Positions 1 to 64,000 are shown, counted from the first letter of the stretch. The stretch: 64,000 nt of DNA from Casimicrobiaceae bacterium (GCA_037719965.1 JBBJMT010000013.1:26805-90804), one strand, 5' to 3'. The notes: generated from the sequence alone by a model not told the origin. Numbers and translations are program-made.

Positions 1-508
1 CGAGAAAACGGTCATCGATGTGCAGCGCGACGACGCGCCCGATGACCACGCTGCTGCGGCGCTCGCCTGGGCCGGTCGGTTCGATGTCGATGATGCGGAC
101 GACGTTGCATTCCAGGTTGACTGGAGACTCGGCAACCCGCGGCGGCTTGACTTTGCGCGACGGCGCCTTGGTCAGATGCGCAAGTGCGAATTCGTCGATG
201 CCATGGGGGGCTGTCGCCGATGTGAGATTCATGCGCTCGCGCAAATCGTAGTTCACGAAATTCGCGACGAATTCACCGCTCGCGCGCGCATTGGCGAGCG
301 TGTCCTTCTCGCCGCGGTCTTCCGGGGCGTTGCCCGCGAACATCACCATTGGTGGGGTGGCGGAGATTCCGTTGTAATAGGAAAACGGCGCGAGATTGAC
401 GAGCCCTGCGTCGCTTATCGTGCTGATCCAGCCAATCGGCCGTGGTGCGACGATGGCGTTGAAAATCGTATTCTTGTACGTCGCGAAGTCGGACGGCTCG
501 AGATACAT
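1..508 (-). CDS. Flavin reductase family protein (FMN-binding split barrel), 3' end outside the window
   Basis: Absent from the ORF track; manual translation from ATG at 508 gives MYLEPSDFATYKNTIFNAIVAPRPIGWISTISDAGLVNLAPFSYYN...KDTLANARASGEFVANF...RVAESPVNLEC, with the typical PRPIGWIST/NLAPFS/ESPVNLEC motifs. Confidence 0.9.
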   Translation of the reverse strand, partial: MYLEPSDFATYKNTIFNAIVAPRPIGWISTISDAGLVNLAPFSYYNGISATPPMVMFAGNAPEDRGEKDTLANARASGEFVANFVNYDLRERMNLTSATAPHGIDEFALAHLTKAPSRKVKPPRVAESPVNLECNVVRIIDIEPTGPGERRSSVVIGRVVALHIDDRFL

Positions 509-522
509 AAGGAACGATAAAT

Positions 523-1422
523 CTACAAAAGCCCCGCACGCTGCAACACGCCGTCCAGACGTTTTTCCAGTTCGGGCGCGGCGGGTAGCATCGGCAATCG
601 GTGCTCGTTGTTCTTCAGGAGGCCTAAGCGCCGCATCATGTATTTCATCGGAATGGGATTTGTGTCGAAGAAGACGGCAAGGTTCAATTCATGTAGGTCA
701 AAGTGCAGCGCACGGCCACGCTCGAGATCGCCGTCGCGCACGGCGGTGCACAGCGCCGCGATCTTGCCTGGAACGAGGTTCGCGACGGCGTTCATCGTAC
801 CCACCGCTCCTAGCGCCATCATCGGGAAGGTGAACTCCTCGAGCCCAACGAACACGCGGAAGTCAGGTCCGAAACGGACGAGCATCTGCGTGACCAAGCC
901 GAAATCGTTGACCGCATGTTTGATGCCGACGAAATGCGGCACGACTTCGGCAATGGCTTCGAGTGTCGCGAGTTCGACGCTGACGGCCGTGCGGCCGGGA
1001 ATGTGGTAGATCATGAGCGGCAGATTGGTGCGCCGGCCCAAGTCAGTGTAGTACGCGACGAGCCCGCGCTGCGGCGGCCGGACGTAATACGGTGTGACGA
1101 TGAGCAGTGCATCGACACCGGCGCGTTGCGCGTGCTCCGTCAACGTCACGGTCTCGGCGTGCGACTGCGATCCGGTTGCCGCGATCACCGGAATGCGCCC
1201 GCGGCAAACCTGGACGGCAACATCCACCAGGCGGTTGCGCTCGTCGAGCGTAAGCGTTGAGGGCTCCGACGTCGTGCCGTTGACGACGACCCCGTGGGTT
1301 CCGTTGGCGACCTGGAATTCGAGCAGCTTGGCGTAGGCCTCGTAGTCGACCGCGCCATTCAGGAAAGGGGTGACGATTGGGGGCGCCGAGCCGATCAACT
1401 GGTTCGGCGCGAGTTGGATCAT
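523..1422 (-). CDS. DapA-family class I aldolase/lyase, closer to catabolic HpaI/PhdJ-type hydratase-aldolases than to biosynthetic DapA
   Basis: PPIVTPF, NGTTSE, IVTPYY, YHIPGRT and the Schiff-base Lys in GIKH; start overlaps the stop of the upstream cupin gene. Confidence 0.8.
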   Translation of the reverse strand: MIQLAPNQLIGSAPPIVTPFLNGAVDYEAYAKLLEFQVANGTHGVVVNGTTSEPSTLTLDERNRLVDVAVQVCRGRIPVIAATGSQSHAETVTLTEHAQRAGVDALLIVTPYYVRPPQRGLVAYYTDLGRRTNLPLMIYHIPGRTAVSVELATLEAIAEVVPHFVGIKHAVNDFGLVTQMLVRFGPDFRVFVGLEEFTFPMMALGAVGTMNAVANLVPGKIAALCTAVRDGDLERGRALHFDLHELNLAVFFDTNPIPMKYMMRRLGLLKNNEHRLPMLPAAPELEKRLDGVLQRAGLL

Positions 1423-2543
1423 CCTGGCATCCGATTGGTCGCGAATCCGCGCTCACGGCCCAGCACCGCCGCGGGGTGCTTCAAGCTTTCCTGCCACAGC
1501 AGCGATTCCATGTAGATATTGAGCGGCTGATCCTGCACCGTCAGCTCGTACACATAGTCGTCGTACGATGCATGATTGTGCACGGCCCACCCCGGCGCCG
1601 ACAGCATCAAATCGCCGGCCTTCCATTCGTACCGATTGCCCGCGACGATGCTGTAGCCGCGTCCGGAGAAGTAATAGTTGATCGCGGCGGAGACGTGCCG
1701 GTGCGGGCGATCGATGATGCCGGGCGGGCGAATAGTCATCGTCGCAAAAAAATTCGGCGTGATGCCGTTGGTGCGCCCCGTCATCGGGTTGTAGTACATA
1801 TAAAGCCGGCGTCCGACGTACTGCTTGCCTAGAGCTTCGAGCTTGTCGAGCTCGGGTTTCACCTTCTCCCACGGAAAATACAATACCTTCGAGGCAGCGA
1901 CCGGCGGATTGATCAGCACCTCGTAGGGCATCAACAAGCCGCCGTCATCGGTAACGGCAAACATGCCGAAGGGATTGTTGCGCCGCAGATCGGCGTTGTC
2001 TTCTTCGTCCATCGCGGCACTCTCCACGTTGGTATCCGGCGGGGTCGCGCCATCCTCGCAGATATAAACCTGCATGTGCTGCAGCAGCGGCACGTTTGAA
2101 TAGGTCAATCGTACCTGCAGCTCGGTGCCCGGGTTCGCGTGCGTGTAAGACGTGTACGACGGGTGATTCCAGACATCGTATTGGCCGAATTCGATCGTGC
2201 GTTCGTCGACGTTGCAGACGCCGGAACCTTTGATGCAAAAATTGATCTCGGTTGCGTTGTGGCGCATCGGCAGCGATGTCTCGTCCGGCTTGAGCACCGA
2301 TAGCTTGACTTGAATGCCCGGCGCCAAGCCGGGTGCGTTGGGCGCGGCCAACGGGTGCGCGATCAGTGCCTCGCGCCGCCCGCTCGAAGGCACCGGTGCG
2401 CTCGCCAGCCGTTCGATTTCGGCGTCGATTGCTTCCTTGGCGACAACGACCGGCGGCCACGTTGTATTGAGCGGCGGCTCACGATCCGTGACGTCGATGA
2501 ACTGTCCCTGGTACGGTGCGAAATGTTGGCGAAAATCGTTCAT
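1419..2543 (-). CDS. Bicupin, gentisate 1,2-dioxygenase-like ring-cleavage dioxygenase
   Basis: Two cupin repeats (PMRHNATEINFCIKGSG...YTHAN and RPHRHVSAAINYYFSGRG...GWAVHNH) plus the LYMYYNPMTG and VQDQPL segments typical of the GDO family. Confidence 0.8.
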   Translation of the reverse strand: MNDFRQHFAPYQGQFIDVTDREPPLNTTWPPVVVAKEAIDAEIERLASAPVPSSGRREALIAHPLAAPNAPGLAPGIQVKLSVLKPDETSLPMRHNATEINFCIKGSGVCNVDERTIEFGQYDVWNHPSYTSYTHANPGTELQVRLTYSNVPLLQHMQVYICEDGATPPDTNVESAAMDEEDNADLRRNNPFGMFAVTDDGGLLMPYEVLINPPVAASKVLYFPWEKVKPELDKLEALGKQYVGRRLYMYYNPMTGRTNGITPNFFATMTIRPPGIIDRPHRHVSAAINYYFSGRGYSIVAGNRYEWKAGDLMLSAPGWAVHNHASYDDYVYELTVQDQPLNIYMESLLWQESLKHPAAVLGRERGFATNRMPG

Positions 2544-2576
2544 CGCGTTACTCCTTTGTTGAACCTAGTGTGCGAA

Positions 2577-3164
2577 TTAACGTTGATCCCTGACCGGCGC
2601 CCCATCTCCTTCGAACCCATCGGCAAAGATGGAGGGGACCGGAGCCGCGAGACGTAGCGTGTTGACGGCGATCGCGTGCGTCACATAACGGCCGATCAGC
2701 AATACTACGGCGATTGCCTCTGCGGATGAGAGCAGCCCTGCCATTGCCTCGAATTCTATCGTGGCTTGACGCCCACCTGTGTTAACAGCAGCGATAGCGT
2801 AGCGTTGAACCGCGCGCTCGGCCTCGTTCATCAGATGCGCTCCCTCCGGATCCAGCCGTTCGACCTCGGCAATCCAATTGTGCCCATAACCCAAGCGCAC
2901 CGACAGCCGCTCATGCTGATTGCGTTCATATTGATTTTCGAGAAGGCTCGCAACGGTCAGAACGATCGTTTCCGTCAGGCGATCGGGCAATGCCTCCTTG
3001 AGCGCGTCGGTAAACCGGATGAACGCAAGCAACGCCGCAGGAGCGTGCGCGGCGCGCTTGAACCATTCGCCCAGATACCCGAGCCGAGAGACGCGAGGCT
3101 GCAAATAGCCTGCGAGCTCGGGATGCATTGCGTGCAGTTCCAGCGGGGGAAGCGCTTGAGCCAT
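2577..3164 (-). CDS. Carboxymuconolactone decarboxylase/AhpD-like protein
   Basis: Start moved to ATG 3164 (MAQALPPL); LPDRLTETIVLTVA...YERNQHERLSVRLG...EAERAV pattern of CMD-like helical proteins. Confidence 0.7.
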   Translation of the reverse strand: MAQALPPLELHAMHPELAGYLQPRVSRLGYLGEWFKRAAHAPAALLAFIRFTDALKEALPDRLTETIVLTVASLLENQYERNQHERLSVRLGYGHNWIAEVERLDPEGAHLMNEAERAVQRYAIAAVNTGGRQATIEFEAMAGLLSSAEAIAVVLLIGRYVTHAIAVNTLRLAAPVPSIFADGFEGDGAPVRDQR

Positions 3165-3349
3165 ACAGGGAAGGTTGTTAGCGACGAAGCGGAGCCTACG
3201 CCGCCGCTGCGGCCGGATCAATCCTGATGCGCAGATCCTAAAGAAGGGCGAAAGACGCTGTTCTGTTGCCGCTCGCCGCTCGCGTCCCTTCGACACTGAC
3301 GGCAGGGCGTACCATTTCTCCCGTCGGAATATCCTACCGTAGATGATCA

Positions 3350-3661
3350 ATGGATACATGGATCGAAGTCATGGCAGCGGACGCCATTGAGCCGGACAAC
3401 GCGGTCGGTGTCGTCATCAATGGTCGCGACATAGCGATCTACAACGACGGCGGCGAATTCTTCGCCACCGATAATATCTGTACGCATGCCCAAGCGTTCC
3501 TGTGCGACGGCTTTCTTGAAAATGGCGAAATCGAGTGCCCGCTGCACCAGGCTCGCTTCGACATTCGCACCGGAAAAGTCATGCGGGAGCCGGCGATCGA
3601 CGACATAGAGACCTTCCCGGTGAAAGTCGAAGCAGGAAGAGTCTTCGTGAAAATCGAATAA
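3350..3661 (+). CDS. Rieske [2Fe-2S] ferredoxin of the ring-hydroxylating oxygenase type
   Basis: DNICTHAQAFL...IECPLHQARFDIRTG (CxH...CxxH). Confidence 0.93.
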   Translation: MDTWIEVMAADAIEPDNAVGVVINGRDIAIYNDGGEFFATDNICTHAQAFLCDGFLENGEIECPLHQARFDIRTGKVMREPAIDDIETFPVKVEAGRVFVKIE

Positions 3662-3685
3662 AACACCGGGCGATCGAAGGCATCG

Positions 3686-3756
3686 ATTAAGACTACTCTC
3701 GACGCTGCCGGCCGGATTGTCATCCCCAAATCGTTGCGCCAAGCTCTAGGTTTGCG
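3686..3756 (+). pseudogene. Remnant of the N-terminus of an AbrB/MazE/SpoVT-type antitoxin
   Basis: Reads ATT-KTTLDAAGRIVIPKSLRQALGL, matching the AbrB motif (xTIDxxGRIVIPKxxRxxLG); start codon is ATT instead of ATG and similarity stops after LGL. Confidence 0.65.
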
Positions 3757-3864
3757 CAAATTGGCATGTTTAATAAGCGGTCATAGCCGAGACTTCACCT
3801 GACGGCGCAGAAAATCCGGCGTAGCATGCATTCTTGTCTTAAGTAACCAAGATGGTTGTGAACG

Positions 3865-4611
3865 ATGAACACACCACTCTCGACACGACGCGACCTGCTG
3901 CACCGCTTGCCACTGCTTCTCCCGCTGCTCTTCGCCGTCCTGCTCGCCGGATGCGGGCAGCGCCATGCGGTCGTCCCTGACCGCAACGGTGAGCCATTGA
4001 TGCTGCTGGGCCATGATCCGGTTGCGTACTTCACAGTCGGCAAAGCGATTCGCGGCAGTCCCGACATCGTTGCGCGGCACGAGGGCTCCACCTACTACTT
4101 CGTGAGCGAACAGCATCGCGCCATGTTCATGCAGGCGCCGGCCAAATACGTTCCGCAGTACGGCGCTTTCTGCGCCAGCGGCGCGGCATACGGCGTGAAA
4201 CTCGGCAGCGATCCGACCGAATTTCGCATCGTCGATGGGCGACTCTTTGTTTTCGGCGACGTGCTGGGTCGCGAATACTGGCTGATGGATCCCAAGTGGC
4301 ATATCGAGAAAGCCGATGCGTTGTGGCCAGAGACCGGTGCGTACGGCCACCGCTACCAATCGCTCAAGCGATTCGCGTTCAAGGTGCCCTGGTACAAGAA
4401 TGGGAAACAGGTGCACGACGAGTGGCAGACCGCGCATCCCGGCGCCAAAGTCGACTACGACCCGGGCGGTGTGTTTACCAATCTTTTCGTCAAGTATCCG
4501 GGTTGGCGTGCACGCGAAGGGTACGGGCAGCCCGCGCTCGGCCTGGTCGGCGTCGATCCTTGCCCGCCAGCGTGCGCCGGTGTGGAATCGAAGGGCTACG
4601 CCGCCCAATAA
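3865..4611 (+). CDS. YHS-domain lipoprotein with C-terminal extension
   Basis: Lipobox LLAGC; GHDPVAYF...YYFVSEQHRAMF...PAKYVPQYGAFCA...IVDGRLFVF. Confidence 0.75.
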   Translation: MNTPLSTRRDLLHRLPLLLPLLFAVLLAGCGQRHAVVPDRNGEPLMLLGHDPVAYFTVGKAIRGSPDIVARHEGSTYYFVSEQHRAMFMQAPAKYVPQYGAFCASGAAYGVKLGSDPTEFRIVDGRLFVFGDVLGREYWLMDPKWHIEKADALWPETGAYGHRYQSLKRFAFKVPWYKNGKQVHDEWQTAHPGAKVDYDPGGVFTNLFVKYPGWRAREGYGQPALGLVGVDPCPPACAGVESKGYAAQ

Positions 4612-4695
4612 AGCGCCCAAACGGACGGCACGCTGCCGCGGGCGCGAGAAAAATCGACAACGGATCGCGATCGGCGCGGGCCGCTCCGAATCGCT

Positions 4696-5481
4696 TTAGC
4701 GTTGGGCCAGAAACTGCGCGATGCCGTTCCAGAAGAGGTTCGATGCGCCAAGCGTGTTGTGATCTTCGCGCGGCACCGAGAGCCACGTCTTCGGCCCTGC
4801 CCATGCGTCGAACAGCGCACGCGAACGATTCACTGGAATGATGGAATCCATTTCGGCGATGATCGCAAGCAGCGGCATCTGATTTTGTCTCGCGGCATCA
4901 ACCGTGTCGAAGCGGTGCCGCAATAGCAGCGACACCGGCAACCACGGATAGTGCTTCTGGCCAATCGCCGCGAGGCTATCGAAAGGTGAGACCAGCACCG
5001 CGCCGTTGATGCGTCGCTTCGCGGCAACGTGCGTCGCGAGGGCGGTGCCAAGGCTGCGCCCGAATACGACGATGCGTGCCCCGTCGATGTCATCGCGCTG
5101 TGCGACCGCATCGTAGATCGCCAGCGCATCCGTGGTGAGTTCGCGCTCTCCTGGCGCACCCTCGCTCGCGCCGTAACCGCGGTAATTGATGGCAACAATC
5201 GACCACTCGCGCGGCCACCGTGCATCCGCCAGCGTCCACGAAACTTCCTCGGCATTGCCGCCGAAATAGATGACCGCGGGGGCACGCGCGGCGGCGCTTC
5301 TGACAATCCAGCCGCGCAAGCGAATGCCATCCGAGGCGACTATTTCCAACCCGACGGCACGCGCCGGAAGGTGAGTCGTCGCGGTAATTGGCTGCGGGAA
5401 AAAAATCAGACGCTCCTGCCCCAGCCACGCTGCCGCCGGCACTCCTAACGCCAATACGGCAGCGAGAATGAGCCATTCCAT
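4696..5481 (-). CDS. Membrane-anchored alpha/beta hydrolase (ABHD13/Bem46-like)
   Basis: YFGGNAEE, NYRGYGAS, nucleophile elbow GRSLG, EDHN; start taken at MEWLIL. Confidence 0.85.
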   Translation of the reverse strand: MEWLILAAVLALGVPAAAWLGQERLIFFPQPITATTHLPARAVGLEIVASDGIRLRGWIVRSAAARAPAVIYFGGNAEEVSWTLADARWPREWSIVAINYRGYGASEGAPGERELTTDALAIYDAVAQRDDIDGARIVVFGRSLGTALATHVAAKRRINGAVLVSPFDSLAAIGQKHYPWLPVSLLLRHRFDTVDAARQNQMPLLAIIAEMDSIIPVNRSRALFDAWAGPKTWLSVPREDHNTLGASNLFWNGIAQFLAQR

Positions 5482-5571
5482 ACCGTTGCGCCACTTATCG
5501 CGCCACCCTCGCGGTGGTTGGTCCGCCATCGTGAAATTATAGGTGCGGTTGCCCTGCTTCGCCGTGTCCGG

Positions 5572-7134
5572 TCAGAAGTCTCCGCTAGCTTTCTCTTTGT
5601 AAGCGTCGCGCAACTCGCGCTTGAGCACCTTGCCGATAGCGCTGCGCGGGAGAGCCTCCATCGTCTCCACCGCGGCCAACCGCTGGATCTTGCCGAGCTT
5701 CGCATTCGCCCATTGCCGCAATTGCTCGGCATCAAGCAGCGCGCCCTTCTTCGCGACCACGAACGCCACTGGGGTCTCGCCCCATCGCGTCGACGGCACG
5801 CCGACGACGGCAACCTCGGCGACGTCGGCATGCTGGCGAATGACCGCCTCGAGATCGCTCGGGTAGATGTTGAAACCGCCCGAGATGACCATGTCCTTTT
5901 TGCGGTCCAGCAGCACGAGGAAGCCATCGTCGTCAAAGCGGCCGATGTCACCGGTGCGGAAGAAGCGCTTGCCGGTTCGATCGAACCATTCGGCTTCCGC
6001 CGTCCGGGCCGGCTGCCCATGATAGCCGGTCATCATCGCACCCGAATGGCCGACCACTTCGCCGATTTCGTCGCGCGGCACCTCGCGCCCGGCATCGTCG
6101 ATCAGGCGAATGTCGTGTCCCGGGGCGGGGCGGCCGACGGTGTGCAGTTTGTCCGGATTCTCTTGGGCGAAAAGAACGGCCGTACCCCCACCTTCGGTCA
6201 TTCCGTAAAACTCGACGAGGCCGCCCGGCCAGCGCCGCAATACATCGGCTTTGAGAGCCGCGGCGAACGGCGCGCTGGTACAGAGCTTGATTTGAAAGGA
6301 CGAGAGGTCGTAGCGTTCGAAATTTGCGAGCGCCATGATGCGCTGGTACTGTACGGGCACTAGCATCGTGTGTGTAACACGGTGTTGCTCGGCCAGTGCC
6401 AGATACCCCGCGGCATCGAACTTCCCCATCAACACCACCGCGCCTCCCAGCGCCAGCGTCGGGAAGACGCATACCAGCGTCGTGTTCGAGTAAAGCGGTG
6501 TGGCGATTAACGTCACGCAGTCAGGACCATAGCCGTACAACCGTCCGCGCTGAATTTGCGACCAGCGCATCGCGTGCGGTTGCGCGATGCCTTTCGGAGT
6601 TCCAGTGGTGCCGGACGAATAGATGATGTTGAACGGCCACTCGGGCTCGATCATCACAGGCTGCGGTTTCGCGTCAACGTCTACTAACCAGGACTGCAAC
6701 GATTCGCCGGTGGTGGAGCCATCAAGTGCGATGCACGTTGCCGCGATCGCAGCGCGCATAGGCGCGATGGTCGTCGCTGCTGCCTCGTCGAGAAAGAGGT
6801 GTCGCGCGCCGGCATCAGCCACCATTTCGACGAGACTCTCGACTGTCGTCGACGGGGCCAGCAGCGCCACGGCGACGCCCGAGCGCAAGGCGCCGAGAAA
6901 GATGACCGCGTATTCGATTGAGTTCGCGCTGCAGATAGCGATAGCGGCACCGGGGTCCGCGCCGTCGCGTTGCAGCGTCGCGACGACGCGGTCCATCAGT
7001 GCGTCGAGATCACCGTAGTCGAGCGTGCGGCCTTCCTGTACCAGCGCCACATGCCGCGGCGCGCGCTCCGCATGGATGCGTATCAAGTCGGTAAGAGTAC
7101 CGAAGTCCCGTGCGAGGAGGTCTGCGAAAGCCAT
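5572..7134 (-). CDS. Class I adenylate-forming acyl-CoA synthetase
   Basis: IIYSSGTTGTPKG, YGMTEG, TGDIG, DRKKDMVISGG, PRSAIGKVLK. Confidence 0.92.
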   Translation of the reverse strand: MAFADLLARDFGTLTDLIRIHAERAPRHVALVQEGRTLDYGDLDALMDRVVATLQRDGADPGAAIAICSANSIEYAVIFLGALRSGVAVALLAPSTTVESLVEMVADAGARHLFLDEAAATTIAPMRAAIAATCIALDGSTTGESLQSWLVDVDAKPQPVMIEPEWPFNIIYSSGTTGTPKGIAQPHAMRWSQIQRGRLYGYGPDCVTLIATPLYSNTTLVCVFPTLALGGAVVLMGKFDAAGYLALAEQHRVTHTMLVPVQYQRIMALANFERYDLSSFQIKLCTSAPFAAALKADVLRRWPGGLVEFYGMTEGGGTAVLFAQENPDKLHTVGRPAPGHDIRLIDDAGREVPRDEIGEVVGHSGAMMTGYHGQPARTAEAEWFDRTGKRFFRTGDIGRFDDDGFLVLLDRKKDMVISGGFNIYPSDLEAVIRQHADVAEVAVVGVPSTRWGETPVAFVVAKKGALLDAEQLRQWANAKLGKIQRLAAVETMEALPRSAIGKVLKRELRDAYKEKASGDF

Positions 7135-7264
7135 GCGTTGTCATAAGCCCCGGTGTGGTCGGCTCGCTGTGTCTGATGATGACCGGAAGCGGTCGTTAAA
7201 TGTCGTATTTCGGCCCCCAAAACTCCAATAGGAAGCGCCACTCGCCGGAGCAACACCGGCGACG

Positions 7265-8479
7265 TCAGGCGAGGTGCACCGTTCCGGGGGAGGGCAAGCC
7301 GATCGATTTCTTGAGAACTACGCGGTAGCTCGCGAGGTCGGCGTCGCGGTAGAGGCAGTTCGCGACAGCCCAGAGATAGAGCTGGAACGACCTCACCACC
7401 TTCTCGCCGAACTTCCGGGCGAGCTCCGCACTCGCAGCGTCGAGTCTTTCGGCCCACGCCTTGGTGGTGAGGAAGTAGCTATGCCGGTCGTTGTGAATCG
7501 CGATAATCTCGAAGGGAACGTCGTTGGTGGCGGCGATCAGCTTGTGCATGACGACCGGGCTGTGATCACCCTGAAACACATGCCGGTGCGTGAACGTGCT
7601 GATCGCGTATTTCTTTCGGGTCGCGACGAAATCCAGGTACACATAGCCGCCCGGCTTGAGCAGTGTGTCGAAATGACGCATCAGCCGCTGATATTCGGGC
7701 AAATGCTCCATCACTCCCAGCGCGACGATCGCGTCGAAGCGCTGGGGAGATTTGTGGTCAAAGATGCTTTCCAACCTGGGCGTGAGCCGCCCGTTGTAGG
7801 GCTCTTCCGCGCTCAGTTTCGAAAGGTAAGCGAATTGTTCTTTCGACAACGTAAGCATGGTCACGTCGTTTCCCCGGCTCGCGGCGAACCTGGAAAATGA
7901 ACCCCAGCCGGCGCCGAGATCAAGCACTTTGGACCCTGGCCCGAGGCGGCAGGTGTCGCAAATGTAGTTCAACTTGTTTTCGGCCGCTTCTTCGAGACTC
8001 TCGTCCCCGGTACGATAGAGCGCCTGCGAATAGAGCCGGTGGCGCTTGTCGAGAAAAGTCCAGTAGAACTCATTGCCGAGATCGTAGTGCGTGGCGATGG
8101 CTTTCTTGTCGGTCTTTTTTCTTCCCGCGAGCAACGGTTGCAGGAAACGCATCAATGACAGGACGGGGTGATCGTCGGAGAACAGTCTGCGGAGCTCGAA
8201 CGCCTGCAGGAAATCGCCTTCGAGGTCGAGGTCCGAGTTCACGTACGCGTCGGCGATCGCATATTCGTCCAACGACACGAGAGCCCGCGATCCGAGTTGG
8301 TTGCGGACATGGACCTTGAATGCCGGAGGCGTCTCCGATCCGTATCGATTGCCTTCGTTGCGGAACTTGTGGACCTCGCCGCCAGGCAACGTGAGATCGA
8401 ATGCGGCCGCGCCTTTTTTCGCCAAGTGGCGCCGGAATGTCGACACTAAGCGCTGTTGTTGTTCTCCCTGAATCGACAC
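7265..8479 (-). CDS. Cyclopropane-fatty-acyl-phospholipid synthase family SAM methyltransferase
   Basis: IATHYDLGNEFY, LEEAAENKL, VLDLGAGWGS, GVMEH. Confidence 0.85.
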   Translation of the reverse strand: MSIQGEQQQRLVSTFRRHLAKKGAAAFDLTLPGGEVHKFRNEGNRYGSETPPAFKVHVRNQLGSRALVSLDEYAIADAYVNSDLDLEGDFLQAFELRRLFSDDHPVLSLMRFLQPLLAGRKKTDKKAIATHYDLGNEFYWTFLDKRHRLYSQALYRTGDESLEEAAENKLNYICDTCRLGPGSKVLDLGAGWGSFSRFAASRGNDVTMLTLSKEQFAYLSKLSAEEPYNGRLTPRLESIFDHKSPQRFDAIVALGVMEHLPEYQRLMRHFDTLLKPGGYVYLDFVATRKKYAISTFTHRHVFQGDHSPVVMHKLIAATNDVPFEIIAIHNDRHSYFLTTKAWAERLDAASAELARKFGEKVVRSFQLYLWAVANCLYRDADLASYRVVLKKSIGLPSPGTVHLA

Positions 8480-8545
8480 ATCGCCCCCTTTTTTTGTCTT
8501 CGAATTCCTATTCCCCCGGTTCGCGCTTTTAGCGAACTCGCTCGG

Positions 8546-9169
8546 TCAATCGATCATACTATCCCGGGACTGACCAATCGCGCCTGCCGCCGCGTCCAGC
8601 TCGTCAACGAGTGCCTTGCTTTTTTCTCGAGTGCTGTCGCGCCCTGCTCCTTCGCGATCGCGACGGCGCACGCGCGAGTTCGGATGCGTATGCGCATCGA
8701 GCAGCAGCAGGGCGTCGTGTCGCTTGTCGTGCGCGACGACCGTAAAGTTGCGCAGCGCGCTCTCGGCGAATTTCAGATTCCTCGCGTTCTTCGCCGGCAG
8801 CGAAGACAGAAATCTGCCGATGTCTTCCTCGTTGTAGGGCAGTTGCCGCTGGGCGATTCGGCGCAGTCTAGCCCGCAAGCCGGGGGCGTTCATCGTCGAG
8901 CGAATGATCCGATCGAAGTCTCGTCCCGCCGCGTCGTCGAACAGCGAGCATTGGGCGAGGACATAAAACCACACAATCGCCGCGCCGCCGCTCATGCCGT
9001 AGATCGCCGCGAATTCGGACAATTCGTTCAACGAGAAGTTTTTCAGAAACGAATAGTAGTGCCAGGCGTTGAGGCCAGTGCCCCGGAAGACAAGCACCGA
9101 GCGCTTCCGCCATTCCCCCGCGCGAAGCCTTGCCACATATTCCTTCGTGGTCTTCGCTTCTGCCGCCAT
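8546..9169 (-). pseudogene. Patatin-like phospholipase fragment, apparently truncated
   Basis: VLVFRGTG followed by GMSGGA (GxSxG); no downstream DGG motif and the tail looks off-frame. Confidence 0.45.
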
Positions 9170-9486
9170 ATTGAAAGTCCCCGCGAGACGTCCAAAGCTG
9201 CTTGAAAAGCCGGGAAAAGTATATATGAGACCGCTGCCCGCTCCAGAGCGAGGCTGACGCGACAGGGCGCGCGCGGCTCCTTTCGACGGAAATCGGCTGC
9301 GCAAGTTTGGGCGCCCGGCCATCGTGGGTCACGCACGATACAATGATTGAAGGAATGAGGGATCGAATCGTCCCTTCGAATAAACTCGTTGCGCGACTGT
9401 CGCGTGGTCAAGCAGCGACGAAACAGGTGCGACGTCGAAGCCACGGTCGCTCTAGTTAAGCGCAACGAGCACTCGCGAATTAGCGG

Positions 9487-10812
9487 ATGACAAAAGAGTC
9501 TCGCGGTAACGACGGGCACGTGCTTGTTTTCTGGCACAAGAAGGATCCCAGGCCGCAGGGTGAGCTGGAATCCGCCCACGCCTGGGTGCGCCTGTCGGTG
9601 AGCCTTTTACTATCCACCATCGGCGGCGTGGGCATGTGGTCGGTTGTGGTCGCGCTGCCTGCGGTGCAAACAGAGTTCGGTGTCGCCCGCGCGGATGCGT
9701 CGTTGCCGTACACGCTGACGATGATCGGCTTCGGCGTGAGCGGCGTTTTGCTGGGCCGGCTTTCCGACCGTTTCGGGATCATGATTCCCGTCATCATCGG
9801 AACGGTGACGATGGCGCTCGGTTACGCCGCTGCCGGAGTGGCCGCCAACCTGTGGCAATACGTGCTCGCGCAAGGGTTGCTCGTCGGCGCTGGCAGCTCG
9901 GCCACATTTGGACCGCTCCTCGCGCATACCTCTTTGTGGTTCATCCGCCGGCGCGGCATTGCGGTGGCGATCTTTGCGAGCGGAAATTACCTCGCAGGCA
10001 CCATATGGCCGCCGGTAGTCCAGCACTTTATCGAGAGTGTGGGCTGGCGTCAGACTTATTTCGGCATCGCCCTTTTTTGCGTGGCGAGCATGCTGCCGCT
10101 GGCGCTGCTACTGAGGCGGCCGCCTCCGGTTACCGGGCCGGCACCGGTCAGCGCGGGTGCCGCGTCGCCGGCGCGGTCCATGCAAGCGCTCGGACTTTCG
10201 AAAGGCGCATTGCAAACCTTACTGATCGTTGCCGGAGTGTCCTGTTGCGTGGCGATGTCGATGCCGCAAGTACACTTGGTCGCATACTGCGGCGATCTCG
10301 GTTACGGGCCAGCGCGCGGTGCGCAGATGCTGTCGCTCATGTTGGCCTGCGGGATAGTGAGCCGGCTGACGTTCGGTTTCATCAGTGACCGCATCGGCGG
10401 GCTGCGCACGTTGCTGCTCGGCTCGAGTCTGCAGTGTTCGGCGCTTCTGCTGTTCCTCCCCTTCGACGGGCTCGTGTCCCTCTACGTGATCTCGGCGCTA
10501 TTTGGTTTGTTTCAGGGCGGCATCGTGCCGTCCTATGCCATCATCGTGCGCGAATACTTCTCGCCAAGGGAAGCCGGTGCCCGAGTCAGCCTCGTGATCA
10601 CGGCAACACTCTTCGGCATGGCGTTGGGCGGGTGGATGTCCGGTGCCATCTTCGACTTGACCGGCTCGTACGACGCCGCTTTCGTCAACGGCATCCTGTG
10701 GAACCTGCTGAACGTTGCCATCGCCCTATGGTTGTTGCGCCGGGCGACGGCGCGGCCTGCACGCGCCCGAGGGGGAAAAGCGGACGTTGGGCTCGCAAAA
10801 CAACTTCCGTAA
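9487..10812 (+). CDS. MFS transporter
   Basis: About 12 hydrophobic segments; GRLSDRFG and GFISDRIGG MFS loop motifs. Confidence 0.9.
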   Translation: MTKESRGNDGHVLVFWHKKDPRPQGELESAHAWVRLSVSLLLSTIGGVGMWSVVVALPAVQTEFGVARADASLPYTLTMIGFGVSGVLLGRLSDRFGIMIPVIIGTVTMALGYAAAGVAANLWQYVLAQGLLVGAGSSATFGPLLAHTSLWFIRRRGIAVAIFASGNYLAGTIWPPVVQHFIESVGWRQTYFGIALFCVASMLPLALLLRRPPPVTGPAPVSAGAASPARSMQALGLSKGALQTLLIVAGVSCCVAMSMPQVHLVAYCGDLGYGPARGAQMLSLMLACGIVSRLTFGFISDRIGGLRTLLLGSSLQCSALLLFLPFDGLVSLYVISALFGLFQGGIVPSYAIIVREYFSPREAGARVSLVITATLFGMALGGWMSGAIFDLTGSYDAAFVNGILWNLLNVAIALWLLRRATARPARARGGKADVGLAKQLP

Positions 10813-11472
10813 GAAACCGCGGTAAAGCTCAGCGCTAGTGTGCCTGGTGTGCCATTGGTTTACTGCGCGCGCTCGCTGCTGCTTCTGAAACGACGGGAGC
10901 TCGCGAAACGCAACAATCTTTCGCCCCCGGTATTGCTGATACTCACTGATAAATATCTGGATGTCGCTGTACGGGCCGGCAATCCGTCCGGGACGCTTCG
11001 AGTCACCAAAAAAATAAAGCTGGCCGTCGCGCTTGAAACTCACCAGCCAGTGCAAGCGGAGGGTGTTTCCGTCGATTTGAATCGGGTCAAACTCGATCAT
11101 CAGGTACCTCGGGTCGCTAGCGGGATCGATTTGTTTCAGCGTTTCGACCGCAAAGCGCGCCAAATCGACGCAAACGCCGGATTTGGCGTCGAAGAATTCA
11201 GATGGCGTACGGATCGCGAGCGGCATCTGCTTGGCACGTTGGGTTTCGGATAAGCGAATGGCTCGTGCTCTGTCGTACGAAAAATTCGCTGCGATCCACG
11301 CGTTGATGTCTTCCGGGGTTTTCCAGATCTGCATTGAGCGTTCATGCGAATCGGCCGCTTTGAATGGAACTGTCGCGTCGCGTGCGTACTCCGGCTCATC
11401 GGAGTCTATAGCCGAAGGAGCGGTGGCGCAGCCGCACAGCAACAGCGCTGATAAGACGAGCAACTTGCGCAT
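10726..11472 (-). CDS. Hypothetical lipoprotein with transglutaminase-like motif
   Basis: Lipobox LLCGC; SGVCVDLARF resembles the GxCxD catalytic-Cys motif; the 3' end overlaps the MFS gene by 87 nt, so the true end is uncertain. Confidence 0.55.
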   Translation of the reverse strand: MRKLLVLSALLLCGCATAPSAIDSDEPEYARDATVPFKAADSHERSMQIWKTPEDINAWIAANFSYDRARAIRLSETQRAKQMPLAIRTPSEFFDAKSGVCVDLARFAVETLKQIDPASDPRYLMIEFDPIQIDGNTLRLHWLVSFKRDGQLYFFGDSKRPGRIAGPYSDIQIFISEYQQYRGRKIVAFRELPSFQKQQRARAVNQWHTRHTSAELYRGFLRKLFCEPNVRFSPSGACRPRRRPAQQP

Positions 11473-11542
11473 GCCAATTACTCTCCGTCGTTACGATGAT
11501 TTCAGGTGCCAGTGCCCTTTCAGCCGCCTCTTTCGACAAACG

Positions 11543-12213
11543 CTACTGCTTGAGATCGTCTCGCTCCGGCGCGGCCATCACCGTTGCCAACATCGTCGCA
11601 ACCAGTTTCTCGGCGTTCCCGATTTGAGCATGAGCATCCGCGGCGCATACGCGACGCGAGTCGGGCCATTGCTTGAGCTGGTCGCGCTCGCGGTCGATGT
11701 AGCCCGCGGTCTGCGCTTCCATCGGGTATCCGTCGGCCATGCGGATCGCCGGGGCCAACACCTCGGCGAGCGAGAGCTTGCCGTACTCTGCGAGCATGGT
11801 GAGAATGCCTCCCAGCGTTCCCGGCGTGACCGCGGCGAGCGGGCCATAGGCCGGCGGGTAGTCCAATCCCTTCGACCGGAAGAACTCCGGCGTCGCGCCC
11901 GCGGGTGCTGCGCCAAGCGCGTTGATGCCGATGACCTTCTTCGTGTGCGGGTTCCAGATCAGCGCCTGAGTCTCACCGCCCCAATGCAGAACATCCCACA
12001 TCGTGGCGGCGGCGGCGATCATGGCGCAGGCGGCATCCACTGTGTTTCCGCCGCCCAGGAAGATCTTCGCGCCGGCAGTGGCGGCCAGGGGTTTCCCGGT
12101 GACGGCCATCCAATCCTGGCCGTGCAGCGGCGGCTTCTGCGTGCTCTGCGCGGTTGCGCCTTCCGGCAGTGCAACGACAACAACATCACCATCAAGCGAA
12201 TGTTCGTCCTCAC
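11543..12213 (-). pseudogene. ggt: Gamma-glutamyltransferase family protein, frameshifted and 3'-truncated
   Basis: TQKPPLHG...GGNTVDAACA...GGETQALI...AAVTPG...LAPAIRMADG matches the GGT large subunit; ends after about 200 codons with no small-subunit Thr; a signal peptide lies in another frame upstream of about 12172. Confidence 0.8.
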
Positions 12214-12273
12214 GTGATGGGGTATTACTCGTACTGCGCCGAAATGCCGGCGCCACCGTGATCCCGGCCAGTC

Positions 12274-12637
12274 GTGGACGGGTCTAACCGACTCCTCGAA
12301 GCGGCACAGGAAATCCAGCGATTCTGCGAAAGCCGTGAGTGGCGTTTCTGCTTCATCGGTGGCGTCACCGTTCAACACTGGGGCGAAGCGCGCCTCACCC
12401 GCGGTGCCGACGTGACCGTGTTCACCGGGATTGGCGACGAATCTCGCTACATTGAAGAACTGCTCGGCGGATCGGCCGCAGGACTGGCTCGACGTCGAGG
12501 GCATCATCGTGAAATCCAGTCGCCTGATCGATTGGAACGAAGTGCGCGCGGATCTGGCGGCTCTGCTCGAGCTCAAGGGAGACACCTCCGCACTAGGACG
12601 TCTCGACCAACTGCTTTCGCGTCTTTCACCGCGGTAG
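12274..12637 (+). pseudogene. Nucleotidyltransferase-fold protein (AbiEii/MNT-like) with internal deletion and frameshift
   Basis: N-part FCFIGGVTVQHWGEARLTRGADVTV...EELL joins at about 12466 to C-part ADRPQDWLDVEGIIVK...LLELK in another frame. Confidence 0.7.
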
Positions 12638-12662
12638 CGTTGTATCCAGCCTCGCTCGGCGG

Positions 12663-13583
12663 CTATTCAACGGGCAGGAACCCATCAACGGAAAGATAGC
12701 GCTCGCCCGAATCGAAATTGAAGCCGAGCACGCGGTTGTCTGCCGGGAGCTCCGGCAGTTTTTGCGCGATGGCCGCGAGCGTGGCGCCGGAGGAAATGCC
12801 GATCAGCATGCCCTCCTCACGCGCAGCGCGCCGGGCCATCTCCTTCGCGGCCTCTGCCTCGACCTGGATAACGCCGTCGAGCAGCGTCGTGTCGAGATTC
12901 TTGGGAATGAAGCCGGCGCCGATGCCCTGGATCGGATGCGGCGAATGCGTGCCCCCGGAAATGACTGGTGACGCGGTCGGCTCGACCGCAAACACCTTGA
13001 GTCGCGGCCATTGCTTCTTTAACACCTGGGCACAGCCGGTGATATGACCGCCGGTGCCCACACCCGTGATCAGCGTATCGAGACCATCAGAGAAGTCGGC
13101 AAGAATTTCGCTCGCGGTCGTGCGGGCGTGCACTTCCACATTGGCCGGGTTCTCGAATTGTTGCGGCATCCACGACCCCGGCGTTGCAGCAATCAGTTCC
13201 TGCGCCTTCGCAATGGCACCCTTCATGCCTTCGGCCCGCGGCGTCAACACCAGTGTCGCGCCGTAGGCGAGAATCAGGCGCCGCCGCTCGATCGACATGC
13301 TGTCCGGCATCACTAGCGTGAGCTGGTAGCCCTTGACCGCGGCGACCATCGCGAGCCCGATGCCGGTGTTGCCTGACGTCGGTTCGATAATCGTCCCGCC
13401 GGCTAGAAGCTTGCCGCTAGCCTCAGCGTCCTCGACCATTGACAGCGCGATGCGGTCCTTGATCGATCCGCCGGGGTTGTCGCGCTCGGACTTGATCCAG
13501 ACGTGACGCGATGCGCCGAACAGGCGATTGATGCGTATGTGCGGTGTGTTACCGATCGTGGCGAGTATGTTGGCGGCTATCAC
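12663..13583 (-). CDS. cysK: Cysteine synthase A
   Basis: [14 protein letters not shown] (PLP Lys), [34 protein letters not shown]; GTG start at 13583. Confidence 0.95.
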
Positions 13584-13715
13584 AAATCCTCGCGGATGAG
13601 ATGATGTGTTGGGCGGAAAATATTGCATGGGACCACCGGAACGGCGGTCACACGATATTGAATCAGTTATGGATTTTACCCGATGATCTACCGCACAAAT
13701 GCTGCAGATGTGCGA

Positions 13716-14915
13716 TCAATGCTTTGCCAACTCCAGCTTGCCGATCTGGTTGCGATGCACCTCGTCGGGCCCATCCGCCAGGCGCAGCATGCGGGCATGC
13801 GCATACGCTTGGGCGAGCCCAAAGTCGTCGCAGATTCCGGCGCCGCCGTGCACTTGAATGGCCCAGTCGAGCACTTGGCAGGCCATCACCGGTGCGGCCA
13901 CCTTGATCATCGCGATCTCGGCGCGGGCCGCCTTGTTGCCGACGGTGTCCATCATCCAGGCCGCCTTCAACGTCAAGAGCCGCGCCTGATCGATCATGAT
14001 GCGCGCCTCGGCGATCCGCTCGAGCGTCACCGTCTGCTCCGCCAGCGGCTTGCCGAACGCGACCCGCGCCTTCGCCCGCGCGCACATTTTCTCCAGCGCG
14101 CGCTCCGCGACGCCGACCAGACGCATGCAATGGTGGATGCGTCCGGGGCCAAGGCGTCCTTGCGCGATTTCGAAGCCCCTCCCCTCGCCCAGCAAAATGT
14201 TTGCGACGGGGACGCGTACTTCGACGAAATCGATTTCCATGTGCCCATGCGGTGCGTCGTCGAAGCCGAATACCGGCAAATACCGCAAGATGTTCACACC
14301 CGGCGTGTCGCGCGGGACGAGGATCATCGATTGCTGGCTGTGCTTCGAGGCTTGGACATCGGTCTTGCCCATGAAGATGAAGAGCTTGCAGCGCGGATCG
14401 CCGGCACCCGACGCCCACCACTTACGGCCGTTGATGACGTAGTCGCCGCCATCGCGCGCGATCGAACTCTGGATGTTGGTTGCGTCGGATGAAGCAACGC
14501 CGGGCTCGGTCATCGTGAAAGCCGAACGTATCGTGCCTGCGAGCAACGGTTCGAGCCACTGCGTTTTCTGCTCCGCGCTGCCGTAGCGCTCCAGCACTTC
14601 CATGTTGCCGGTGTCGGGTGCCCCACAATTGAACACCTCCGGCGCCCAGTGCACGCGGCCCATGATTTCGCAAAGGGGCGCGTATTCGGAGTTGCTGAGT
14701 CCCGCGCCTCGCGTCGATTCCGGCAGGAAGAGATTCCACAAACCGGCCGCCTTGGCCGCAGCTTTCAGCTCCTCGATGACTTGCGTGGGCTGCCAGCGCT
14801 CGCCCGCGGCGACCTCGGCGTCGAATCGGTGTTCGTTAGGATAGATGTGCTCGTCCATGAAGGTCGCAAGCTTCGCCTGCAACTGCCGCACCTTCGGGGA
14901 GTACTCGAAGTCCAT
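13716..14915 (-). CDS. Acyl-CoA dehydrogenase (ACAD10/11 C-terminal-like)
   Basis: [39 protein letters not shown]; AAGGA SD upstream of ATG 14915. Confidence 0.92.
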
Positions 14916-14938
14916 GACCATCCTTCGCAATCAGCGTT

Positions 14939-16015
14939 TTAGTCTGCGGCGTGCATCTGCTCGACCTGCTTCCAACCGAGTTCTGCCATGGGCCGCGCGC
15001 GTCGGCCGGTCTCCAGTGCGAGCTCACTTGCGGCATTGCCGGCGACCGCACGCGCCATGACGCCCTGGAAAATCGCAGCCATGCGGAACATGTTGTAGGC
15101 GAGGCAGAAGCTCCAGTCCTTGGCGCTCGGCTTGGCCGCGACCCCGGTGCGGCGCAAGTACATGTCCAAATACTCATCCTCGGTGGGAATGCCAAGCGCC
15201 GCAAGATCGCAACCGCGCAAGCCGCGGAATTCGACTGACGAGAGCCGCCACGTCATCATGTGGTAGGAGAAGTCCGCCATCGGGTGACCAAGGGTCGACA
15301 GCTCCCAGTCGAGCACCGCCAGCACTCGTGGCTCAGTGGCGTGAAAGATCATGTTGTCAATGCGGTAATCGCCATGGACGATCGAGGTCGCCTCGTGGGC
15401 CGGAATGTTCTGCGGCAACCAGGTGATGAGATTGTCCATCGCGTCGATCTTCTCCGTTTCCGACGCTTTGTACTGCTTGCTCCAGCGATCGATCTGTCGC
15501 GCGAAATAGTTGCCGGGCCGGCCGTAATTGGCAAGACCGATGGCGGCGAAATCGACACAGTGGAGCGCCGCGATAACGCGGTTCATCTCGGCGAATATTC
15601 CGCGCCGTTCAGCTGGCGCCATGCCCGGTAACTGCGGGTCCCACAATATCCGGCCGTCGACCCAGTCCATGATGTAGAACATCGTGCCGATCACCGTATC
15701 GTCGGTGCACAGGCAGTAGGTCCGCGGCACCGGCACGGCCGAGCCCGCGAGTGCCGAGATCACTCGATACTCGCGATCGACGGCGTGCGCGGAAGGTAAG
15801 AGCACGCCGGAGGGTTTGCGCCGTAGAACGTACGATTTTCCCCCGGCTGTGAGCTTGAACGTCGGATTCGACTGGCCACCCTTGAACTGCTCGACCTTGA
15901 GCGAGCCGCTGAAGCCTTCGACGTGGGCGCGTAAGTAGCGCTCGAGCGCAACGACATCGAAGCGATGCGCGTCCGCAACCGGGCGCGTTCCCAGGTAATC
16001 GTCGAAATGGCCCAT
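14939..16015 (-). CDS. Phosphotransferase (APH-like) family protein, ACAD10/11 N-terminal-like
   Basis: QFKGGQSNPTF, SAHAVDRE, HGDYRIDN, LDWELSTLGHP. Confidence 0.9.
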   Translation of the reverse strand: MGHFDDYLGTRPVADAHRFDVVALERYLRAHVEGFSGSLKVEQFKGGQSNPTFKLTAGGKSYVLRRKPSGVLLPSAHAVDREYRVISALAGSAVPVPRTYCLCTDDTVIGTMFYIMDWVDGRILWDPQLPGMAPAERRGIFAEMNRVIAALHCVDFAAIGLANYGRPGNYFARQIDRWSKQYKASETEKIDAMDNLITWLPQNIPAHEATSIVHGDYRIDNMIFHATEPRVLAVLDWELSTLGHPMADFSYHMMTWRLSSVEFRGLRGCDLAALGIPTEDEYLDMYLRRTGVAAKPSAKDWSFCLAYNMFRMAAIFQGVMARAVAGNAASELALETGRRARPMAELGWKQVEQMHAAD

Positions 16016-16028
16016 GCGAAAAGTCGTT

Positions 16029-16484
16029 TCACCCTTTCCGCGGCACCGCTTCGACGGGCCCGCGGCGATCATGGCGCAGCATGAACGTGCCGCTGGCCTT
16101 GGCGACCAATTTGCCCGCTTGGTCGCGCGCGTCGCCTTCGCAAAACGCGACTTGTCGGCCCAGATGAAGGCAGCGACCTTCGGCGATCAGTGTTCCTTGA
16201 CCGGTGCCGATGAAGCTCGCCTTCATTTCGACGGTAATCGCGCCGTTGGCCGTCGCGTCGAGCGTGCGCGCGGCCAATGCCATCGCGATGTCGAGCAACG
16301 TCATGACCACACCGCCATGCGCGGCTTCATAGCTGTTCATCAATTCGGGGCGCAGATCGAGCTCTAACACCGCGCGGCCGCCGCCCTTCTCTTTCAACCT
16401 TACGCCGAGATGGCTCGCAAACGGAATGGTGCGGCCGAGCGCTTGTGCTATTTCCATTGCGGCTCGTTCCGTTGCCGGTTGCAA
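16029..16484 (-). CDS. PaaI-family thioesterase
   Basis: NSYEAAHGGVVMTLLD hot-dog fold motif. Confidence 0.88.
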   Translation of the reverse strand: MQPATERAAMEIAQALGRTIPFASHLGVRLKEKGGGRAVLELDLRPELMNSYEAAHGGVVMTLLDIAMALAARTLDATANGAITVEMKASFIGTGQGTLIAEGRCLHLGRQVAFCEGDARDQAGKLVAKASGTFMLRHDRRGPVEAVPRKG

Positions 16485-16493
16485 ATGTTTGCG

Positions 16494-17276
16494 TTAGATG
16501 GCGGTAACGCCACCGTCGACAGCGACGATCTGTCCAGTGATGAACGAGCAAGCGTCGGAAGCAAACAGCGCGACCAGGCCCTTCAAGTCCTCCGGGCCGC
16601 CCAGACGCTTCAGCGGCGCCTTCTCGGCCGCTTCGTTTCCAACGAGCTCCAGAACGCCCTTGGTCATTTTGGTGGGAAAAAAACCGGGGGCGATCGCGTT
16701 GACGTTGATGTTGTATTGCGCCCACTCAGCCGCGAGCGAGCGCGTGAAATTGACGACACCGCCTTTGCTTGTGTTGTAGGCGATGGTCGCCGGCCGGCCG
16801 GGGTCGCCGCCACCGACAACGCCCAGGATCGAGGCAATGTTGATTACCTTGCCGCGGCGGCGCGGCACCATGCTCCGCCTGCCGACTTCCTGGCACGTGA
16901 CGAACATCGCGGTCAAGTTCAGATTGATGACCTTGTGCCAGGCCTCCAACGGATGCTCAAGCGTCGCTGCGCCCCAAGTGGTCCCGGCGTTGTTCACCAG
17001 GATATCGATGGGACCCAGCGCCGCGATCGCTTGCTCGACCGCAGGCGCGATGGCGGCCGTGTTGGACATGTCGCACACCAGCGGCACCGCGGTGATCCCA
17101 AGAGCGGATTTAAGATGCGCCGCAGCCTGGTCGAGCTCATCCGCCTTGCGCGCGGTCAACGCGACCTTGGCGCCCATTTCACCTAACGCCTCGGCCATTT
17201 GCAAGCCGAGGCCGCGCGAACCGCCGGTGACCAGCGCTACCCTGCCGGTCAAATCGAAAAGTTCTTTGACGCTCAC
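16494..17276 (-). CDS. Short-chain dehydrogenase/reductase (gluconate 5-dehydrogenase-like)
   Basis: GTG start 17276; TGGSRGLG, NNAG, YNTSKGG. Confidence 0.9.
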   Translation of the reverse strand: MSVKELFDLTGRVALVTGGSRGLGLQMAEALGEMGAKVALTARKADELDQAAAHLKSALGITAVPLVCDMSNTAAIAPAVEQAIAALGPIDILVNNAGTTWGAATLEHPLEAWHKVINLNLTAMFVTCQEVGRRSMVPRRRGKVINIASILGVVGGGDPGRPATIAYNTSKGGVVNFTRSLAAEWAQYNINVNAIAPGFFPTKMTKGVLELVGNEAAEKAPLKRLGGPEDLKGLVALFASDACSFITGQIVAVDGGVTAI

Positions 17277-17290
17277 GACGAGCCTTGCCG

Positions 17291-18250
17291 TTACTTCAGC
17301 TGCAACCCGAGTCGTTCGATGTTCACGCGCTCGCTCTGCAACGTCTCCGCCGCCCATTTGGCGTAGTCGTCGCTCGACTTGTACCAATAGACTTGGTCGA
17401 ATTCCTGCAACACCTTCAGGTGCTCGGGGTCGTCGAGCGTCTTCTTGAACGCGTCGTGCAGAATCTTGACGATCTTCCCGTCCATACCTTTCGGTCCGAC
17501 GATGCCATAGGGCGAATACGAAACGATGTCCACACCGGATTCCTTGGCGGTCGGTGCGTTCCACTTCGTGCGCTGCTCGCCGAAGGTGACGAGCAAGCGG
17601 AACGTGCCTGCGTCCACGTGGCGCGCCCAGCCCGTGGCGTCCGATTGCGCCATGACGTGGCCGCCCAGCAACGCCTGCGTCGAGTCGGCGTTACCTTTGA
17701 ACGGCACGTGCAGGAGTTGCACGCCGGATTGGGCGGCGGCTTGCTCCATCAAGAGGTGCGGTGAAGTACCGGTGCCGGTTGATCCGTACGAGAGCTTGCC
17801 GGGGTTCGCGCGCGCATAGTCAAGTAGATCCTTGAAGGATTTGATCGGCGAATCGGCCTTGACGACGACGCCGAACGTGTACCCGGTCAAGCCGATGATG
17901 TAGGTGAAGTCCTTTAGCGGATCCCAATCGACCTTTTGCATGTGCGGGAAGCGAAAAGCGCTGATCGGCAACTGCGAGAGCGTGTACCCGTCGGGTTGAG
18001 CCGTGCCCGCCATTTGCGACGGCCCGAGCATGCCTCCGGCGCCCGGCTTGTTGACGATGATCACTGGCTGGCCAAGATATTTGCCGGCGATCTCGGCGAA
18101 GCGGCGCATATGCGTGTCGGTCGACCCGCCCGCGGGCCACGGGCAGATGAGCGAGATCGGACGGTTGGGAAAGCCCTGTGCGAACGTGCCACCGGATGCG
18201 ATAGCGAGCGCGGCGCAGACCGCAAGTGTGAACTGACGCAGTATCGTCAT
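17291..18250 (-). CDS. Bug/TctC tripartite tricarboxylate transporter substrate-binding protein
   Basis: Start at MTILRQF (18250); FPNRPISLICPWPAGGSTD, NKPGAGG, PDGYTL, HVPFKG. Confidence 0.9.
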   Translation of the reverse strand: MTILRQFTLAVCAALAIASGGTFAQGFPNRPISLICPWPAGGSTDTHMRRFAEIAGKYLGQPVIIVNKPGAGGMLGPSQMAGTAQPDGYTLSQLPISAFRFPHMQKVDWDPLKDFTYIIGLTGYTFGVVVKADSPIKSFKDLLDYARANPGKLSYGSTGTGTSPHLLMEQAAAQSGVQLLHVPFKGNADSTQALLGGHVMAQSDATGWARHVDAGTFRLLVTFGEQRTKWNAPTAKESGVDIVSYSPYGIVGPKGMDGKIVKILHDAFKKTLDDPEHLKVLQEFDQVYWYKSSDDYAKWAAETLQSERVNIERLGLQLK

Positions 18251-18321
18251 GTTTTCTCGTCCTTCTAGGTTGTGCGTCGGCGTGGTACCGGCGCCTGGTT
18301 CTCGTTGCAGCGCGCGCAGCG

Positions 18322-19299
18322 CTACTGCTCCGCTTTCACGCCGGCGGCGTTGATCACTTTCGCCCACTTCGCGATTTCGTCGTCGAGGAACTGCAAAGCC
18401 TGCTCGGGTGTGTTGCCGACCGGCTCGATACCGAGCTGCTCGAAACGGCTGCGCAACTCTGGCGTCGAAACGGCCTTTGCGGTCTCTGCCGAAAGGCGGC
18501 TGACGATGTCGCGCGGTGTGCCGGCCGGTGCCAAGAACATGACCCAGGTCGAGGCTTCGATCGGGGGGCCGCCTGCCTCCGCGATCGTCGGCACTTCCTG
18601 CGCCCCGGGGACGCGCTTCGCCGAAAACATGCCCAGCGCGCGGACCTTGCCACCGCGCACGTGCGGCATCATCGAGCTGGGCACGTCCACGAGGACCTGG
18701 ATGTCGCCGGCCAGCAAGCCCTGCAGCGCAGGGGCCGTTCCCTTGTACGGGACATGCACCATGTCGATGTTGGCCGTCTGCTTCAAGAGCTCGGTGGTGA
18801 GGTGCGCCGCGGCGCCGATGCCGCTCGATCCGAACGAAACCTTGCCGGGATTCGCACGAGCGTAGGCGACCAATTCGCGCATATCTTTCGCCGGAAAATT
18901 GTTGTTCACCGTGAGGATGAGAGGTGCGATCGCCGCCAGCGAGACCGGCGTAAAGCTCTTCACCGTGTCGAACGGCAGCTTGCCCGCGTAAAGCGTCGCG
19001 TTCGCCGAGTGTGCGGCAATCACGGTCAGCATGGTGTAGCCATCCGGCGCCGCTTTGGCCACCAGGTCGGCACCGACAATGCTGTTCGCGCCGGGCCGGT
19101 TTTCGACGACAACCGGCTGTCCCATTCCGTCCTGGATTTTTTGCGTCACGATGCGCGTCACCGAGTCGGTGATGCCGCCCGGCGTATAGGGAACGATCCA
19201 CCGGATGGGCCGGGCCGGGTACTGCGCGTGCGCCTCACCCACGACGATGAGCGCCAACGCCACCATCACGAGCGCGACTGCGTATGTCCAGCGTTTCAT
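18322..19299 (-). CDS. Bug/TctC substrate-binding protein (second paralog)
   Basis: YPARPIRWIVPYTPGGITD, ENRPGA, APDGYT, HVPYKG. Confidence 0.92.
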   Translation of the reverse strand: MKRWTYAVALVMVALALIVVGEAHAQYPARPIRWIVPYTPGGITDSVTRIVTQKIQDGMGQPVVVENRPGANSIVGADLVAKAAPDGYTMLTVIAAHSANATLYAGKLPFDTVKSFTPVSLAAIAPLILTVNNNFPAKDMRELVAYARANPGKVSFGSSGIGAAAHLTTELLKQTANIDMVHVPYKGTAPALQGLLAGDIQVLVDVPSSMMPHVRGGKVRALGMFSAKRVPGAQEVPTIAEAGGPPIEASTWVMFLAPAGTPRDIVSRLSAETAKAVSTPELRSRFEQLGIEPVGNTPEQALQFLDDEIAKWAKVINAAGVKAEQ

Positions 19300-19412
19300 G
19301 GGCTGCCCCTTTCGTGAACGGTGAAGCTTACACCCGCGCCCGCGCATCGGAATGCGCCTTGCCCTGCGCTAGACTGCCGTTTTCGATGGACGCACCGTTT
19401 CTGGAGGGAACC

Positions 19413-21044
19413 ATGCACGGGCTGATGATGAACACGCCGCTGATGATCTCGTCGTTGCTCCGTCACGCCGACCGCTTCCACGGTGACACCGAGATCGTTT
19501 CGCGGTCGATCGAAGGTCCGATCCACCGCTACACGTACAGCGACGCTCACGCGCGCTCACGCCGGCTCGCCGGCGCGCTGACCCGGCTGGGCGTGCGTTC
19601 CGGCGACCGCGTCGGCACGCTGGCGTGGAACGGCTATCGCCATTTCGAGCTGTATTACGGGGTCTCCGGGATGGGCGCGATCGTGCACACGATCAACCCG
19701 CGGCTGTTCTTCGCCCAGCTCACCTACATCATCAACCACGGCGGAGACCCGTACGTTTTTTTCGACCTGACTTTCGTGCCGCTGGTCGAAAAGCTCGCGC
19801 CCGCGTGCACAGCCGTGAAAGGCTGGGTGGCGATGACCGATCGCGCGCACATGCCGAGTGCCGCGATTCCGGGCCTGCTGTGCTACGAGGAACTGCTCGC
19901 GGCGGAAGATGACTCTTACAACTGGCCCGAGTTCGACGAGAACACGGCCTCGGGGCTTTGCTACACGTCGGGCACCACCGGCCATCCCAAGGGCGTCCTG
20001 TTCAGCCACCGGTCGACGATCCTGCACGCATTCGCCGTCTCGCTACCGGACGCGAAACGCTACTCGGCGCAAAGCGTCGTGCTGCCGGTCGTGCCCATGT
20101 TCCACGTCAACGCGTGGGGGATTCCCTACGCGGCGCCGCTGGTCGGCGCGAAGCTCGTGTTTCCCGGCGGCGCGCTGGACGGCAAGAGCCTCTACGAGCT
20201 GTGCGAGAGCGAGCGAGTCGACAGCTCGGCCGGCGTGCCCACCGTGTGGCTCGGGCTCATCGGGTTCATGCAGCAGAACAACCTCAAATTCTCGACGCTA
20301 AAGGCGACGACGATCGGCGGGTCGGCGTGCCCGCCCGCGATGATGCAGACGCTGCGCGACGACTTCGGCATCCGCGTAACACACGGCTGGGGCATGACCG
20401 AGATGAGCCCGGTCGGCACGATCAACAGCGTCACGGCAAAGCATCTCAAGCTGCCCCCCGACGAACAGTTCCGCCTCGCGCTCAAGCAGGGCCGACCGCT
20501 GTACGGCGTCGACATGAAGATCGTCGACGGCGACGGCAACGAGCTGCCGCGCGACGGCAAGTCCACCGGCAACCTGCTGGTCAAGGGACCCTGGATCGTC
20601 CGCGAATACTTCCAGGGTGAAGGCGGCAATCCACTGACAGCCGACGGCTGGTTCCCCACCGGCGATGTAGGATCGCTCGATCCGGACGGCTATTTGCAGA
20701 TCACCGACCGGTCGAACGACGTGATCAAGTCGGGCGGCGAATGGATCAGCTCGATTGAGCTCGAGAACATCGCCATCGGGCATCCGGCGGTCGCCGAGGC
20801 GGCCGTCATCGGCGTGCGCCATCCGAAGTGGGACGAGCGGCCGCTGCTGCTGGTCGTCAGGAAACCGGGTGCCGACCTCGAACGGGAGGCGGTGCTCGAT
20901 TTCTACAAAGGCCAGATCGCCCACTGGTGGGTCCCGGACGACGTGGTGTTCGTCGATGAGCTGCCGCACACGGCCACCGGCAAGCTGTCGAAGATGGCGT
21001 TGCGGGAAAAATATGCGGACTACAAACTTCCGCTAGAGGTCTAA
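19413..21044 (+). CDS. Fatty-acid--CoA ligase (3-methylmercaptopropionyl-CoA ligase/DmdB-like)
   Basis: [10 protein letters not shown] start; [37 protein letters not shown]. Confidence 0.88.
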
Positions 21045-21064
21045 AGCGTCTGACTGAGCTCTCC

Positions 21065-22246
21065 ATGGACCTCACCTATTCCGCAACAGAGCTCGCGTTC
21101 CGCGACGAGGTGAGCGCCTGGCTGCGCGACAACCTGCCCGTTGATTTGCGCGCCAAGGTCGCGAACTACGCGCACCTGACCAGGGAGGAGTTGCTGCGCT
21201 GGCACCGGATCCTCGCGGCAAAAGGCTGGATCGCCCCATCCTGGCCGACCGAGTGGGGCGGCACCGGCTGGACCGTTGTGCAGCGCTACCTGTTCGAGGA
21301 AGAGTGCGGCTACGCTGGGGCGCCGCCGCTCATCCCCTTCGGACTCGCAATGTGCGCCCCGGTGTTGCTCAAGTTCGGTACCGAGGCCCAGAAACAGCGC
21401 TTCCTGCCGCGCATTTACCACGGTGAGGATTTCTGGTGCCAGGGCTATTCGGAGCCAGGCTCCGGCTCCGACCTCGCTTCGCTCAAGACCACCGCCGTGC
21501 GCCGCGCCGCCCATTACATCGTCAACGGGCAGAAAACCTGGACGACGATGGCGCATATGGCCGACTGGATCTTCTGCCTGGTCCGCACCGACCCGAGCAC
21601 GGAAAGGAAGCAGGACGGCATCTCGTTTCTGCTCATCGACATGCGAACGCCGGGCATAACTGTGCGACCGTTGCCGCTCATGGACGGTCATCACGAAGTG
21701 AACGAGGTGTTCTTCGACGACGTCACAGTGCCCGTGGCGAACCTCGTGCACGAGGAAGGCAAAGGATGGACTGTCGCGAAGTACTTGCTCGGACACGAGC
21801 GGATGAACACCGCTCGCATCGGGGCGTCCCGCCGGGAACTGGCGAAGCTCAAGCAATTCGCCGCGCAGCAAATGAAGGACGGGAGACCGCTGCTCGACGA
21901 TCCGCGCTTTCGCGACAAAGTCTCGCGCGTCGAGGTCGAACTGATGGCGCTCGCGGTCACCAACTTGCGCTTCCTCGATCAGCTGCGCGGCGGCCGCGCA
22001 CCCGGAGCGGACGTATCGATGCTGAAGATTACGGGCACCGAGATCCAGCAGGCGCTCACCGAGCTGATGATGCAGGCGGCCGGACCGTTGGCGGCAGCGT
22101 TCGCGCCGACTGACGATGCGGTCGGTTTTGACGCATTCACCGCTGCACTGGCGCCGCGCTATTGCAACTTTCGCAAGACGTCGATCTACGCCGGGTCGAA
22201 CGAAATTCAACGCAACATCATCGCGAAGTTGAGCCTCGGGTTGTAG
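21065..22246 (+). CDS. Acyl-CoA dehydrogenase, PimC-like large subunit
   Basis: WCQGYSEPGSGSDLASL, NGQKTWTT, HEVNEVFFD, SIYAGSNEIQRNII. Confidence 0.9.
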   Translation: MDLTYSATELAFRDEVSAWLRDNLPVDLRAKVANYAHLTREELLRWHRILAAKGWIAPSWPTEWGGTGWTVVQRYLFEEECGYAGAPPLIPFGLAMCAPVLLKFGTEAQKQRFLPRIYHGEDFWCQGYSEPGSGSDLASLKTTAVRRAAHYIVNGQKTWTTMAHMADWIFCLVRTDPSTERKQDGISFLLIDMRTPGITVRPLPLMDGHHEVNEVFFDDVTVPVANLVHEEGKGWTVAKYLLGHERMNTARIGASRRELAKLKQFAAQQMKDGRPLLDDPRFRDKVSRVEVELMALAVTNLRFLDQLRGGRAPGADVSMLKITGTEIQQALTELMMQAAGPLAAAFAPTDDAVGFDAFTAALAPRYCNFRKTSIYAGSNEIQRNIIAKLSLGL

Positions 22247-22255
22247 AGGTCGCCT

Positions 22256-23389
22256 ATGAATTTCGATTACAACGAAGAGCAGCAACTCCTTGCCGAATCC
22301 ATCAGGCGCTTTGTCGCCAAGGACTACGATTTCGACGCGCGCAAAAAAATCATCGCATCGCAAGATGGCTACAGCCGCGACGTATGGGCCACATTCGCCG
22401 AAATCGGCTTGCTCGGTCTGCCATTCGCACCCGACTTCGGTGGCTTCGGTGGCAGCGCTGTCGAGATGATGAGCGTGATGGAAGCCATCGGCGACGCTTT
22501 GATCGTCGAGCCTTACCTGTCGACGGTCGGCCTCGGCGCCCAATTCGTGGCGCGCGCTGGCACAGCGGCGCAAAAGGAGCGCATTCTGGCCGCCGTCGTC
22601 GCGGGCCAGTTGAAGCTAGCCGTTGCGCAAACCGAGCCCGGCGCGCGCTACAACCTCGCGCGCGTTTCGGTTCGTGCAACGAAGCGCAACGGTGGTTACG
22701 TGATCGACGGCGATAAATGCGTCGTCAGCGACGGTCCCTGCGCAGACCAGCTCGTGGTGTCTGCGCGCACTGCGGGCGGCACTACGGACGCCCGAGGCAT
22801 CAGTCTGTTTCTCGTCGAAGCCAATGTGCAAAGCGTTGCGCTGAAGAGCTACCAGACGCTCGACGGACGGCGTGCGGCGGATATTTCGTTCAAGGGCGTG
22901 ACCGTCCCCGCGGATGCGCTGATCGGAAACGAAGGAGAAGCTCTGACGCTGATCGAACACGTGACCGACTACGCGACGGCGCTGCTATGCGGAGAAGCGA
23001 TCGGCGCGATCAAATACGCCAACGACGCGACGCTCGAGTACTTGAAGACCCGCCGGCAGTTCGGCGTGCCGCTCGGCACGTTCCAGGCGCTGCAGCATCG
23101 GATGGTCGACATGGTCATCAGCTACGAGCAGGCGAAATCGATGGCCAGCCTAGCTTGCGCCAGTGTTGACTCCGTCCACGATTCCGCAGAGCGGAAGCGG
23201 ATAGTGTCGGCCGCCAAGATCAAGATTGCCGATGCATGCCGCCACGTCAGTCAGGAAGCGATCCAGTTGCATGGAGGCATGGGTATGAGCGACGAGCTGA
23301 AAGTTAGCCACACATTTCGCCGGCTGACGATGATCGCGCAGCAGTTCGGCGACGCCGAACACCATCTCGAGCGCTTCGCCAATCCATGA
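22256..23389 (+). CDS. Acyl-CoA dehydrogenase, PimD-like small subunit
   Basis: RRQFGVPLGTFQALQHRMVDM, QLHGGMGM; adjacent to the PimC-like gene. Confidence 0.88.
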   Translation: MNFDYNEEQQLLAESIRRFVAKDYDFDARKKIIASQDGYSRDVWATFAEIGLLGLPFAPDFGGFGGSAVEMMSVMEAIGDALIVEPYLSTVGLGAQFVARAGTAAQKERILAAVVAGQLKLAVAQTEPGARYNLARVSVRATKRNGGYVIDGDKCVVSDGPCADQLVVSARTAGGTTDARGISLFLVEANVQSVALKSYQTLDGRRAADISFKGVTVPADALIGNEGEALTLIEHVTDYATALLCGEAIGAIKYANDATLEYLKTRRQFGVPLGTFQALQHRMVDMVISYEQAKSMASLACASVDSVHDSAERKRIVSAAKIKIADACRHVSQEAIQLHGGMGMSDELKVSHTFRRLTMIAQQFGDAEHHLERFANP

Positions 23390-23483
23390 GCCGCGCGCTG
23401 GCGCACTCGTCATTGACGCGTTGCCTCCGATTGAAGCGCAACGCTCGTGGGAACCGTTTGCGTGGCCGTATCGGCAATACCGG

Positions 23484-24191
23484 TCACGCCAACGCGCTCG
23501 GTTTGACGTTCATCCATATTGTGCCTGGCGTTCGTTCGACCACGCATTTATCTTCGGTGGGGTTGCACCGATATGTGAGGAATAGCTTTTCGCGCACGTT
23601 CGCGAGCCGTTCCGGCTTGAACAGCGCCGAATTGATGCCCGCGCACCGGGCGGAATCGACCTGAAGTCCGTTCAAGCCTTGCGCGTGCACGTATGCGCCG
23701 ACACTCTGAGTGAACACATAGCTCGTGCGACTCACGATTGCGGGAAACCATTTCTGCTTGCCGCGCAGGTCGATCAGCAGCGCGTCGCAGCGAACGTCGA
23801 GTAGCCGGCGCTCACCGGTGACGACGCGATTCTCGTCGGCGAAGCTGTCCAGCAGGAAGCGGTGCCAGTGGAATACGGTTTCATAGACAGTGGTCTTGAC
23901 GTCGAGTGAGCCGTACCAGACTCCGTAGCGCGTGCCGTCGCTAAACCGTGTCGCATGCCAGTTCGCCGAGTTGAAGCTGTACGTGATGACCGTGCCGTAA
24001 TCGAATGGGCGCGAGATGATGGCGGCCATTGTCGGAATGCGCTGCTCGCCTTCTTTGGCAATAGCCAACTCCCAATCAGCCGGATTATCGGAGAGGTCGT
24101 CGAAGAGATGCTGCGTGCGGCGGATTCCCTTGATGTTGCGAACAAGGTTACCGCGAAAGTCTGCGTTGCTCGCACAAAGCTCGCCAAACAT
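23484..24191 (-). CDS. RES-domain toxin (NAD+ phosphorylase family)
   Basis: TRFSDGTRYGVWYGS...TTVYETVFH...SARC (R-E-S residues); adjoins the upstream antitoxin. Confidence 0.85.
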   Translation of the reverse strand: MFGELCASNADFRGNLVRNIKGIRRTQHLFDDLSDNPADWELAIAKEGEQRIPTMAAIISRPFDYGTVITYSFNSANWHATRFSDGTRYGVWYGSLDVKTTVYETVFHWHRFLLDSFADENRVVTGERRLLDVRCDALLIDLRGKQKWFPAIVSRTSYVFTQSVGAYVHAQGLNGLQVDSARCAGINSALFKPERLANVREKLFLTYRCNPTEDKCVVERTPGTIWMNVKPSALA

Positions 24192-24602
24192 CTACCGCCC
24201 GCGCTCGAAATCCAGATAGCGGCGAATAGCGAGCAGGCCTTCGAAGCCGTGCTCGACGACGACGTCAACCGGGCGCGCGCCGAAGCGGCGGTTGGGCTGC
24301 GTCATCCACCGATAAGCGAGATCGGGGTCGTGCGGAAAGATGATGCGCAACGACTTGTGGATTCCGAGCAGGTGGCCGGCGCGATCCAGCAGGTCGCGGT
24401 TGTCGGCCAAAGGCGCGCCTTTGCGGTAACGCGACAGCGCCGTGCGGCTGTCCGGTGACAGTCCCAGCACGGCCGACTGCGCGTCCGTCGGCAACTGCCA
24501 TAATTCCAGCAGCTTCATGATCATCGCAGCGAGCCGAGCGCGCGAATGCTTGCTCGTGAGATCGATGACGTTCCCGACGGCGGGTGCAGTGGCGGTCGGC
24601 AT
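24192..24602 (-). CDS. Xre/MbcA/ParS-type antitoxin
   Basis: HTH-like N-part (LLELWQL...AVLGLS) and MbcA/ParS C-part (WMTQPNRRFGARPVDV...YL). Confidence 0.85.
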   Translation of the reverse strand: MPTATAPAVGNVIDLTSKHSRARLAAMIMKLLELWQLPTDAQSAVLGLSPDSRTALSRYRKGAPLADNRDLLDRAGHLLGIHKSLRIIFPHDPDLAYRWMTQPNRRFGARPVDVVVEHGFEGLLAIRRYLDFERGR

Positions 24603-24615
24603 AAAGTCTCATTCA

Positions 24616-24647
24616 ATGTGGTAGTGCGGACTGTTAGTGTACCACAT
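24616..24647. promoter_or_regulatory. Probable autoregulatory operator of the RES-Xre operon
   Basis: Perfect 8-bp inverted repeat ATGTGGTA-N16-TACCACAT about 15 nt upstream of the antitoxin start; CGGACT direct repeat nearby. Confidence 0.5.
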
Positions 24648-24661
24648 CGGACTAATAGAAG

Positions 24662-24775
24662 GCGCCGGACAAACAATTCGTCGCGACCGCGCTGGTTCAC
24701 GATTTGACGCTGGTTACTCGTAACCTCAAGCACTTCGCAGGAATGGGCGTCAATTCATTGAATCGATTCCGTTAA
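24662..24775 (+). pseudogene. C-terminal remnant of a VapC/PIN-domain toxin
   Basis: Reads APDKQFVATALVHDLTLVTRNLKHFAGMGVNSLNRFR*, matching the PIN tail (AATALxHxLTLVTRNxxDF); in-frame TAG at 24656 and no start codon. Confidence 0.7.
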
Positions 24776-24971
24776 GCAGAAGGCGCAGGTCCGCCTTCAT
24801 CGAATGGTCGTAGTATTGGGTTCATAAGTCCGCGCACGTATTCTCGCTCAAGGTCGCGCGATGGCTCCTTTTTTGGTGGGCTCGCCAAGGCCGCGCACAT
24901 GCTGCAACGTGCCCTGTTGGTTGTGGTTGGTTTGCGTCGAACGCGCGCAAGGTTTATTCTGCCGGCGCATC

Positions 24972-25283
24972 ATGATCCGCGCCGTTCTCACGGTTTGTCT
25001 GTCGCTGCTGCTCGTCGGCATGCAGCACGAGCTGCTCGTCCATGAGCTCGATCATCTGCGCGCCAAGGTTGAGCGCGGAAACGAAGCGGGGCTGCACAAC
25101 GCCGCCTCGGGCCTGTGCCTGCAGTGCGCGCTCCTCGCGTCCAGCTCGGATCCAGTACCCGCGGCCGACAAGAAGCAGGACCACCATCAAGAATTCCCGG
25201 CGCGCTTAGCGCTGGGCCGTGAATCGCCGTGGGCCACTGCGCCACCGGCGTTCTACCGCAGTCGAGCAACGCCTCCCGCCTAA
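24972..25283 (+). CDS. Small DUF2946-like metal-binding periplasmic protein
   Basis: N-terminal TM, HELDH, CLQC, C-terminal FYRSRATPP. Confidence 0.6.
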   Translation: MIRAVLTVCLSLLLVGMQHELLVHELDHLRAKVERGNEAGLHNAASGLCLQCALLASSSDPVPAADKKQDHHQEFPARLALGRESPWATAPPAFYRSRATPPA

Positions 25284-25301
25284 GCAGGCGATTACTCGAT
25301 C

Positions 25302-26051
25302 GTGTTGCCGGCGTTAGTAGCCGGGCTGCTTGTCACCGCGACGCACGTACCGCTCGGTACGCAAGTGCTCGCGCGCGGCATCGTGTTCATCGACCTCGCC
25401 ATCGCACAGATCGCCGGCTGTGGCGTCCTGCTCGCCAATCGGTTCGGGTTCGAGGCGGAGGGCCTTGCGGTGCAGGTCGCGGCGCTCGCAGCGGCGATCG
25501 GCGGCGCGTTACTGCTAACGTGGACCGAGCGGATCTGGCCCGACGTCCAGGAAGCGGTGATTGGCGTTGCGTTCGTGCTGGCGGCGACCGGCGGCATTCT
25601 GCTGCTCGCGAGCGACGTGCGCGGCAGCGAGCATCTGCGCGATCTGCTCGTCGGCCAGATTCTCTGGGTGCAGCCGCGCCAACTGGCTTGGACCGCGGCC
25701 ATATATGCAATCGTCCTCGCTCTCTGGTTCGGCGGCGCCAGCCGTTCCGGCCGCATCGGCTTCTATCTCCTGTTTGCCTGCGCGGTGACGGTTTCCGTTC
25801 AGCTTGTCGGCGTATATCTAGTGTTCGCGACGTTGATCGTCCCGCCACTGGCGACGCGCGCGTTGGGGCGGCTGCGGCTGGCCGCCGGATGGGGTCTTGC
25901 CACGGCAGGCTACGCGCTGGGGCTCATCATCTCGACATCGCTGGACCTGCCGACAGGCCCCGTCATCGTCTGGACGCTTGCGGCGCTCGGCATCCTCACC
26001 CACGCCTTGATCGTGAGCGGCAAGCCCGTCTCCCGGCTCGTCGATCGGTGA
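25302..26051 (+). CDS. Metal (Zn/Mn) ABC transporter permease, ZnuB-like, possibly 5'-truncated
   Basis: RGIVFIDLAIAQIA, EAVIG, GSEHLRDLLVGQILWV, LVGVYLVFATLIVP. Confidence 0.8.
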   Translation: MLPALVAGLLVTATHVPLGTQVLARGIVFIDLAIAQIAGCGVLLANRFGFEAEGLAVQVAALAAAIGGALLLTWTERIWPDVQEAVIGVAFVLAATGGILLLASDVRGSEHLRDLLVGQILWVQPRQLAWTAAIYAIVLALWFGGASRSGRIGFYLLFACAVTVSVQLVGVYLVFATLIVPPLATRALGRLRLAAGWGLATAGYALGLIISTSLDLPTGPVIVWTLAALGILTHALIVSGKPVSRLVDR

Positions 26052-26258
26052 CGCCCCTTCGGGCCTTGGGAGGTTGGTAGACTCTGGAGAAGACCATGGA
26101 TCCGCCCGCCCTGAGAGGGTCCGCTTGAAGCAAAAACGTTGAACACATCTACCGTTAGGGAAGCGCGGCGCAGCATTGGATCTGGTTCTTTTACGCATGA
26201 GTGCGCCGCGCACTTTCCACGTATCGTAGACGGCCCATCGACAACGCCAGCTGACCCA

Positions 26259-27440
26259 TTGAAGCGCATTCCTGGAAATCGATTCCTGCATTCGCCGGGG
26301 CCGACTCATGTGCCCGACGAGGTTCTGGATGCAATGCGGCGTCAGCCCATGGATCTTGCCGACCCGCGACTTGGCCAGGTAATCGAAGCATGCGAGAACG
26401 GACTCAAGCGCCTGTTGCAAACGCGGCACGCGGAAGTGTGTATGTTCGCGGGAAACGGGCACGGCGCGTGGGAAGTGGCGATCGACAATCTTGTTGCGCC
26501 TGGCCTAGCCGTTCTGGTGCCGGGCACCGGCCACTTCTCCGAGTCGTGGGCCGTGCAGACCGAAGCGCTTGGGCGTCGCGTCATTCGCACGCCCTACCGG
26601 GAAGGTTATCCGATCGACGCGACCGCTGTGGAACATGCATTGCGTGCCGACACAGCACGCGAAATTGCGGCCGTGTTTGTCGTACATACCGATACTGCCA
26701 GCGGTGTGACGAGCGACCTGCGAGCCCTGCGCGCGGCGATTGACGCGGCTGATCACCCGGCGTTGTTCGTCGTCGACGCCGTGGCATCGCTCGCGGCTGC
26801 GCCGTTTGCGATGGATGAACTGCAAGTCAATGTCGCGGTCGGTGCCTCGCAAAAGGGCCTGATGGTCCCGCCCGGACTAGCCTTTGTCGCTGTCGATTCC
26901 GTGGCGGCAAAGGTCGCGAGCCGCAATCCGGCGCCCCGGTTTTATTGGGATTGGGACCGCCGCAGAAGCGACCTCGCTTATCGCAAGTTTTGCGGTACGC
27001 CTCCACAAAACCTGCTGATGGGATTGGAAGTCGCGATATCGCTGCTCTTTCGCGAAGGCATCGATGAAGTCATTGCGCGCCATCACCTTCTTGCGCGCGC
27101 CGTGCATGCTGCCGTCGATTGCTGGACCCGGGAGGGAGCGTTGCAATTTTTTGGTCAGTTGCCGGAGACCCGCTCGGTCTCGGTCACCACGGTGTTGGTG
27201 CGGCCGGAGATTGATCCAGAAGCGATGCGTACCGTAGCGCGCGAGCGATTCCAGGTGGCAATCGCCGGCGGGCTTGGCCCGCTAGCAGGTCGGGTTTTTC
27301 GTATCGGCCACTTGGGTGACCTCAATCCCGCAATGATTCTCGGATGCCTCGCCGGCATCGAAGCGGCAATGTCGGTGCAGCGCATTCCTTACGGTCGCGA
27401 TGGTATGCAGCAGGCAATTGCATGCCTGGCCGCGGACTGA
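26259..27440 (+). CDS. Class V PLP aminotransferase (alanine/serine-glyoxylate type)
   Basis: FLHSPGPT, VHTDTASG, VDAVASL, GASQKGLMVPPG, FRIGHLG; TTG start assumed. Confidence 0.88.
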   Translation: MKRIPGNRFLHSPGPTHVPDEVLDAMRRQPMDLADPRLGQVIEACENGLKRLLQTRHAEVCMFAGNGHGAWEVAIDNLVAPGLAVLVPGTGHFSESWAVQTEALGRRVIRTPYREGYPIDATAVEHALRADTAREIAAVFVVHTDTASGVTSDLRALRAAIDAADHPALFVVDAVASLAAAPFAMDELQVNVAVGASQKGLMVPPGLAFVAVDSVAAKVASRNPAPRFYWDWDRRRSDLAYRKFCGTPPQNLLMGLEVAISLLFREGIDEVIARHHLLARAVHAAVDCWTREGALQFFGQLPETRSVSVTTVLVRPEIDPEAMRTVARERFQVAIAGGLGPLAGRVFRIGHLGDLNPAMILGCLAGIEAAMSVQRIPYGRDGMQQAIACLAAD

Positions 27441-27689
27441 CTCACTCGGTCAGGCGTGACGTAGCCGTACCGAAAATTCGCGGGTTCCTTCTCAGTCAGC
27501 CTCCTCGGGCGACGAAACCGGACGTTCTGTTTGTGTACACTATCCAAGCAAGAAGCGCCGAAAAGACAAGGTGCACGTTTCGAATGATCTGGAAAGTCGG
27601 TGGAAGTTCCAGGGTCGCGCCCGGGTAGCGTCTTTGCGGCAATTTCGGTCATTCAAGCAACCATGCCGAGAGGTCACGGAGGTTGTGTC

Positions 27690-28589
27690 ATGCAACGAAA
27701 AATAGCTAGGGATTTCGACCCTGCGGTTCTGCGGTTGTTCGATCAGTTCGTGCATGGGACGATCGACCGTCGTGGTTTCTTAAGCGGCGCCGCAAGGTAT
27801 GCGGTGGGAGGAGTTACCGCCTCCATGCTCCTTGATGCCCTGAGTCCGCGGTTTGCCGAAGCACAGCAGATCGCGAAGGACGACGGGCGAATCAGCGTCA
27901 AATACGCGGAATACTCGTCACCCGCGGGCTACGGCAAGATGCGCGGCTATCTTGTGCGGCCAGTCAACGCGGCCGACAAGCTTCCGGGGGTGCTGGTCGT
28001 GCACGAAAACCGCGGACTCAACCCGCACATCGAGGATATTGCCAGGCGGGTGGCGCTCGACAATTTCCTGGTTTTTGCGCCGGACGCATTAACACCGTTT
28101 GGCGGTTATCCCGGGAACGAGGACACGGCGCGCGAGAATTTTGCCAAGCTCGATCAGCCCAAGTCGCGCGAGGATTTCGTCGCCGCCGCGAACTTTCTGA
28201 AGGGTCTTCCCGATTGCACCGGCAAGACCGGCGTAGTAGGTTTCTGCTACGGTGGTGGGATCGCCAATCTGCTGGCGACTCGCCTGCCGGACCTCTCTGC
28301 GGCGGTGCCATTCTATGGAGGCCAGCCACCCGCAGAAGACGTCGTGAAAATCAAGGCGCCGTTGCTCATTCACTACGCGGAAAACGACGAGCGGATCAAT
28401 GCCGGGTGGGGAGCTTACGAGGCGGCGCTGCAAGCTGCCGGTGTGAAGTACGCGATGTTCAAGTACGCGGGCACGCAACACGGCTTCAACAACGATACGA
28501 CACCGCGCTACGACGAGGCTGCGGCCAAGCTGGCGTGGCAACGGACAGTAGGGTTCTTCAAACAGAATTTGGCCGCTGCATCGAGATAA
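27690..28589 (+). CDS. Dienelactone hydrolase family protein (YghX-like)
   Basis: RRGFL leader, VHENRGLNPHIED, GFCYGG, QHGFNND; GGAGG SD before ATG 27690. Confidence 0.9.
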   Translation: MQRKIARDFDPAVLRLFDQFVHGTIDRRGFLSGAARYAVGGVTASMLLDALSPRFAEAQQIAKDDGRISVKYAEYSSPAGYGKMRGYLVRPVNAADKLPGVLVVHENRGLNPHIEDIARRVALDNFLVFAPDALTPFGGYPGNEDTARENFAKLDQPKSREDFVAAANFLKGLPDCTGKTGVVGFCYGGGIANLLATRLPDLSAAVPFYGGQPPAEDVVKIKAPLLIHYAENDERINAGWGAYEAALQAAGVKYAMFKYAGTQHGFNNDTTPRYDEAAAKLAWQRTVGFFKQNLAAASR

Positions 28590-28634
28590 GCGGACTTCTG
28601 TCGGGATGAGGTTGACCTTCGAAGATCACGGCAT

Positions 28635-28982
28635 TCATGCGCTTTCCCCAGTGTGCGCCGCCGCGATGCTTGACGTTCCCTCGACCAATTCGAGGAAGGT
28701 CCGCTCTTCGCGCAGGATGAACCGTTTGCTCTGCGCGAAAGCAAAGTTCGCGGAGCCTTCCGCATCGGCTTTGAGTTTCGCCCGGTACGTCTCGTACGCG
28801 GCGAGGCTGTCGCACGTGATCAGTCCCCACGCCACATTGTTCGTGCCCTCGTGCGGCAAAAAATAGCCGACGAGGTCGCCGCCGCAGCGCGGAATAATGC
28901 GCACCCAGTTCTCGGCGTACTCCTTGAAGGCGTCACGTTGAAAGGGATCGATCTCGTACCGGATGCAACAGGTAATCGCCAT
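28635..28982 (-). CDS. NIPSNAP family protein
   Basis: [13 protein letters not shown]...GYFLPHEGT...LAAYETYR. Confidence 0.88.
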
Positions 28983-29059
28983 TTCGCCTCCGCATTAGGT
29001 TAGTGGGGAACACACGATAACCTATTGCTGAGCATCAATGGTTCGGCTAAGATCGAATC

Positions 29060-29743
29060 ATGCGAGACGGTCCGAATATCGTTGGCATTGCTTCACTGAT
29101 CGGCGATCATGCCCGGTCGGAAGTCCTCACAGCCCTGATGACGGGCCAGGCGCTGACTGCCACCGAGCTTGCGGGAGTGGCAGGAGTGACCAAGCAGACA
29201 ATCAGCGGGCATCTCGCCAAGTTGCTGGATGCCCGGCTCGTCGGCGTGGAAAGCCAGGGGAGGCATCGGTATTATCGCCTCGCCGATCCCGATGTCGCGC
29301 ATCTGCTCGAAAGCCTGATGGGCGTGGCTTATCGAGCAGGCGCGCTGCGCGTGCGCTCCGGTCCCCGCGAACCCGCGCTGCGCAAGGCGCGCGTGTGCTA
29401 CGACCATCTCGCCGGCGAATTGGGCGTGCTCGTCTTCGACAGCTTGCAGCAGCGGCGTTTATTGCGATCGCGTGGCGCTGAGCTCGAACTCACTGCTCTC
29501 GGTCAGCAATTCTGCCGCGAGATCGGCGTTGAGGTCGAAGCTCTGAAGCGCGAGCGGCGTCCGCTATGCCGGGCGTGTCTGGACTGGAGCGTTCGCACTC
29601 ATCATCTTGCCGGTGCGCTTGGCGCGGCCTTGCTGAGTCGCTGCTTCGCACTGGGTTGGGCGCAGCGCGCGAAGGGCTCGCGTGTCGTGAATTTTTCGGT
29701 ACTCGGCGAAAAAGCGCTGCGCGAACGCTTAGCGTGCAAGTGA
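29060..29743 (+). CDS. ArsR/SmtB family transcriptional regulator, divergent from NIPSNAP
   Basis: ASLIGDHARSEVL...TATELA...SGHLAKL...QGRHRYYRL, RVCYDHLAG, CLDWS. Confidence 0.9.
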   Translation: MRDGPNIVGIASLIGDHARSEVLTALMTGQALTATELAGVAGVTKQTISGHLAKLLDARLVGVESQGRHRYYRLADPDVAHLLESLMGVAYRAGALRVRSGPREPALRKARVCYDHLAGELGVLVFDSLQQRRLLRSRGAELELTALGQQFCREIGVEVEALKRERRPLCRACLDWSVRTHHLAGALGAALLSRCFALGWAQRAKGSRVVNFSVLGEKALRERLACK

Positions 29744-29854
29744 AATGATCAGGCGAAACAACTGACAATTCACGAAAATGCGAAACAACAACGCGGCACG
29801 TAACGCGCCACGAGGACTTGGCCCGACACAGTCGGGTAAGAGTTAGAACTCCCG

Positions 29855-30253
29855 ATGTCCGCACCAATTTTTCACATGATCAGTGGCGCGCCAGATCCTG
29901 TCGCGCCCTTCAGTCACGCGGTCGAGGCTGACGGCTGGGTGTTCGTGACCGGGCAGATGCCGTTCACTGATATTGCGAACATCTCCGCGTATCCGGAAAC
30001 AATCGAGGACCAGACGCGGCAGGTGATGAAGAACTTGACCACCGTGCTCCAGGGATGCGGGCTGAGCCTTGCCGACGTGGTTTCCGCGCGCGTGTACCTG
30101 CTGCACTTCGACGAAGACTACGCGCGAATGAACGCGGCTTACGCGAGTTATTTTCGCCAAGGACGTTTGCCCGCGCGTACTTGCATCGGTGTGACCGGTC
30201 TTGCGCGCGGCGCGCGAGTCGAAATCGACATGATTGCGCGGCGCCACGCGTAA
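29855..30253 (+). CDS. RidA/YjgF family protein
   Basis: PFSHAVEADGWVFVTGQ, PARTCIGVTGL, RVEIDMIA. Confidence 0.92.
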   Translation: MSAPIFHMISGAPDPVAPFSHAVEADGWVFVTGQMPFTDIANISAYPETIEDQTRQVMKNLTTVLQGCGLSLADVVSARVYLLHFDEDYARMNAAYASYFRQGRLPARTCIGVTGLARGARVEIDMIARRHA

Positions 30254-30340
30254 AAGTCCGATCGGTTGCGAGAATCTTGTCGGAGTTCTCGCTCATAGCG
30301 CGAAGCCGGCAGGTTCGAATTCCACGGCAATCAATACGGC

Positions 30341-30368
30341 AAGGGCTTGCAGAAATGCAGGCCCTTTT
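30341..30368. terminator. Intrinsic terminator-like hairpin
   Basis: AAGGGCTTGCA-GAAA-TGCAGGCCCTT: 11-bp stem with one G-U pair, GAAA loop, followed by T residues. Confidence 0.6.
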
Positions 30369-30698
30369 CGCTACGCGTGGACTTGACCTGACGGGCGGTT
30401 CAAGCCAGGAGCGGGTCGGGGCGCGATTTTTGCGGGAGAACGATGACTTCTACCGCGAGCCCCCGGAACGGGCCGCATACGTATCCAAATTCGGCACCTT
30501 TTGCGTATGTTCATCCATTCCCTGCGATGCCGCGGAAACGGGCGTGCGGTTCACGCGTTCGTACATTTCCGCACGAATGGTGCGGCACACGCTGTCAACG
30601 ACAAAAACGCACGCTTTCCGGTTAGTGATCCGCGATTAACGTCGACGCCGAGCCGAACGTACCTTTCCAGTCTTTGGGTACGCATCATTATCGCGGCG

Positions 30699-33260
30699 AT
30701 GGTGGTCATGACCGCTACTGCAAACGCTCTTGCGCAAAGTCCTTCCAGCAAGACTCTGATAGTGGGCAGCGCAGAAGACTATCCCCCTTTCGCCGTTGGC
30801 CGGAGTATCGAAACCGCCGGCGGGTTCACCGTCGAATTATGGCAAGCGGCGGCTAAAGAAAGCGGGCTTAACTATGCCCTTCGCGTCGCCCCATTCCACC
30901 AGATACTCGAGGAATTCAAAGCCGGGAAGATCGACGTCCTGATCAACCTCGCGCAGTCGCAGGAGCGACGCCAATTTGCGGAATTCACCGTTCCCCATGT
31001 CACCGTCAATGGGGCGATCTTCGTGCGCAAAGACGATTCCGGCATCCAGTCGGAAGCCGACTTCTCCGGCAAGTCGATCGTCGTCATCAAGGCCGATCTC
31101 GCGCACGAATATGCGGTGACGAGAGGCTGGCAGAAGCAGCTTGTCCTGGTGAAAACTGCAGCGGAGGGTTTTAAGCTGCTCGCATCGGGCAAACACGACG
31201 CCGTGCTAATCGGCAAGCTCGCCGGAATGCAGACCATGCAGGAACTGCAACTTGCAAACGTCAAGCTGCTGGATGGTCCAGCAGGATTTTCCCAAAAGTT
31301 CTCGTTTGCCGTACACGCCGGAGAATCGGAGCTACTGGCCAGAATCAATGAAGGCCTCGCATCGACCAAGCCCAGTGGGATTTACGATGCCTTGTATGAA
31401 AAATGGTTCGGCTTGTCTGAAGCGAAAGCGGTACCGTTTCGGAACTTACTATGGTACGCGATATCACTAGGACTCGTCCTAGTAGGTCTCGCCGGGTTTT
31501 TCTTCTATAAACGCCGAAACGAGCGCAACGCGGTCGCCGCGGCTCTGCGCCTGGCGTCAAAGGTCTTCGAAGCGACGACGGATGCGATCGCGCTGAGCGA
31601 CGCCGATGATCGCGTCGTCATAATCAATGCTGCCTTCGAGAAACTGACTGGATTCACGGCCGGCGAAATGGTCGACCTGCCGTGGGTAGAGTCACCCTTT
31701 CGGCCGGTCGATCCGATCGAATCAGCGAAACGGGGCGAGCAACTTCTTCGCGATGGCTACGTCACCGGAGAAGTCACACGATTCCGCAAGGATGGCAAGG
31801 AGCTCTCACTTGGGATCACGGCAACGCGGGTCTACGACAAAGAGGGCAAGCTTGCCAATTACGTTCGCGTTTTTTCCGACATTTCGGCGCTGAAAGAGTC
31901 CCAGCGGCAACTCGAACAGTTGGCGACGCACGACGCTCTCACCGATCTTCCCAACCGCAATTTGTTCAACGACCGGTTGAACCAGGCGATCAGCCATGCG
32001 CAACGTACCGACTCGGGCCTTGGCGTGTTCTTTCTTGATCTCGATCATTTCAAATATGTGAACGACGGCTTCGGCCACGACGTCGGGGACGCTCTTCTCA
32101 CGACGGTAGCGCGTGAGCTCCAGGACCACGTGCGCAAGGGCGACACAGTGGCGCGGGTCGGCGGTGATGAATTCGCAATTCTCTTGACCAATCTGAAAAA
32201 CACCGCGGTCGACGCTGCCACCATTGCGCGCAAAGTGCAGGAAAGGTTCTCCCGGCCCCTCGTGGTCGGGGAACGGGAACTCACGATCACGCCGAGCATC
32301 GGAATCAGTCTCTACCCGGGAGACGGCGAAAACGCCGCGCGGCTGCTCACGCGCGCGGATGCCGCGATGTATCTCGCCAAGGAGAAGGGGCGCAACGGCT
32401 TCGCGTTCTACACCAGCGAAATGAGCAACAAGGCGATCGAGCGTGTCGGACTTGAAGCGGCACTGCGTCGGGCACTCCAGCTCGGACAATTCGAGCTGCA
32501 TTACCAGCCTCAGGTTTTGATCGCGAGCGGTGAATTGACCGGCATGGAAGCGTTGCTTCGCTGGCGACATCCGGATATGGGTTTGATTCCGCCAGTCCAA
32601 TTCATTCCCATGGCCGAAGAGACCGGGCTCATCGTCGCAATTGGAGAATGGGTGCTGCGAACCGCATGCCTGCAGATCAGAGCGTGGCAAGAAGCCGGGC
32701 TGCCGTTGCTCACCGTCGCGGTCAACCTCTCGGCACTCCAGTTGCGGCAAGCCGGATTCGTTGGCGTCGTGGCCCAGATCCTCGAGGAAACGGGACTCGA
32801 GCCGCGTTACCTCGATCTCGAGATCACCGAAAGCATGGTGATGGGCAAAACCGAGTTCGCCGTTCCAACTTTGAAGGATTTAAAGGCGCTGGGAATTGCC
32901 CTCACGATCGACGACTTCGGCACCGGCTATTCGAACCTCGGATATCTCAAGAGTTTTCCTCTGGACCAGATCAAGATCGACCGATCGTTCGTGCAAGACT
33001 TGCCGAATTCCAACGATGCCGCGTCGATTGCGCGCGCCATCGTGAGCATGGGGCACAGCCTGGGATTGCGTGTGATCCCGGAGGGCGTGGAAACTTTCGC
33101 CCAGGCGAGGTTTCTTGCGCGCATCGGATGCGAGCATGCGCAGGGATTTCTGTACTGCAAACCGCTGCCGGCGGAAGAGTTCGCAGCGTGGGTCACGGCC
33201 CGCGCAACCGCGATCACCGGCACATGCGAACGCCGCGTGGAACCGGAAGCCGTGATCTAA
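30699..33260 (+). CDS. c-di-GMP enzyme: periplasmic solute-binding domain, TM, PAS, GGDEF and EAL
   Basis: SAEDYPPF (PBP), TM near WYAISLG, PAS, RKGD I-site plus GGDEF, GMEALLRW, DDFGTGYS; the ORF extends to 30501 and the true start is uncertain. Confidence 0.9.
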   Translation: MVVMTATANALAQSPSSKTLIVGSAEDYPPFAVGRSIETAGGFTVELWQAAAKESGLNYALRVAPFHQILEEFKAGKIDVLINLAQSQERRQFAEFTVPHVTVNGAIFVRKDDSGIQSEADFSGKSIVVIKADLAHEYAVTRGWQKQLVLVKTAAEGFKLLASGKHDAVLIGKLAGMQTMQELQLANVKLLDGPAGFSQKFSFAVHAGESELLARINEGLASTKPSGIYDALYEKWFGLSEAKAVPFRNLLWYAISLGLVLVGLAGFFFYKRRNERNAVAAALRLASKVFEATTDAIALSDADDRVVIINAAFEKLTGFTAGEMVDLPWVESPFRPVDPIESAKRGEQLLRDGYVTGEVTRFRKDGKELSLGITATRVYDKEGKLANYVRVFSDISALKESQRQLEQLATHDALTDLPNRNLFNDRLNQAISHAQRTDSGLGVFFLDLDHFKYVNDGFGHDVGDALLTTVARELQDHVRKGDTVARVGGDEFAILLTNLKNTAVDAATIARKVQERFSRPLVVGERELTITPSIGISLYPGDGENAARLLTRADAAMYLAKEKGRNGFAFYTSEMSNKAIERVGLEAALRRALQLGQFELHYQPQVLIASGELTGMEALLRWRHPDMGLIPPVQFIPMAEETGLIVAIGEWVLRTACLQIRAWQEAGLPLLTVAVNLSALQLRQAGFVGVVAQILEETGLEPRYLDLEITESMVMGKTEFAVPTLKDLKALGIALTIDDFGTGYSNLGYLKSFPLDQIKIDRSFVQDLPNSNDAASIARAIVSMGHSLGLRVIPEGVETFAQARFLARIGCEHAQGFLYCKPLPAEEFAAWVTARATAITGTCERRVEPEAVI

Positions 33261-33360
33261 GCAGCTTGAAATTTGCGGCGCCAGTCCGCAAATGCGGTGT
33301 ACCGAAATACAGCGATTCTCTGCTAATCTGTATCCGCAATTTCACTGCGAAGGAACAGAC

Positions 33361-33945
33361 ATGGGCATTTTCGATCAGCTATTCGGAAGCGATAAAACGC
33401 AGTCTCGTGCGCCGGCATCTGGGCAGCCCGAGGCCACGGCGGACCAGCAAGCCATCGAGCGGTACCGCTACATGCTCAAAACCGCGCCGCCCGAAACCAT
33501 CGAGCAGGCACACGCGGAAGCATTCGCGAAGCTAACGCCCGAACAACGGCGCGTGGTCGCCGAGCAGTTGAGCGCCGAGGTGCCGGAGGCAGAACGAGTC
33601 GTGGCGATGCAAGATGGCGCGAGTCCCCACTCGCTCGCGCGATTGGCCACGCGGGCCGAAGTGCGAAACCCGGGCACGATGGAGCGCACATTCGGCCGCT
33701 TGGGCGGAGGTGGCTTGGGCGGTCTGATGGCGGGCACCTTTTTGAGCGGTATCGCCGGCGCAGTGGTCGGATCGATGATCGCGCAGCACTTCTTCGGTGG
33801 CGACACTTCGTTTGGCGCGGGTGGGAACGCAACTGAAGCCGCGAGTGGCAAGGACGCAAGCACCGATACGTTCGGGGGGCCGGGCGACCAAGCGCCTGAC
33901 GCCTTTGGCGGTGACATTGGAGGAGGCGGCGGCTGGGATGTTTAG
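33361..33945 (+). CDS. Conserved hypothetical protein with Gly-rich hydrophobic segment and acidic tail
   Basis: MGIFDQLFG start with SD; YRYMLKTAPPETIEQAHAEAF; C-terminus DIGGGGGWDV. Confidence 0.65.
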   Translation: MGIFDQLFGSDKTQSRAPASGQPEATADQQAIERYRYMLKTAPPETIEQAHAEAFAKLTPEQRRVVAEQLSAEVPEAERVVAMQDGASPHSLARLATRAEVRNPGTMERTFGRLGGGGLGGLMAGTFLSGIAGAVVGSMIAQHFFGGDTSFGAGGNATEAASGKDASTDTFGGPGDQAPDAFGGDIGGGGGWDV

Positions 33946-33967
33946 GTAGGTCCGCGGGAGGTTTCCA

Positions 33968-35110
33968 GTGCGCCACGCAGCCGCCCTGTTTGTGATTGCC
34001 GTTATAACGACGGCGATCGCCACCTCGAGCGCGGCTCAGGCGCCGCGCTCACCGACGCCTCCGTTAAGCGAAGCGCCGATTCGCACGACCATCGTCGCCA
34101 AAGGGCTGGAGCATCCCTGGGGTCTGGCCTTCTTGCCGAACGGCAGCATGCTCGTGACCGAGCGCGCCGGGCGTCTGCGGCTGGTTGACAAGGACGGGCA
34201 ACTCGACAAGCCCATCGCTGGAGTTCCGCAAGCGCAGGTCGCCGGACAAGGTGGCTTGCTCGACGTCGCTGTGTCGCCGACATTTGCACAGGACCGGCTG
34301 GTTTATTTGAGCTACGCCGAGCCTGGTGAGGGTGGCGCCGGTACGGCGGTTGCGCGGGCGCGGCTCGACGCTGGCAAGTTCAACGATCTACAGGTGATCT
34401 GGCGCCAGGTGCCGAAGGTCAGCGGACCGAATCATTGGGGCTCGCGCTTGGTGTTTGCGCGCGACGGAACGCTCTTTGTCACGACCGGCGATCGTTTCGC
34501 GCATCGCGAACGCGCGCAGGATCTCGCGACGACCATCGGCAAGGTCATCCGCATCAACGCCGACGGGTCCATCCCACAAGACAATCCGTTCGTCAAACGC
34601 GGGGGTGCGCGGCCTGAGATCTGGTCCTATGGCCACCGCAACGTGCAGGCAGCAACGCTGCATCCGCAGACCGGTCAACTCTGGACCGTCGAACACGGCG
34701 CCCGTGGCGGCGACGAGCTCAACCATCCGCAAGCGGGGAAGAACTACGGCTGGCCGGTCATCACCTACGGTGTCGATTATTCCGGCGCTAGAATCGGCGA
34801 GGGTCAGGCCAAGCCTGGGATGGAACAACCCGTCTATTACTGGGATCCCGTAATCGCGCCGTCAGGCGCGACGTTTTATACCGGCGACGTCTTTCCGGAA
34901 TGGCGGGGAAGCCTCTTTATCGGCTCGCTGCGACCGGGTGCGCTGGTCAGGCTCACGATGAGTGGCGACAAGATTACCGCGGAAGAACGCTATCTGGGCG
35001 ACGCCGGCCGCATCCGCGACGTTGCGCAAGGGCCCGATGGTCTTCTCTACCTCCTGACCGACGAGGCCGACGGCCGCATCCTCAAAGTTGAACCCGTCAA
35101 GACGAAGTAA
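33968..35110 (+). CDS. PQQ-dependent aldose sugar dehydrogenase (YliI/sGDH type)
   Basis: [44 protein letters not shown]; signal peptide. Confidence 0.92.
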
Positions 35111-35283
35111 ACGATTTCCCGCATGCTAACGCGTTGCGGCGTGGGATGCGCATGCCTCCTGGCCTGATCCTTGCTCATCTTCGGTCAACGCGGGCCAATG
35201 CTCCAGCGTTATTATTGTGAGCCCCAAGGGTTAGCTCTTAAGTTCTTGGCTTCTAACGTTTATTTCCAACATTGGAGGAATCG

Positions 35284-36102
35284 ATGAATGCACCGTTGCG
35301 CAGCCTAATCGGCATGGCCGCACTAGCGATCGCCACGCAAGCGGCGGCCCAGGTCACTTTTTTCGAGCGGGAAGGGTTTCAGGGCCGCTCTTTCACTACG
35401 GAACAACAGATAGGGAATTTCGAGCGGTTCGGATTCAACGATCGCGCATCGGCGGTCATCGTCGACCGGGGTCGGTGGCAACTGTGCGAGCACGCGCGCT
35501 TCCAAGGGCAGTGCGTGGTGCTGCGCCCCGGCCAGTATGAATCGTTAGCCGCGATAGGACTTAACAACAGCGTGTCCTCAGTGCGGCCCGTTAGCCGCAA
35601 TGCGCGTGACGATGATCGCGACGATCGTGTCGGGCACCCGCTGGCGGGAGGGTACGACTACCGCCAGCGCGATAACGAACGCCTCTATCAGGCGGACGTT
35701 ACCTCAGTACGTGCGGTCGTCGGGCCAGCCGAGCAGCGTTGCTGGGTCGAGCGCGAGCAAGTCGTTCAAGATCGCCGCGACGGCGCCAACGTTCCTGCGG
35801 CGATTGCGGGAGGGATCATCGGCGGTATTCTCGGGCATCAGATCGGAGGCGGTCGTGGACGGGATATCGCGACCGTCGGTGGTGCTGTCGGAGGGGCCGC
35901 ACTAGGCGCCAACGTTGGACGCGGTGGCGGCGGACAACAGGTGTACAGCCAGGACGTCCAGCGTTGCGCCAATGTATCGCAGGCTCGGCCGGAGTATTGG
36001 GATGTCACGTACAACTTCCGCGGACAAGAGCATCGCATGCAAATGAACCAGCCCCCGGGACCCACAATCACTGTCAATCGCGCCGGGGAACCGCGCGTCT
36101 AA
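35284..36102 (+). CDS. Secreted beta/gamma-crystallin plus glycine-zipper (YcfJ-like) protein
   Basis: Signal peptide; VTFFEREGFQG...FNDRASAV and LCEHARFQG...NNSVSSVR crystallin motifs; GGILGHQIGGGRG zipper; GGAGG SD. Confidence 0.85.
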   Translation: MNAPLRSLIGMAALAIATQAAAQVTFFEREGFQGRSFTTEQQIGNFERFGFNDRASAVIVDRGRWQLCEHARFQGQCVVLRPGQYESLAAIGLNNSVSSVRPVSRNARDDDRDDRVGHPLAGGYDYRQRDNERLYQADVTSVRAVVGPAEQRCWVEREQVVQDRRDGANVPAAIAGGIIGGILGHQIGGGRGRDIATVGGAVGGAALGANVGRGGGGQQVYSQDVQRCANVSQARPEYWDVTYNFRGQEHRMQMNQPPGPTITVNRAGEPRV

Positions 36103-36134
36103 CTTAAGGTTTGGCGCTCCATCGGAGCGCCCAG

Positions 36135-36162
36135 ACAAAGCGGCCTTCTTGGGCCGCTTTGT
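36135..36162. terminator. Bidirectional intrinsic terminator between convergent genes
   Basis: ACAAAGCGGCC-TTCTTG-GGCCGCTTTGT, perfect 11-bp stem. Confidence 0.75.
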
Positions 36163-36303
36163 TCTTCAGGTCGCGTTGCCGTCGGCGGGTCAGATATCGC
36201 GCTATTAGCAACATCGGCAATTCACCCTCCTCGGATGCGGAAGCCAGGACGAACCCGATGCGTGTCGGGCTCTTTGGTCGCACTCCTCGGCTGCCGCGCT
36301 TAC

Positions 36304-37905
36304 TCACGAGCTACACGAGAGCATCGAGCATCCAGCACGGTTGCGCGCCCAGTCCGGCCGGCGCTGTGCGAACGGCTCGCGGCCGGGTTGGTCCTCGTAC
36401 GGACGGCGCAACGCGTCGAGCAACTCATGGATGCCCGCGTCGTCGCCCTCTTCCGCACGATCGATCGCCTGCTGCGCCAAATAGTTGCGCAGAACGTAGC
36501 GCGGGTTGGCAGCATGCATGCGGGCGCGCCGCTCGGCATCCGGCATCGCGTCACGGCGTACGCGAGCGCCGTATCGCGCCAGCCAGTCGTTGCACGCCGG
36601 CGCGAACTGTCGCTGCTTGGCTCCGTCATAAAACGCGTGGTTCAGCGGAACGAGCGTCGGCGCGTCAATATCCACGTCACGCAGCGCACGGAAAAACAGC
36701 GTCATGTCAACTTCGGCTGTTTGCAATAACGTATGCAGCGCTTGCATGAGGTGGACGTCTTCATCCAAGCATTCGCCGAGGCCGAGCTTGGCCGCAATGT
36801 TGCCGCGATCGGCCTTGCTGTACGCGTCCACGTAGCGCTGCAATCCCGCGTGCAATGGGTCGGGCGAGGCAAAGACCGGCGCGAGCGTGCCCGCGAGACG
36901 GGTTAGATTCCAATAGGCGATTTGCTTTTGCTGACCGAACCGGTAGCGGCGCCCTTCCGCATCGGTCGTGTTGGGCGTCCAGTCGAGGTCGAAGTTATCG
37001 ACCCAGCCGTACGGTCCATAATCGATGGTCAGGCCCAAGATCGACATGTTGTCGGTGTTCATCACGCCGTGGACGAAACCCACGCGCATCCAGTGCGCAA
37101 TCATTCGCGCAGTGCGTTCGCATACCTGCGCGAACCATTCTGCCCTCAGTTGTTCGTTCAGCGGCTCGGTCATTCCACCGCCCATCGCTGAAATCAACTC
37201 CGGAAAATCGCGGCGGATCGTGAAGTCGACGAGTTGCTCGAGGAGCGTCACGTCGCCGCGCGACGCGGGCAGCTCGAAATTGCCGAAACGAATAAACGAC
37301 GGCGCGACCCGGCATACGATTGCGCCCGGTTCGGACTTGGGGTGACCATCGTAGAACATGTCGCGTACGACCTCTTCGCCAGTCCCGACCAGGCAGAGCG
37401 CACGCGTGGTTGGCACACCGAGATGATGCATCGCCTCGCTGCACAGGAATTCACGAATCGACGAACGCAACACGGCGCGACCGTCGGCGCTGCGCGAATA
37501 CGGCGTCGGACCGGCGCCCTTGAGTTGCAACTCCCAGCGCTCCCCTGCCGCGTTGATTGTTTCTCCCAGCGTGATCGCGCGGCCGTCGCCGAGTTGTCCC
37601 GCCCAGTTACCGAACTGATGCCCGCCGTAGTTGGCCGCGTACGGCTGCATACCCGAAAGCGTGGCATTGCCGGCGAAGACTTGCGCAAACATCGGCGATG
37701 CGACAGTCTCCGCGTCAATACCCAATAACGACGCCACTTCGCGCGAATGCGCAATCAGTCGCGGCGCTGCGACCGGCGTGGGTTCGACGTACGAATACAG
37801 CGCCCTGTGCACCTGCCGCAGCCGCGGCCCCGCCTCCGGGTCGCCGGGCAGTTGAGACACGAAGGCATTGTCAAAACGCAGGGTTTGCATGAAGTCGGCG
37901 GTCAT
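36304..37905 (-). CDS. selO: Protein adenylyltransferase SelO (YdiU)
   Basis: [51 protein letters not shown]-terminal LSCSS. Confidence 0.95.
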
Positions 37906-37983
37906 GGCACCACCGTGGTGAAAAGGTAGACAGCAAAGATAACCAAGTGCACAGTGCCTTGAACTTTTCGCAAAGATTCAATA

Positions 37984-38973
37984 TCACTTTGGCGGTACCA
38001 TCCGAAACCCCTTCAAGATTTCCCCCATGACCCAGGCCGTTCGCGCGGCGGTGGAACCAGTACTGGAGCACTGCCCCATTCCATTCAGCTCGTTCACGAT
38101 GGTCTGGATCATCGGCTGATGAACGTACGGTGGGTCGCCTACGTGAAACTCTTCGACTGAGCCGCCACGCAGGAGTCGGATCGGTACCGGCTGACTGGTG
38201 GAAAATTGGATCCGGCCCGTAGTGCCGATGATCTCGTTCATTTCATGGTCTTCGTCGGCGGTATAGCACCACGTGCCGCTGCCATGGATACCGGACTGGA
38301 ACCGGTATGCGGCAACGACGACGTCCTCTGGCTTGTAGGCATTGGCCTGGTTGCCAGCAATCGCTTCGATCTTGACGATCGGGCCAAATAGGTAATCGAG
38401 GAAATCAAAGGTATGGCAGGCGGTCTCGAAGAAGAAGCCGCCACCGCTCAATGCGGGGTTCACGCGCCAGGGAATCGGATCGTCCGCGCATTGGTTTGGC
38501 AAGCGCGCGGTCTGCCGTGAAATGACGACGCGCACCGCTCCTATTGCCCCCGCCTCGACCAACTGCTTGACTTTGAGGAATCGCGGCAAGGCGCGGCGAT
38601 AGTAGCCTACCCATAGCGGGACACCAGCCGATCGACACGCCTCGATCATTTCTAAGGCCTCGCCGTAGTTCATGGCCATTGGCTTCTCGACGTAAACAGG
38701 TTTCCCGGCCTGCGCGCACCGCAATGTGTAATGACAGTGGCTGTCGGTCAGCGTCGCAATGTAAACAGCATCGATGTCAGGCGCGTTTAGGATCGCCTGC
38801 GCATCGTCAGACCAGCGCGCCACGCCGTGGCGTTGGGCGAAGTCCGCGGCGCGTGCACCGTTCCGACGCATAACCGCAACCAGCGACGAGTGGTCGGCTT
38901 GGTAGAACCCGGGACCGCTCTTCACTTCGGCGACGTCGCCGCAACCGATCATGCCCCAGCGAACGGTCTTCAT
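37984..38973 (-). CDS. Gfo/Idh/MocA family oxidoreductase
   Basis: WGMIGCGDV, VYIAT, YVEKPMA, GYYRR. Confidence 0.9.
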   Translation of the reverse strand: MKTVRWGMIGCGDVAEVKSGPGFYQADHSSLVAVMRRNGARAADFAQRHGVARWSDDAQAILNAPDIDAVYIATLTDSHCHYTLRCAQAGKPVYVEKPMAMNYGEALEMIEACRSAGVPLWVGYYRRALPRFLKVKQLVEAGAIGAVRVVISRQTARLPNQCADDPIPWRVNPALSGGGFFFETACHTFDFLDYLFGPIVKIEAIAGNQANAYKPEDVVVAAYRFQSGIHGSGTWCYTADEDHEMNEIIGTTGRIQFSTSQPVPIRLLRGGSVEEFHVGDPPYVHQPMIQTIVNELNGMGQCSSTGSTAARTAWVMGEILKGFRMVPPK

Positions 38974-38975
38974 TA

Positions 38976-39241
38976 GGGCCTGTTCACACTATGGACGCAA
39001 ACGCGAACGGGTGGCCTGGGGCGCCAATCGCGGCAGCCGACGAAGCCAAGACTTGCGGTCTTGGCGAGGAGAGCAACAAAGAGTGGCGCCCCAGGGCGCC
39101 CGTTCCCTTCGGGTTGCTGCCGAAACGCTCATCGCTGCGTTGCGAAGGCTTGCCGGGTGCCCGACCCGCCTTCGCCTCCGCGCCTTGCGCTGAGCGTTTT
39201 CGGCCGTGCAACGCGTTTGTGCCCATAGTGTGAACAGGCCC
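38976..39241. mobile_element. MITE (266 bp, non-coding) with terminal inverted repeats and TA target-site duplication
   Basis: TA|GGGCCTGTTCACACTATGG ... CCATAGTGTGAACAGGCCC|TA: 19-bp perfect TIR extending imperfectly to about 30 bp; no transposase. Confidence 0.85.
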
Positions 39242-39282
39242 TAGTTTTCGTTGATGCGCTATGAAGTGCAGGCGTGCGCTTT

Positions 39283-40107
39283 TTAGAGGCCCAGCTTGCG
39301 GATGAACCCGTCGATCGCCTGCACGACCGCATCTTCCCGACCCGCGTAGAAGTGGTCGGCTCCCGGAATCATCACCTGCTCCGAGCGGGGGATATGCGCC
39401 AGCGCGCGCGCGCGGCTCGGCGCGGCCTCGACGCCGGCGGCTAGGTCGTTCTCGCCGTAGATGTCGAGCGTCGGCAGCCGGATTTTACCGGGAAACCATT
39501 CGATGCCAAGCCACGGAATGCTGATCAGACTCGCGCCCCAATAGCGACCCGTCACACCCAGCGCCACCCACGCAGCGAACGGCGGGTTGGGCGTCTCAAT
39601 GAGGTACACATTCGCCATCCATGAGCCCATCGAGTGGGCCACGAGCACCACGCCCCTGTAGCCTTTTCCCTGCAGATACCTTGCGGCAGTGGCAAGCCGG
39701 TCGCCCGCCTCCGGAAACAGCACCGGATAGTAGTCGCGCACGGTGATGCCTTCGCTCTTGGAAACCGGCATCTGGATCGAGAGCGTGGTGTAGCCGATAT
39801 CGGCGAGCCTGATACGCAGCACGCCGATGAGACTGTGATCGGGATGCACGCCAATGCCGTGCGCGAGCACGATTGCCATCGTCTTGTTGGTTCCCTCGGT
39901 GAGGATCGTCAGGAACTTATGGCCCTTGCCCGAGCCATCGGTAAGCTCGAGATAAAGCGGATCGCCTGCAACGATCGCGGGCGTGATCTCGTCGGCCCAA
40001 CGTTTCTCGCGCGCGTAATCCTGGGCCAGCGCCGGGCCGTGCAGGACGACGAGGCAGGTGACCAACGCCAGCGCGGCGCCACTGCGAATTCCACAATAAG
40101 CAACCAT
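39283..40107 (-). CDS. DUF3530-like alpha/beta hydrolase family protein
   Basis: Signal peptide; DYAREKRWADEI, HGIGVHPD, GYTTLSIQMP, AHSMG, GADHFY. Confidence 0.75.
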   Translation of the reverse strand: MVAYCGIRSGAALALVTCLVVLHGPALAQDYAREKRWADEITPAIVAGDPLYLELTDGSGKGHKFLTILTEGTNKTMAIVLAHGIGVHPDHSLIGVLRIRLADIGYTTLSIQMPVSKSEGITVRDYYPVLFPEAGDRLATAARYLQGKGYRGVVLVAHSMGSWMANVYLIETPNPPFAAWVALGVTGRYWGASLISIPWLGIEWFPGKIRLPTLDIYGENDLAAGVEAAPSRARALAHIPRSEQVMIPGADHFYAGREDAVVQAIDGFIRKLGL

Positions 40108-40112
40108 CGCGT

Positions 40113-41291
40113 TCAATTGACTTCCAGCAGAGCTGCCGCACCCATGCCTCCGCCGATGCACATGGTCACGACAACGAATTTCACGCCACGGCGCTTGCCC
40201 TCGATCAAGGCATGTCCCGCGAGCCGCGCGCCTGACACGCCGTAGGGATGACCGACGGCGATCGCACCGCCGTTCACGTTGAGGCGTTCGTTGGGAATGC
40301 CGATTTGGTCACGGGAATAGATCACCTGCACGGCGAACGCCTCGTTTAACTCCCACAGGCCGATATCCTCGACCCGCTGGCCGGTGCGCGCGAGCAGCTT
40401 GGCTACGGCGAACACAGGGCCGATGCCCATTTCGTCGGGCTCGCATCCGGCGACCGCGAAGCCGCGGAAGATGCCCATCGGCGCAACACCTTGCTTTGCC
40501 GCAGCCTTGTCGCTCATCACGACACACGCCGACGCGCCATCGGAAAACTGGCTCGCATTCCCTGCGGCGATCACGCCGCCCGGCAGCGCCGGCTTGATCT
40601 TCGCGACACCTTCGTAGCTAGTGTCGGCACGGATGCCCTCGTCTGCGGCAAGGGTTACCTCCTTCGTGAACAGGCGGCCCGAATCCTTGTCCGCTATGCC
40701 CATCGTCACCGTGATCGGCACGATCTCATCGGTGAATTTTCCTGCGGCCGCAGCGGTAGCCGCGCGCTGCTGGCTTTGCACACCGTACTCATCCTGCTGT
40801 TCGCGCGGGATGTGGTAACGCTCCGCAACGTTCTCCGCGGTCTGCAGCATCGTCCAGTAAAGCCCCGGCTTGTGCTGGTTAAGCCACGCTTCGCGCAGCA
40901 TGTGCCTGTTCGTCTCGTTCTGCACACACGAGATGGATTCGACGCCGCCCGCTACGAAGATGTCGCCTTCGCCGGCGATCACGCGCTGCGCGGCAAAGGC
41001 GATCGTCTGCAGACCGGAGGAGCAAAAGCGATTGACAGTGGCTCCCGGCACGGTCACCGGACAACCTGCACGCAGCGCGATTTGCCGTGCGATGTTGGTG
41101 CCGGTCGCACCTTCGGGAAGGGCGCAGCCCATGAGAACATCTTCGATCTGCTCCGGATCGAGTTTGGCGCGGTCGATTGCGTGCTTGACGGCGTGACCGC
41201 CGAGCGTTGCGCCGTGGGTCATGTTGAACGCGCCGCGCCAGGATTTGGCCAGGCCGGTACGCGCCGTCGAAACGATAACTGCATCGGTCAT
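40113..41291 (-). CDS. Acetyl-CoA C-acyltransferase (thiolase, PimB-like)
   Basis: NRFCSSG, NEAFA, GHPYG, CIGGGMG. Confidence 0.93.
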
Positions 41292-41321
41292 AGTCGTAGG
41301 CTCCTGATAAGCGACGGTAGG

Positions 41322-43415
41322 TCAGCCATTGAATGTCTTGCCTTCAGCCGCGAGCTTATACATCAGCGGCGCCGGCTGCCAGAACGCCGTATCGGCGTTC
41401 GGATTGGCGGCAAAGCGCTGCATGCTGCGAACCACGTTAGGCAAGCCCGTCATGTCAGCGTAGAGCATGGGGCCACCGCGGTGCAGCGGGAAGCCATAGC
41501 CGGTCAGATAGACGACGTCGATGTCCGAAGCGCGTAGCGCAATGCCCTCCTCCAGAATGTGGGCGCCTTCGTTGACCAGCGCGAAAACGCAACGCGCGAC
41601 AATCTCGTCATCGTCGATCTTGCGCGCGCTGATGCCCTTCTCCTTGCGGTAGCTTACGATCATTTCGCCGACTGCCGGGTCGGGAATCGCATCGCGCTTG
41701 CCACTCTCGTAGCGATACCAGCCCGCGCCGGTTTTCTGACCGAAGCGTCCCAGCTCGCACAGACGATCGGCGATGCGCGAGTAGACAACATGTGGTTTCT
41801 CAACATAACGGCGTTTGCGGATGGCCCAACCGATATCGTTGCCGGCAAGGTCGCTCATGCGGAACGGACCCATCGCCATGCCGAAATCTTCCAGCGCGCG
41901 GTCCACTTGCTCCACCGACGCGCCCTCTTCAAGCAGAAACATCGCTTGGCGCAGATACTGCTCCAACATACGGTTGCCGATGAAACCGTCGCACACGCCG
42001 GACACGACCGCGGTCTTGCCGATCTTCTTGGCGAGCTCCATCACCGTTGCCAGCACGTCCTTGGCGGTCGCCTCGGCTCGCACCACTTCCAAGAGCTTCA
42101 TGACGTTGGCCGGGCTGAAGAAATGCATGCCGACGACGTCGTGCGGGCGGTTCGTGCCGGCGGCGATCCGGTTTACGTCCAAGGTCGACGTGTTGGTCGC
42201 GAGAATGGCGCCGGGCTTCATCACTTCATCGAGCTGTTGAAATACACGTTGCTTCACATCCATGTCTTCGAACACCGCCTCGATAACCAGGTCGGCGCCC
42301 TTGATCGCAGCGTAGGATAGCGTGGGCGTAAGCAAATCCATTCTCTTCTCCAACTTTTCCGGTAGGAGCTTGCCCCTTTTCACCGCGCTCCCGTAGTTCT
42401 TGCGCAGGTTGGCGACGCCCTTATCGAGCGCGTCCTGCTTCATCTCGAGGATCGTCACCGGGATGCCGGCGTTGAGGAAATTCATGGCGATGCCGCCGCC
42501 CATCGTTCCTGCGCCGATTACCGCGACAGTCGCGATCTTGCGCGTCGGCGTGTCGGCCGGAACATCGGGAATCTTCGCGGCCGCGCGCTCACCGAAGAAT
42601 GCGTGGCGTAGCGCGCGCGACTCGGGCGAGTGAAGCAACTGTTGGAACAACTCCCGTTCAATGCGCAATCCGTCGTTGAACGGCAACGATACGGCGGCGG
42701 CAATCGCGTCGATGCATTTCCCCGGCGCTGGGAAGTTCTTCGCGACGGAACCGACCGTGTTGCGTGCGAACTGAAAGAAAGCTTCCGCGTTTGGGTAATC
42801 GATTTTGATATCGCGCACTCTTCGCAGCGGCCGATCTTGCGCCACGACGTTGCGCACGAACGCGAGCGCGCCTTGGAGGAGGTCGCCCGCGACCATCTCG
42901 TCGAATATCACCGTCCCCTGCAATTGCTCGGAACGCACGCTCGCGCCGGAGACAATCATATTCAACGCGGCTTCCACGCCGATTACTCTCGGCAGGCGCT
43001 GCGTGCCACCAGCGCCCGGCAGCAGGCCGAGTTTGACTTCGGGCAGCGCGACGTTAGCGCCGGGCGCCGCCACGCGAAAATGACAGCCCAGCGCCAGTTC
43101 GAGCCCACCGCCCATGCAAGTGCCGCCGATGGCCGCGACGACCGGCTTGGCGCTTGCCTCGACGCTACGGATAACGGTGCGCAACGTCGGCTCGGCGGTC
43201 GCCTTCTCCGTATTGAACTCGCGAATGTCTGCACCCCCGGAGAACATCTTGCCGGCGCCGATTAGAACGATGGCTCGAACGTTCGAATCGGCCAGCGCAC
43301 GATCGATGCCGGCGACGACCGCGGCGCGCAATGCGTACCCCAGACCATTCACCGGTGGATTGTCCAGCGTGATCACGCCCACCGCGCCGTGCACCTGATA
43401 ATGAGCGATACTCAT
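41322..43415 (-). CDS. Enoyl-CoA hydratase/3-hydroxyacyl-CoA dehydrogenase fusion (PimF/FadJ-like)
   Basis: [10 protein letters not shown] and PEVKLG (ECH); [19 protein letters not shown] (HAD). Confidence 0.93.
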
Positions 43416-43448
43416 GGTTGTCCTTGTACCTCAATACCTCGCATTGCT

Positions 43449-44939
43449 TCAAGCCACGAGCAGTGCGAGCCGCGCGAATTGTTCGAGCGCGTGCGCTACA
43501 AAAGCGCCTGCGAGATTGCCATCGAAGCGGAATGCGGGCCCGCTCATCGATGCGGCGAGGGCCGGCCGATCGTGCGTGCCGTCGAGCAACGAGAGCAGCC
43601 GCCGCGCGTTCGCGTCGGGGAGTTGCACGCGCGTGTGCAATAGGCTGGTCACGTCTTCCTGGGTGCGCGCCTGAAGTCGCGCTAGCGAACTGGCGATAGG
43701 CCGCTCTCCCGCCACCTTGGCAAGCGCGGGCGGGTGGACATGCAGAATCAAGAGTCCTGCGACATACGCATCGGTCAGGAAGGTTTCGAAGGGACGCGCA
43801 AGGGTGCTGGCACGCACGGTCGCACGCAACTCGGCGGCCGAACAAGCCGCAGGCAACGATTGCAACAGGGTCTCCAACATCGCTCGGACCGGCCCGCCGC
43901 CACCGTGCGGGGGATCCAGATCGCGCGCGAGGTCTGCAAGTTTCCCGGCCGCCGCTGACCGCTGCAACGACGGATCGGCCGACACATGCATCGCTCCCAC
44001 CCGTTGCGCATGCGTCGTCATGTCGAATCGCGCTTCGCTCCGGTGCAGCAACGACTGGCGAAAGCGGCGCAGCCGAACGAAATCGAGATATTGCTCGCGC
44101 GCCAGCGGGTCGAGCGTGGAGAGAAACGCGCGTGCTTCCGCCGAGATACCGGCCGCACTCATCGTGTGCAGCTCCGCTTCCGCCAAATATTTGAGGCCAA
44201 AGTGCGCCGCGTGCGCGACGAACTCGTGAAAGTAAACAGGAGTATTTAGCTCGGCAAGATCGTCGTGAAAGAGCAAGCTATCGGTGCGTTGCGCGATCGA
44301 TCGAAACTCGGCACGCAGCGTTTCATCAGCCTCGTGCAGAGCCTTGCCGCCATCACCGATGATGCGTGCGACCTCGCGCGCGGCGGCCAAGCGAGCGCGC
44401 GGATCCGGAATGCGGTCCACGTGAAAATGCAGTACATCCCACGTTGCCTGGCGAACGCGGCAGCCGGGCAGCGCATTGAAGCTTACGAATATGATGCCGT
44501 TCGGCGCAAGCCGCCGACCGGCAAGCGCGAACAGCCCGTCGCGTACATGTGCCGGAACCCAGGAGTAGACGCCGTGCGCAATGATGTAATCGAACTCTCC
44601 ATGCGCCGGCGCGAGCGAAGCGAGATCTTCTTCAATGAGCGTGATATTGGTAAGGTCGAGCTCGGCGATTGTCCGCTGTCCCGTCGCGATGGCGAGCGGT
44701 GATAGATCGCAGCCCACGAACCGCGCGGAAGGCAGCGCCAGCGCCATTGGAATGAGGTTCCCGCCTTCGTTGCAACCGACTTCCAGCACGCGGCATTGCG
44801 CCACGTCGGGCGGCGTCGCGCCGAGAAACGTGGCAACCGTCGCTAGCCGGTCCGGATGCGTCAACGGATGCGGTAGCGCCGGGTAGGCGACGGCATCGTA
44901 GCGCGCCGCAAGCGCAGCGTTGACTGTTTCAAGGCTCAT
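43449..44939 (-). CDS. Class I SAM methyltransferase with methyltransferase-regulatory domain (PKMT-like architecture)
   Basis: Start MSLETV (44939); YDAVAYP...THPDRL, VLEVGCNEGGN, DYIIAHGVYSWV, LFHDDL...PVYFHEF, EQYLDF...RRFRQSLL. Confidence 0.8.
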   Translation of the reverse strand: MSLETVNAALAARYDAVAYPALPHPLTHPDRLATVATFLGATPPDVAQCRVLEVGCNEGGNLIPMALALPSARFVGCDLSPLAIATGQRTIAELDLTNITLIEEDLASLAPAHGEFDYIIAHGVYSWVPAHVRDGLFALAGRRLAPNGIIFVSFNALPGCRVRQATWDVLHFHVDRIPDPRARLAAAREVARIIGDGGKALHEADETLRAEFRSIAQRTDSLLFHDDLAELNTPVYFHEFVAHAAHFGLKYLAEAELHTMSAAGISAEARAFLSTLDPLAREQYLDFVRLRRFRQSLLHRSEARFDMTTHAQRVGAMHVSADPSLQRSAAAGKLADLARDLDPPHGGGGPVRAMLETLLQSLPAACSAAELRATVRASTLARPFETFLTDAYVAGLLILHVHPPALAKVAGERPIASSLARLQARTQEDVTSLLHTRVQLPDANARRLLSLLDGTHDRPALAASMSGPAFRFDGNLAGAFVAHALEQFARLALLVA

Positions 44940-45103
44940 TGGCTCGTACCAGGCTACGCTGTGGCGATGAGGTTGCGCATGGCGTCTCTGTGCACGCAAT
45001 TTGCAGATTACCATCCCTCCTCCGTGTGCCGCCCCCGGTAGTTTTCCGCGACGTGTTGCAGTAATCTCAATAGAGCGTCGGAGTGATGAAGGGGACCTAA
45101 GAG

Positions 45104-46204
45104 ATGGCAGCTCAGAAACCCGCAAAGAAGTCCCGGACGCCCAAACGCGCAGCGACCTACCGCCGGCAGCGACGACGCCGAGCCGGTCAGTTTCACCGCC
45201 TTTTCGGTGAAACAAATCAATTCGCTGCGGTCCGCCAAAGCGGGCGCCGCGCAACGCCTCTTGCGATCGGCCTCCACGGCCGCCGCCGCGTTTAGCCCGT
45301 TCGCGGCTTCGACCTCTCCCGCGCCGGAAGATAACCTCGTCGGCGTCGGCATCGGCGAAAAAATTTTGAACGGCAAGCACACCGGGATCATGGCCGTTAA
45401 ATTCCTCGTCAGGATCAAGTATCCCGACAATCAGATTCCGCCGGGCGAGCGTCTGCCGACCGAAGTAAACGGCCAACCCGTCGATATCGAGCAGGTCGGG
45501 ACATTCCGCCGCTTCATGGCGCAAATGCCGAATCCTCGCAAGAAGATTCGTCCCGCGCGACCCGGCTGCTCGGTTGGCTTTCGATTCCCGCACAACCAGT
45601 TCATCATGGCCGGCACTTTCGGCGCGCTGGTCAGAAAAGGGCCGAAGCGCTTCATCCTCAGCAACAATCACGTCATCGCCGACGAGAACCGGCTGCCGCT
45701 CGACTCTCCGATTTTCCAGCCCGGCTTCCTCGATGCCGGCAACCCACCGAACAACGGCCCTATCGCCAAACCCACCCAGTCCATCCCGCTTGTCGCCGGC
45801 GCCGCCAACGTGGTGGACGCCGCCATCGCGGAACTGGACAACACGAATCTCGCGAGCAACGCGATCCCGTTTATCGCCCGCCGGCAGGCAAGGCCTTAGC
45901 GCATATCGATATGGTCGTGCATAAATTCGGACGGACGACCGGCTTCACCGTCGGGCGCATCACCAGCATCGAGACTGACGTTAACGTGCAGTACGACATG
46001 GGCATCGTCACATTCACCGATCAACTCATCATCCGCGGGCTGGACGCGCACCCGTTCAGCGCGTCGGGCGATTCCGGTTCGCTGATCCTCGAACGCAGCA
46101 CCAACAAAGCAGTTGGCTTGCTCTTCGCCGGCTCGTCGTCTCATACGATCGCCAACCACATCGACAATGTGCTGCGGGCGCTGAGAGTCAAACTCGTGCT
46201 GTAG
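45104..46204 (+). pseudogene. NAL1-like trypsin-fold serine protease split by two compensating frameshifts
   Basis: SD AAGGGG before ATG 45104; catalytic His (LSNNHV), Asp (VDAAIA) and Ser (GDSGS); indels near 45158 (+1) and 45876 (-1); total span 1101 nt = 367 codons. Confidence 0.8.
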
Positions 46205-46237
46205 CGGGCGAGGCCGCGCCTGAGGAGAGGAAGCAAC

Positions 46238-46480
46238 TTGGCGACAGAACGAGAGATACGTGAAGTGAAGCGGCGGCACTCGCCGCAACTGTTAAGCCGG
46301 CCCGGCGTCTGCGGCGTCGGCATCGAGAAAGATGAATCGGGCGCTTACGTTCTGGCCGTTCACCTCGACGCCGGTAATAAGAACGCCCACTCCGGACTGC
46401 CCCAAGAAATCGAAGGCTACGCCGTGAAGTACATCCGCAGCGGCCCATTCCGCAAGCTTCCGAAAGGGGCCAAGACTTAA
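46238..46480 (+). CDS. 80-aa protein resembling the N-terminal domain of the adjacent protease
   Basis: Strong SD GAGGAGAGG before TTG; GVGIEK...LPQEIEGYAV...GPFRK aligns with the protease's GVGIGEK...LPTEVNGQPV...GTFRR. Confidence 0.75.
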   Translation: MATEREIREVKRRHSPQLLSRPGVCGVGIEKDESGAYVLAVHLDAGNKNAHSGLPQEIEGYAVKYIRSGPFRKLPKGAKT

Positions 46481-46654
46481 AGAGTAGTATTCGCTGGACT
46501 GAAACCGTCGAAATGTGGAAGTCGGGGAAACGTTGAGTGCGCGGCAATGGCCAATGCCACGTTATGAGTCGCCATGCACCAGGACAGCGGAGTTTTGCGA
46601 ACGAGACTGGCTTCAGACGAATTTGACCAAACCGAGGCGCCGGCCACGGCATTT

Positions 46655-46768
46655 TTACTCGTGTGCAATCGGCTTTTCGGTGAATAAGTAGTCTCGTAGC
46701 TGGCTCGAAAACGTTGGGTCCTTGCGGCGAATCCACTCGAGCACCATGGACGCGTGCTCCTTTTCCTC
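46655..46768 (-). pseudogene. C-terminal remnant of an encapsulin-type ferritin-like protein (EncFtn)
   Basis: Absent from the ORF track; reads EEKEHASMVLEWIRRKDPTFSSQLRDYLFTEKPIAHE*, the characteristic EncFtn C-terminal half; the N-terminal half is missing. Confidence 0.8.
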
Positions 46769-46810
46769 TCTTCCTTTACGGGGGAGGCAATATAAAGGCT
46801 TCGCTCAATA

Positions 46811-47384
46811 CTAAGCGTCAAAGAATAAGTGCTCGATCAGGATCTTTGTTCCGATCCCGATGAGAACCAATCCACCCACCAATTCGGCACGATGCCGATC
46901 CGGGTGCCCGCAACCGCTCCGATGAGCACGCCGGCCGTCGACAGAATGAGTGTCACCATGCCGATGATCGCGCATGCAAAAAGCACTGGATGATCGAGTA
47001 ATGGAAGCGTCACACCGGCCGCGGCCGCGTCGATACTTGTGGCGATCGCCAAGGTGGCAACGCCCACCCGCTGGCAGACGAAACCTTTTTTGTTGGCACG
47101 TTCGGGTCGGCACTCAGGCCTGCGCGGACCATGCGCCCACCGATGATGACCAGCAGAACGAAGGCGATCCAATGATCAACGCTGCGTATCACCGAAGCGA
47201 AAGCAAGACTCAGCAACCAGCCGAGCAGCGGCATGAGCGCTTGGGCCGCGCCGAAGGCGACCCCGACGCGCAACGCCTCGCGCGCACCCGGATGCGGGCG
47301 CGCAGCAGCACCCTGGCTCAACGCTGCAGCGAAGGCATCGATCGACAGGGCAAGCGCAAGGAGGAAGAGCGTCGTAGTGACCAA
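46811..47384 (-). pseudogene. mntP: Manganese efflux pump MntP family with two -1 frameshifts
   Basis: ALSIDAFAA, DHWIAFVLL, LAIATSIDA, AELVGGLVLIGIG spread over three frames; adding one G at about 47057 and one at about 46895 restores 191 aa. Confidence 0.85.
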
Positions 47385-47669
47385 TATTGCAACAACTCAA
47401 GGATGAAGAGCCGGATCAAACTTAGGTTCGCCCGCTGCCTAAAAGTAGTTCTCCGCGATCCCCAATCTATCCGATAACTATTAACTATCCATGGAATTAG
47501 AAAGCACAATTGGATTTATAGTTCGCGACCGCCCACCATACGACCGCCCCAATTTATATGCCGTACAGAATATTTACCTGCCCGCCTTTAGTGTTGCCAC
47601 GCTTAACATCAGCGCGTAAGCATACGGATAAAGGCGGTAGACCAACGTTATTCACAAAGGAGACCGAAC

Positions 47670-49787
47670 ATGAGCAAAGACAAGACACCGAGCAAGTCCA
47701 AAGAACGCAAACAGGAAAATAGCACGGCACCTCCCTACGGAGAGGCGCAATTGGCCGACGGCGGCGAGCTACACCAGGTTGCCGGTGGCGAGCATCCTGC
47801 GCTCACCACGAATCAGGGCACTGTGCTCTCGGATAATCAAAACTCGCTCAGGGCCAATCCGCGCGGACCTACACTGCTGGAAGATTTCATCCTGCGCGAA
47901 AAAATCTTCCATTTCGATCACGAGCGCATTCCGGAGCGTATCGTTCATGCACGGGCGACGGGAGTTCATGGGTTTTTCGAGCTGACCGCCTCGTTAAAGC
48001 AATACACCACCGCCAGGATCCTTACCGAGGTAGGTGAAAAAACGCCCCTCTTTATCCGCATTTCGACGGTGGCGGGGGGCGCGGGTTCAATCGACACACC
48101 GCGCGACGTGCGCGGGTTTGCCGTCAAGTTTTATACCAAGGAAGGTAACTGGGACTTGGTCAGCAACAACATCCCCGTTTTCTTCATCCAGGATGCCATC
48201 AAGTTTCCCGATCTGATCCATGCGGTAAAAATGGAACCCGATCGTGGGTTTCCGCAAGCGGCGACCGCACACGACACGTTCTGGGATTACATGTCGCTCA
48301 CGCCTGAAGCCATGCATATGGTGATGTGGATCATGTCGGATCGCACCATACCCCGTTCGCTGCGGATGATTGAAGGCTTTGGCATTCATAGCTTCCGACT
48401 GATTAACGACGCGGGCGAGTCGACCTTCGTCAAATTCCATTGGCGTCCCAAGCTCGGCTTGCAATCCACCATTTGGGACGAAACCGTGAAGATTGCCGGG
48501 GCCGATCAGGACTACCATCGCCGCGATATGTTTGAAGCCATCGAGGCGGGGCGTTTCCCTGAGTGGGAATTCGCGGTGCAGCTTTTCACGCAGGAAGAAG
48601 CTGACAGATTTCCCTTCGATCATCTCGACGCGACCAAGCTGATACCCGAAGAAATGGTGCCCCTGCAAGTAATCGGACGCATGGTACTGGATCGTTGGCC
48701 GGATAATTTCTTTGCGGAGACCGAGCAGGTTGCTTTCTGCCCTTCGCACGTGGTGCCGGGGATCGACTTTTCAAATGATCCCTTGCTGCAAGGCCGTTTA
48801 TTCTCCTATCTCGATACCCAGCTTTCGCGCCTGGGTTCGCCCAATTTTCATCTGATCCCGGTCAATGCACCCAAGTGTCCGTTCGCCAACCATCAGCGCG
48901 ACGGACACATGCAAATGGCGCAACCCAAGGGCCGCGTTGCTTACGAGCCCAACTCGCTGTCTGAAGACTCTCCGCGCGAAACGCCGACGACGGGTTTTCG
49001 TAGCGCCCCGCAAAGCGAGACCGGCGAAAAAGGACGCATCCGTGCCGAAAGCTTTGCCGATCACTACAGCCAGGCGCGGCAATTCTATCGCAGCCAAACC
49101 AAGTATGAGCAGGCGCACATCGCCTCGGCCCTGGTGTTTGAACTCTCTAAAGTCGAGCATCTACACATACGCGAGGCCATGGTCGGTCATCTGCGCCATA
49201 TCGAAGAAGACCTCGCTCAACGCGTCGCCACGGGTCTCGCACTTGAAAAAATGCCTGATGCGCCGGTTGCCGCAGCACCGGTGCTGGAGCTCGATCCCTC
49301 ACCCGCATTGCAGATCATCGGCAAAATGAAGGACACGCTCGAGGGACGCGCGATTGGCATCCTGGTCGCCGATGGTTCAGACGGTGCTGTCATCAAGAAA
49401 ATCAGCAAGGCTGCCAAGGCTGCCGGCGCCACGGTGAAGATCGTAGCCCCCAAAGTGGGCGGCGCGAGGCTGGCTGATGGCTCTATGCTGGCGGTCGACG
49501 GGCAATTGGCGGGAACGCCTTCTGTCATGTTCGATGCAGTCGCCGTGATTCTCTCCGACGAAGGTGCCAAAGCGCTGATGATGGAAGGCGCCGCGATCGA
49601 TTTCGTGCGCGACGCGTTCGGTCACCTCAAAGCGATCGGCGCCGACAATGGTGCCCAAGCCCTGCTGAAAAAAGCCAGCATCGGAAAAGATGCAGGCGTT
49701 GTGGATGCCAATAACGAGACCGCATTCATTGCTGCGGCAAAGACCCGCCAGTGGGATCGGGAAAAGTTGGTTCGAACCTTGGCTTGA
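47670..49787 (+). CDS. katE: Large-subunit monofunctional catalase (HPII type)
   Basis: [27 protein letters not shown]-terminal DJ-1-like domain (AIGILVADG...AFGHLKAIG); GGAG SD. Confidence 0.95.
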
Positions 49788-49989
49788 TCTGGTGACGTTG
49801 CTTCGACCTACGAATGTGCATGCGACTTTCGCATGCGGGAGGGCAGTCGTGAACTGCGTTGACGGCGATGGAAGTCGGGCGCAGAATTTGTCGCGCTCGA
49901 CTGATCACGGAGACAGAAGAGCACTTTCGGCGACACCAACGAAACCGGCGCCAGAAGAACGGGTGGCGGAACAACCAGGGAGGCAAGCC

Positions 49990-50844
49990 ATGAAGGGTTG
50001 GCAACGCGCGATGCTCTCGCTCCTCGCGGGAGGCTTCATCACAGCGGCGCAAGCGCAGGACATCCGGCTGTACGCGTTTAGTTCCGGTGCGCTCACGATA
50101 GGAAGAGGGATCCTGCAAAACCTTGCCCCAATTGATCCAATCCAGATCCCGGTCGGCTTCTTCCTGGTAAGGCATCCCAGGGGCAACGTGTTATTCGACA
50201 CGGGCAACAACGACAAGCTGATCACCGAGCCGAACTATTGGCCCGCGGCGATGGCCGCGTTAAAGCCGGCGATGACACCGGACGTGGCGATTGACGTGCA
50301 GTTGAAAAAGGTGGGCGTTTCCCTTGACGACATCAGCTACGTCGTGGTGAGCCACCTGCATCTCGACCACGGCGGCAACATCGCGAAGTTCCCGAAGTCC
50401 ACGCTAGTTGTCCAGAAGGATGAAGTCCAGAATGCGTTCTGGCCGAAGGCGGGCACTGGCGGGCCTTATGTGCTTGGCGACTTTCTCCAGTTGCGCGCCG
50501 GCACCACGCAGAAGCTCATTCAGCTCGAAGGCGACTTCGACATCTTCGGCGACGGCACCCTGGTGGTGAAGCGCTGGGTCGCGCACACGCCCGGCAGCCA
50601 GATGATGACCGTGAAGCTGAAGAACTCGGGTCTTATCATTCTCACCGGCGACAATGTCTACTTCCGCGAGAATCTGGAGAAGGATCTGCCGCCGAACATC
50701 GTGTTGGCCTACTATCCCACCGGTTACTACACGGCTTACGAGTGGATTCGCCAGCAAATGGCCACACAGAAGGCGGACTATTTCACCGCGCACGACCCAG
50801 ACGCGTTCAAAGCGATGAAAAAGGCGCCGGCCTTTTACGACTAG
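49990..50844 (+). CDS. Secreted metallo-beta-lactamase-fold hydrolase, N-acyl-homoserine lactonase (AiiA/AttM) family
   Basis: Signal peptide; LFDTG, SHLHLDHGG (HxHxDH), AHTPGSQ, LTGDN, TAHD; GGAGG SD. Confidence 0.82.
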   Translation: MKGWQRAMLSLLAGGFITAAQAQDIRLYAFSSGALTIGRGILQNLAPIDPIQIPVGFFLVRHPRGNVLFDTGNNDKLITEPNYWPAAMAALKPAMTPDVAIDVQLKKVGVSLDDISYVVVSHLHLDHGGNIAKFPKSTLVVQKDEVQNAFWPKAGTGGPYVLGDFLQLRAGTTQKLIQLEGDFDIFGDGTLVVKRWVAHTPGSQMMTVKLKNSGLIILTGDNVYFRENLEKDLPPNIVLAYYPTGYYTAYEWIRQQMATQKADYFTAHDPDAFKAMKKAPAFYD

Positions 50845-50881
50845 GTCCTAGAGAACAACAACGCCGCTCGCGATTCGTGGC

Positions 50882-50918
50882 AACGCCGGGGCGCAACCCG
50901 CCCTGGCGTTTATTTTTT
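50882..50918 (+). terminator. Intrinsic terminator after the lactonase-like gene
   Basis: AACGCCGGGGC-GCAACCC-GCCCTGGCGTT stem followed by TATTTTTT. Confidence 0.65.
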
Positions 50919-50932
50919 GCGCTCCTGTTAAC

Positions 50933-51640
50933 GTGCTCCCGGTCGTCGTCGCGGAAAACCTGACCAAGTTCTACGGTCCAACCCTCGCGGTCGACAGGGT
51001 GTCGTTCGACGTCAAGCCGGGCGAGGTGATGGGCCTGCTCGGCCCCAACGGCTCGGGCAAGAGCACTATCCTGCGCATCCTGACCGGCTATTTGCGTCCG
51101 ACCTCTGGACGCGCAGTCATCATGGGCCACGATGTCGTCGGCGAGAGTCTAAAGGCGCGCGGCCAGCTCGGCTATGTCCCCGAGGATGTGCCGCTGTATT
51201 CCCAGATGCGCGTGCGGGAGTTCCTGCAGTTCATGGGCAGGGTGCGCGGGCTCGAGGGCGCCGCGCTGCGCCGGGCAATCGATGAGGTCCTGGAACGGCT
51301 CGCGTTCGCGCATCTGCGCGACGCTTTGATCGGCAGGCTCTCGCGCGGCTACCGGCAGCGCGTCGCCATCGCGCAGGCGCTGCTGGGCCGCCCGAAGCTG
51401 CTGGTGCTCGACGAACCCACCAACGGCCTCGATCCGCGGCAGATCATCGAGATGCGCACGTTGATCCGCGCGATGCCGGAAGACATGGCGATTCTCGTCA
51501 CGTCGCACATCCTCACCGAGATCGAAAGAGTCGCGCACCGGGTCGCGATCCTGCTGGAGGGCCGGTTGCTCGCGATCCACAAGCTTGCGGGTTCGACGAT
51601 CGGCCTGGAAGAGCTGTTCCTTGAATTGACCGAGCCTTGA
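50933..51640 (+). CDS. ABC transporter ATP-binding protein (GldA-like)
   Basis: GPNGSGKST, LSRGYRQR, LVLDEPT, VTSH. Confidence 0.92.
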   Translation: MLPVVVAENLTKFYGPTLAVDRVSFDVKPGEVMGLLGPNGSGKSTILRILTGYLRPTSGRAVIMGHDVVGESLKARGQLGYVPEDVPLYSQMRVREFLQFMGRVRGLEGAALRRAIDEVLERLAFAHLRDALIGRLSRGYRQRVAIAQALLGRPKLLVLDEPTNGLDPRQIIEMRTLIRAMPEDMAILVTSHILTEIERVAHRVAILLEGRLLAIHKLAGSTIGLEELFLELTEP

Positions 51641-51644
51641 GAGA

Positions 51645-52349
51645 GTGATGCAGGGCTTCGCTCCGTTGCTCGACAAGGAAGCGCGCGCGCTCTTCCAGTC
51701 GCCGATCGCGTGGGTCCTGATCGGCGTGTTCCTTGGCCTGATGGGCTACTCGTTCACGCTTACGCTCTTCAACAACAAGCACGTCACGCTGGTCCACATC
51801 TTCTTCCAGGCGGCGGGCCTGCTGCTGCTGGTCGTGCCCGTGCTCACGATGCGGCTGATCGCCGAGGAGCGCAAGTCCGGAACGCTCGAGCTCTTGCTCA
51901 CCGCGCCGGTGCGGGAGAGCCACATCGTGCTGGCGAAGTACGTCGCGACGATGGCTGTGGTAGGCGCGATGATCGCGCTCACCGGCGTTTATGCGCTGGT
52001 GCTCGGCCTCTATGGCACGCCTGAGTGGGGCCCGATTTACAGCGGCTACCTCGGCCTCGCGCTGTTGGCGAGCACGCTGGTTTCGCTCGGCCTGGTGGTG
52101 TCCGCGCTCACGACGAACCAGGTGGTGGCGGCCATCGTGACGATCGGGGTTTCGTTTCTGCTGTGGACGATCGACACGCTCGCCGGGATGCTGCCCGACG
52201 CGATCGAGCGCGTGCTGATCAGCCTGTCGCTGCTCGCACGCTTCACGCCGTTTGCGACCGGTGCGATGTACGTCTCCGACTTCGGCTTCTTCGCGAGCGC
52301 CACGCTGCTCGCGCTGTTCCTCGCCACGCGCGCGCTGGCGAGGCGCTAA
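51645..52349 (+). CDS. ABC-2 permease (GldF-like)
   Basis: KEARALFQSPIAW, TMRLIAEERKSGTLELLLTAP, LTTNQVVAA. Confidence 0.88.
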   Translation: MMQGFAPLLDKEARALFQSPIAWVLIGVFLGLMGYSFTLTLFNNKHVTLVHIFFQAAGLLLLVVPVLTMRLIAEERKSGTLELLLTAPVRESHIVLAKYVATMAVVGAMIALTGVYALVLGLYGTPEWGPIYSGYLGLALLASTLVSLGLVVSALTTNQVVAAIVTIGVSFLLWTIDTLAGMLPDAIERVLISLSLLARFTPFATGAMYVSDFGFFASATLLALFLATRALARR

Positions 52350-52367
52350 GGATCCTCCCTCGCCGCG

Positions 52368-53906
52368 ATGGAACACGGTTCGATCGAGATCGGCGCGCTG
52401 GGCTGGTTCATCGGCTGGCTGGTGGCGGTGGCGCTGCTGTTTCTTGCCGGCATGCGTCTCCCACTGCAGACGCGCTTCACCGGCTTCAAGTCCACCGCGT
52501 TCAACGTCGCGCTCGTGATCGCGGCGATGGCGATCACGGTGCTTGCTAACGCGGCGCTGACGCTGCACGACCTGCACATCGATCTCACGCGAGAGCGAAT
52601 CTACACGCCGTCGCCACGCGCGCTGAAGGTGGTGGACGAGCTGCGGCAACCGGTGCGGCTCACGTACTTCTATCGCGGGCAGGATCCCGAGGGTCGGCGC
52701 GTGAAGGACGTGCTCGGCGTCATGGCGCGGCGCAATCCGATGCTCGAGATGCGCACGATCGACCCCGATCGCGAACCGGCGCTCGCGAAGACGTTCGGCG
52801 GGGGCATCTATAACACAGGCGTGCTGGAAGTGGAGGATCGTAAGCTGCTCGTCCAGACCACCGATGAGAACGAGATCGCGATCGGCATTCAACGCGTGCT
52901 GCGGGAGAAGGTCATCACCGTATGCTTTCTCGAGGGGCACAACGAGTTGCCGATGGACAACTTCGAGTTCCACACCCACGTGGAAGGCGTCGTGAGCCAC
53001 AGCCACGGTGACGCGTCGTCGCAGTATGTCCAGATGCCGGGCCACGGCATCGGTCGGCTGCGGCGCGCGCTCGAGGCGCAAGGGTATGTCGCGCGCAAGG
53101 TGTTGCTGGCGACCGCCACGTCGGTGCCGCAGGACTGTCAGATGCTGATCGCCGCCAACCCGCGCACGACGTTCCTGCCAGCCGAAAGCGCTGCGCTCGA
53201 GAGCTATCTGCAGCGCGGCGGCGCGTTCTTCGCGATGTTCGACCTGGGGTTCGTGCTCGAGCCGCGGCTCGCCGCGCTCTTGGAAACGCTCGGCGTGCGG
53301 CTGCCGCAGCAGGCGGTGATCGATCCACTCAGCCACTACGCCACCGATGCGGAAATGGTCGCCGTCACGAGCTACGAGCAAAGCCCGATCACGGGCAACC
53401 TGTCGATGACGTTCTTCGCCGGCGTCCGGCCACTCGTGGCAGTCGCGTCCGCGGCCGGCCTCACGGTCGTACCGCTCCTTGCGAGCAGTCGCGACAGCTA
53501 CACTCGGGTTGTGCAGCCGGTGGGCGTGCGCGAGGTTGAAACCTTGCCGCGGGCCGCGGGCGGCGGTCCGCCACAACCGGGACCACGCATGCTGGCGATC
53601 TCAGTCGAGGGGCGGCTCGCGCGCGCCGCGGATACCGCCCCGCCGATGCGGGCTGTGATCGTCGGCGACAGCGATTTCGCCAGCAACTCCTTCCTGCCTT
53701 ATCTTGCGAACAGCGATCTTGCGTTGTCGATCGTGCGCTGGCTCGTACGCGAGGAGCGTTCCACCGCGGTGGCGAGCCGAATTCCGGTGCCGCCGATGAT
53801 CCTTCTCACCAACGCGGAGATGCGCGGAATTTTTCTCTTCGTGGGCGTGCTGCTGCCGCTCAGTGCAATCGCGGTTGGCTTGCTCGTAGGGTGGCGCCGT
53901 CGATGA
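52368..53906 (+). CDS. GldG-like ABC-associated auxiliary protein with His-rich insert
   Basis: DLTRERIYT, IDPDREP, FLEGHNE, VGDSDFASN, N- and C-terminal TM segments. Confidence 0.8.
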   Translation: MEHGSIEIGALGWFIGWLVAVALLFLAGMRLPLQTRFTGFKSTAFNVALVIAAMAITVLANAALTLHDLHIDLTRERIYTPSPRALKVVDELRQPVRLTYFYRGQDPEGRRVKDVLGVMARRNPMLEMRTIDPDREPALAKTFGGGIYNTGVLEVEDRKLLVQTTDENEIAIGIQRVLREKVITVCFLEGHNELPMDNFEFHTHVEGVVSHSHGDASSQYVQMPGHGIGRLRRALEAQGYVARKVLLATATSVPQDCQMLIAANPRTTFLPAESAALESYLQRGGAFFAMFDLGFVLEPRLAALLETLGVRLPQQAVIDPLSHYATDAEMVAVTSYEQSPITGNLSMTFFAGVRPLVAVASAAGLTVVPLLASSRDSYTRVVQPVGVREVETLPRAAGGGPPQPGPRMLAISVEGRLARAADTAPPMRAVIVGDSDFASNSFLPYLANSDLALSIVRWLVREERSTAVASRIPVPPMILLTNAEMRGIFLFVGVLLPLSAIAVGLLVGWRRR

Positions 53907-54442
53907 GGACGCTGCGGGGCGCGAGCGCGCTCGCGGCGATCGGCTTTCTGGTCGCGATGGTGCTCACCGGCGCGCTGCCGCAGCAGCGCCAGCGCGTGCA
54001 GTTTGTGGCCAAGGGCGTGATGCAGCTCGCCCCAGAACGCGTCGCGCGCGTCGAACTGGTCCGCGGCGCCGACCGCGCCGTGTTCGTGCGCGGACCTGGC
54101 TCGGGTTGGACACGGGAAGGCGCCGGCATGCTCGCCCCACCACTCGCGGAGAAGCTCTCGCTGGCCGTGCAGTTCATGCACACCGCCGGTCCGGTGCGGG
54201 TGATGGAGCCGGACGAGTTCCGCGGCACCGACCTGCGCGAGTTCGGTCTCGACCGGCCCGTGCTCTCGATTGCGCTGCATGCGGAGTCGGAACGCGCGCT
54301 GCGCGCGCAGTTCGGCGGCCCGAATCCGAACGAGATGCTGCAGTACATGGTGGTCGACGGACGCGGGGAGCTGTTCCTGATGTCGCGCTTCGTCGGCCAG
54401 GAATGGCTTGCGGTCGCAGAAAGCGTCTTCGCTCCCCAATGA
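53891..54442 (+). CDS. DUF4340-like periplasmic protein
   Basis: N-terminal TM; EFGLDRP motif; located after the GldG-like gene. Confidence 0.65.
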   Translation: MAPSMRTLRGASALAAIGFLVAMVLTGALPQQRQRVQFVAKGVMQLAPERVARVELVRGADRAVFVRGPGSGWTREGAGMLAPPLAEKLSLAVQFMHTAGPVRVMEPDEFRGTDLREFGLDRPVLSIALHAESERALRAQFGGPNPNEMLQYMVVDGRGELFLMSRFVGQEWLAVAESVFAPQ

Positions 54443-55530
54443 GCCCGAACCGCGCGCTGGCGCGCGTCGGCGCGATCAGCGCTCCGCTCATCGTCGCAGT
54501 CCTCTGCTCGTTCGTCGTACACGCGCACGAGGGGGCGGCGACCGCGTTTGCCCATGTGATCATCAGCGGTCAGACGGTTCGCTATAGCCTGACGCTGGCG
54601 GACGCCGCGAGAGTCTCGCTCTTTCCCTCAGGGCCCGCCCGCCCACCGGCCGAAGCATTCGACTTGCTCGCGCAAGCAGTCAGCCAAAAGGTGCGGTTGA
54701 CGAACAACGCCGCTGCGTGTGCGCCGGGCGCCGCGCGCGTCATCCCGCCTGCGGCTTCCTCGCGCAGCATCACCGTGGTCGTGGACTTTGTGTGCCGCCG
54801 CGACGTGCGTGTGTTGACGATTCGCGACGATCTGCCCGACGTGCTCGGGGCCGACCTGCACACGCTCGCGAAACTCGAATGGCCGGGGGGAACCGGACAG
54901 TTCGCGTTCGCCGCCGAGTCGCGTGAAGCGCGCTTCGATCTCGGCGATGGCGCGCCCGTCACGCGCGGGGTAGACAGCTTCTTCGGGCTCGGGATCGAGC
55001 ACATCCTCACCGGCTACGACCATTTGCTGTTCCTGCTCGCGCTGGTGCTGGGCGGCGGAGGGTCCTGGTCGCTGCTCAAGATCATCACCGCTTTCACGGC
55101 TGCGCACAGCATCACCCTCGCATTGGCGGTGCTGGGAATCGTGAGCCTCCCAGAGAGGTTCGTGGAGGCGGCGATCGCGCTGTCGATCGCGTATGTGGCC
55201 GCGGAGAACCTGATGCCGAAATACGCAGTCACGCCGCGCTGGATGGTGAGCTTCCTCTTCGGCCTGGTGCACGGCTTCGGGTTCTCGTCGGTGCTGCGGA
55301 CACTCGGGCTTCCAACGGAAAACCTCTTCTGGGCGCTCGGTGCTTTCAATCTGGGTGTCGAAGCGGGGCAGGCCGTGATCGTGTTGCCGCTCGCCGCGGT
55401 GCTGCTGTGGCTGCGCGGCAAGCCTTGGGAGCCGAAACTGGTCGCGGCCGTCTCCGCAATCGTGCTCACGGTGGGGCTGGCGCTCTTCGTCGAGCGTGTC
55501 GTGTTTGCTGGCCCTGCCGTCGCTGGCTGA
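54439..55530 (+). CDS. HupE/UreJ family membrane protein with N-terminal periplasmic domain
   Basis: ATGA overlap with the previous gene; AHE after the signal peptide; GIEHILTGYDHLLF, AFTAAHSITL, GLVHGFGF, FNLGVEAGQ. Confidence 0.85.
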   Translation: MSPNRALARVGAISAPLIVAVLCSFVVHAHEGAATAFAHVIISGQTVRYSLTLADAARVSLFPSGPARPPAEAFDLLAQAVSQKVRLTNNAAACAPGAARVIPPAASSRSITVVVDFVCRRDVRVLTIRDDLPDVLGADLHTLAKLEWPGGTGQFAFAAESREARFDLGDGAPVTRGVDSFFGLGIEHILTGYDHLLFLLALVLGGGGSWSLLKIITAFTAAHSITLALAVLGIVSLPERFVEAAIALSIAYVAAENLMPKYAVTPRWMVSFLFGLVHGFGFSSVLRTLGLPTENLFWALGAFNLGVEAGQAVIVLPLAAVLLWLRGKPWEPKLVAAVSAIVLTVGLALFVERVVFAGPAVAG

Positions 55531-55561
55531 CCTCCGGAGCGAAACGGAATCGCAGCGCCCT

Positions 55562-56425
55562 CTAGAAATCCATGTCGACCCAGACCGGTTGATGATCGGA
55601 ACCGACCGTGTCGATGTCGATGCGACAAGATCGGACGCGGCTGGCGAGTGCGGACGACACGAAGCAGAAATCGATCCGGCCGGCACCATTGGTCGCGCCG
55701 TCGTCTTCTCGATGGCCGGCCGCGGCCCATGCATCGACGAAGCCGGTGAGTCGATTGAGGCGACCAAATTGCGCCGTGGGCGCACCCACGAGGCGGTCGT
55801 ACTCGGGCGCGGACCACTCGAAATTGAAATCGCCCATCAGCAACGCATCGGGCGGCATTGGCGGCATCTCGCCTTGCGTCCAACCGGCGGCGGGGTCGGG
55901 ATGGCCACCACACCATGCGCCGCCTTCGGCCGGCGCTCGGGCATGGATATCGAGGAGAGCCTCGATCTGCGGCATGCGAGCGGCCGGGCTCAAATGACTG
56001 AGATGCACCGAATAGATGCGCACCGGCCCCGCGCGCTCGGTCACAATGACCGCCTCGAGGGCGCCCTGCTGAATGCTGTGCTGAGTGAGCGTGCCGTATT
56101 TCGGAAGCGGGTGATTGCGCGAGGACGCGATCGGCAGGCGCGACAGGATCATCGTTCCAAATTGACGCCGGCGATTGACCAGCCTACCCGCGGGGTCGCG
56201 GTAGCTAGCGTCCATGTCGAGATTGGCCCCATAGACCCAGTGGTGTTCGGGCAGATGCGACGCGAGCACGGCAGGAGAGTCGATGCAGCCGGAGCGCTGC
56301 CAATGGCGGTCCACTTCCTGCAGGGCGATGATGTCGGCGTCCTTGACCTCGTTGGCGATACGCGCAAGGTCGTACCGGTTGTCTTTGCCGAGACCGTATT
56401 GAATGTTGTAGGTAACGACTTTCAT
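55562..56425 (-). CDS. Endonuclease/exonuclease/phosphatase (EEP) family protein
   Basis: MKVVTYNIQYG, ALQEVD, SVHLSH, MGDFN, RIDF, GSDHQPV. Confidence 0.88.
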   Translation of the reverse strand: MKVVTYNIQYGLGKDNRYDLARIANEVKDADIIALQEVDRHWQRSGCIDSPAVLASHLPEHHWVYGANLDMDASYRDPAGRLVNRRRQFGTMILSRLPIASSRNHPLPKYGTLTQHSIQQGALEAVIVTERAGPVRIYSVHLSHLSPAARMPQIEALLDIHARAPAEGGAWCGGHPDPAAGWTQGEMPPMPPDALLMGDFNFEWSAPEYDRLVGAPTAQFGRLNRLTGFVDAWAAAGHREDDGATNGAGRIDFCFVSSALASRVRSCRIDIDTVGSDHQPVWVDMDF

Positions 56426-56457
56426 GCGACGATAAGGTGGAGATTGCGCGAGCCGGG

Positions 56458-57531
56458 TCAAGCCGCGATAAGCGCATCAAGGCGCCGGCCGCTCACCTTG
56501 TCGAAGAGCAGCGCGCTCGCCGGAGAGAAACCGAGGGGCACGTTGTCCCCTTCGCGATGGCGGGGTTCCGCGCCAGCTTCGAGAAAACGAATCACGCCGA
56601 GGGAACTGTCGGCCGTGTAGAGCACCTCCCGCCCCATCGGCTCGACGGCGACGATGCGCGAAGGCGTTCGGCTACCCTCTCCGCTTCCGTCCACCCGCAA
56701 GCTCTCGGGCCGAATGCCGAGAACGACGGCGCCCTTTACGGGTGCAACAAGGGGGAGTCGTGCCTGATTGACGTTCACCATGCCGCCTTCGGCTCGCCCG
56801 TCGAACAAGTTGATCGGTGGTGAGCCGATGAAGCCGGCGACGAACAAGGTGTCGGGACGCTCGTAGAGATCCTCGGCGGCGCCTTCCTGCTCGACCCGAC
56901 CGCCGTTCATGACGACCACGCGGTCGGCCATCGTCGTGGCTTCGATTTGATCGTGGGTGACGAGGATCGTGGTCACGCCCAGTTCGCGCTGGATGCGGCG
57001 GATCTCGGTGCGCATCGTGAGCCGCAGTCCCGCGTCGAGGTTCGACAGCGGTTCGTCGAGCAGGAGCAGGTGCGGCCGCTTGACCAGCGCGCGGGCGAGC
57101 GCCACCCGTTGTTGCTGGCCGCCGGAGAGCTGGCTCGGCCGCCGGTCGAGCAGCCCGTCGATGCGCACCAGCGCGGCGATCTCCCGCGCGCGGCGCTCGG
57201 CCTCGGCCCGCTCGATCGTCTTGAAGCGCAACGGGAACATGACGTTCTCGAGCACCGTCATGTTGGGATAGAGCGCGTACGACTGGAAGACGATGCCGAC
57301 ATTGCGGCCCCGCGCTTCGACGTCATTGACCCGCGCACCATCGAACGTGATATCGCCGCTGGTCGGCTGGTAAATGCCCGCGAGCATCATGAGCGTCGTC
57401 GACTTGCCGCAGCCGGAAGGCCCCAGCACCGCCACGAAGGCGCCATCCTCGATCGCGAGATCGATGCCCGCGACCGCGGCGGTCGCGCCAGCCCACTCCT
57501 TGCGCAGATTCTTGAGTTCAATACGGGCCAT
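56458..57531 (-). CDS. Carbohydrate ABC transporter ATP-binding protein (MalK-like)
   Basis: GPSGCGKST, LSGGQQQRVA, DEPLSNLD, VAGFIGSPPIN. Confidence 0.93.
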   Translation of the reverse strand: MARIELKNLRKEWAGATAAVAGIDLAIEDGAFVAVLGPSGCGKSTTLMMLAGIYQPTSGDITFDGARVNDVEARGRNVGIVFQSYALYPNMTVLENVMFPLRFKTIERAEAERRAREIAALVRIDGLLDRRPSQLSGGQQQRVALARALVKRPHLLLLDEPLSNLDAGLRLTMRTEIRRIQRELGVTTILVTHDQIEATTMADRVVVMNGGRVEQEGAAEDLYERPDTLFVAGFIGSPPINLFDGRAEGGMVNVNQARLPLVAPVKGAVVLGIRPESLRVDGSGEGSRTPSRIVAVEPMGREVLYTADSSLGVIRFLEAGAEPRHREGDNVPLGFSPASALLFDKVSGRRLDALIAA

Positions 57532-57534
57532 GGT

Positions 57535-58623
57535 TTACCCCTTGATGCCGCCGATGGTCATCTGCGTGAGATATTTCTGGCAGAAGACGTACAGGAGAAG
57601 GCTCGGCAAGACATAGAACACCGCAACGGCCGCCACGATTCCGTAGTCGACCCCCATGACATCGTCGGCGACCCAGAACAGGTACAGGCTCATCACCCAG
57701 TTCGAGTTCTCGATGAGAAACGTCCGGACGAAGATGTATTCCTCCCAGGCGCGGATGAACGCGAACACCGCGACGGCGATCAGCCCGAAGCGTACCTGCG
57801 GCAGCACGACGAGGCGAAACGCCTGGCGTCGTGACGCACCGTCGGTCATCGCGCTCATCTCGATGTCCCAGGGCACGCCATCGAAGAAGCCCTTCATCAC
57901 GAACACATAGAACGGAAGCTCGATCGCGGCGAGCACCAGCATGACGCCGACGAGGGTGTCGAGCAAGCCGATCCAGTGCAGCATCAGGAAGATCGGAATG
58001 ATGAGCGTCATCGCGGGGAAGGCGTGGAGCACGAGCAACCCCTGGAGGAAAGCGTTGCGCCCGCGGAAGGCAAACCGCGAGATGTAGTAGCCGGCCAGCG
58101 ACGCCACGGTGAGGATGATCGCCGTCTGAAACACGGCGAGCAGGAGCGAGTTGAAGAACGCGTTCCACACCGACGGAAACTGCGCGCCGGTGGTCGCCTT
58201 CGAGCGGAGTTCTTCCACAAAATCGGCGCGCCAGAGGAACCGGAAATTGTCGACGTGAAGTCGACCACCGATGAGCGCGACCAGCAACGACCCGACGATC
58301 GCGAGCAGGATGAGGCCCGACACGAGCCGCAGTCTTTGCGAGGCCACGGACATATGGACGACGCTGTAAAAGATCACAGCGGGCGCGATCACCGCGCACG
58401 CGGTCCACAGCACGTCGCTGGGAACGCCGCCGGTCCGGGCGGTGAAGGCGATCACGACCATCCAGAAATACGGCAGCAGGATCGGTACGGAGACGACAAC
58501 GAGGAACGCGAGCAAGGTCGATTGCCCGGTGAACCGCGTGCGCCAGGCGCGGCGGGCAAGCGCCGGCCAATCGGTTCGCGCTTCGACGGCAGCGGAACCT
58601 GCGAGCGCGTGGTTGGCCGCCAT
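57535..58623 (-). CDS. Carbohydrate ABC permease (MalG-like)
   Basis: IEMSAMTDGAS EAA-loop; start overlaps the upstream stop (TGATG). Confidence 0.9.
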   Translation of the reverse strand: MAANHALAGSAAVEARTDWPALARRAWRTRFTGQSTLLAFLVVVSVPILLPYFWMVVIAFTARTGGVPSDVLWTACAVIAPAVIFYSVVHMSVASQRLRLVSGLILLAIVGSLLVALIGGRLHVDNFRFLWRADFVEELRSKATTGAQFPSVWNAFFNSLLLAVFQTAIILTVASLAGYYISRFAFRGRNAFLQGLLVLHAFPAMTLIIPIFLMLHWIGLLDTLVGVMLVLAAIELPFYVFVMKGFFDGVPWDIEMSAMTDGASRRQAFRLVVLPQVRFGLIAVAVFAFIRAWEEYIFVRTFLIENSNWVMSLYLFWVADDVMGVDYGIVAAVAVFYVLPSLLLYVFCQKYLTQMTIGGIKG

Positions 58624-59543
58624 CAATGCACCTCGATCTTCGGGGGCTGCAGGAGCTGCCGCATGTCCATCAGCCGCCACAGCGCGAGTGCTGCGACCGT
58701 GCCGATCACCACCAGGATCAGCGAGAGCGCCGCCCCATACGCGTATTCACCGCTCTCGAACGCGCGCCGATAAGCGTACAGCGAGAAGACCGTGGTGTCG
58801 TAAAACGGACCGCCGCCGGTGATCAGCAGGATGTACTCGAAGCTCACAAGCAGCGAAAGCGTCTGGTGGATCGTCATGTAGGAGATCGGCCAGCGCAGCG
58901 CCGGCAGAGTAATGTTGCGCACAATGGCGAGCGATCCCGCGCCGTCGACGCGGGCGGCGTGGAAGAGATGCTCGGGAATCGAGCGGATGGCCGATGTGAA
59001 GATGAGCATGCCGAGCGAGGCGCCGATGAACCCGTTCGCCAGAATGATCACCAGCAACGGATGGTTGTTGCGCAGGTCGATCGGCGGCATTCCGAAGACA
59101 TGGATCACGATCTGGTTGAGGAGGCCGCGCTCGTTCGGGTCGACCACCCACAACCACAGGAGCGCATAGACCACCGACGGACTCATCCTGGGAAGCAGCC
59201 ATACCGCGCGGAAGAACGCGCCGAGCCGCTGCGGTACGGCGGTGGTGACCAGCGCCAGCAGGAGCGCGAAGGTGACGTTGAAGATGCCGAGCGTCGCCAG
59301 GACGAAGATGAACGTCACGCCAAGTGCGCCGAGTAGCCGCGTGTCGCGCGTGAACATGCGCTCGAAATTCTCGAGCGTGAACTTGCCGACCGCAAGCGTG
59401 CGGCCCATGTCGGTGAAGGCGAGGACCAGGTCGATGACGACCGGCACCACGAAGAAGACGAACAGCAGCACCAGCGCCGGCCCGAGGAACAAGCCGAAGT
59501 TGATCCACTGCCGCCGGAGCTGGGCTCGCGCGAAGTCGGGCAT
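58623..59543 (-). CDS. Carbohydrate ABC permease (MalF-like)
   Basis: IPEHLFHAARVDGAG, ITGGGPFYDT, YGAALS. Confidence 0.9.
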   Translation of the reverse strand: MPDFARAQLRRQWINFGLFLGPALVLLFVFFVVPVVIDLVLAFTDMGRTLAVGKFTLENFERMFTRDTRLLGALGVTFIFVLATLGIFNVTFALLLALVTTAVPQRLGAFFRAVWLLPRMSPSVVYALLWLWVVDPNERGLLNQIVIHVFGMPPIDLRNNHPLLVIILANGFIGASLGMLIFTSAIRSIPEHLFHAARVDGAGSLAIVRNITLPALRWPISYMTIHQTLSLLVSFEYILLITGGGPFYDTTVFSLYAYRRAFESGEYAYGAALSLILVVIGTVAALALWRLMDMRQLLQPPKIEVH

Positions 59544-59620
59544 GGTGAACGCCTCGCCGGATCGGAGAGGGGCGCGGCCGCTTGTCGCCGCTCCCCGATC
59601 CGCGGACGTGTCGACGTTAG

Positions 59621-60979
59621 CTAATCGCGGAGGATCACGTCCTTGCCGAGCTCGTTGCGGAGTTCATCGATGACGAAATCCGCCGCCGCTTGAGCGGTGA
59701 GACGTCCGGTTTCGACGCCCTGGATGCCCTTGAAGATGATCGCATTGTACTGGCCGATCTTCGGGTGGTTCGGCATGAAGCTCGCGTATTTCAGCATCGG
59801 CGTTGCGGCCACCAGCGCCCACCCCTTTTCGATAACCTCCGGCATCGACTGCTGGCCGTAGTGGATCGGCGTGTGGTTTGTCGTCACCGCGTGGCGCGTG
59901 TTGGGAATCGGCTGGCTCGCGAGCGCCACCAGGTAGGCGGCCAGGTCCTTGTTCTTCGACTTGGCGGACACGGCATAGGCGATCGGGTGCGACAGATTGG
60001 ACGGCTTGCCGCCCTTCTTGCCGGCCGGCCCGTTGAGCCAGGTGATCTTTTTCTGGTAGTCGTCCTTACCTTTCAGGCTCCAGGCCTTGGTTTGGTCGGT
60101 CACGCGCCACACGCCGTGGAAAAAAACCAGCGCCTCTTCGCGCGCAAACGAAGCCTGCTCGATGGCGTCCCACGACATCGAGGTGTTGGTCGCGGAAAAC
60201 GCCTTCTTGTCGACGCAGTACTTCACCCAGGTGAAGAAATCCTTCGCTGCCGCCTTCGAGGCCTGCAGTTTGGCTTCGGCCTTGTCATAGGGCACGAAGC
60301 CGAAGCTCTCCATCATCATCTGGAAGTCGGGACCCGCGTTCGGCCGGTGCAGGATGCCGTATTTCGCGACACCCTTCTGCACTGCCTGGCCCGCGAGGTC
60401 GCACAGGTCGTAGGCAGTGAATTCCCCGGCATCGACCTTGCCCGGGAGTGCGGCGATCTCCTTCTCGGTCTTGCCGAGCTTGCGCAGCTTGTCGTTGTTC
60501 AGAAAGAACATGCGGACCTCGGAGTCCTGCGGGACGCCATACCGCGCGCCCTTGTAGCTCACCGACTGCCACAGCGGCACGATGATGTCGCCGTACAGTT
60601 CCGGGTTCTTGCCGATATGGTCCTCGAGATTCAACGCGTAGCCCGCTTCCGCCAACGCGCCCGTCCATTCATGCGCCAGGACGAAGATGTCGGGGCCCTT
60701 GTCCACCGCGAACGCTTTGAGCAGGTCTAGAGCGTCGTCGTCGTAGCCCTTCGCGTTCGTTTCGTGGAGCTCGACCTTGACGCGCTTGTCGCTGCCGGCG
60801 GCCGCGAGCATCTTGTTCATCGTATCGCCCGCGGCGACGATATTCCCGGCGCGCAACGGCCCCGAACGGTCCGCGCGCGACCATACTTTGATCACTACGT
60901 CCTCAGCGAATGCCGACGTGGTGGCGGCGCAGAACAGCACGCCGGCGGCCAACCCCGATAGTGCGTGTTTCCAGTTCAT
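59621..60979 (-). CDS. Carbohydrate ABC transporter substrate-binding protein
   Basis: Start MNWKHAL (60979, GGAG SD); signal peptide; GPDIFV, YGVPQD. Confidence 0.88.
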   Translation of the reverse strand: MNWKHALSGLAAGVLFCAATTSAFAEDVVIKVWSRADRSGPLRAGNIVAAGDTMNKMLAAAGSDKRVKVELHETNAKGYDDDALDLLKAFAVDKGPDIFVLAHEWTGALAEAGYALNLEDHIGKNPELYGDIIVPLWQSVSYKGARYGVPQDSEVRMFFLNNDKLRKLGKTEKEIAALPGKVDAGEFTAYDLCDLAGQAVQKGVAKYGILHRPNAGPDFQMMMESFGFVPYDKAEAKLQASKAAAKDFFTWVKYCVDKKAFSATNTSMSWDAIEQASFAREEALVFFHGVWRVTDQTKAWSLKGKDDYQKKITWLNGPAGKKGGKPSNLSHPIAYAVSAKSKNKDLAAYLVALASQPIPNTRHAVTTNHTPIHYGQQSMPEVIEKGWALVAATPMLKYASFMPNHPKIGQYNAIIFKGIQGVETGRLTAQAAADFVIDELRNELGKDVILRD

Positions 60980-61134
60980 GGTGATGTCTCCTGTTGAGCG
61001 CAGTCTTTCGCCGCGCGGCTGATAAGTCCGGCGCAATCGGCGCGCCTCCGGTCGCCTGCCTTCATGTTCTATGGTTCTGATGACACTTTGCACATGTTGA
61101 TCGAAATGCTCCGTCGACGCCGGCTTTAGCGTAC

Positions 61135-62199
61135 CTACCCGCCGTACGTCACCAATCCTTCCGCCGACCTTTGCTGCGCGGCGAGACCGCGCACGGTCAT
61201 GCGGACGACCGGACTCGCGGGCAGCGTGAAGACCGCGTGCGGTGTTTCGGGAGCGTCGGCGCGTTTCCGTATGACCTGCATCACTGCGTCGGTCAGCAGT
61301 CGCACCGGTTGCCGAAAGGTGGTGAGCTGATAGGCGCTCCAGGCTGCCTGGGGAATGTCGTCGAAGCCGATCACCGAGAGATCGTCCGGAACGCGCCGGC
61401 CGCGATCGAGACGAGCGGCATCGAGAAAGCCGAGCGCGAGCAGATCGGTGACGCAGAACGCACCATCGATCGCGTCCTTGGCGAGCATGGCCAGCGCGGC
61501 CTCGCGGCCCGCCGAATAGTCGGTGGGTCCTTCCTGCCAAGCGCGAACGGGGACGCCCGCCTCCGCTGCCCGGTCGCAAAACGCTTCGAGGCGTTCGAGG
61601 AGGCTCGCGGTCTGCGCACCGCTCGACACGACGGCGAGCCGCCGGCATCCGGCGGCGAGAAGACGCTCCGCTGCCGCGCGGCCGCCGCTCGCATGATCGG
61701 TGACCACGGTGTCGACGGCGAAACCCGGCATCCGCCGGTTGACGAGGATCACCGGCACGCCGTTGCCGACGCACTCCTTGACAATGCGCGACGGCGGCGT
61801 GCCATTCATCACGACAATCGCGCTCACGCGATACTCCAGCACACGCTCGATCAGGGCGCCCATGTCGCGCTCCGCATTCGCAGCGTTGAGCAACATGCAT
61901 TGGAAGCCGTCTGCGAGCAATGCTGCTGAGAGCGTGGTCAGGCATTCGGCGTGAAACGGCTGGTGGATATCCGCGCCGACCAGGCCGACGATATTCGAAC
62001 GGGCATTGGTCAGGCTCTGCGCGAGCCGGTTGACGCGATAGCCGAGCCGTTCGGCGGCAACGAGAATGCGCGCGCGGACCTCTCTTGACACGCTCGCACC
62101 CGGCGTAAAAGTGCGCGAGACGGCCGAACGCGACACCCCGGCGCGCTGCGCAACGTCGGCGGCGGTGACGAACGAACCGCGAACACGCTCCTGACTCAT
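61135..62199 (-). CDS. LacI family transcriptional regulator
   Basis: VTAADVAQRAGVSRSAVSR, LGYRVN, DLSVIGFDD. Confidence 0.92.
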   Translation of the reverse strand: MSQERVRGSFVTAADVAQRAGVSRSAVSRTFTPGASVSREVRARILVAAERLGYRVNRLAQSLTNARSNIVGLVGADIHQPFHAECLTTLSAALLADGFQCMLLNAANAERDMGALIERVLEYRVSAIVVMNGTPPSRIVKECVGNGVPVILVNRRMPGFAVDTVVTDHASGGRAAAERLLAAGCRRLAVVSSGAQTASLLERLEAFCDRAAEAGVPVRAWQEGPTDYSAGREAALAMLAKDAIDGAFCVTDLLALGFLDAARLDRGRRVPDDLSVIGFDDIPQAAWSAYQLTTFRQPVRLLTDAVMQVIRKRADAPETPHAVFTLPASPVVRMTVRGLAAQQRSAEGLVTYGG

Positions 62200-62362
62200 C
62201 GCCGGCGCCCCCACATCGGTGCGAGCAGTCTACTCGTTTTGCACGCGCGTGCAAGCTTGGCGCGGCGCGATCGAAATCGTCGATAAAAGGAATAGATTTC
62301 GTGAGAGGCGAAACTGGCGCGGCGGGTAGGCAGCGCCATCATCGGCCGACACCGCAAAGGAA

Positions 62363-63223
62363 CTACGCGCCAGTGAGCAGCGCGATTGCAAGGGCCGCGC
62401 TGGCAACAGCCAAGAGCTTGCGCAGGGTAAAGCGCTCCATGGCGGATGCCGACGAGATCAGCAAAGCAACGACAAAGCTCATGTTGGCAATCGGAATCAC
62501 GATGCTGGCCTCGCCCGTGCGCAGGCCGAGCAGCAGGAAACTCGCAACCAGGCAGACCAGTGTTCCGGCGACGAGGGCGGACGGCAGGACCTCACGCAAC
62601 GGCGGTGCGGCACGGCGGCGGCGAAGCACGCCGTAGATCGCCGCTGCCAGTGTCCAGCCTGCGCCGACGTACAGCATGAACACGAAAGGATCGGTGCCGT
62701 CCGCGAGGCCGACCTTCGAGACGATGCCGAACGCGGCTCGCAACAGCGAAGCACTAATTGCGATCCACAACGACGCGCGCAACAGGCGCTTGTCGCCGCC
62801 GCGCCCACCGTGCTGATAAAGCAGGATCACGGCCATCAGGCCTAGCAGCACCCCTGCGAGCTTCGCGACGGTCAGCGCTTCACGCAGAAACGTGACCGCG
62901 AAGATGACGACCGCAATGGTGTTGAGCCGGTAGATCGTCGAACCGAGGCTCACGTTGATGCCGGCCAGGCTCTCGATGAGCAAAGCATTCGCCAGCATCA
63001 CGACGGCTCCGGCGAACATGGCCCAAAGCGCTGCCGCGGCATCGACGGCGAGCGGTACGCGAGCCATGGCAAGCGCTAGCGACTGGCCCACGATGACGAC
63101 GACACCGATCGCGACGAGATAAGCGCTCGTCACGCGGTGTGTTCCGGAGTAGCGCGCGAAGACGACGTCAAGCACGCCCGCCGCCAGCAAGCTCAGCAGC
63201 GCATAACCGACTCCGTCGCTCAC
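62363..63223 (-). CDS. DMT/EamA family transporter
   Basis: About 10 TM segments in two EamA-like repeats. Confidence 0.75.
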   Translation of the reverse strand: MSDGVGYALLSLLAAGVLDVVFARYSGTHRVTSAYLVAIGVVVIVGQSLALAMARVPLAVDAAAALWAMFAGAVVMLANALLIESLAGINVSLGSTIYRLNTIAVVIFAVTFLREALTVAKLAGVLLGLMAVILLYQHGGRGGDKRLLRASLWIAISASLLRAAFGIVSKVGLADGTDPFVFMLYVGAGWTLAAAIYGVLRRRRAAPPLREVLPSALVAGTLVCLVASFLLLGLRTGEASIVIPIANMSFVVALLISSASAMERFTLRKLLAVASAALAIALLTGA

Positions 63224-63238
63224 AGGATCTCGCGCGTG

Positions 63239-63549
63239 TTACACCTGCACCGCATCGTCGACGGGTTCCCCGCGGCGCTGATCGCCAATCAGTCGCTCGC
63301 GCAGGATTTTGGACAGGTAGTCGATGGCATAGACGGCGAGGATCAGCACGATGATGATCAAGCAGGCCTCCTGCAGCTCGTAGGCACGCAGGCGGTCTGC
63401 CAGCAGAAAGCTGAAGTTTTCGCTCCGCGCCGCTGCTCACTACCGGTGGTCGTTGCCGTCACTTCGGCTTGCGTCGGCACGGCGAACGTTACAGTGTCGA
63501 CTGCGACCAGCGATCCAAGCGACTTCGTCAAGCGCTCGACTGTAAGCAT
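63239..63549 (-). pseudogene. phnE: Collapsed phosphonate-type ABC operon: PhnC N-terminus fused to PhnE C-terminus
   Basis: MLTVERLTKSLGSLVAVDTVTFAVP (ATPase start, stops before Walker A) at 63549-63474; FLLADRLRAYELQEACLIIIVLILAVYAIDYLSKILRERLIG (PhnE end) at about 63409-63239. Confidence 0.7.
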
Positions 63550-63862
63550 CCAGCCCTCTGGTTGCTCCGTGGGCGCGGGTCTAGCTCGAATGACGCACGG
63601 CGCCGTCGAGGCAGCAGCCTGCGGCGCGCTGGCAGGAACCGGGAACGCCGCGTCGGGTCTTCTTCCGGGACGGATCGCCACGCGGACACATCCCATCCTT
63701 CGGCCGATGTTGGCGGAAGGACGCAACACCTGTCAAGACAAAGCGTCTTCCAACGGGCATAGAAGGCTGCAACGGGCCGCCTTGTTTCCAACGGCATATG
63801 AACCGAAATAAGACGATAATCGTGAGCAGTCGAACGCCGTTCTGATACGGAGTAGGTCATTC

Positions 63863-64000
63863 ATGCGCGCAATCATCATCGGCGCCGGACGCGGACGCCG
63901 CCTCATGCCGACCACCGAGAACGCGCCGAAATGCTTTGCCGAGGTCCGCGGCAAGCGCATTCTCGACTGGGCGCTCGACGCGCTCAGCGCCGGCGGCGTG
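63863..64000 (+). CDS. NTP-transferase family protein (phosphocholine/phosphonate cytidylyltransferase-like), 3' end outside the window
   Basis: MRAIIIGAGRGRRLMPTTENAPKCFAEVRGKRILD. Confidence 0.85.
   Translation, partial: MRAIIIGAGRGRRLMPTTENAPKCFAEVRGKRILDWALDALSAGGV

Follow-up and report, generated by a model that had tools for sequence, protein, structure and literature searches.

The closest described relatives of the ring-cleavage enzyme reported here are the salicylate 1,2-dioxygenase (SDO) of P. salicylatoxidans (2phd) and the gentisate dioxygenases (GDOs) of E. coli (2d40) and S. pomeroyi (3bu7). In SDO, the 3-His Fe(II) site (His119/121/160) is located in the N-terminal cupin. Arg127 shows strict conservation in GDO/SDO, where it is essential (PMC11264262). 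Comparable gene sets occur in the nag pathway of Ralstonia sp. U2 (NagGH-NagAaAb, NagI, NagL, NagK), which has a two-subunit Rieske oxygenase, a ferredoxin and a GDO-fold cleavage enzyme in common with the locus described below. In the logic of PhdI/PhdJ (1-hydroxy-2-naphthoate dioxygenase and a hydratase-aldolase) and NahE, a class I enzyme of the DapA superfamily acts on a 2-oxo-enoate after a GDO-class cupin, and the homoprotocatechuate lower pathway (the hydratase HpaH, the aldolase HpaI and succinate-semialdehyde dehydrogenase, SSADH) is a third system with shared genes. Our literature search found no functional study of the bicupin clade, its partners or the operon.

We analyzed a 64,000-nucleotide stretch of DNA (the window) from a Casimicrobiaceae bacterium (GCA_037719965.1 JBBJMT010000013.1:26805-90804). 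Positions 1-3164 hold the first four genes of a five-gene operon, which make up its promoter-proximal part and all lie on the minus strand; the fifth gene, coding for a TPP enzyme, lies just beyond the window. The features are as follows.

2..508, minus strand: flavin-reductase-like protein (PF01613; Pfam 73.5-75.5 bits), truncated by the window start
523..1422, minus strand: DapA-family class I pyruvate aldolase (PF00701, 247 bits)
1419..2543, minus strand: bicupin, 374 aa, whose model shows the gentisate/salicylate 1,2-dioxygenase fold (Cupin_2, two stretches)
2577..3164, minus strand: AhpD/CMD-fold protein, 195 aa (Pfam CMD E 0.024; modelled fold)
3165..3349, no strand: divergent intergenic region of 185 bp that separates operon and ferredoxin gene, presumed to contain the promoter (from the coordinates)
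3350..3661, plus strand: Rieske [2Fe-2S] ferredoxin, AndAb-like, 103 aa (PF00355, 77 bits)

All four co-oriented genes named in an earlier note on this DNA (CMD-like, bicupin, DapA-type aldolase and flavin reductase) were recovered, and our results support its reading of an unassigned aromatic ring-cleavage operon. The intergenic gaps across the five genes are 33, -4, 14 and 19 bases. The overlap of cupin stop and aldolase start, also described in that note, is a 4-base ATGA common to both genes (1419-1422). The operon is flanked by a convergent gene for a TctC binding protein, by a NagG-like two-subunit Rieske oxygenase and by the divergent Rieske ferredoxin gene. A consensus promoter scan of 3165..3349 detected no sigma-70-like site; the region is presumed to be the operon promoter region. 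In contrast to the nag pathway, this locus contains no NagL- or NagK-type gene and no reductase gene, and its ring-cleavage enzyme belongs to another clade. The downstream genes here encode instead the DapA-like aldolase, the flavin-reductase-like protein, the AhpD-fold protein and the TPP enzyme.

The bicupin is a member of a widespread family in which the iron site lies in the opposite protein half from that of the known relatives. Its best PDB sequence matches were the gentisate dioxygenases 3bu7 (E 4e-18) and 2d40. When the AF2 model (pLDDT 92.7, pTM 0.91) was compared with known structures, collinear alignments with VIA Z scores of 33.1 to 2phd (model residues 9-356 against chain residues 30-368), 31.9 to 3bu7 and 30.5 to 2d40 were obtained, whereas all other bicupins reached a Z of 20 or less. 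Foldseek gave a TM of about 0.7 to GDO/SDO-class structures. The model places the bicupin in the gentisate/salicylate 1,2-dioxygenase fold class, with the fold shared collinearly over ~300 residues at 17-22% identity to 2phd, 2d40 and 3bu7. Its top NCBIfam match was the 5-aminosalicylate dioxygenase MabB (73 bits). Tight clustering of the cupin with characterised GDOs, named in the earlier note as a refuting outcome, finds no support here: the protein scored 52.4 bits on the gentisate dioxygenase model TIGR02272 (cut-off 442), and a separate canonical gentisate dioxygenase is encoded on contig 18 (565.6 bits). We therefore rejected the idea that the window bicupin is the gentisate dioxygenase of this genome.

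As the earlier note had claimed, the complete HxH...H motif is found in the C-terminal cupin (RPHRH, 279-283; VHNH, 321-324), opposite to the site of E. coli GDO and SDO, and this proved to be true family-wide. All 78 family members carry H281, H283, H322 and H324. In a 45-sequence alignment that takes in members as distant as about 31% identity as well as outgroups, the first three are again invariant, and H324 differs in three distant members. As in SDO/GDO, the His-x-His...His iron motif is followed by a second His, the equivalent of His162. The N-terminal PMRH motif (92-95) with Glu99 is present as previously noted, but its Met is not a conserved ligand: position 93, the first His of this motif in SDO/GDO, is a variable hydrophobic residue (F/I/M/V) across the family and never His. 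H95 is retained in 63 of 76 members, and at position 99, 46 members have Glu and 29 have Gln. A complete 3-His site in the N-terminal cupin is absent from all 78 members, whereas S. pomeroyi-type relatives retain both cupin sites and GDO-like two-site outgroups have HxH..H in both cupins. At the position equivalent to Arg127, six residues past the second His, we found Asn289 in the C-terminal and Asn101 in the N-terminal cupin; the GDO-like outgroups carry an Arg127-type Arg in the N-terminal cupin only. With Asn289 at this position, the sequence suggests that the catalytic chemistry may differ from that of known GDO/SDO.

In contrast to GDO/SDO, bicupins of this family occur with an NAD(P)H-dependent partner. 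Among 58 related bicupin loci flanked by 4 kb or more on each side, 34 have only an ornithine-cyclodeaminase-like (OCD-like) gene, 22 only a flavin-reductase-like gene, none has both and two have neither, these counts being of related loci and not of independent events. In the 22 loci, the flavin-reductase-like gene is located downstream of the bicupin gene, either directly or past the DapA-like gene. OCD+bicupin fusions were detected in 27 protein clusters; no fusion of a flavin-reductase-like protein with the bicupin was found. The bicupin tree implies at least two to three partner switches, and the window bicupin is nested within an OCD-partnered Burkholderiales clade. The window covers the N-terminal 169 of the 208 aa of its flavin-reductase-like protein (full gene G000:C9:26686-27312). 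The full protein scored 75.5 bits and the window part 73.5 bits on PF01613, over the gathering score of 27 bits. PDB relatives are the NTA monooxygenase component B (3bpk, E 3e-28) and the 2-nitrobenzoate nitroreductase NbaA (4z85, E 2e-21).

The best model for the aldolase was the 'HpaI-NOT-DapA' class (TIGR02313), yet its score of 303.5 bits is under the cut-off (396.7); on the dapA model (TIGR00674, cut-off 206) it scored 259 bits. The protein is ~35% identical to DapA and retains T44, Y107, Y133, K161, R138 and G186 (E. coli DapA numbering), which include the Schiff-base Lys, the catalytic triad and the carboxylate-binding Arg138. Residues of the lysine site are altered (H53 to V/L, H56 to R, N80 to Q). 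An aldolase falling among biosynthetic DHDPS, named in the earlier note as a refuting outcome, finds no support here: the true dapA is a separate paralogue on contig 27 (349 bits on the dapA model). A DHDPS-family gene from a plasmid of Pseudomonas sp. XWY-1, which we tentatively take to be naphthalene-catabolic, aligned weakly and in part (24.8% identity across 36% of the query), and the aldolase is much closer to DapA than to this gene.

The DapA-like gene adjoins the bicupin gene in 33 loci. When the 58 full-flank loci were compared, 25 were found to have only the DapA-like gene, 11 only HpaH and none both; in the other 22, neither gene is present within 8 kb of the bicupin. HpaH homologues (48-59% identity) take the place of the DapA-like gene in gammaproteobacterial loci. 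On the Ralstonia solanacearum megaplasmid, the order is hyp-OCD-bicupin-hpaH-hpaI-SSADH-ALDH, so that the homoprotocatechuate lower-pathway genes directly follow the bicupin; this HpaH scored 451 bits (cut-off 351). A related locus (L083) has an hpaH-hpaI-SSADH block upstream of the bicupin. In this genome, no HpaH was found above the cut-off, and an SSADH is 65% identical to that of Ralstonia. The PhdI/PhdJ scheme, cited in the earlier note as a known cupin-aldolase pair, was not supported: since the corresponding slot in Ralstonia is occupied by hpaH-hpaI-SSADH, a C7 diacid lower pathway is favoured, and the aldolase is nearest to TIGR02313 and DapA. The succession of enzyme classes resembles PhdI/PhdJ and NahE; the context here suggests an aliphatic C7 diacid rather than an aryl-substituted enoate. 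Based on the mutual exclusivity with HpaH, the hpaH-hpaI-SSADH blocks of Ralstonia and L083 and the retained carboxylate-binding Arg, the enzyme is predicted to be a 4-hydroxy-2-oxoheptanedioate (or 2-oxohept-3-enedioate) aldolase yielding pyruvate and succinate semialdehyde. The single DapA-like gene appears to cover the roles of both a hydratase and an aldolase. Upstream of these steps the two routes differ, since homoprotocatechuate is cleaved via HpaD/E/F/G and a GDO-fold bicupin plus reductase is encoded here.

The Rieske oxygenase alpha subunit matched salicylate 5-hydroxylase NagG (7c8z) with 460 bits and about 55% identity, and the carboxylate-binding Arg is retained (R333). At the position of NagG Met257 it has Leu, not Ser; in terephthalate dioxygenase, a Ser at this position serves the second carboxylate (PMC9060491). 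With this similarity and the conserved Arg, we see no pointer to the heterocycle that the earlier note had included in proposing a substituted or heterocyclic aromatic acid as substrate. The ferredoxin scored 99.6 bits on NF041683 (AndAb), under the cut-off of 150. A like ferredoxin is found beside oxygenase and bicupin in other Burkholderiales loci, and it is presumed to be the electron carrier for the nearby Rieske oxygenase.

On balance, we favor the view that the five-gene operon, together with TctC, the Rieske oxygenase and the ferredoxin, makes up a gene cluster for the catabolism of an aryl monocarboxylic acid, with the following order of steps. The Rieske oxygenase would hydroxylate the aryl acid, and the bicupin would cleave the hydroxylated ring with O2 at the 3-His Fe(II) of its C-terminal cupin. 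The obligatory NAD(P)H-dependent partner, which according to comparative genomics is flavin-reductase-like here, OCD-like in most other lineages and sometimes fused, would then act on the ring-fission product. Finally, the DapA-like aldolase would split a C7 2-oxo-dicarboxylate, either 2-oxohept-3-enedioate or 4-hydroxy-2-oxoheptanedioate, into pyruvate and succinate semialdehyde. The most economical chemistry would begin with a salicylate-type 1,2-cleavage that yields 2-oxohepta-3,5-dienedioate; a two-electron reduction would then give 2-hydroxyhepta-2,4-dienedioate. OCD-family enzymes reduce the C=N bonds of 2-imino acids and not C=C bonds, and the proposed ene-reduction fits awkwardly with this chemistry. 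Furthermore, by analogy the product of a NagG-like oxygenase would be expected to be gentisate, and its cleavage product, maleylpyruvate, does not become an HpaH substrate in one reduction, which counts against this order of steps. Only tentatively do we propose that a bicupin with an Arg-less C-terminal-cupin iron and an OCD- or flavin-reductase-like partner, leading to an HpaH/HpaI-type or DapA-like step, might represent a new 'reductive' ring-fission route. If true, such a route would supply the downstream pathway that is missing for the direct ring fission of monohydroxybenzoates, and it would be widespread among soil, freshwater and marine Proteobacteria.

The expected oxygenase product leads to a variant gentisate pathway as an alternative, which we consider unlikely. 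The NagG-like oxygenase would convert salicylate or a close analogue into gentisate, the bicupin would be a divergent GDO, the partner would reduce maleylpyruvate at its 4-oxo group or its double bond, and the aldolase would release pyruvate and a C4 semialdehyde, replacing the usual isomerase and hydrolase steps. The identity to NagG and the GDO/SDO fold are consistent with this, as are the locus without a maleylpyruvate isomerase or fumarylpyruvate hydrolase gene and the hpaI gene of Ralstonia, which is followed by two aldehyde dehydrogenase genes. However, an HpaH equivalog accompanies the bicupin where the DapA-like gene is absent, and a hydratase is needless when C4 is already oxygenated. 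In addition, the genome already has its canonical gentisate dioxygenase, the bicupin falls far below the TIGR02272 cut-off, and it is devoid of the Arg127 conserved in all known GDOs (PMC11264262).

The nature of the OCD-like partner could also indicate a nitrogen-bearing substrate, such as an aminobenzoate, an aminosalicylate or a pyridine carboxylate. In that case, the cleavage product would cyclise to an imine, the OCD-like protein would be a ketimine reductase, and the DapA-like enzyme would act on an amino-C7 diacid related to tetrahydrodipicolinate. Indeed, OCD/mu-crystallin enzymes are imine reductases or cyclodeaminases, and the NCBIfam matches of the partner (cyclodeaminase, Pyr2C/Pip2C reductase, iminosuccinate reductase) agree with this, as do the MabB match of the bicupin and the full set of DapA catalytic residues in the aldolase. 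The oxygenase subfamily takes in anthranilate and hydroxypicolinate oxygenases as well (PMC9060491). Nevertheless, we regard such a substrate as quite improbable: the genes hpaH, hpaI and SSADH, which replace the aldolase step elsewhere, act on nitrogen-free C7 acids, the OCD-like protein is replaceable by a flavin-reductase-like one, and the loci contain no conserved deaminase or amidase.

Very unlikely, in our estimate, is a bicupin that acts as a metal-dependent isomerase, decarboxylase or tautomerase on a 2-oxo acid, with reductase and aldolase as ordinary downstream steps. BacB acts in this way in bacilysin synthesis, and the loss of the GDO catalytic Arg, the obligate association with a partner enzyme that uses NAD(P)H and the absence of an oxygenase gene from some loci would fit. 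Against it stand the gap in Z between GDO/SDO (30-33) and all other bicupins, the 3-His site and His162 equivalent that are invariant in the 78 close members, and the Rieske oxygenase that often adjoins the bicupin. That the aldolase is a second biosynthetic dihydrodipicolinate synthase in a coincidental gene order is hardly credible, because, although it passes the dapA model with all catalytic residues retained, its TIGR02313 score is higher, its lysine-site residues are altered, the true dapA is on contig 27, and its gene overlaps the bicupin gene by 4 bases, keeps this adjacency in 33 loci and is exclusive with HpaH.

The first gene of the operon encodes a protein that is only weakly recognizable by sequence, with 15.1 bits (E 0.024) on Pfam CMD (PF02627) and thus below the gathering score of 23 bits. 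Its AF2 model (pLDDT 93.4) matched 2prr, 6e8l, 3lvy and 6k40 in Foldseek (TM 0.73-0.78, rmsd 2.2-2.6 Å), and its Atlas neighbours are CMD clusters throughout (score 0.89). The modelled structure thereby confirms the AhpD-core all-helical fold and bears out the earlier assignment as CMD-like. The translation contains no cysteine, which rules out a CxxC peroxidase. The gene is kept in 25 loci and is associated with the DapA-like gene: 17 loci have both, and two have the CMD-like gene only. The protein family has an invariant Y-E-R-x-Q-H-E-R motif, and the window protein is 62% identical to the product of the hypothetical gene that precedes OCD-bicupin in Ralstonia. It is possibly a decarboxylase or isomerase.

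The window corresponds to G000:C9:26805-90804, and the DNA upstream of it was examined in locus L003 (C9:11805-31804, on the same contig). The operon genes and the divergent gene beside them are as follows.

Window 2577-3164, minus strand: AhpD/CMD-fold protein (CMD, carboxymuconolactone decarboxylase), 195 aa
Window 1419-2543, minus strand: bicupin, 374 aa
Window 523-1422, minus strand: DapA-family protein, 299 aa
Window, starting at 508 and crossing the window edge, minus strand: flavin-reductase-like gene, 208 aa from the upstream DNA
G000:C9:24933-26666 (L003 13129-14862), outside the window, minus strand: TPP-dependent enzyme, 577 aa, fifth gene of the operon
Window 3350-3661, plus strand: Rieske ferredoxin, divergent from the operon

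Successive genes of the operon are 33, -4, 14 and 19 bases apart. The negative value reflects an ATGA in which the stop codon of the bicupin gene overlaps the start codon of the aldolase gene, and the 19 bases separate the flavin-reductase-like gene from the TPP enzyme gene downstream of it. Convergent genes past the TPP enzyme encode a binding protein of the TctC family and the alpha and beta subunits of an AndAc/AndAd-like Rieske oxygenase. An identical gene order, with proteins 92-100% identical, was found in a Casimicrobiaceae MAG (locus L004). The operon is real and coherent. A scan for promoter and terminator consensus sequences gave no signal above chance. Directly after the Rieske ferredoxin lies a gene for a YHS-domain protein (window 3865-4611, plus strand; NF041384, 108.6 bits, cut-off 70) with an apparently signal- or lipoprotein-like N-terminus and no evident link to the operon. 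Beyond it, window 4696-8479 (minus strand) encodes a co-oriented alpha/beta hydrolase, AMP-dependent ligase (520 aa) and cyclopropane-fatty-acid-synthase-like methyltransferase (404 aa), whose adjacency to the bicupin is not kept in other loci.

Pfam recognizes two Cupin_2 stretches in the bicupin, and its NCBIfam matches are weak (5-aminosalicylate dioxygenase, 73 bits, cut-off 650; gentisate dioxygenase, 52 bits, cut-off 442). The matching PDB sequences are the gentisate dioxygenases 3bu7 (E 4e-18) and 2d40 (E 8e-14), and in both cases the iron-binding cupin was aligned to the C-terminal cupin of the bicupin. An AF2 model built from a 45-sequence alignment (pLDDT 92.7, pTM 0.91) is collinear with salicylate 1,2-dioxygenase (SDO; Z 33.1, model 9-356 vs chain 30-368) and with the gentisate 1,2-dioxygenases (GDO) of S. 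pomeroyi (Z 31.9) and E. coli (Z 30.5). Since the remaining bicupin structures reached a Z of 20 or less, the fold class is not in doubt. In the structural alignment, the catalytic N-terminal cupin of SDO corresponds to the N-terminal cupin of the bicupin.

H281, H283, H322 and H324 do not vary among 78 members of the bicupin family drawn from related loci, and the flanking C-terminal motifs are almost invariant; this pattern holds down to approximately 31% identity. The bicupin is thus a protein of the GDO/SDO fold with an invariant C-terminal three-His site. The N-terminal cupin has F, I, M or V at the first His position across the family (Met93 in the window's protein); H95 is kept in 63 of 76 members, and position 99 is Glu in 46 members and Gln in 29. 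GDO-like outgroups from a representative library have HxH..H in both cupins. SDO Arg127, located six residues past the second His, is strictly conserved and essential in GDO and SDO (PMC11264262). The equivalent position is Arg in the N-terminal cupin only of the outgroups, and Asn in both cupins of the bicupin. The unusual arrangement described in the earlier note, with the complete metal site in the C-terminal cupin, is therefore borne out as a family trait. The Met of the N-terminal PMRH, which had been counted as part of that arrangement, is not a conserved ligand, and with Asn in place of Arg127 the active site differs from a GDO site merely moved to the other cupin.

A word-index search yielded 2585 cluster representatives related to the bicupin at E<=0.001, the top 120 with at least 66% identity over the whole length. 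In a 50%-identity library, 85 representatives of the clade were found at E<=1e-30. The clade occurs in Burkholderiales, Xanthobacteraceae and marine Pseudomonadales, and as fusions in Acidobacteriota; its members carry no annotation beyond 'cupin' or 'gentisate dioxygenase'. Distribution among close relatives is patchy, as only one of 24 same-genus genomes searched has a member, which is 46% identical. A canonical gentisate 1,2-dioxygenase is encoded elsewhere in the source genome (G000:C18:542559-543617; L102 6560-7618, minus strand; TIGR02272, 565.6 bits), far from the operon and adjoined by a TRAP transporter permease.

Neighbourhoods were rebuilt from ORF clustering, tblastn and annotated plasmid records. 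Across 80 loci, the recurrent neighbours of the bicupin are genes for a Rieske alpha/beta pair, a Rieske ferredoxin, and DapA-like, flavin-reductase-like and AhpD-fold proteins, as well as for the TPP enzyme, TctC, ornithine-cyclodeaminase/mu-crystallin-like (OCD) and SBP/NMT1-like proteins. Exclusivity was counted in the 58 loci whose flanks reach 4 kb or more in both directions; these loci are related and do not represent independent events. An NAD(P)H-type partner of the bicupin is obligate and interchangeable: 34 loci have only the OCD-like gene, 22 only the flavin-reductase-like gene, none both and two neither. OCD-bicupin fusions form 27 protein clusters; our search found no fusion with the flavin reductase, which is weak evidence. 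In the bicupin tree, at least 2-3 switches of partner type are seen. The bicupin of the window is nested in a Burkholderiales clade partnered with OCD, which makes its flavin-reductase partner a replacement. When OCD-like and SBP/PhtD-like ('c11') neighbours were sought in the source genome, only a distant OCD paralogue (29% identity) was found.

The class I aldolase is likewise exclusive, in this case with the hydratase HpaH: 25 of the 58 loci have only the DapA-like gene, 11 only HpaH, none both and 22 neither. On the Ralstonia solanacearum megaplasmid, where the order is hypothetical (AhpD-fold)-OCD-bicupin-hpaH-hpaI-SSADH-ALDH, the place after the bicupin is held by hpaH-hpaI and the succinate-semialdehyde dehydrogenase (SSADH) gene. 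In Paraburkholderia the order is bicupin-'hpaI_2' (DapA-like)-hypothetical-OCD. HpaH was assigned by TIGR02312 for the Ralstonia protein, which scores above the equivalog cut-off, and by tblastn for an HpaH-like ORF of another locus (L047 10313-11128, minus strand), which is 49% identical to Ralstonia HpaH and has no Pfam match at E<=0.01. The source genome contains a close SSADH and no HpaH above the cut-off.

The operon aldolase scored 303.5 bits against TIGR02313, the 'HpaI-NOT-DapA' model (cut-off 396.7), vs 259 bits against the dapA model (cut-off 206). Contig 27 carries a paralogue with 37% identity to it, which reached 349 bits with the dapA model and is likely the biosynthetic DapA. 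Alignment to DapA of E. coli shows that T44, Y107, Y133, K161, R138 and G186 are kept by the operon aldolase and 33 homologues neighbouring bicupins, and that their lysine-site residues are altered (H53 to V/L, H56 to R, N80 to Q). In DapA, Arg138 is a ligand of the aspartate semialdehyde carboxylate, and succinate semialdehyde is aspartate semialdehyde minus the amino group. Hydratase-aldolases of the naphthalene type appear to be much further from the operon aldolase, although the comparator gene is only presumed to be naphthalene-catabolic.

The 195-aa protein falls below the Pfam CMD threshold. Its model (pLDDT 93.4) nevertheless resembles AhpD/CMD-family structures (TM 0.73-0.78); it has no cysteine, and a Y-E-R-x-Q-H-E-R motif is invariant. 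The flavin-reductase-like protein is similar to component B of NTA monooxygenase and bears a weaker resemblance to the 2-nitrobenzoate nitroreductase NbaA, indicating that its family can reduce substrates besides free flavin. For the TPP enzyme, which adjoins TctC in other loci, the best NCBIfam match is a generic 'TPP-requiring protein' (228 bits, cut-off 456). Because seven of the eight flank-filtered loci carrying it have neither the DapA-like gene nor HpaH, it may provide an alternative route for the 2-oxo-acid product.

The oxygenase alpha subunit is approximately 55% identical to NagG (7c8z, 460 bits), and terephthalate dioxygenase is less similar (337 bits). The carboxylate-binding arginine of this subfamily, R323 in NagG and R309 in TphA2 (PMC9060491), is conserved as R333. 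TphA2 Ser243, which binds the second carboxylate, is replaced by Leu (Met in NagG). Together, these residues suggest that the substrate is probably an aryl monocarboxylate.

In the pathway that we propose, a two-electron reduction would come after ring cleavage; hydration would be the next step, and aldol cleavage of a C7 2-oxo-diacid would release pyruvate and succinate semialdehyde. The simplest fit would be a salicylate-type cleavage to 2-oxohepta-3,5-dienedioate and 1,6-reduction to 2-hydroxyhepta-2,4-dienedioate, which is the substrate of HpaH. Three observations are in tension with this scheme: the NagG-like oxygenase suggests gentisate as the ring-cleavage substrate, OCD enzymes are imine reductases, and Arg127 is absent from the bicupin. 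We therefore retain a variant of the gentisate pathway and a pathway for a nitrogen-bearing substrate as rivals. The dipicolinate (dip) cluster of Alcaligenes faecalis, considered for its DapA-like gene, TctC protein and 3-hydroxydipicolinate intermediate, was rejected: bicupin loci have MarR or citrate-synthase-like/HTH regulators, GntR is not among their recurrent conserved neighbours, and DipD is presumably unlike known oxygenases. No gene families are named in the DipR paper, and the words 'cupin' and 'Rieske' do not occur in it (PMC11472048).

Literature searches for the bicupin clade and the gene combination found no functional study; the only match was an in-silico preprint describing FAH-OCD-cupin beside an Achromobacter Rieske oxygenase. 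If the proposed model holds, the operon would represent a new way for a cleaved benzene ring to enter central metabolism as pyruvate and succinate, and the catalytic site of the GDO class could occupy either cupin. The exchanges of OCD-like for flavin-reductase-like and of DapA-like for HpaH/HpaI proteins would then make a clean case of non-orthologous displacement affecting two steps, and many database annotations, 'gentisate 1,2-dioxygenase' and 'DapA' alike, would be corrected. If it is wrong, the cluster would be an ordinary accessory island for aromatic-acid catabolism.

The window's locus is without an HTH/citrate-synthase-like fusion, and no regulator is evident there. In many Burkholderiales loci, such a fusion, with an HTH of the MerR/excisionase type, is encoded divergently from the bicupin operon (for example in loci L014, L032, L033 and L072, and on the Paraburkholderia plasmid AP028202 at 1274446-1275699), and it is probably the regulator in those loci.
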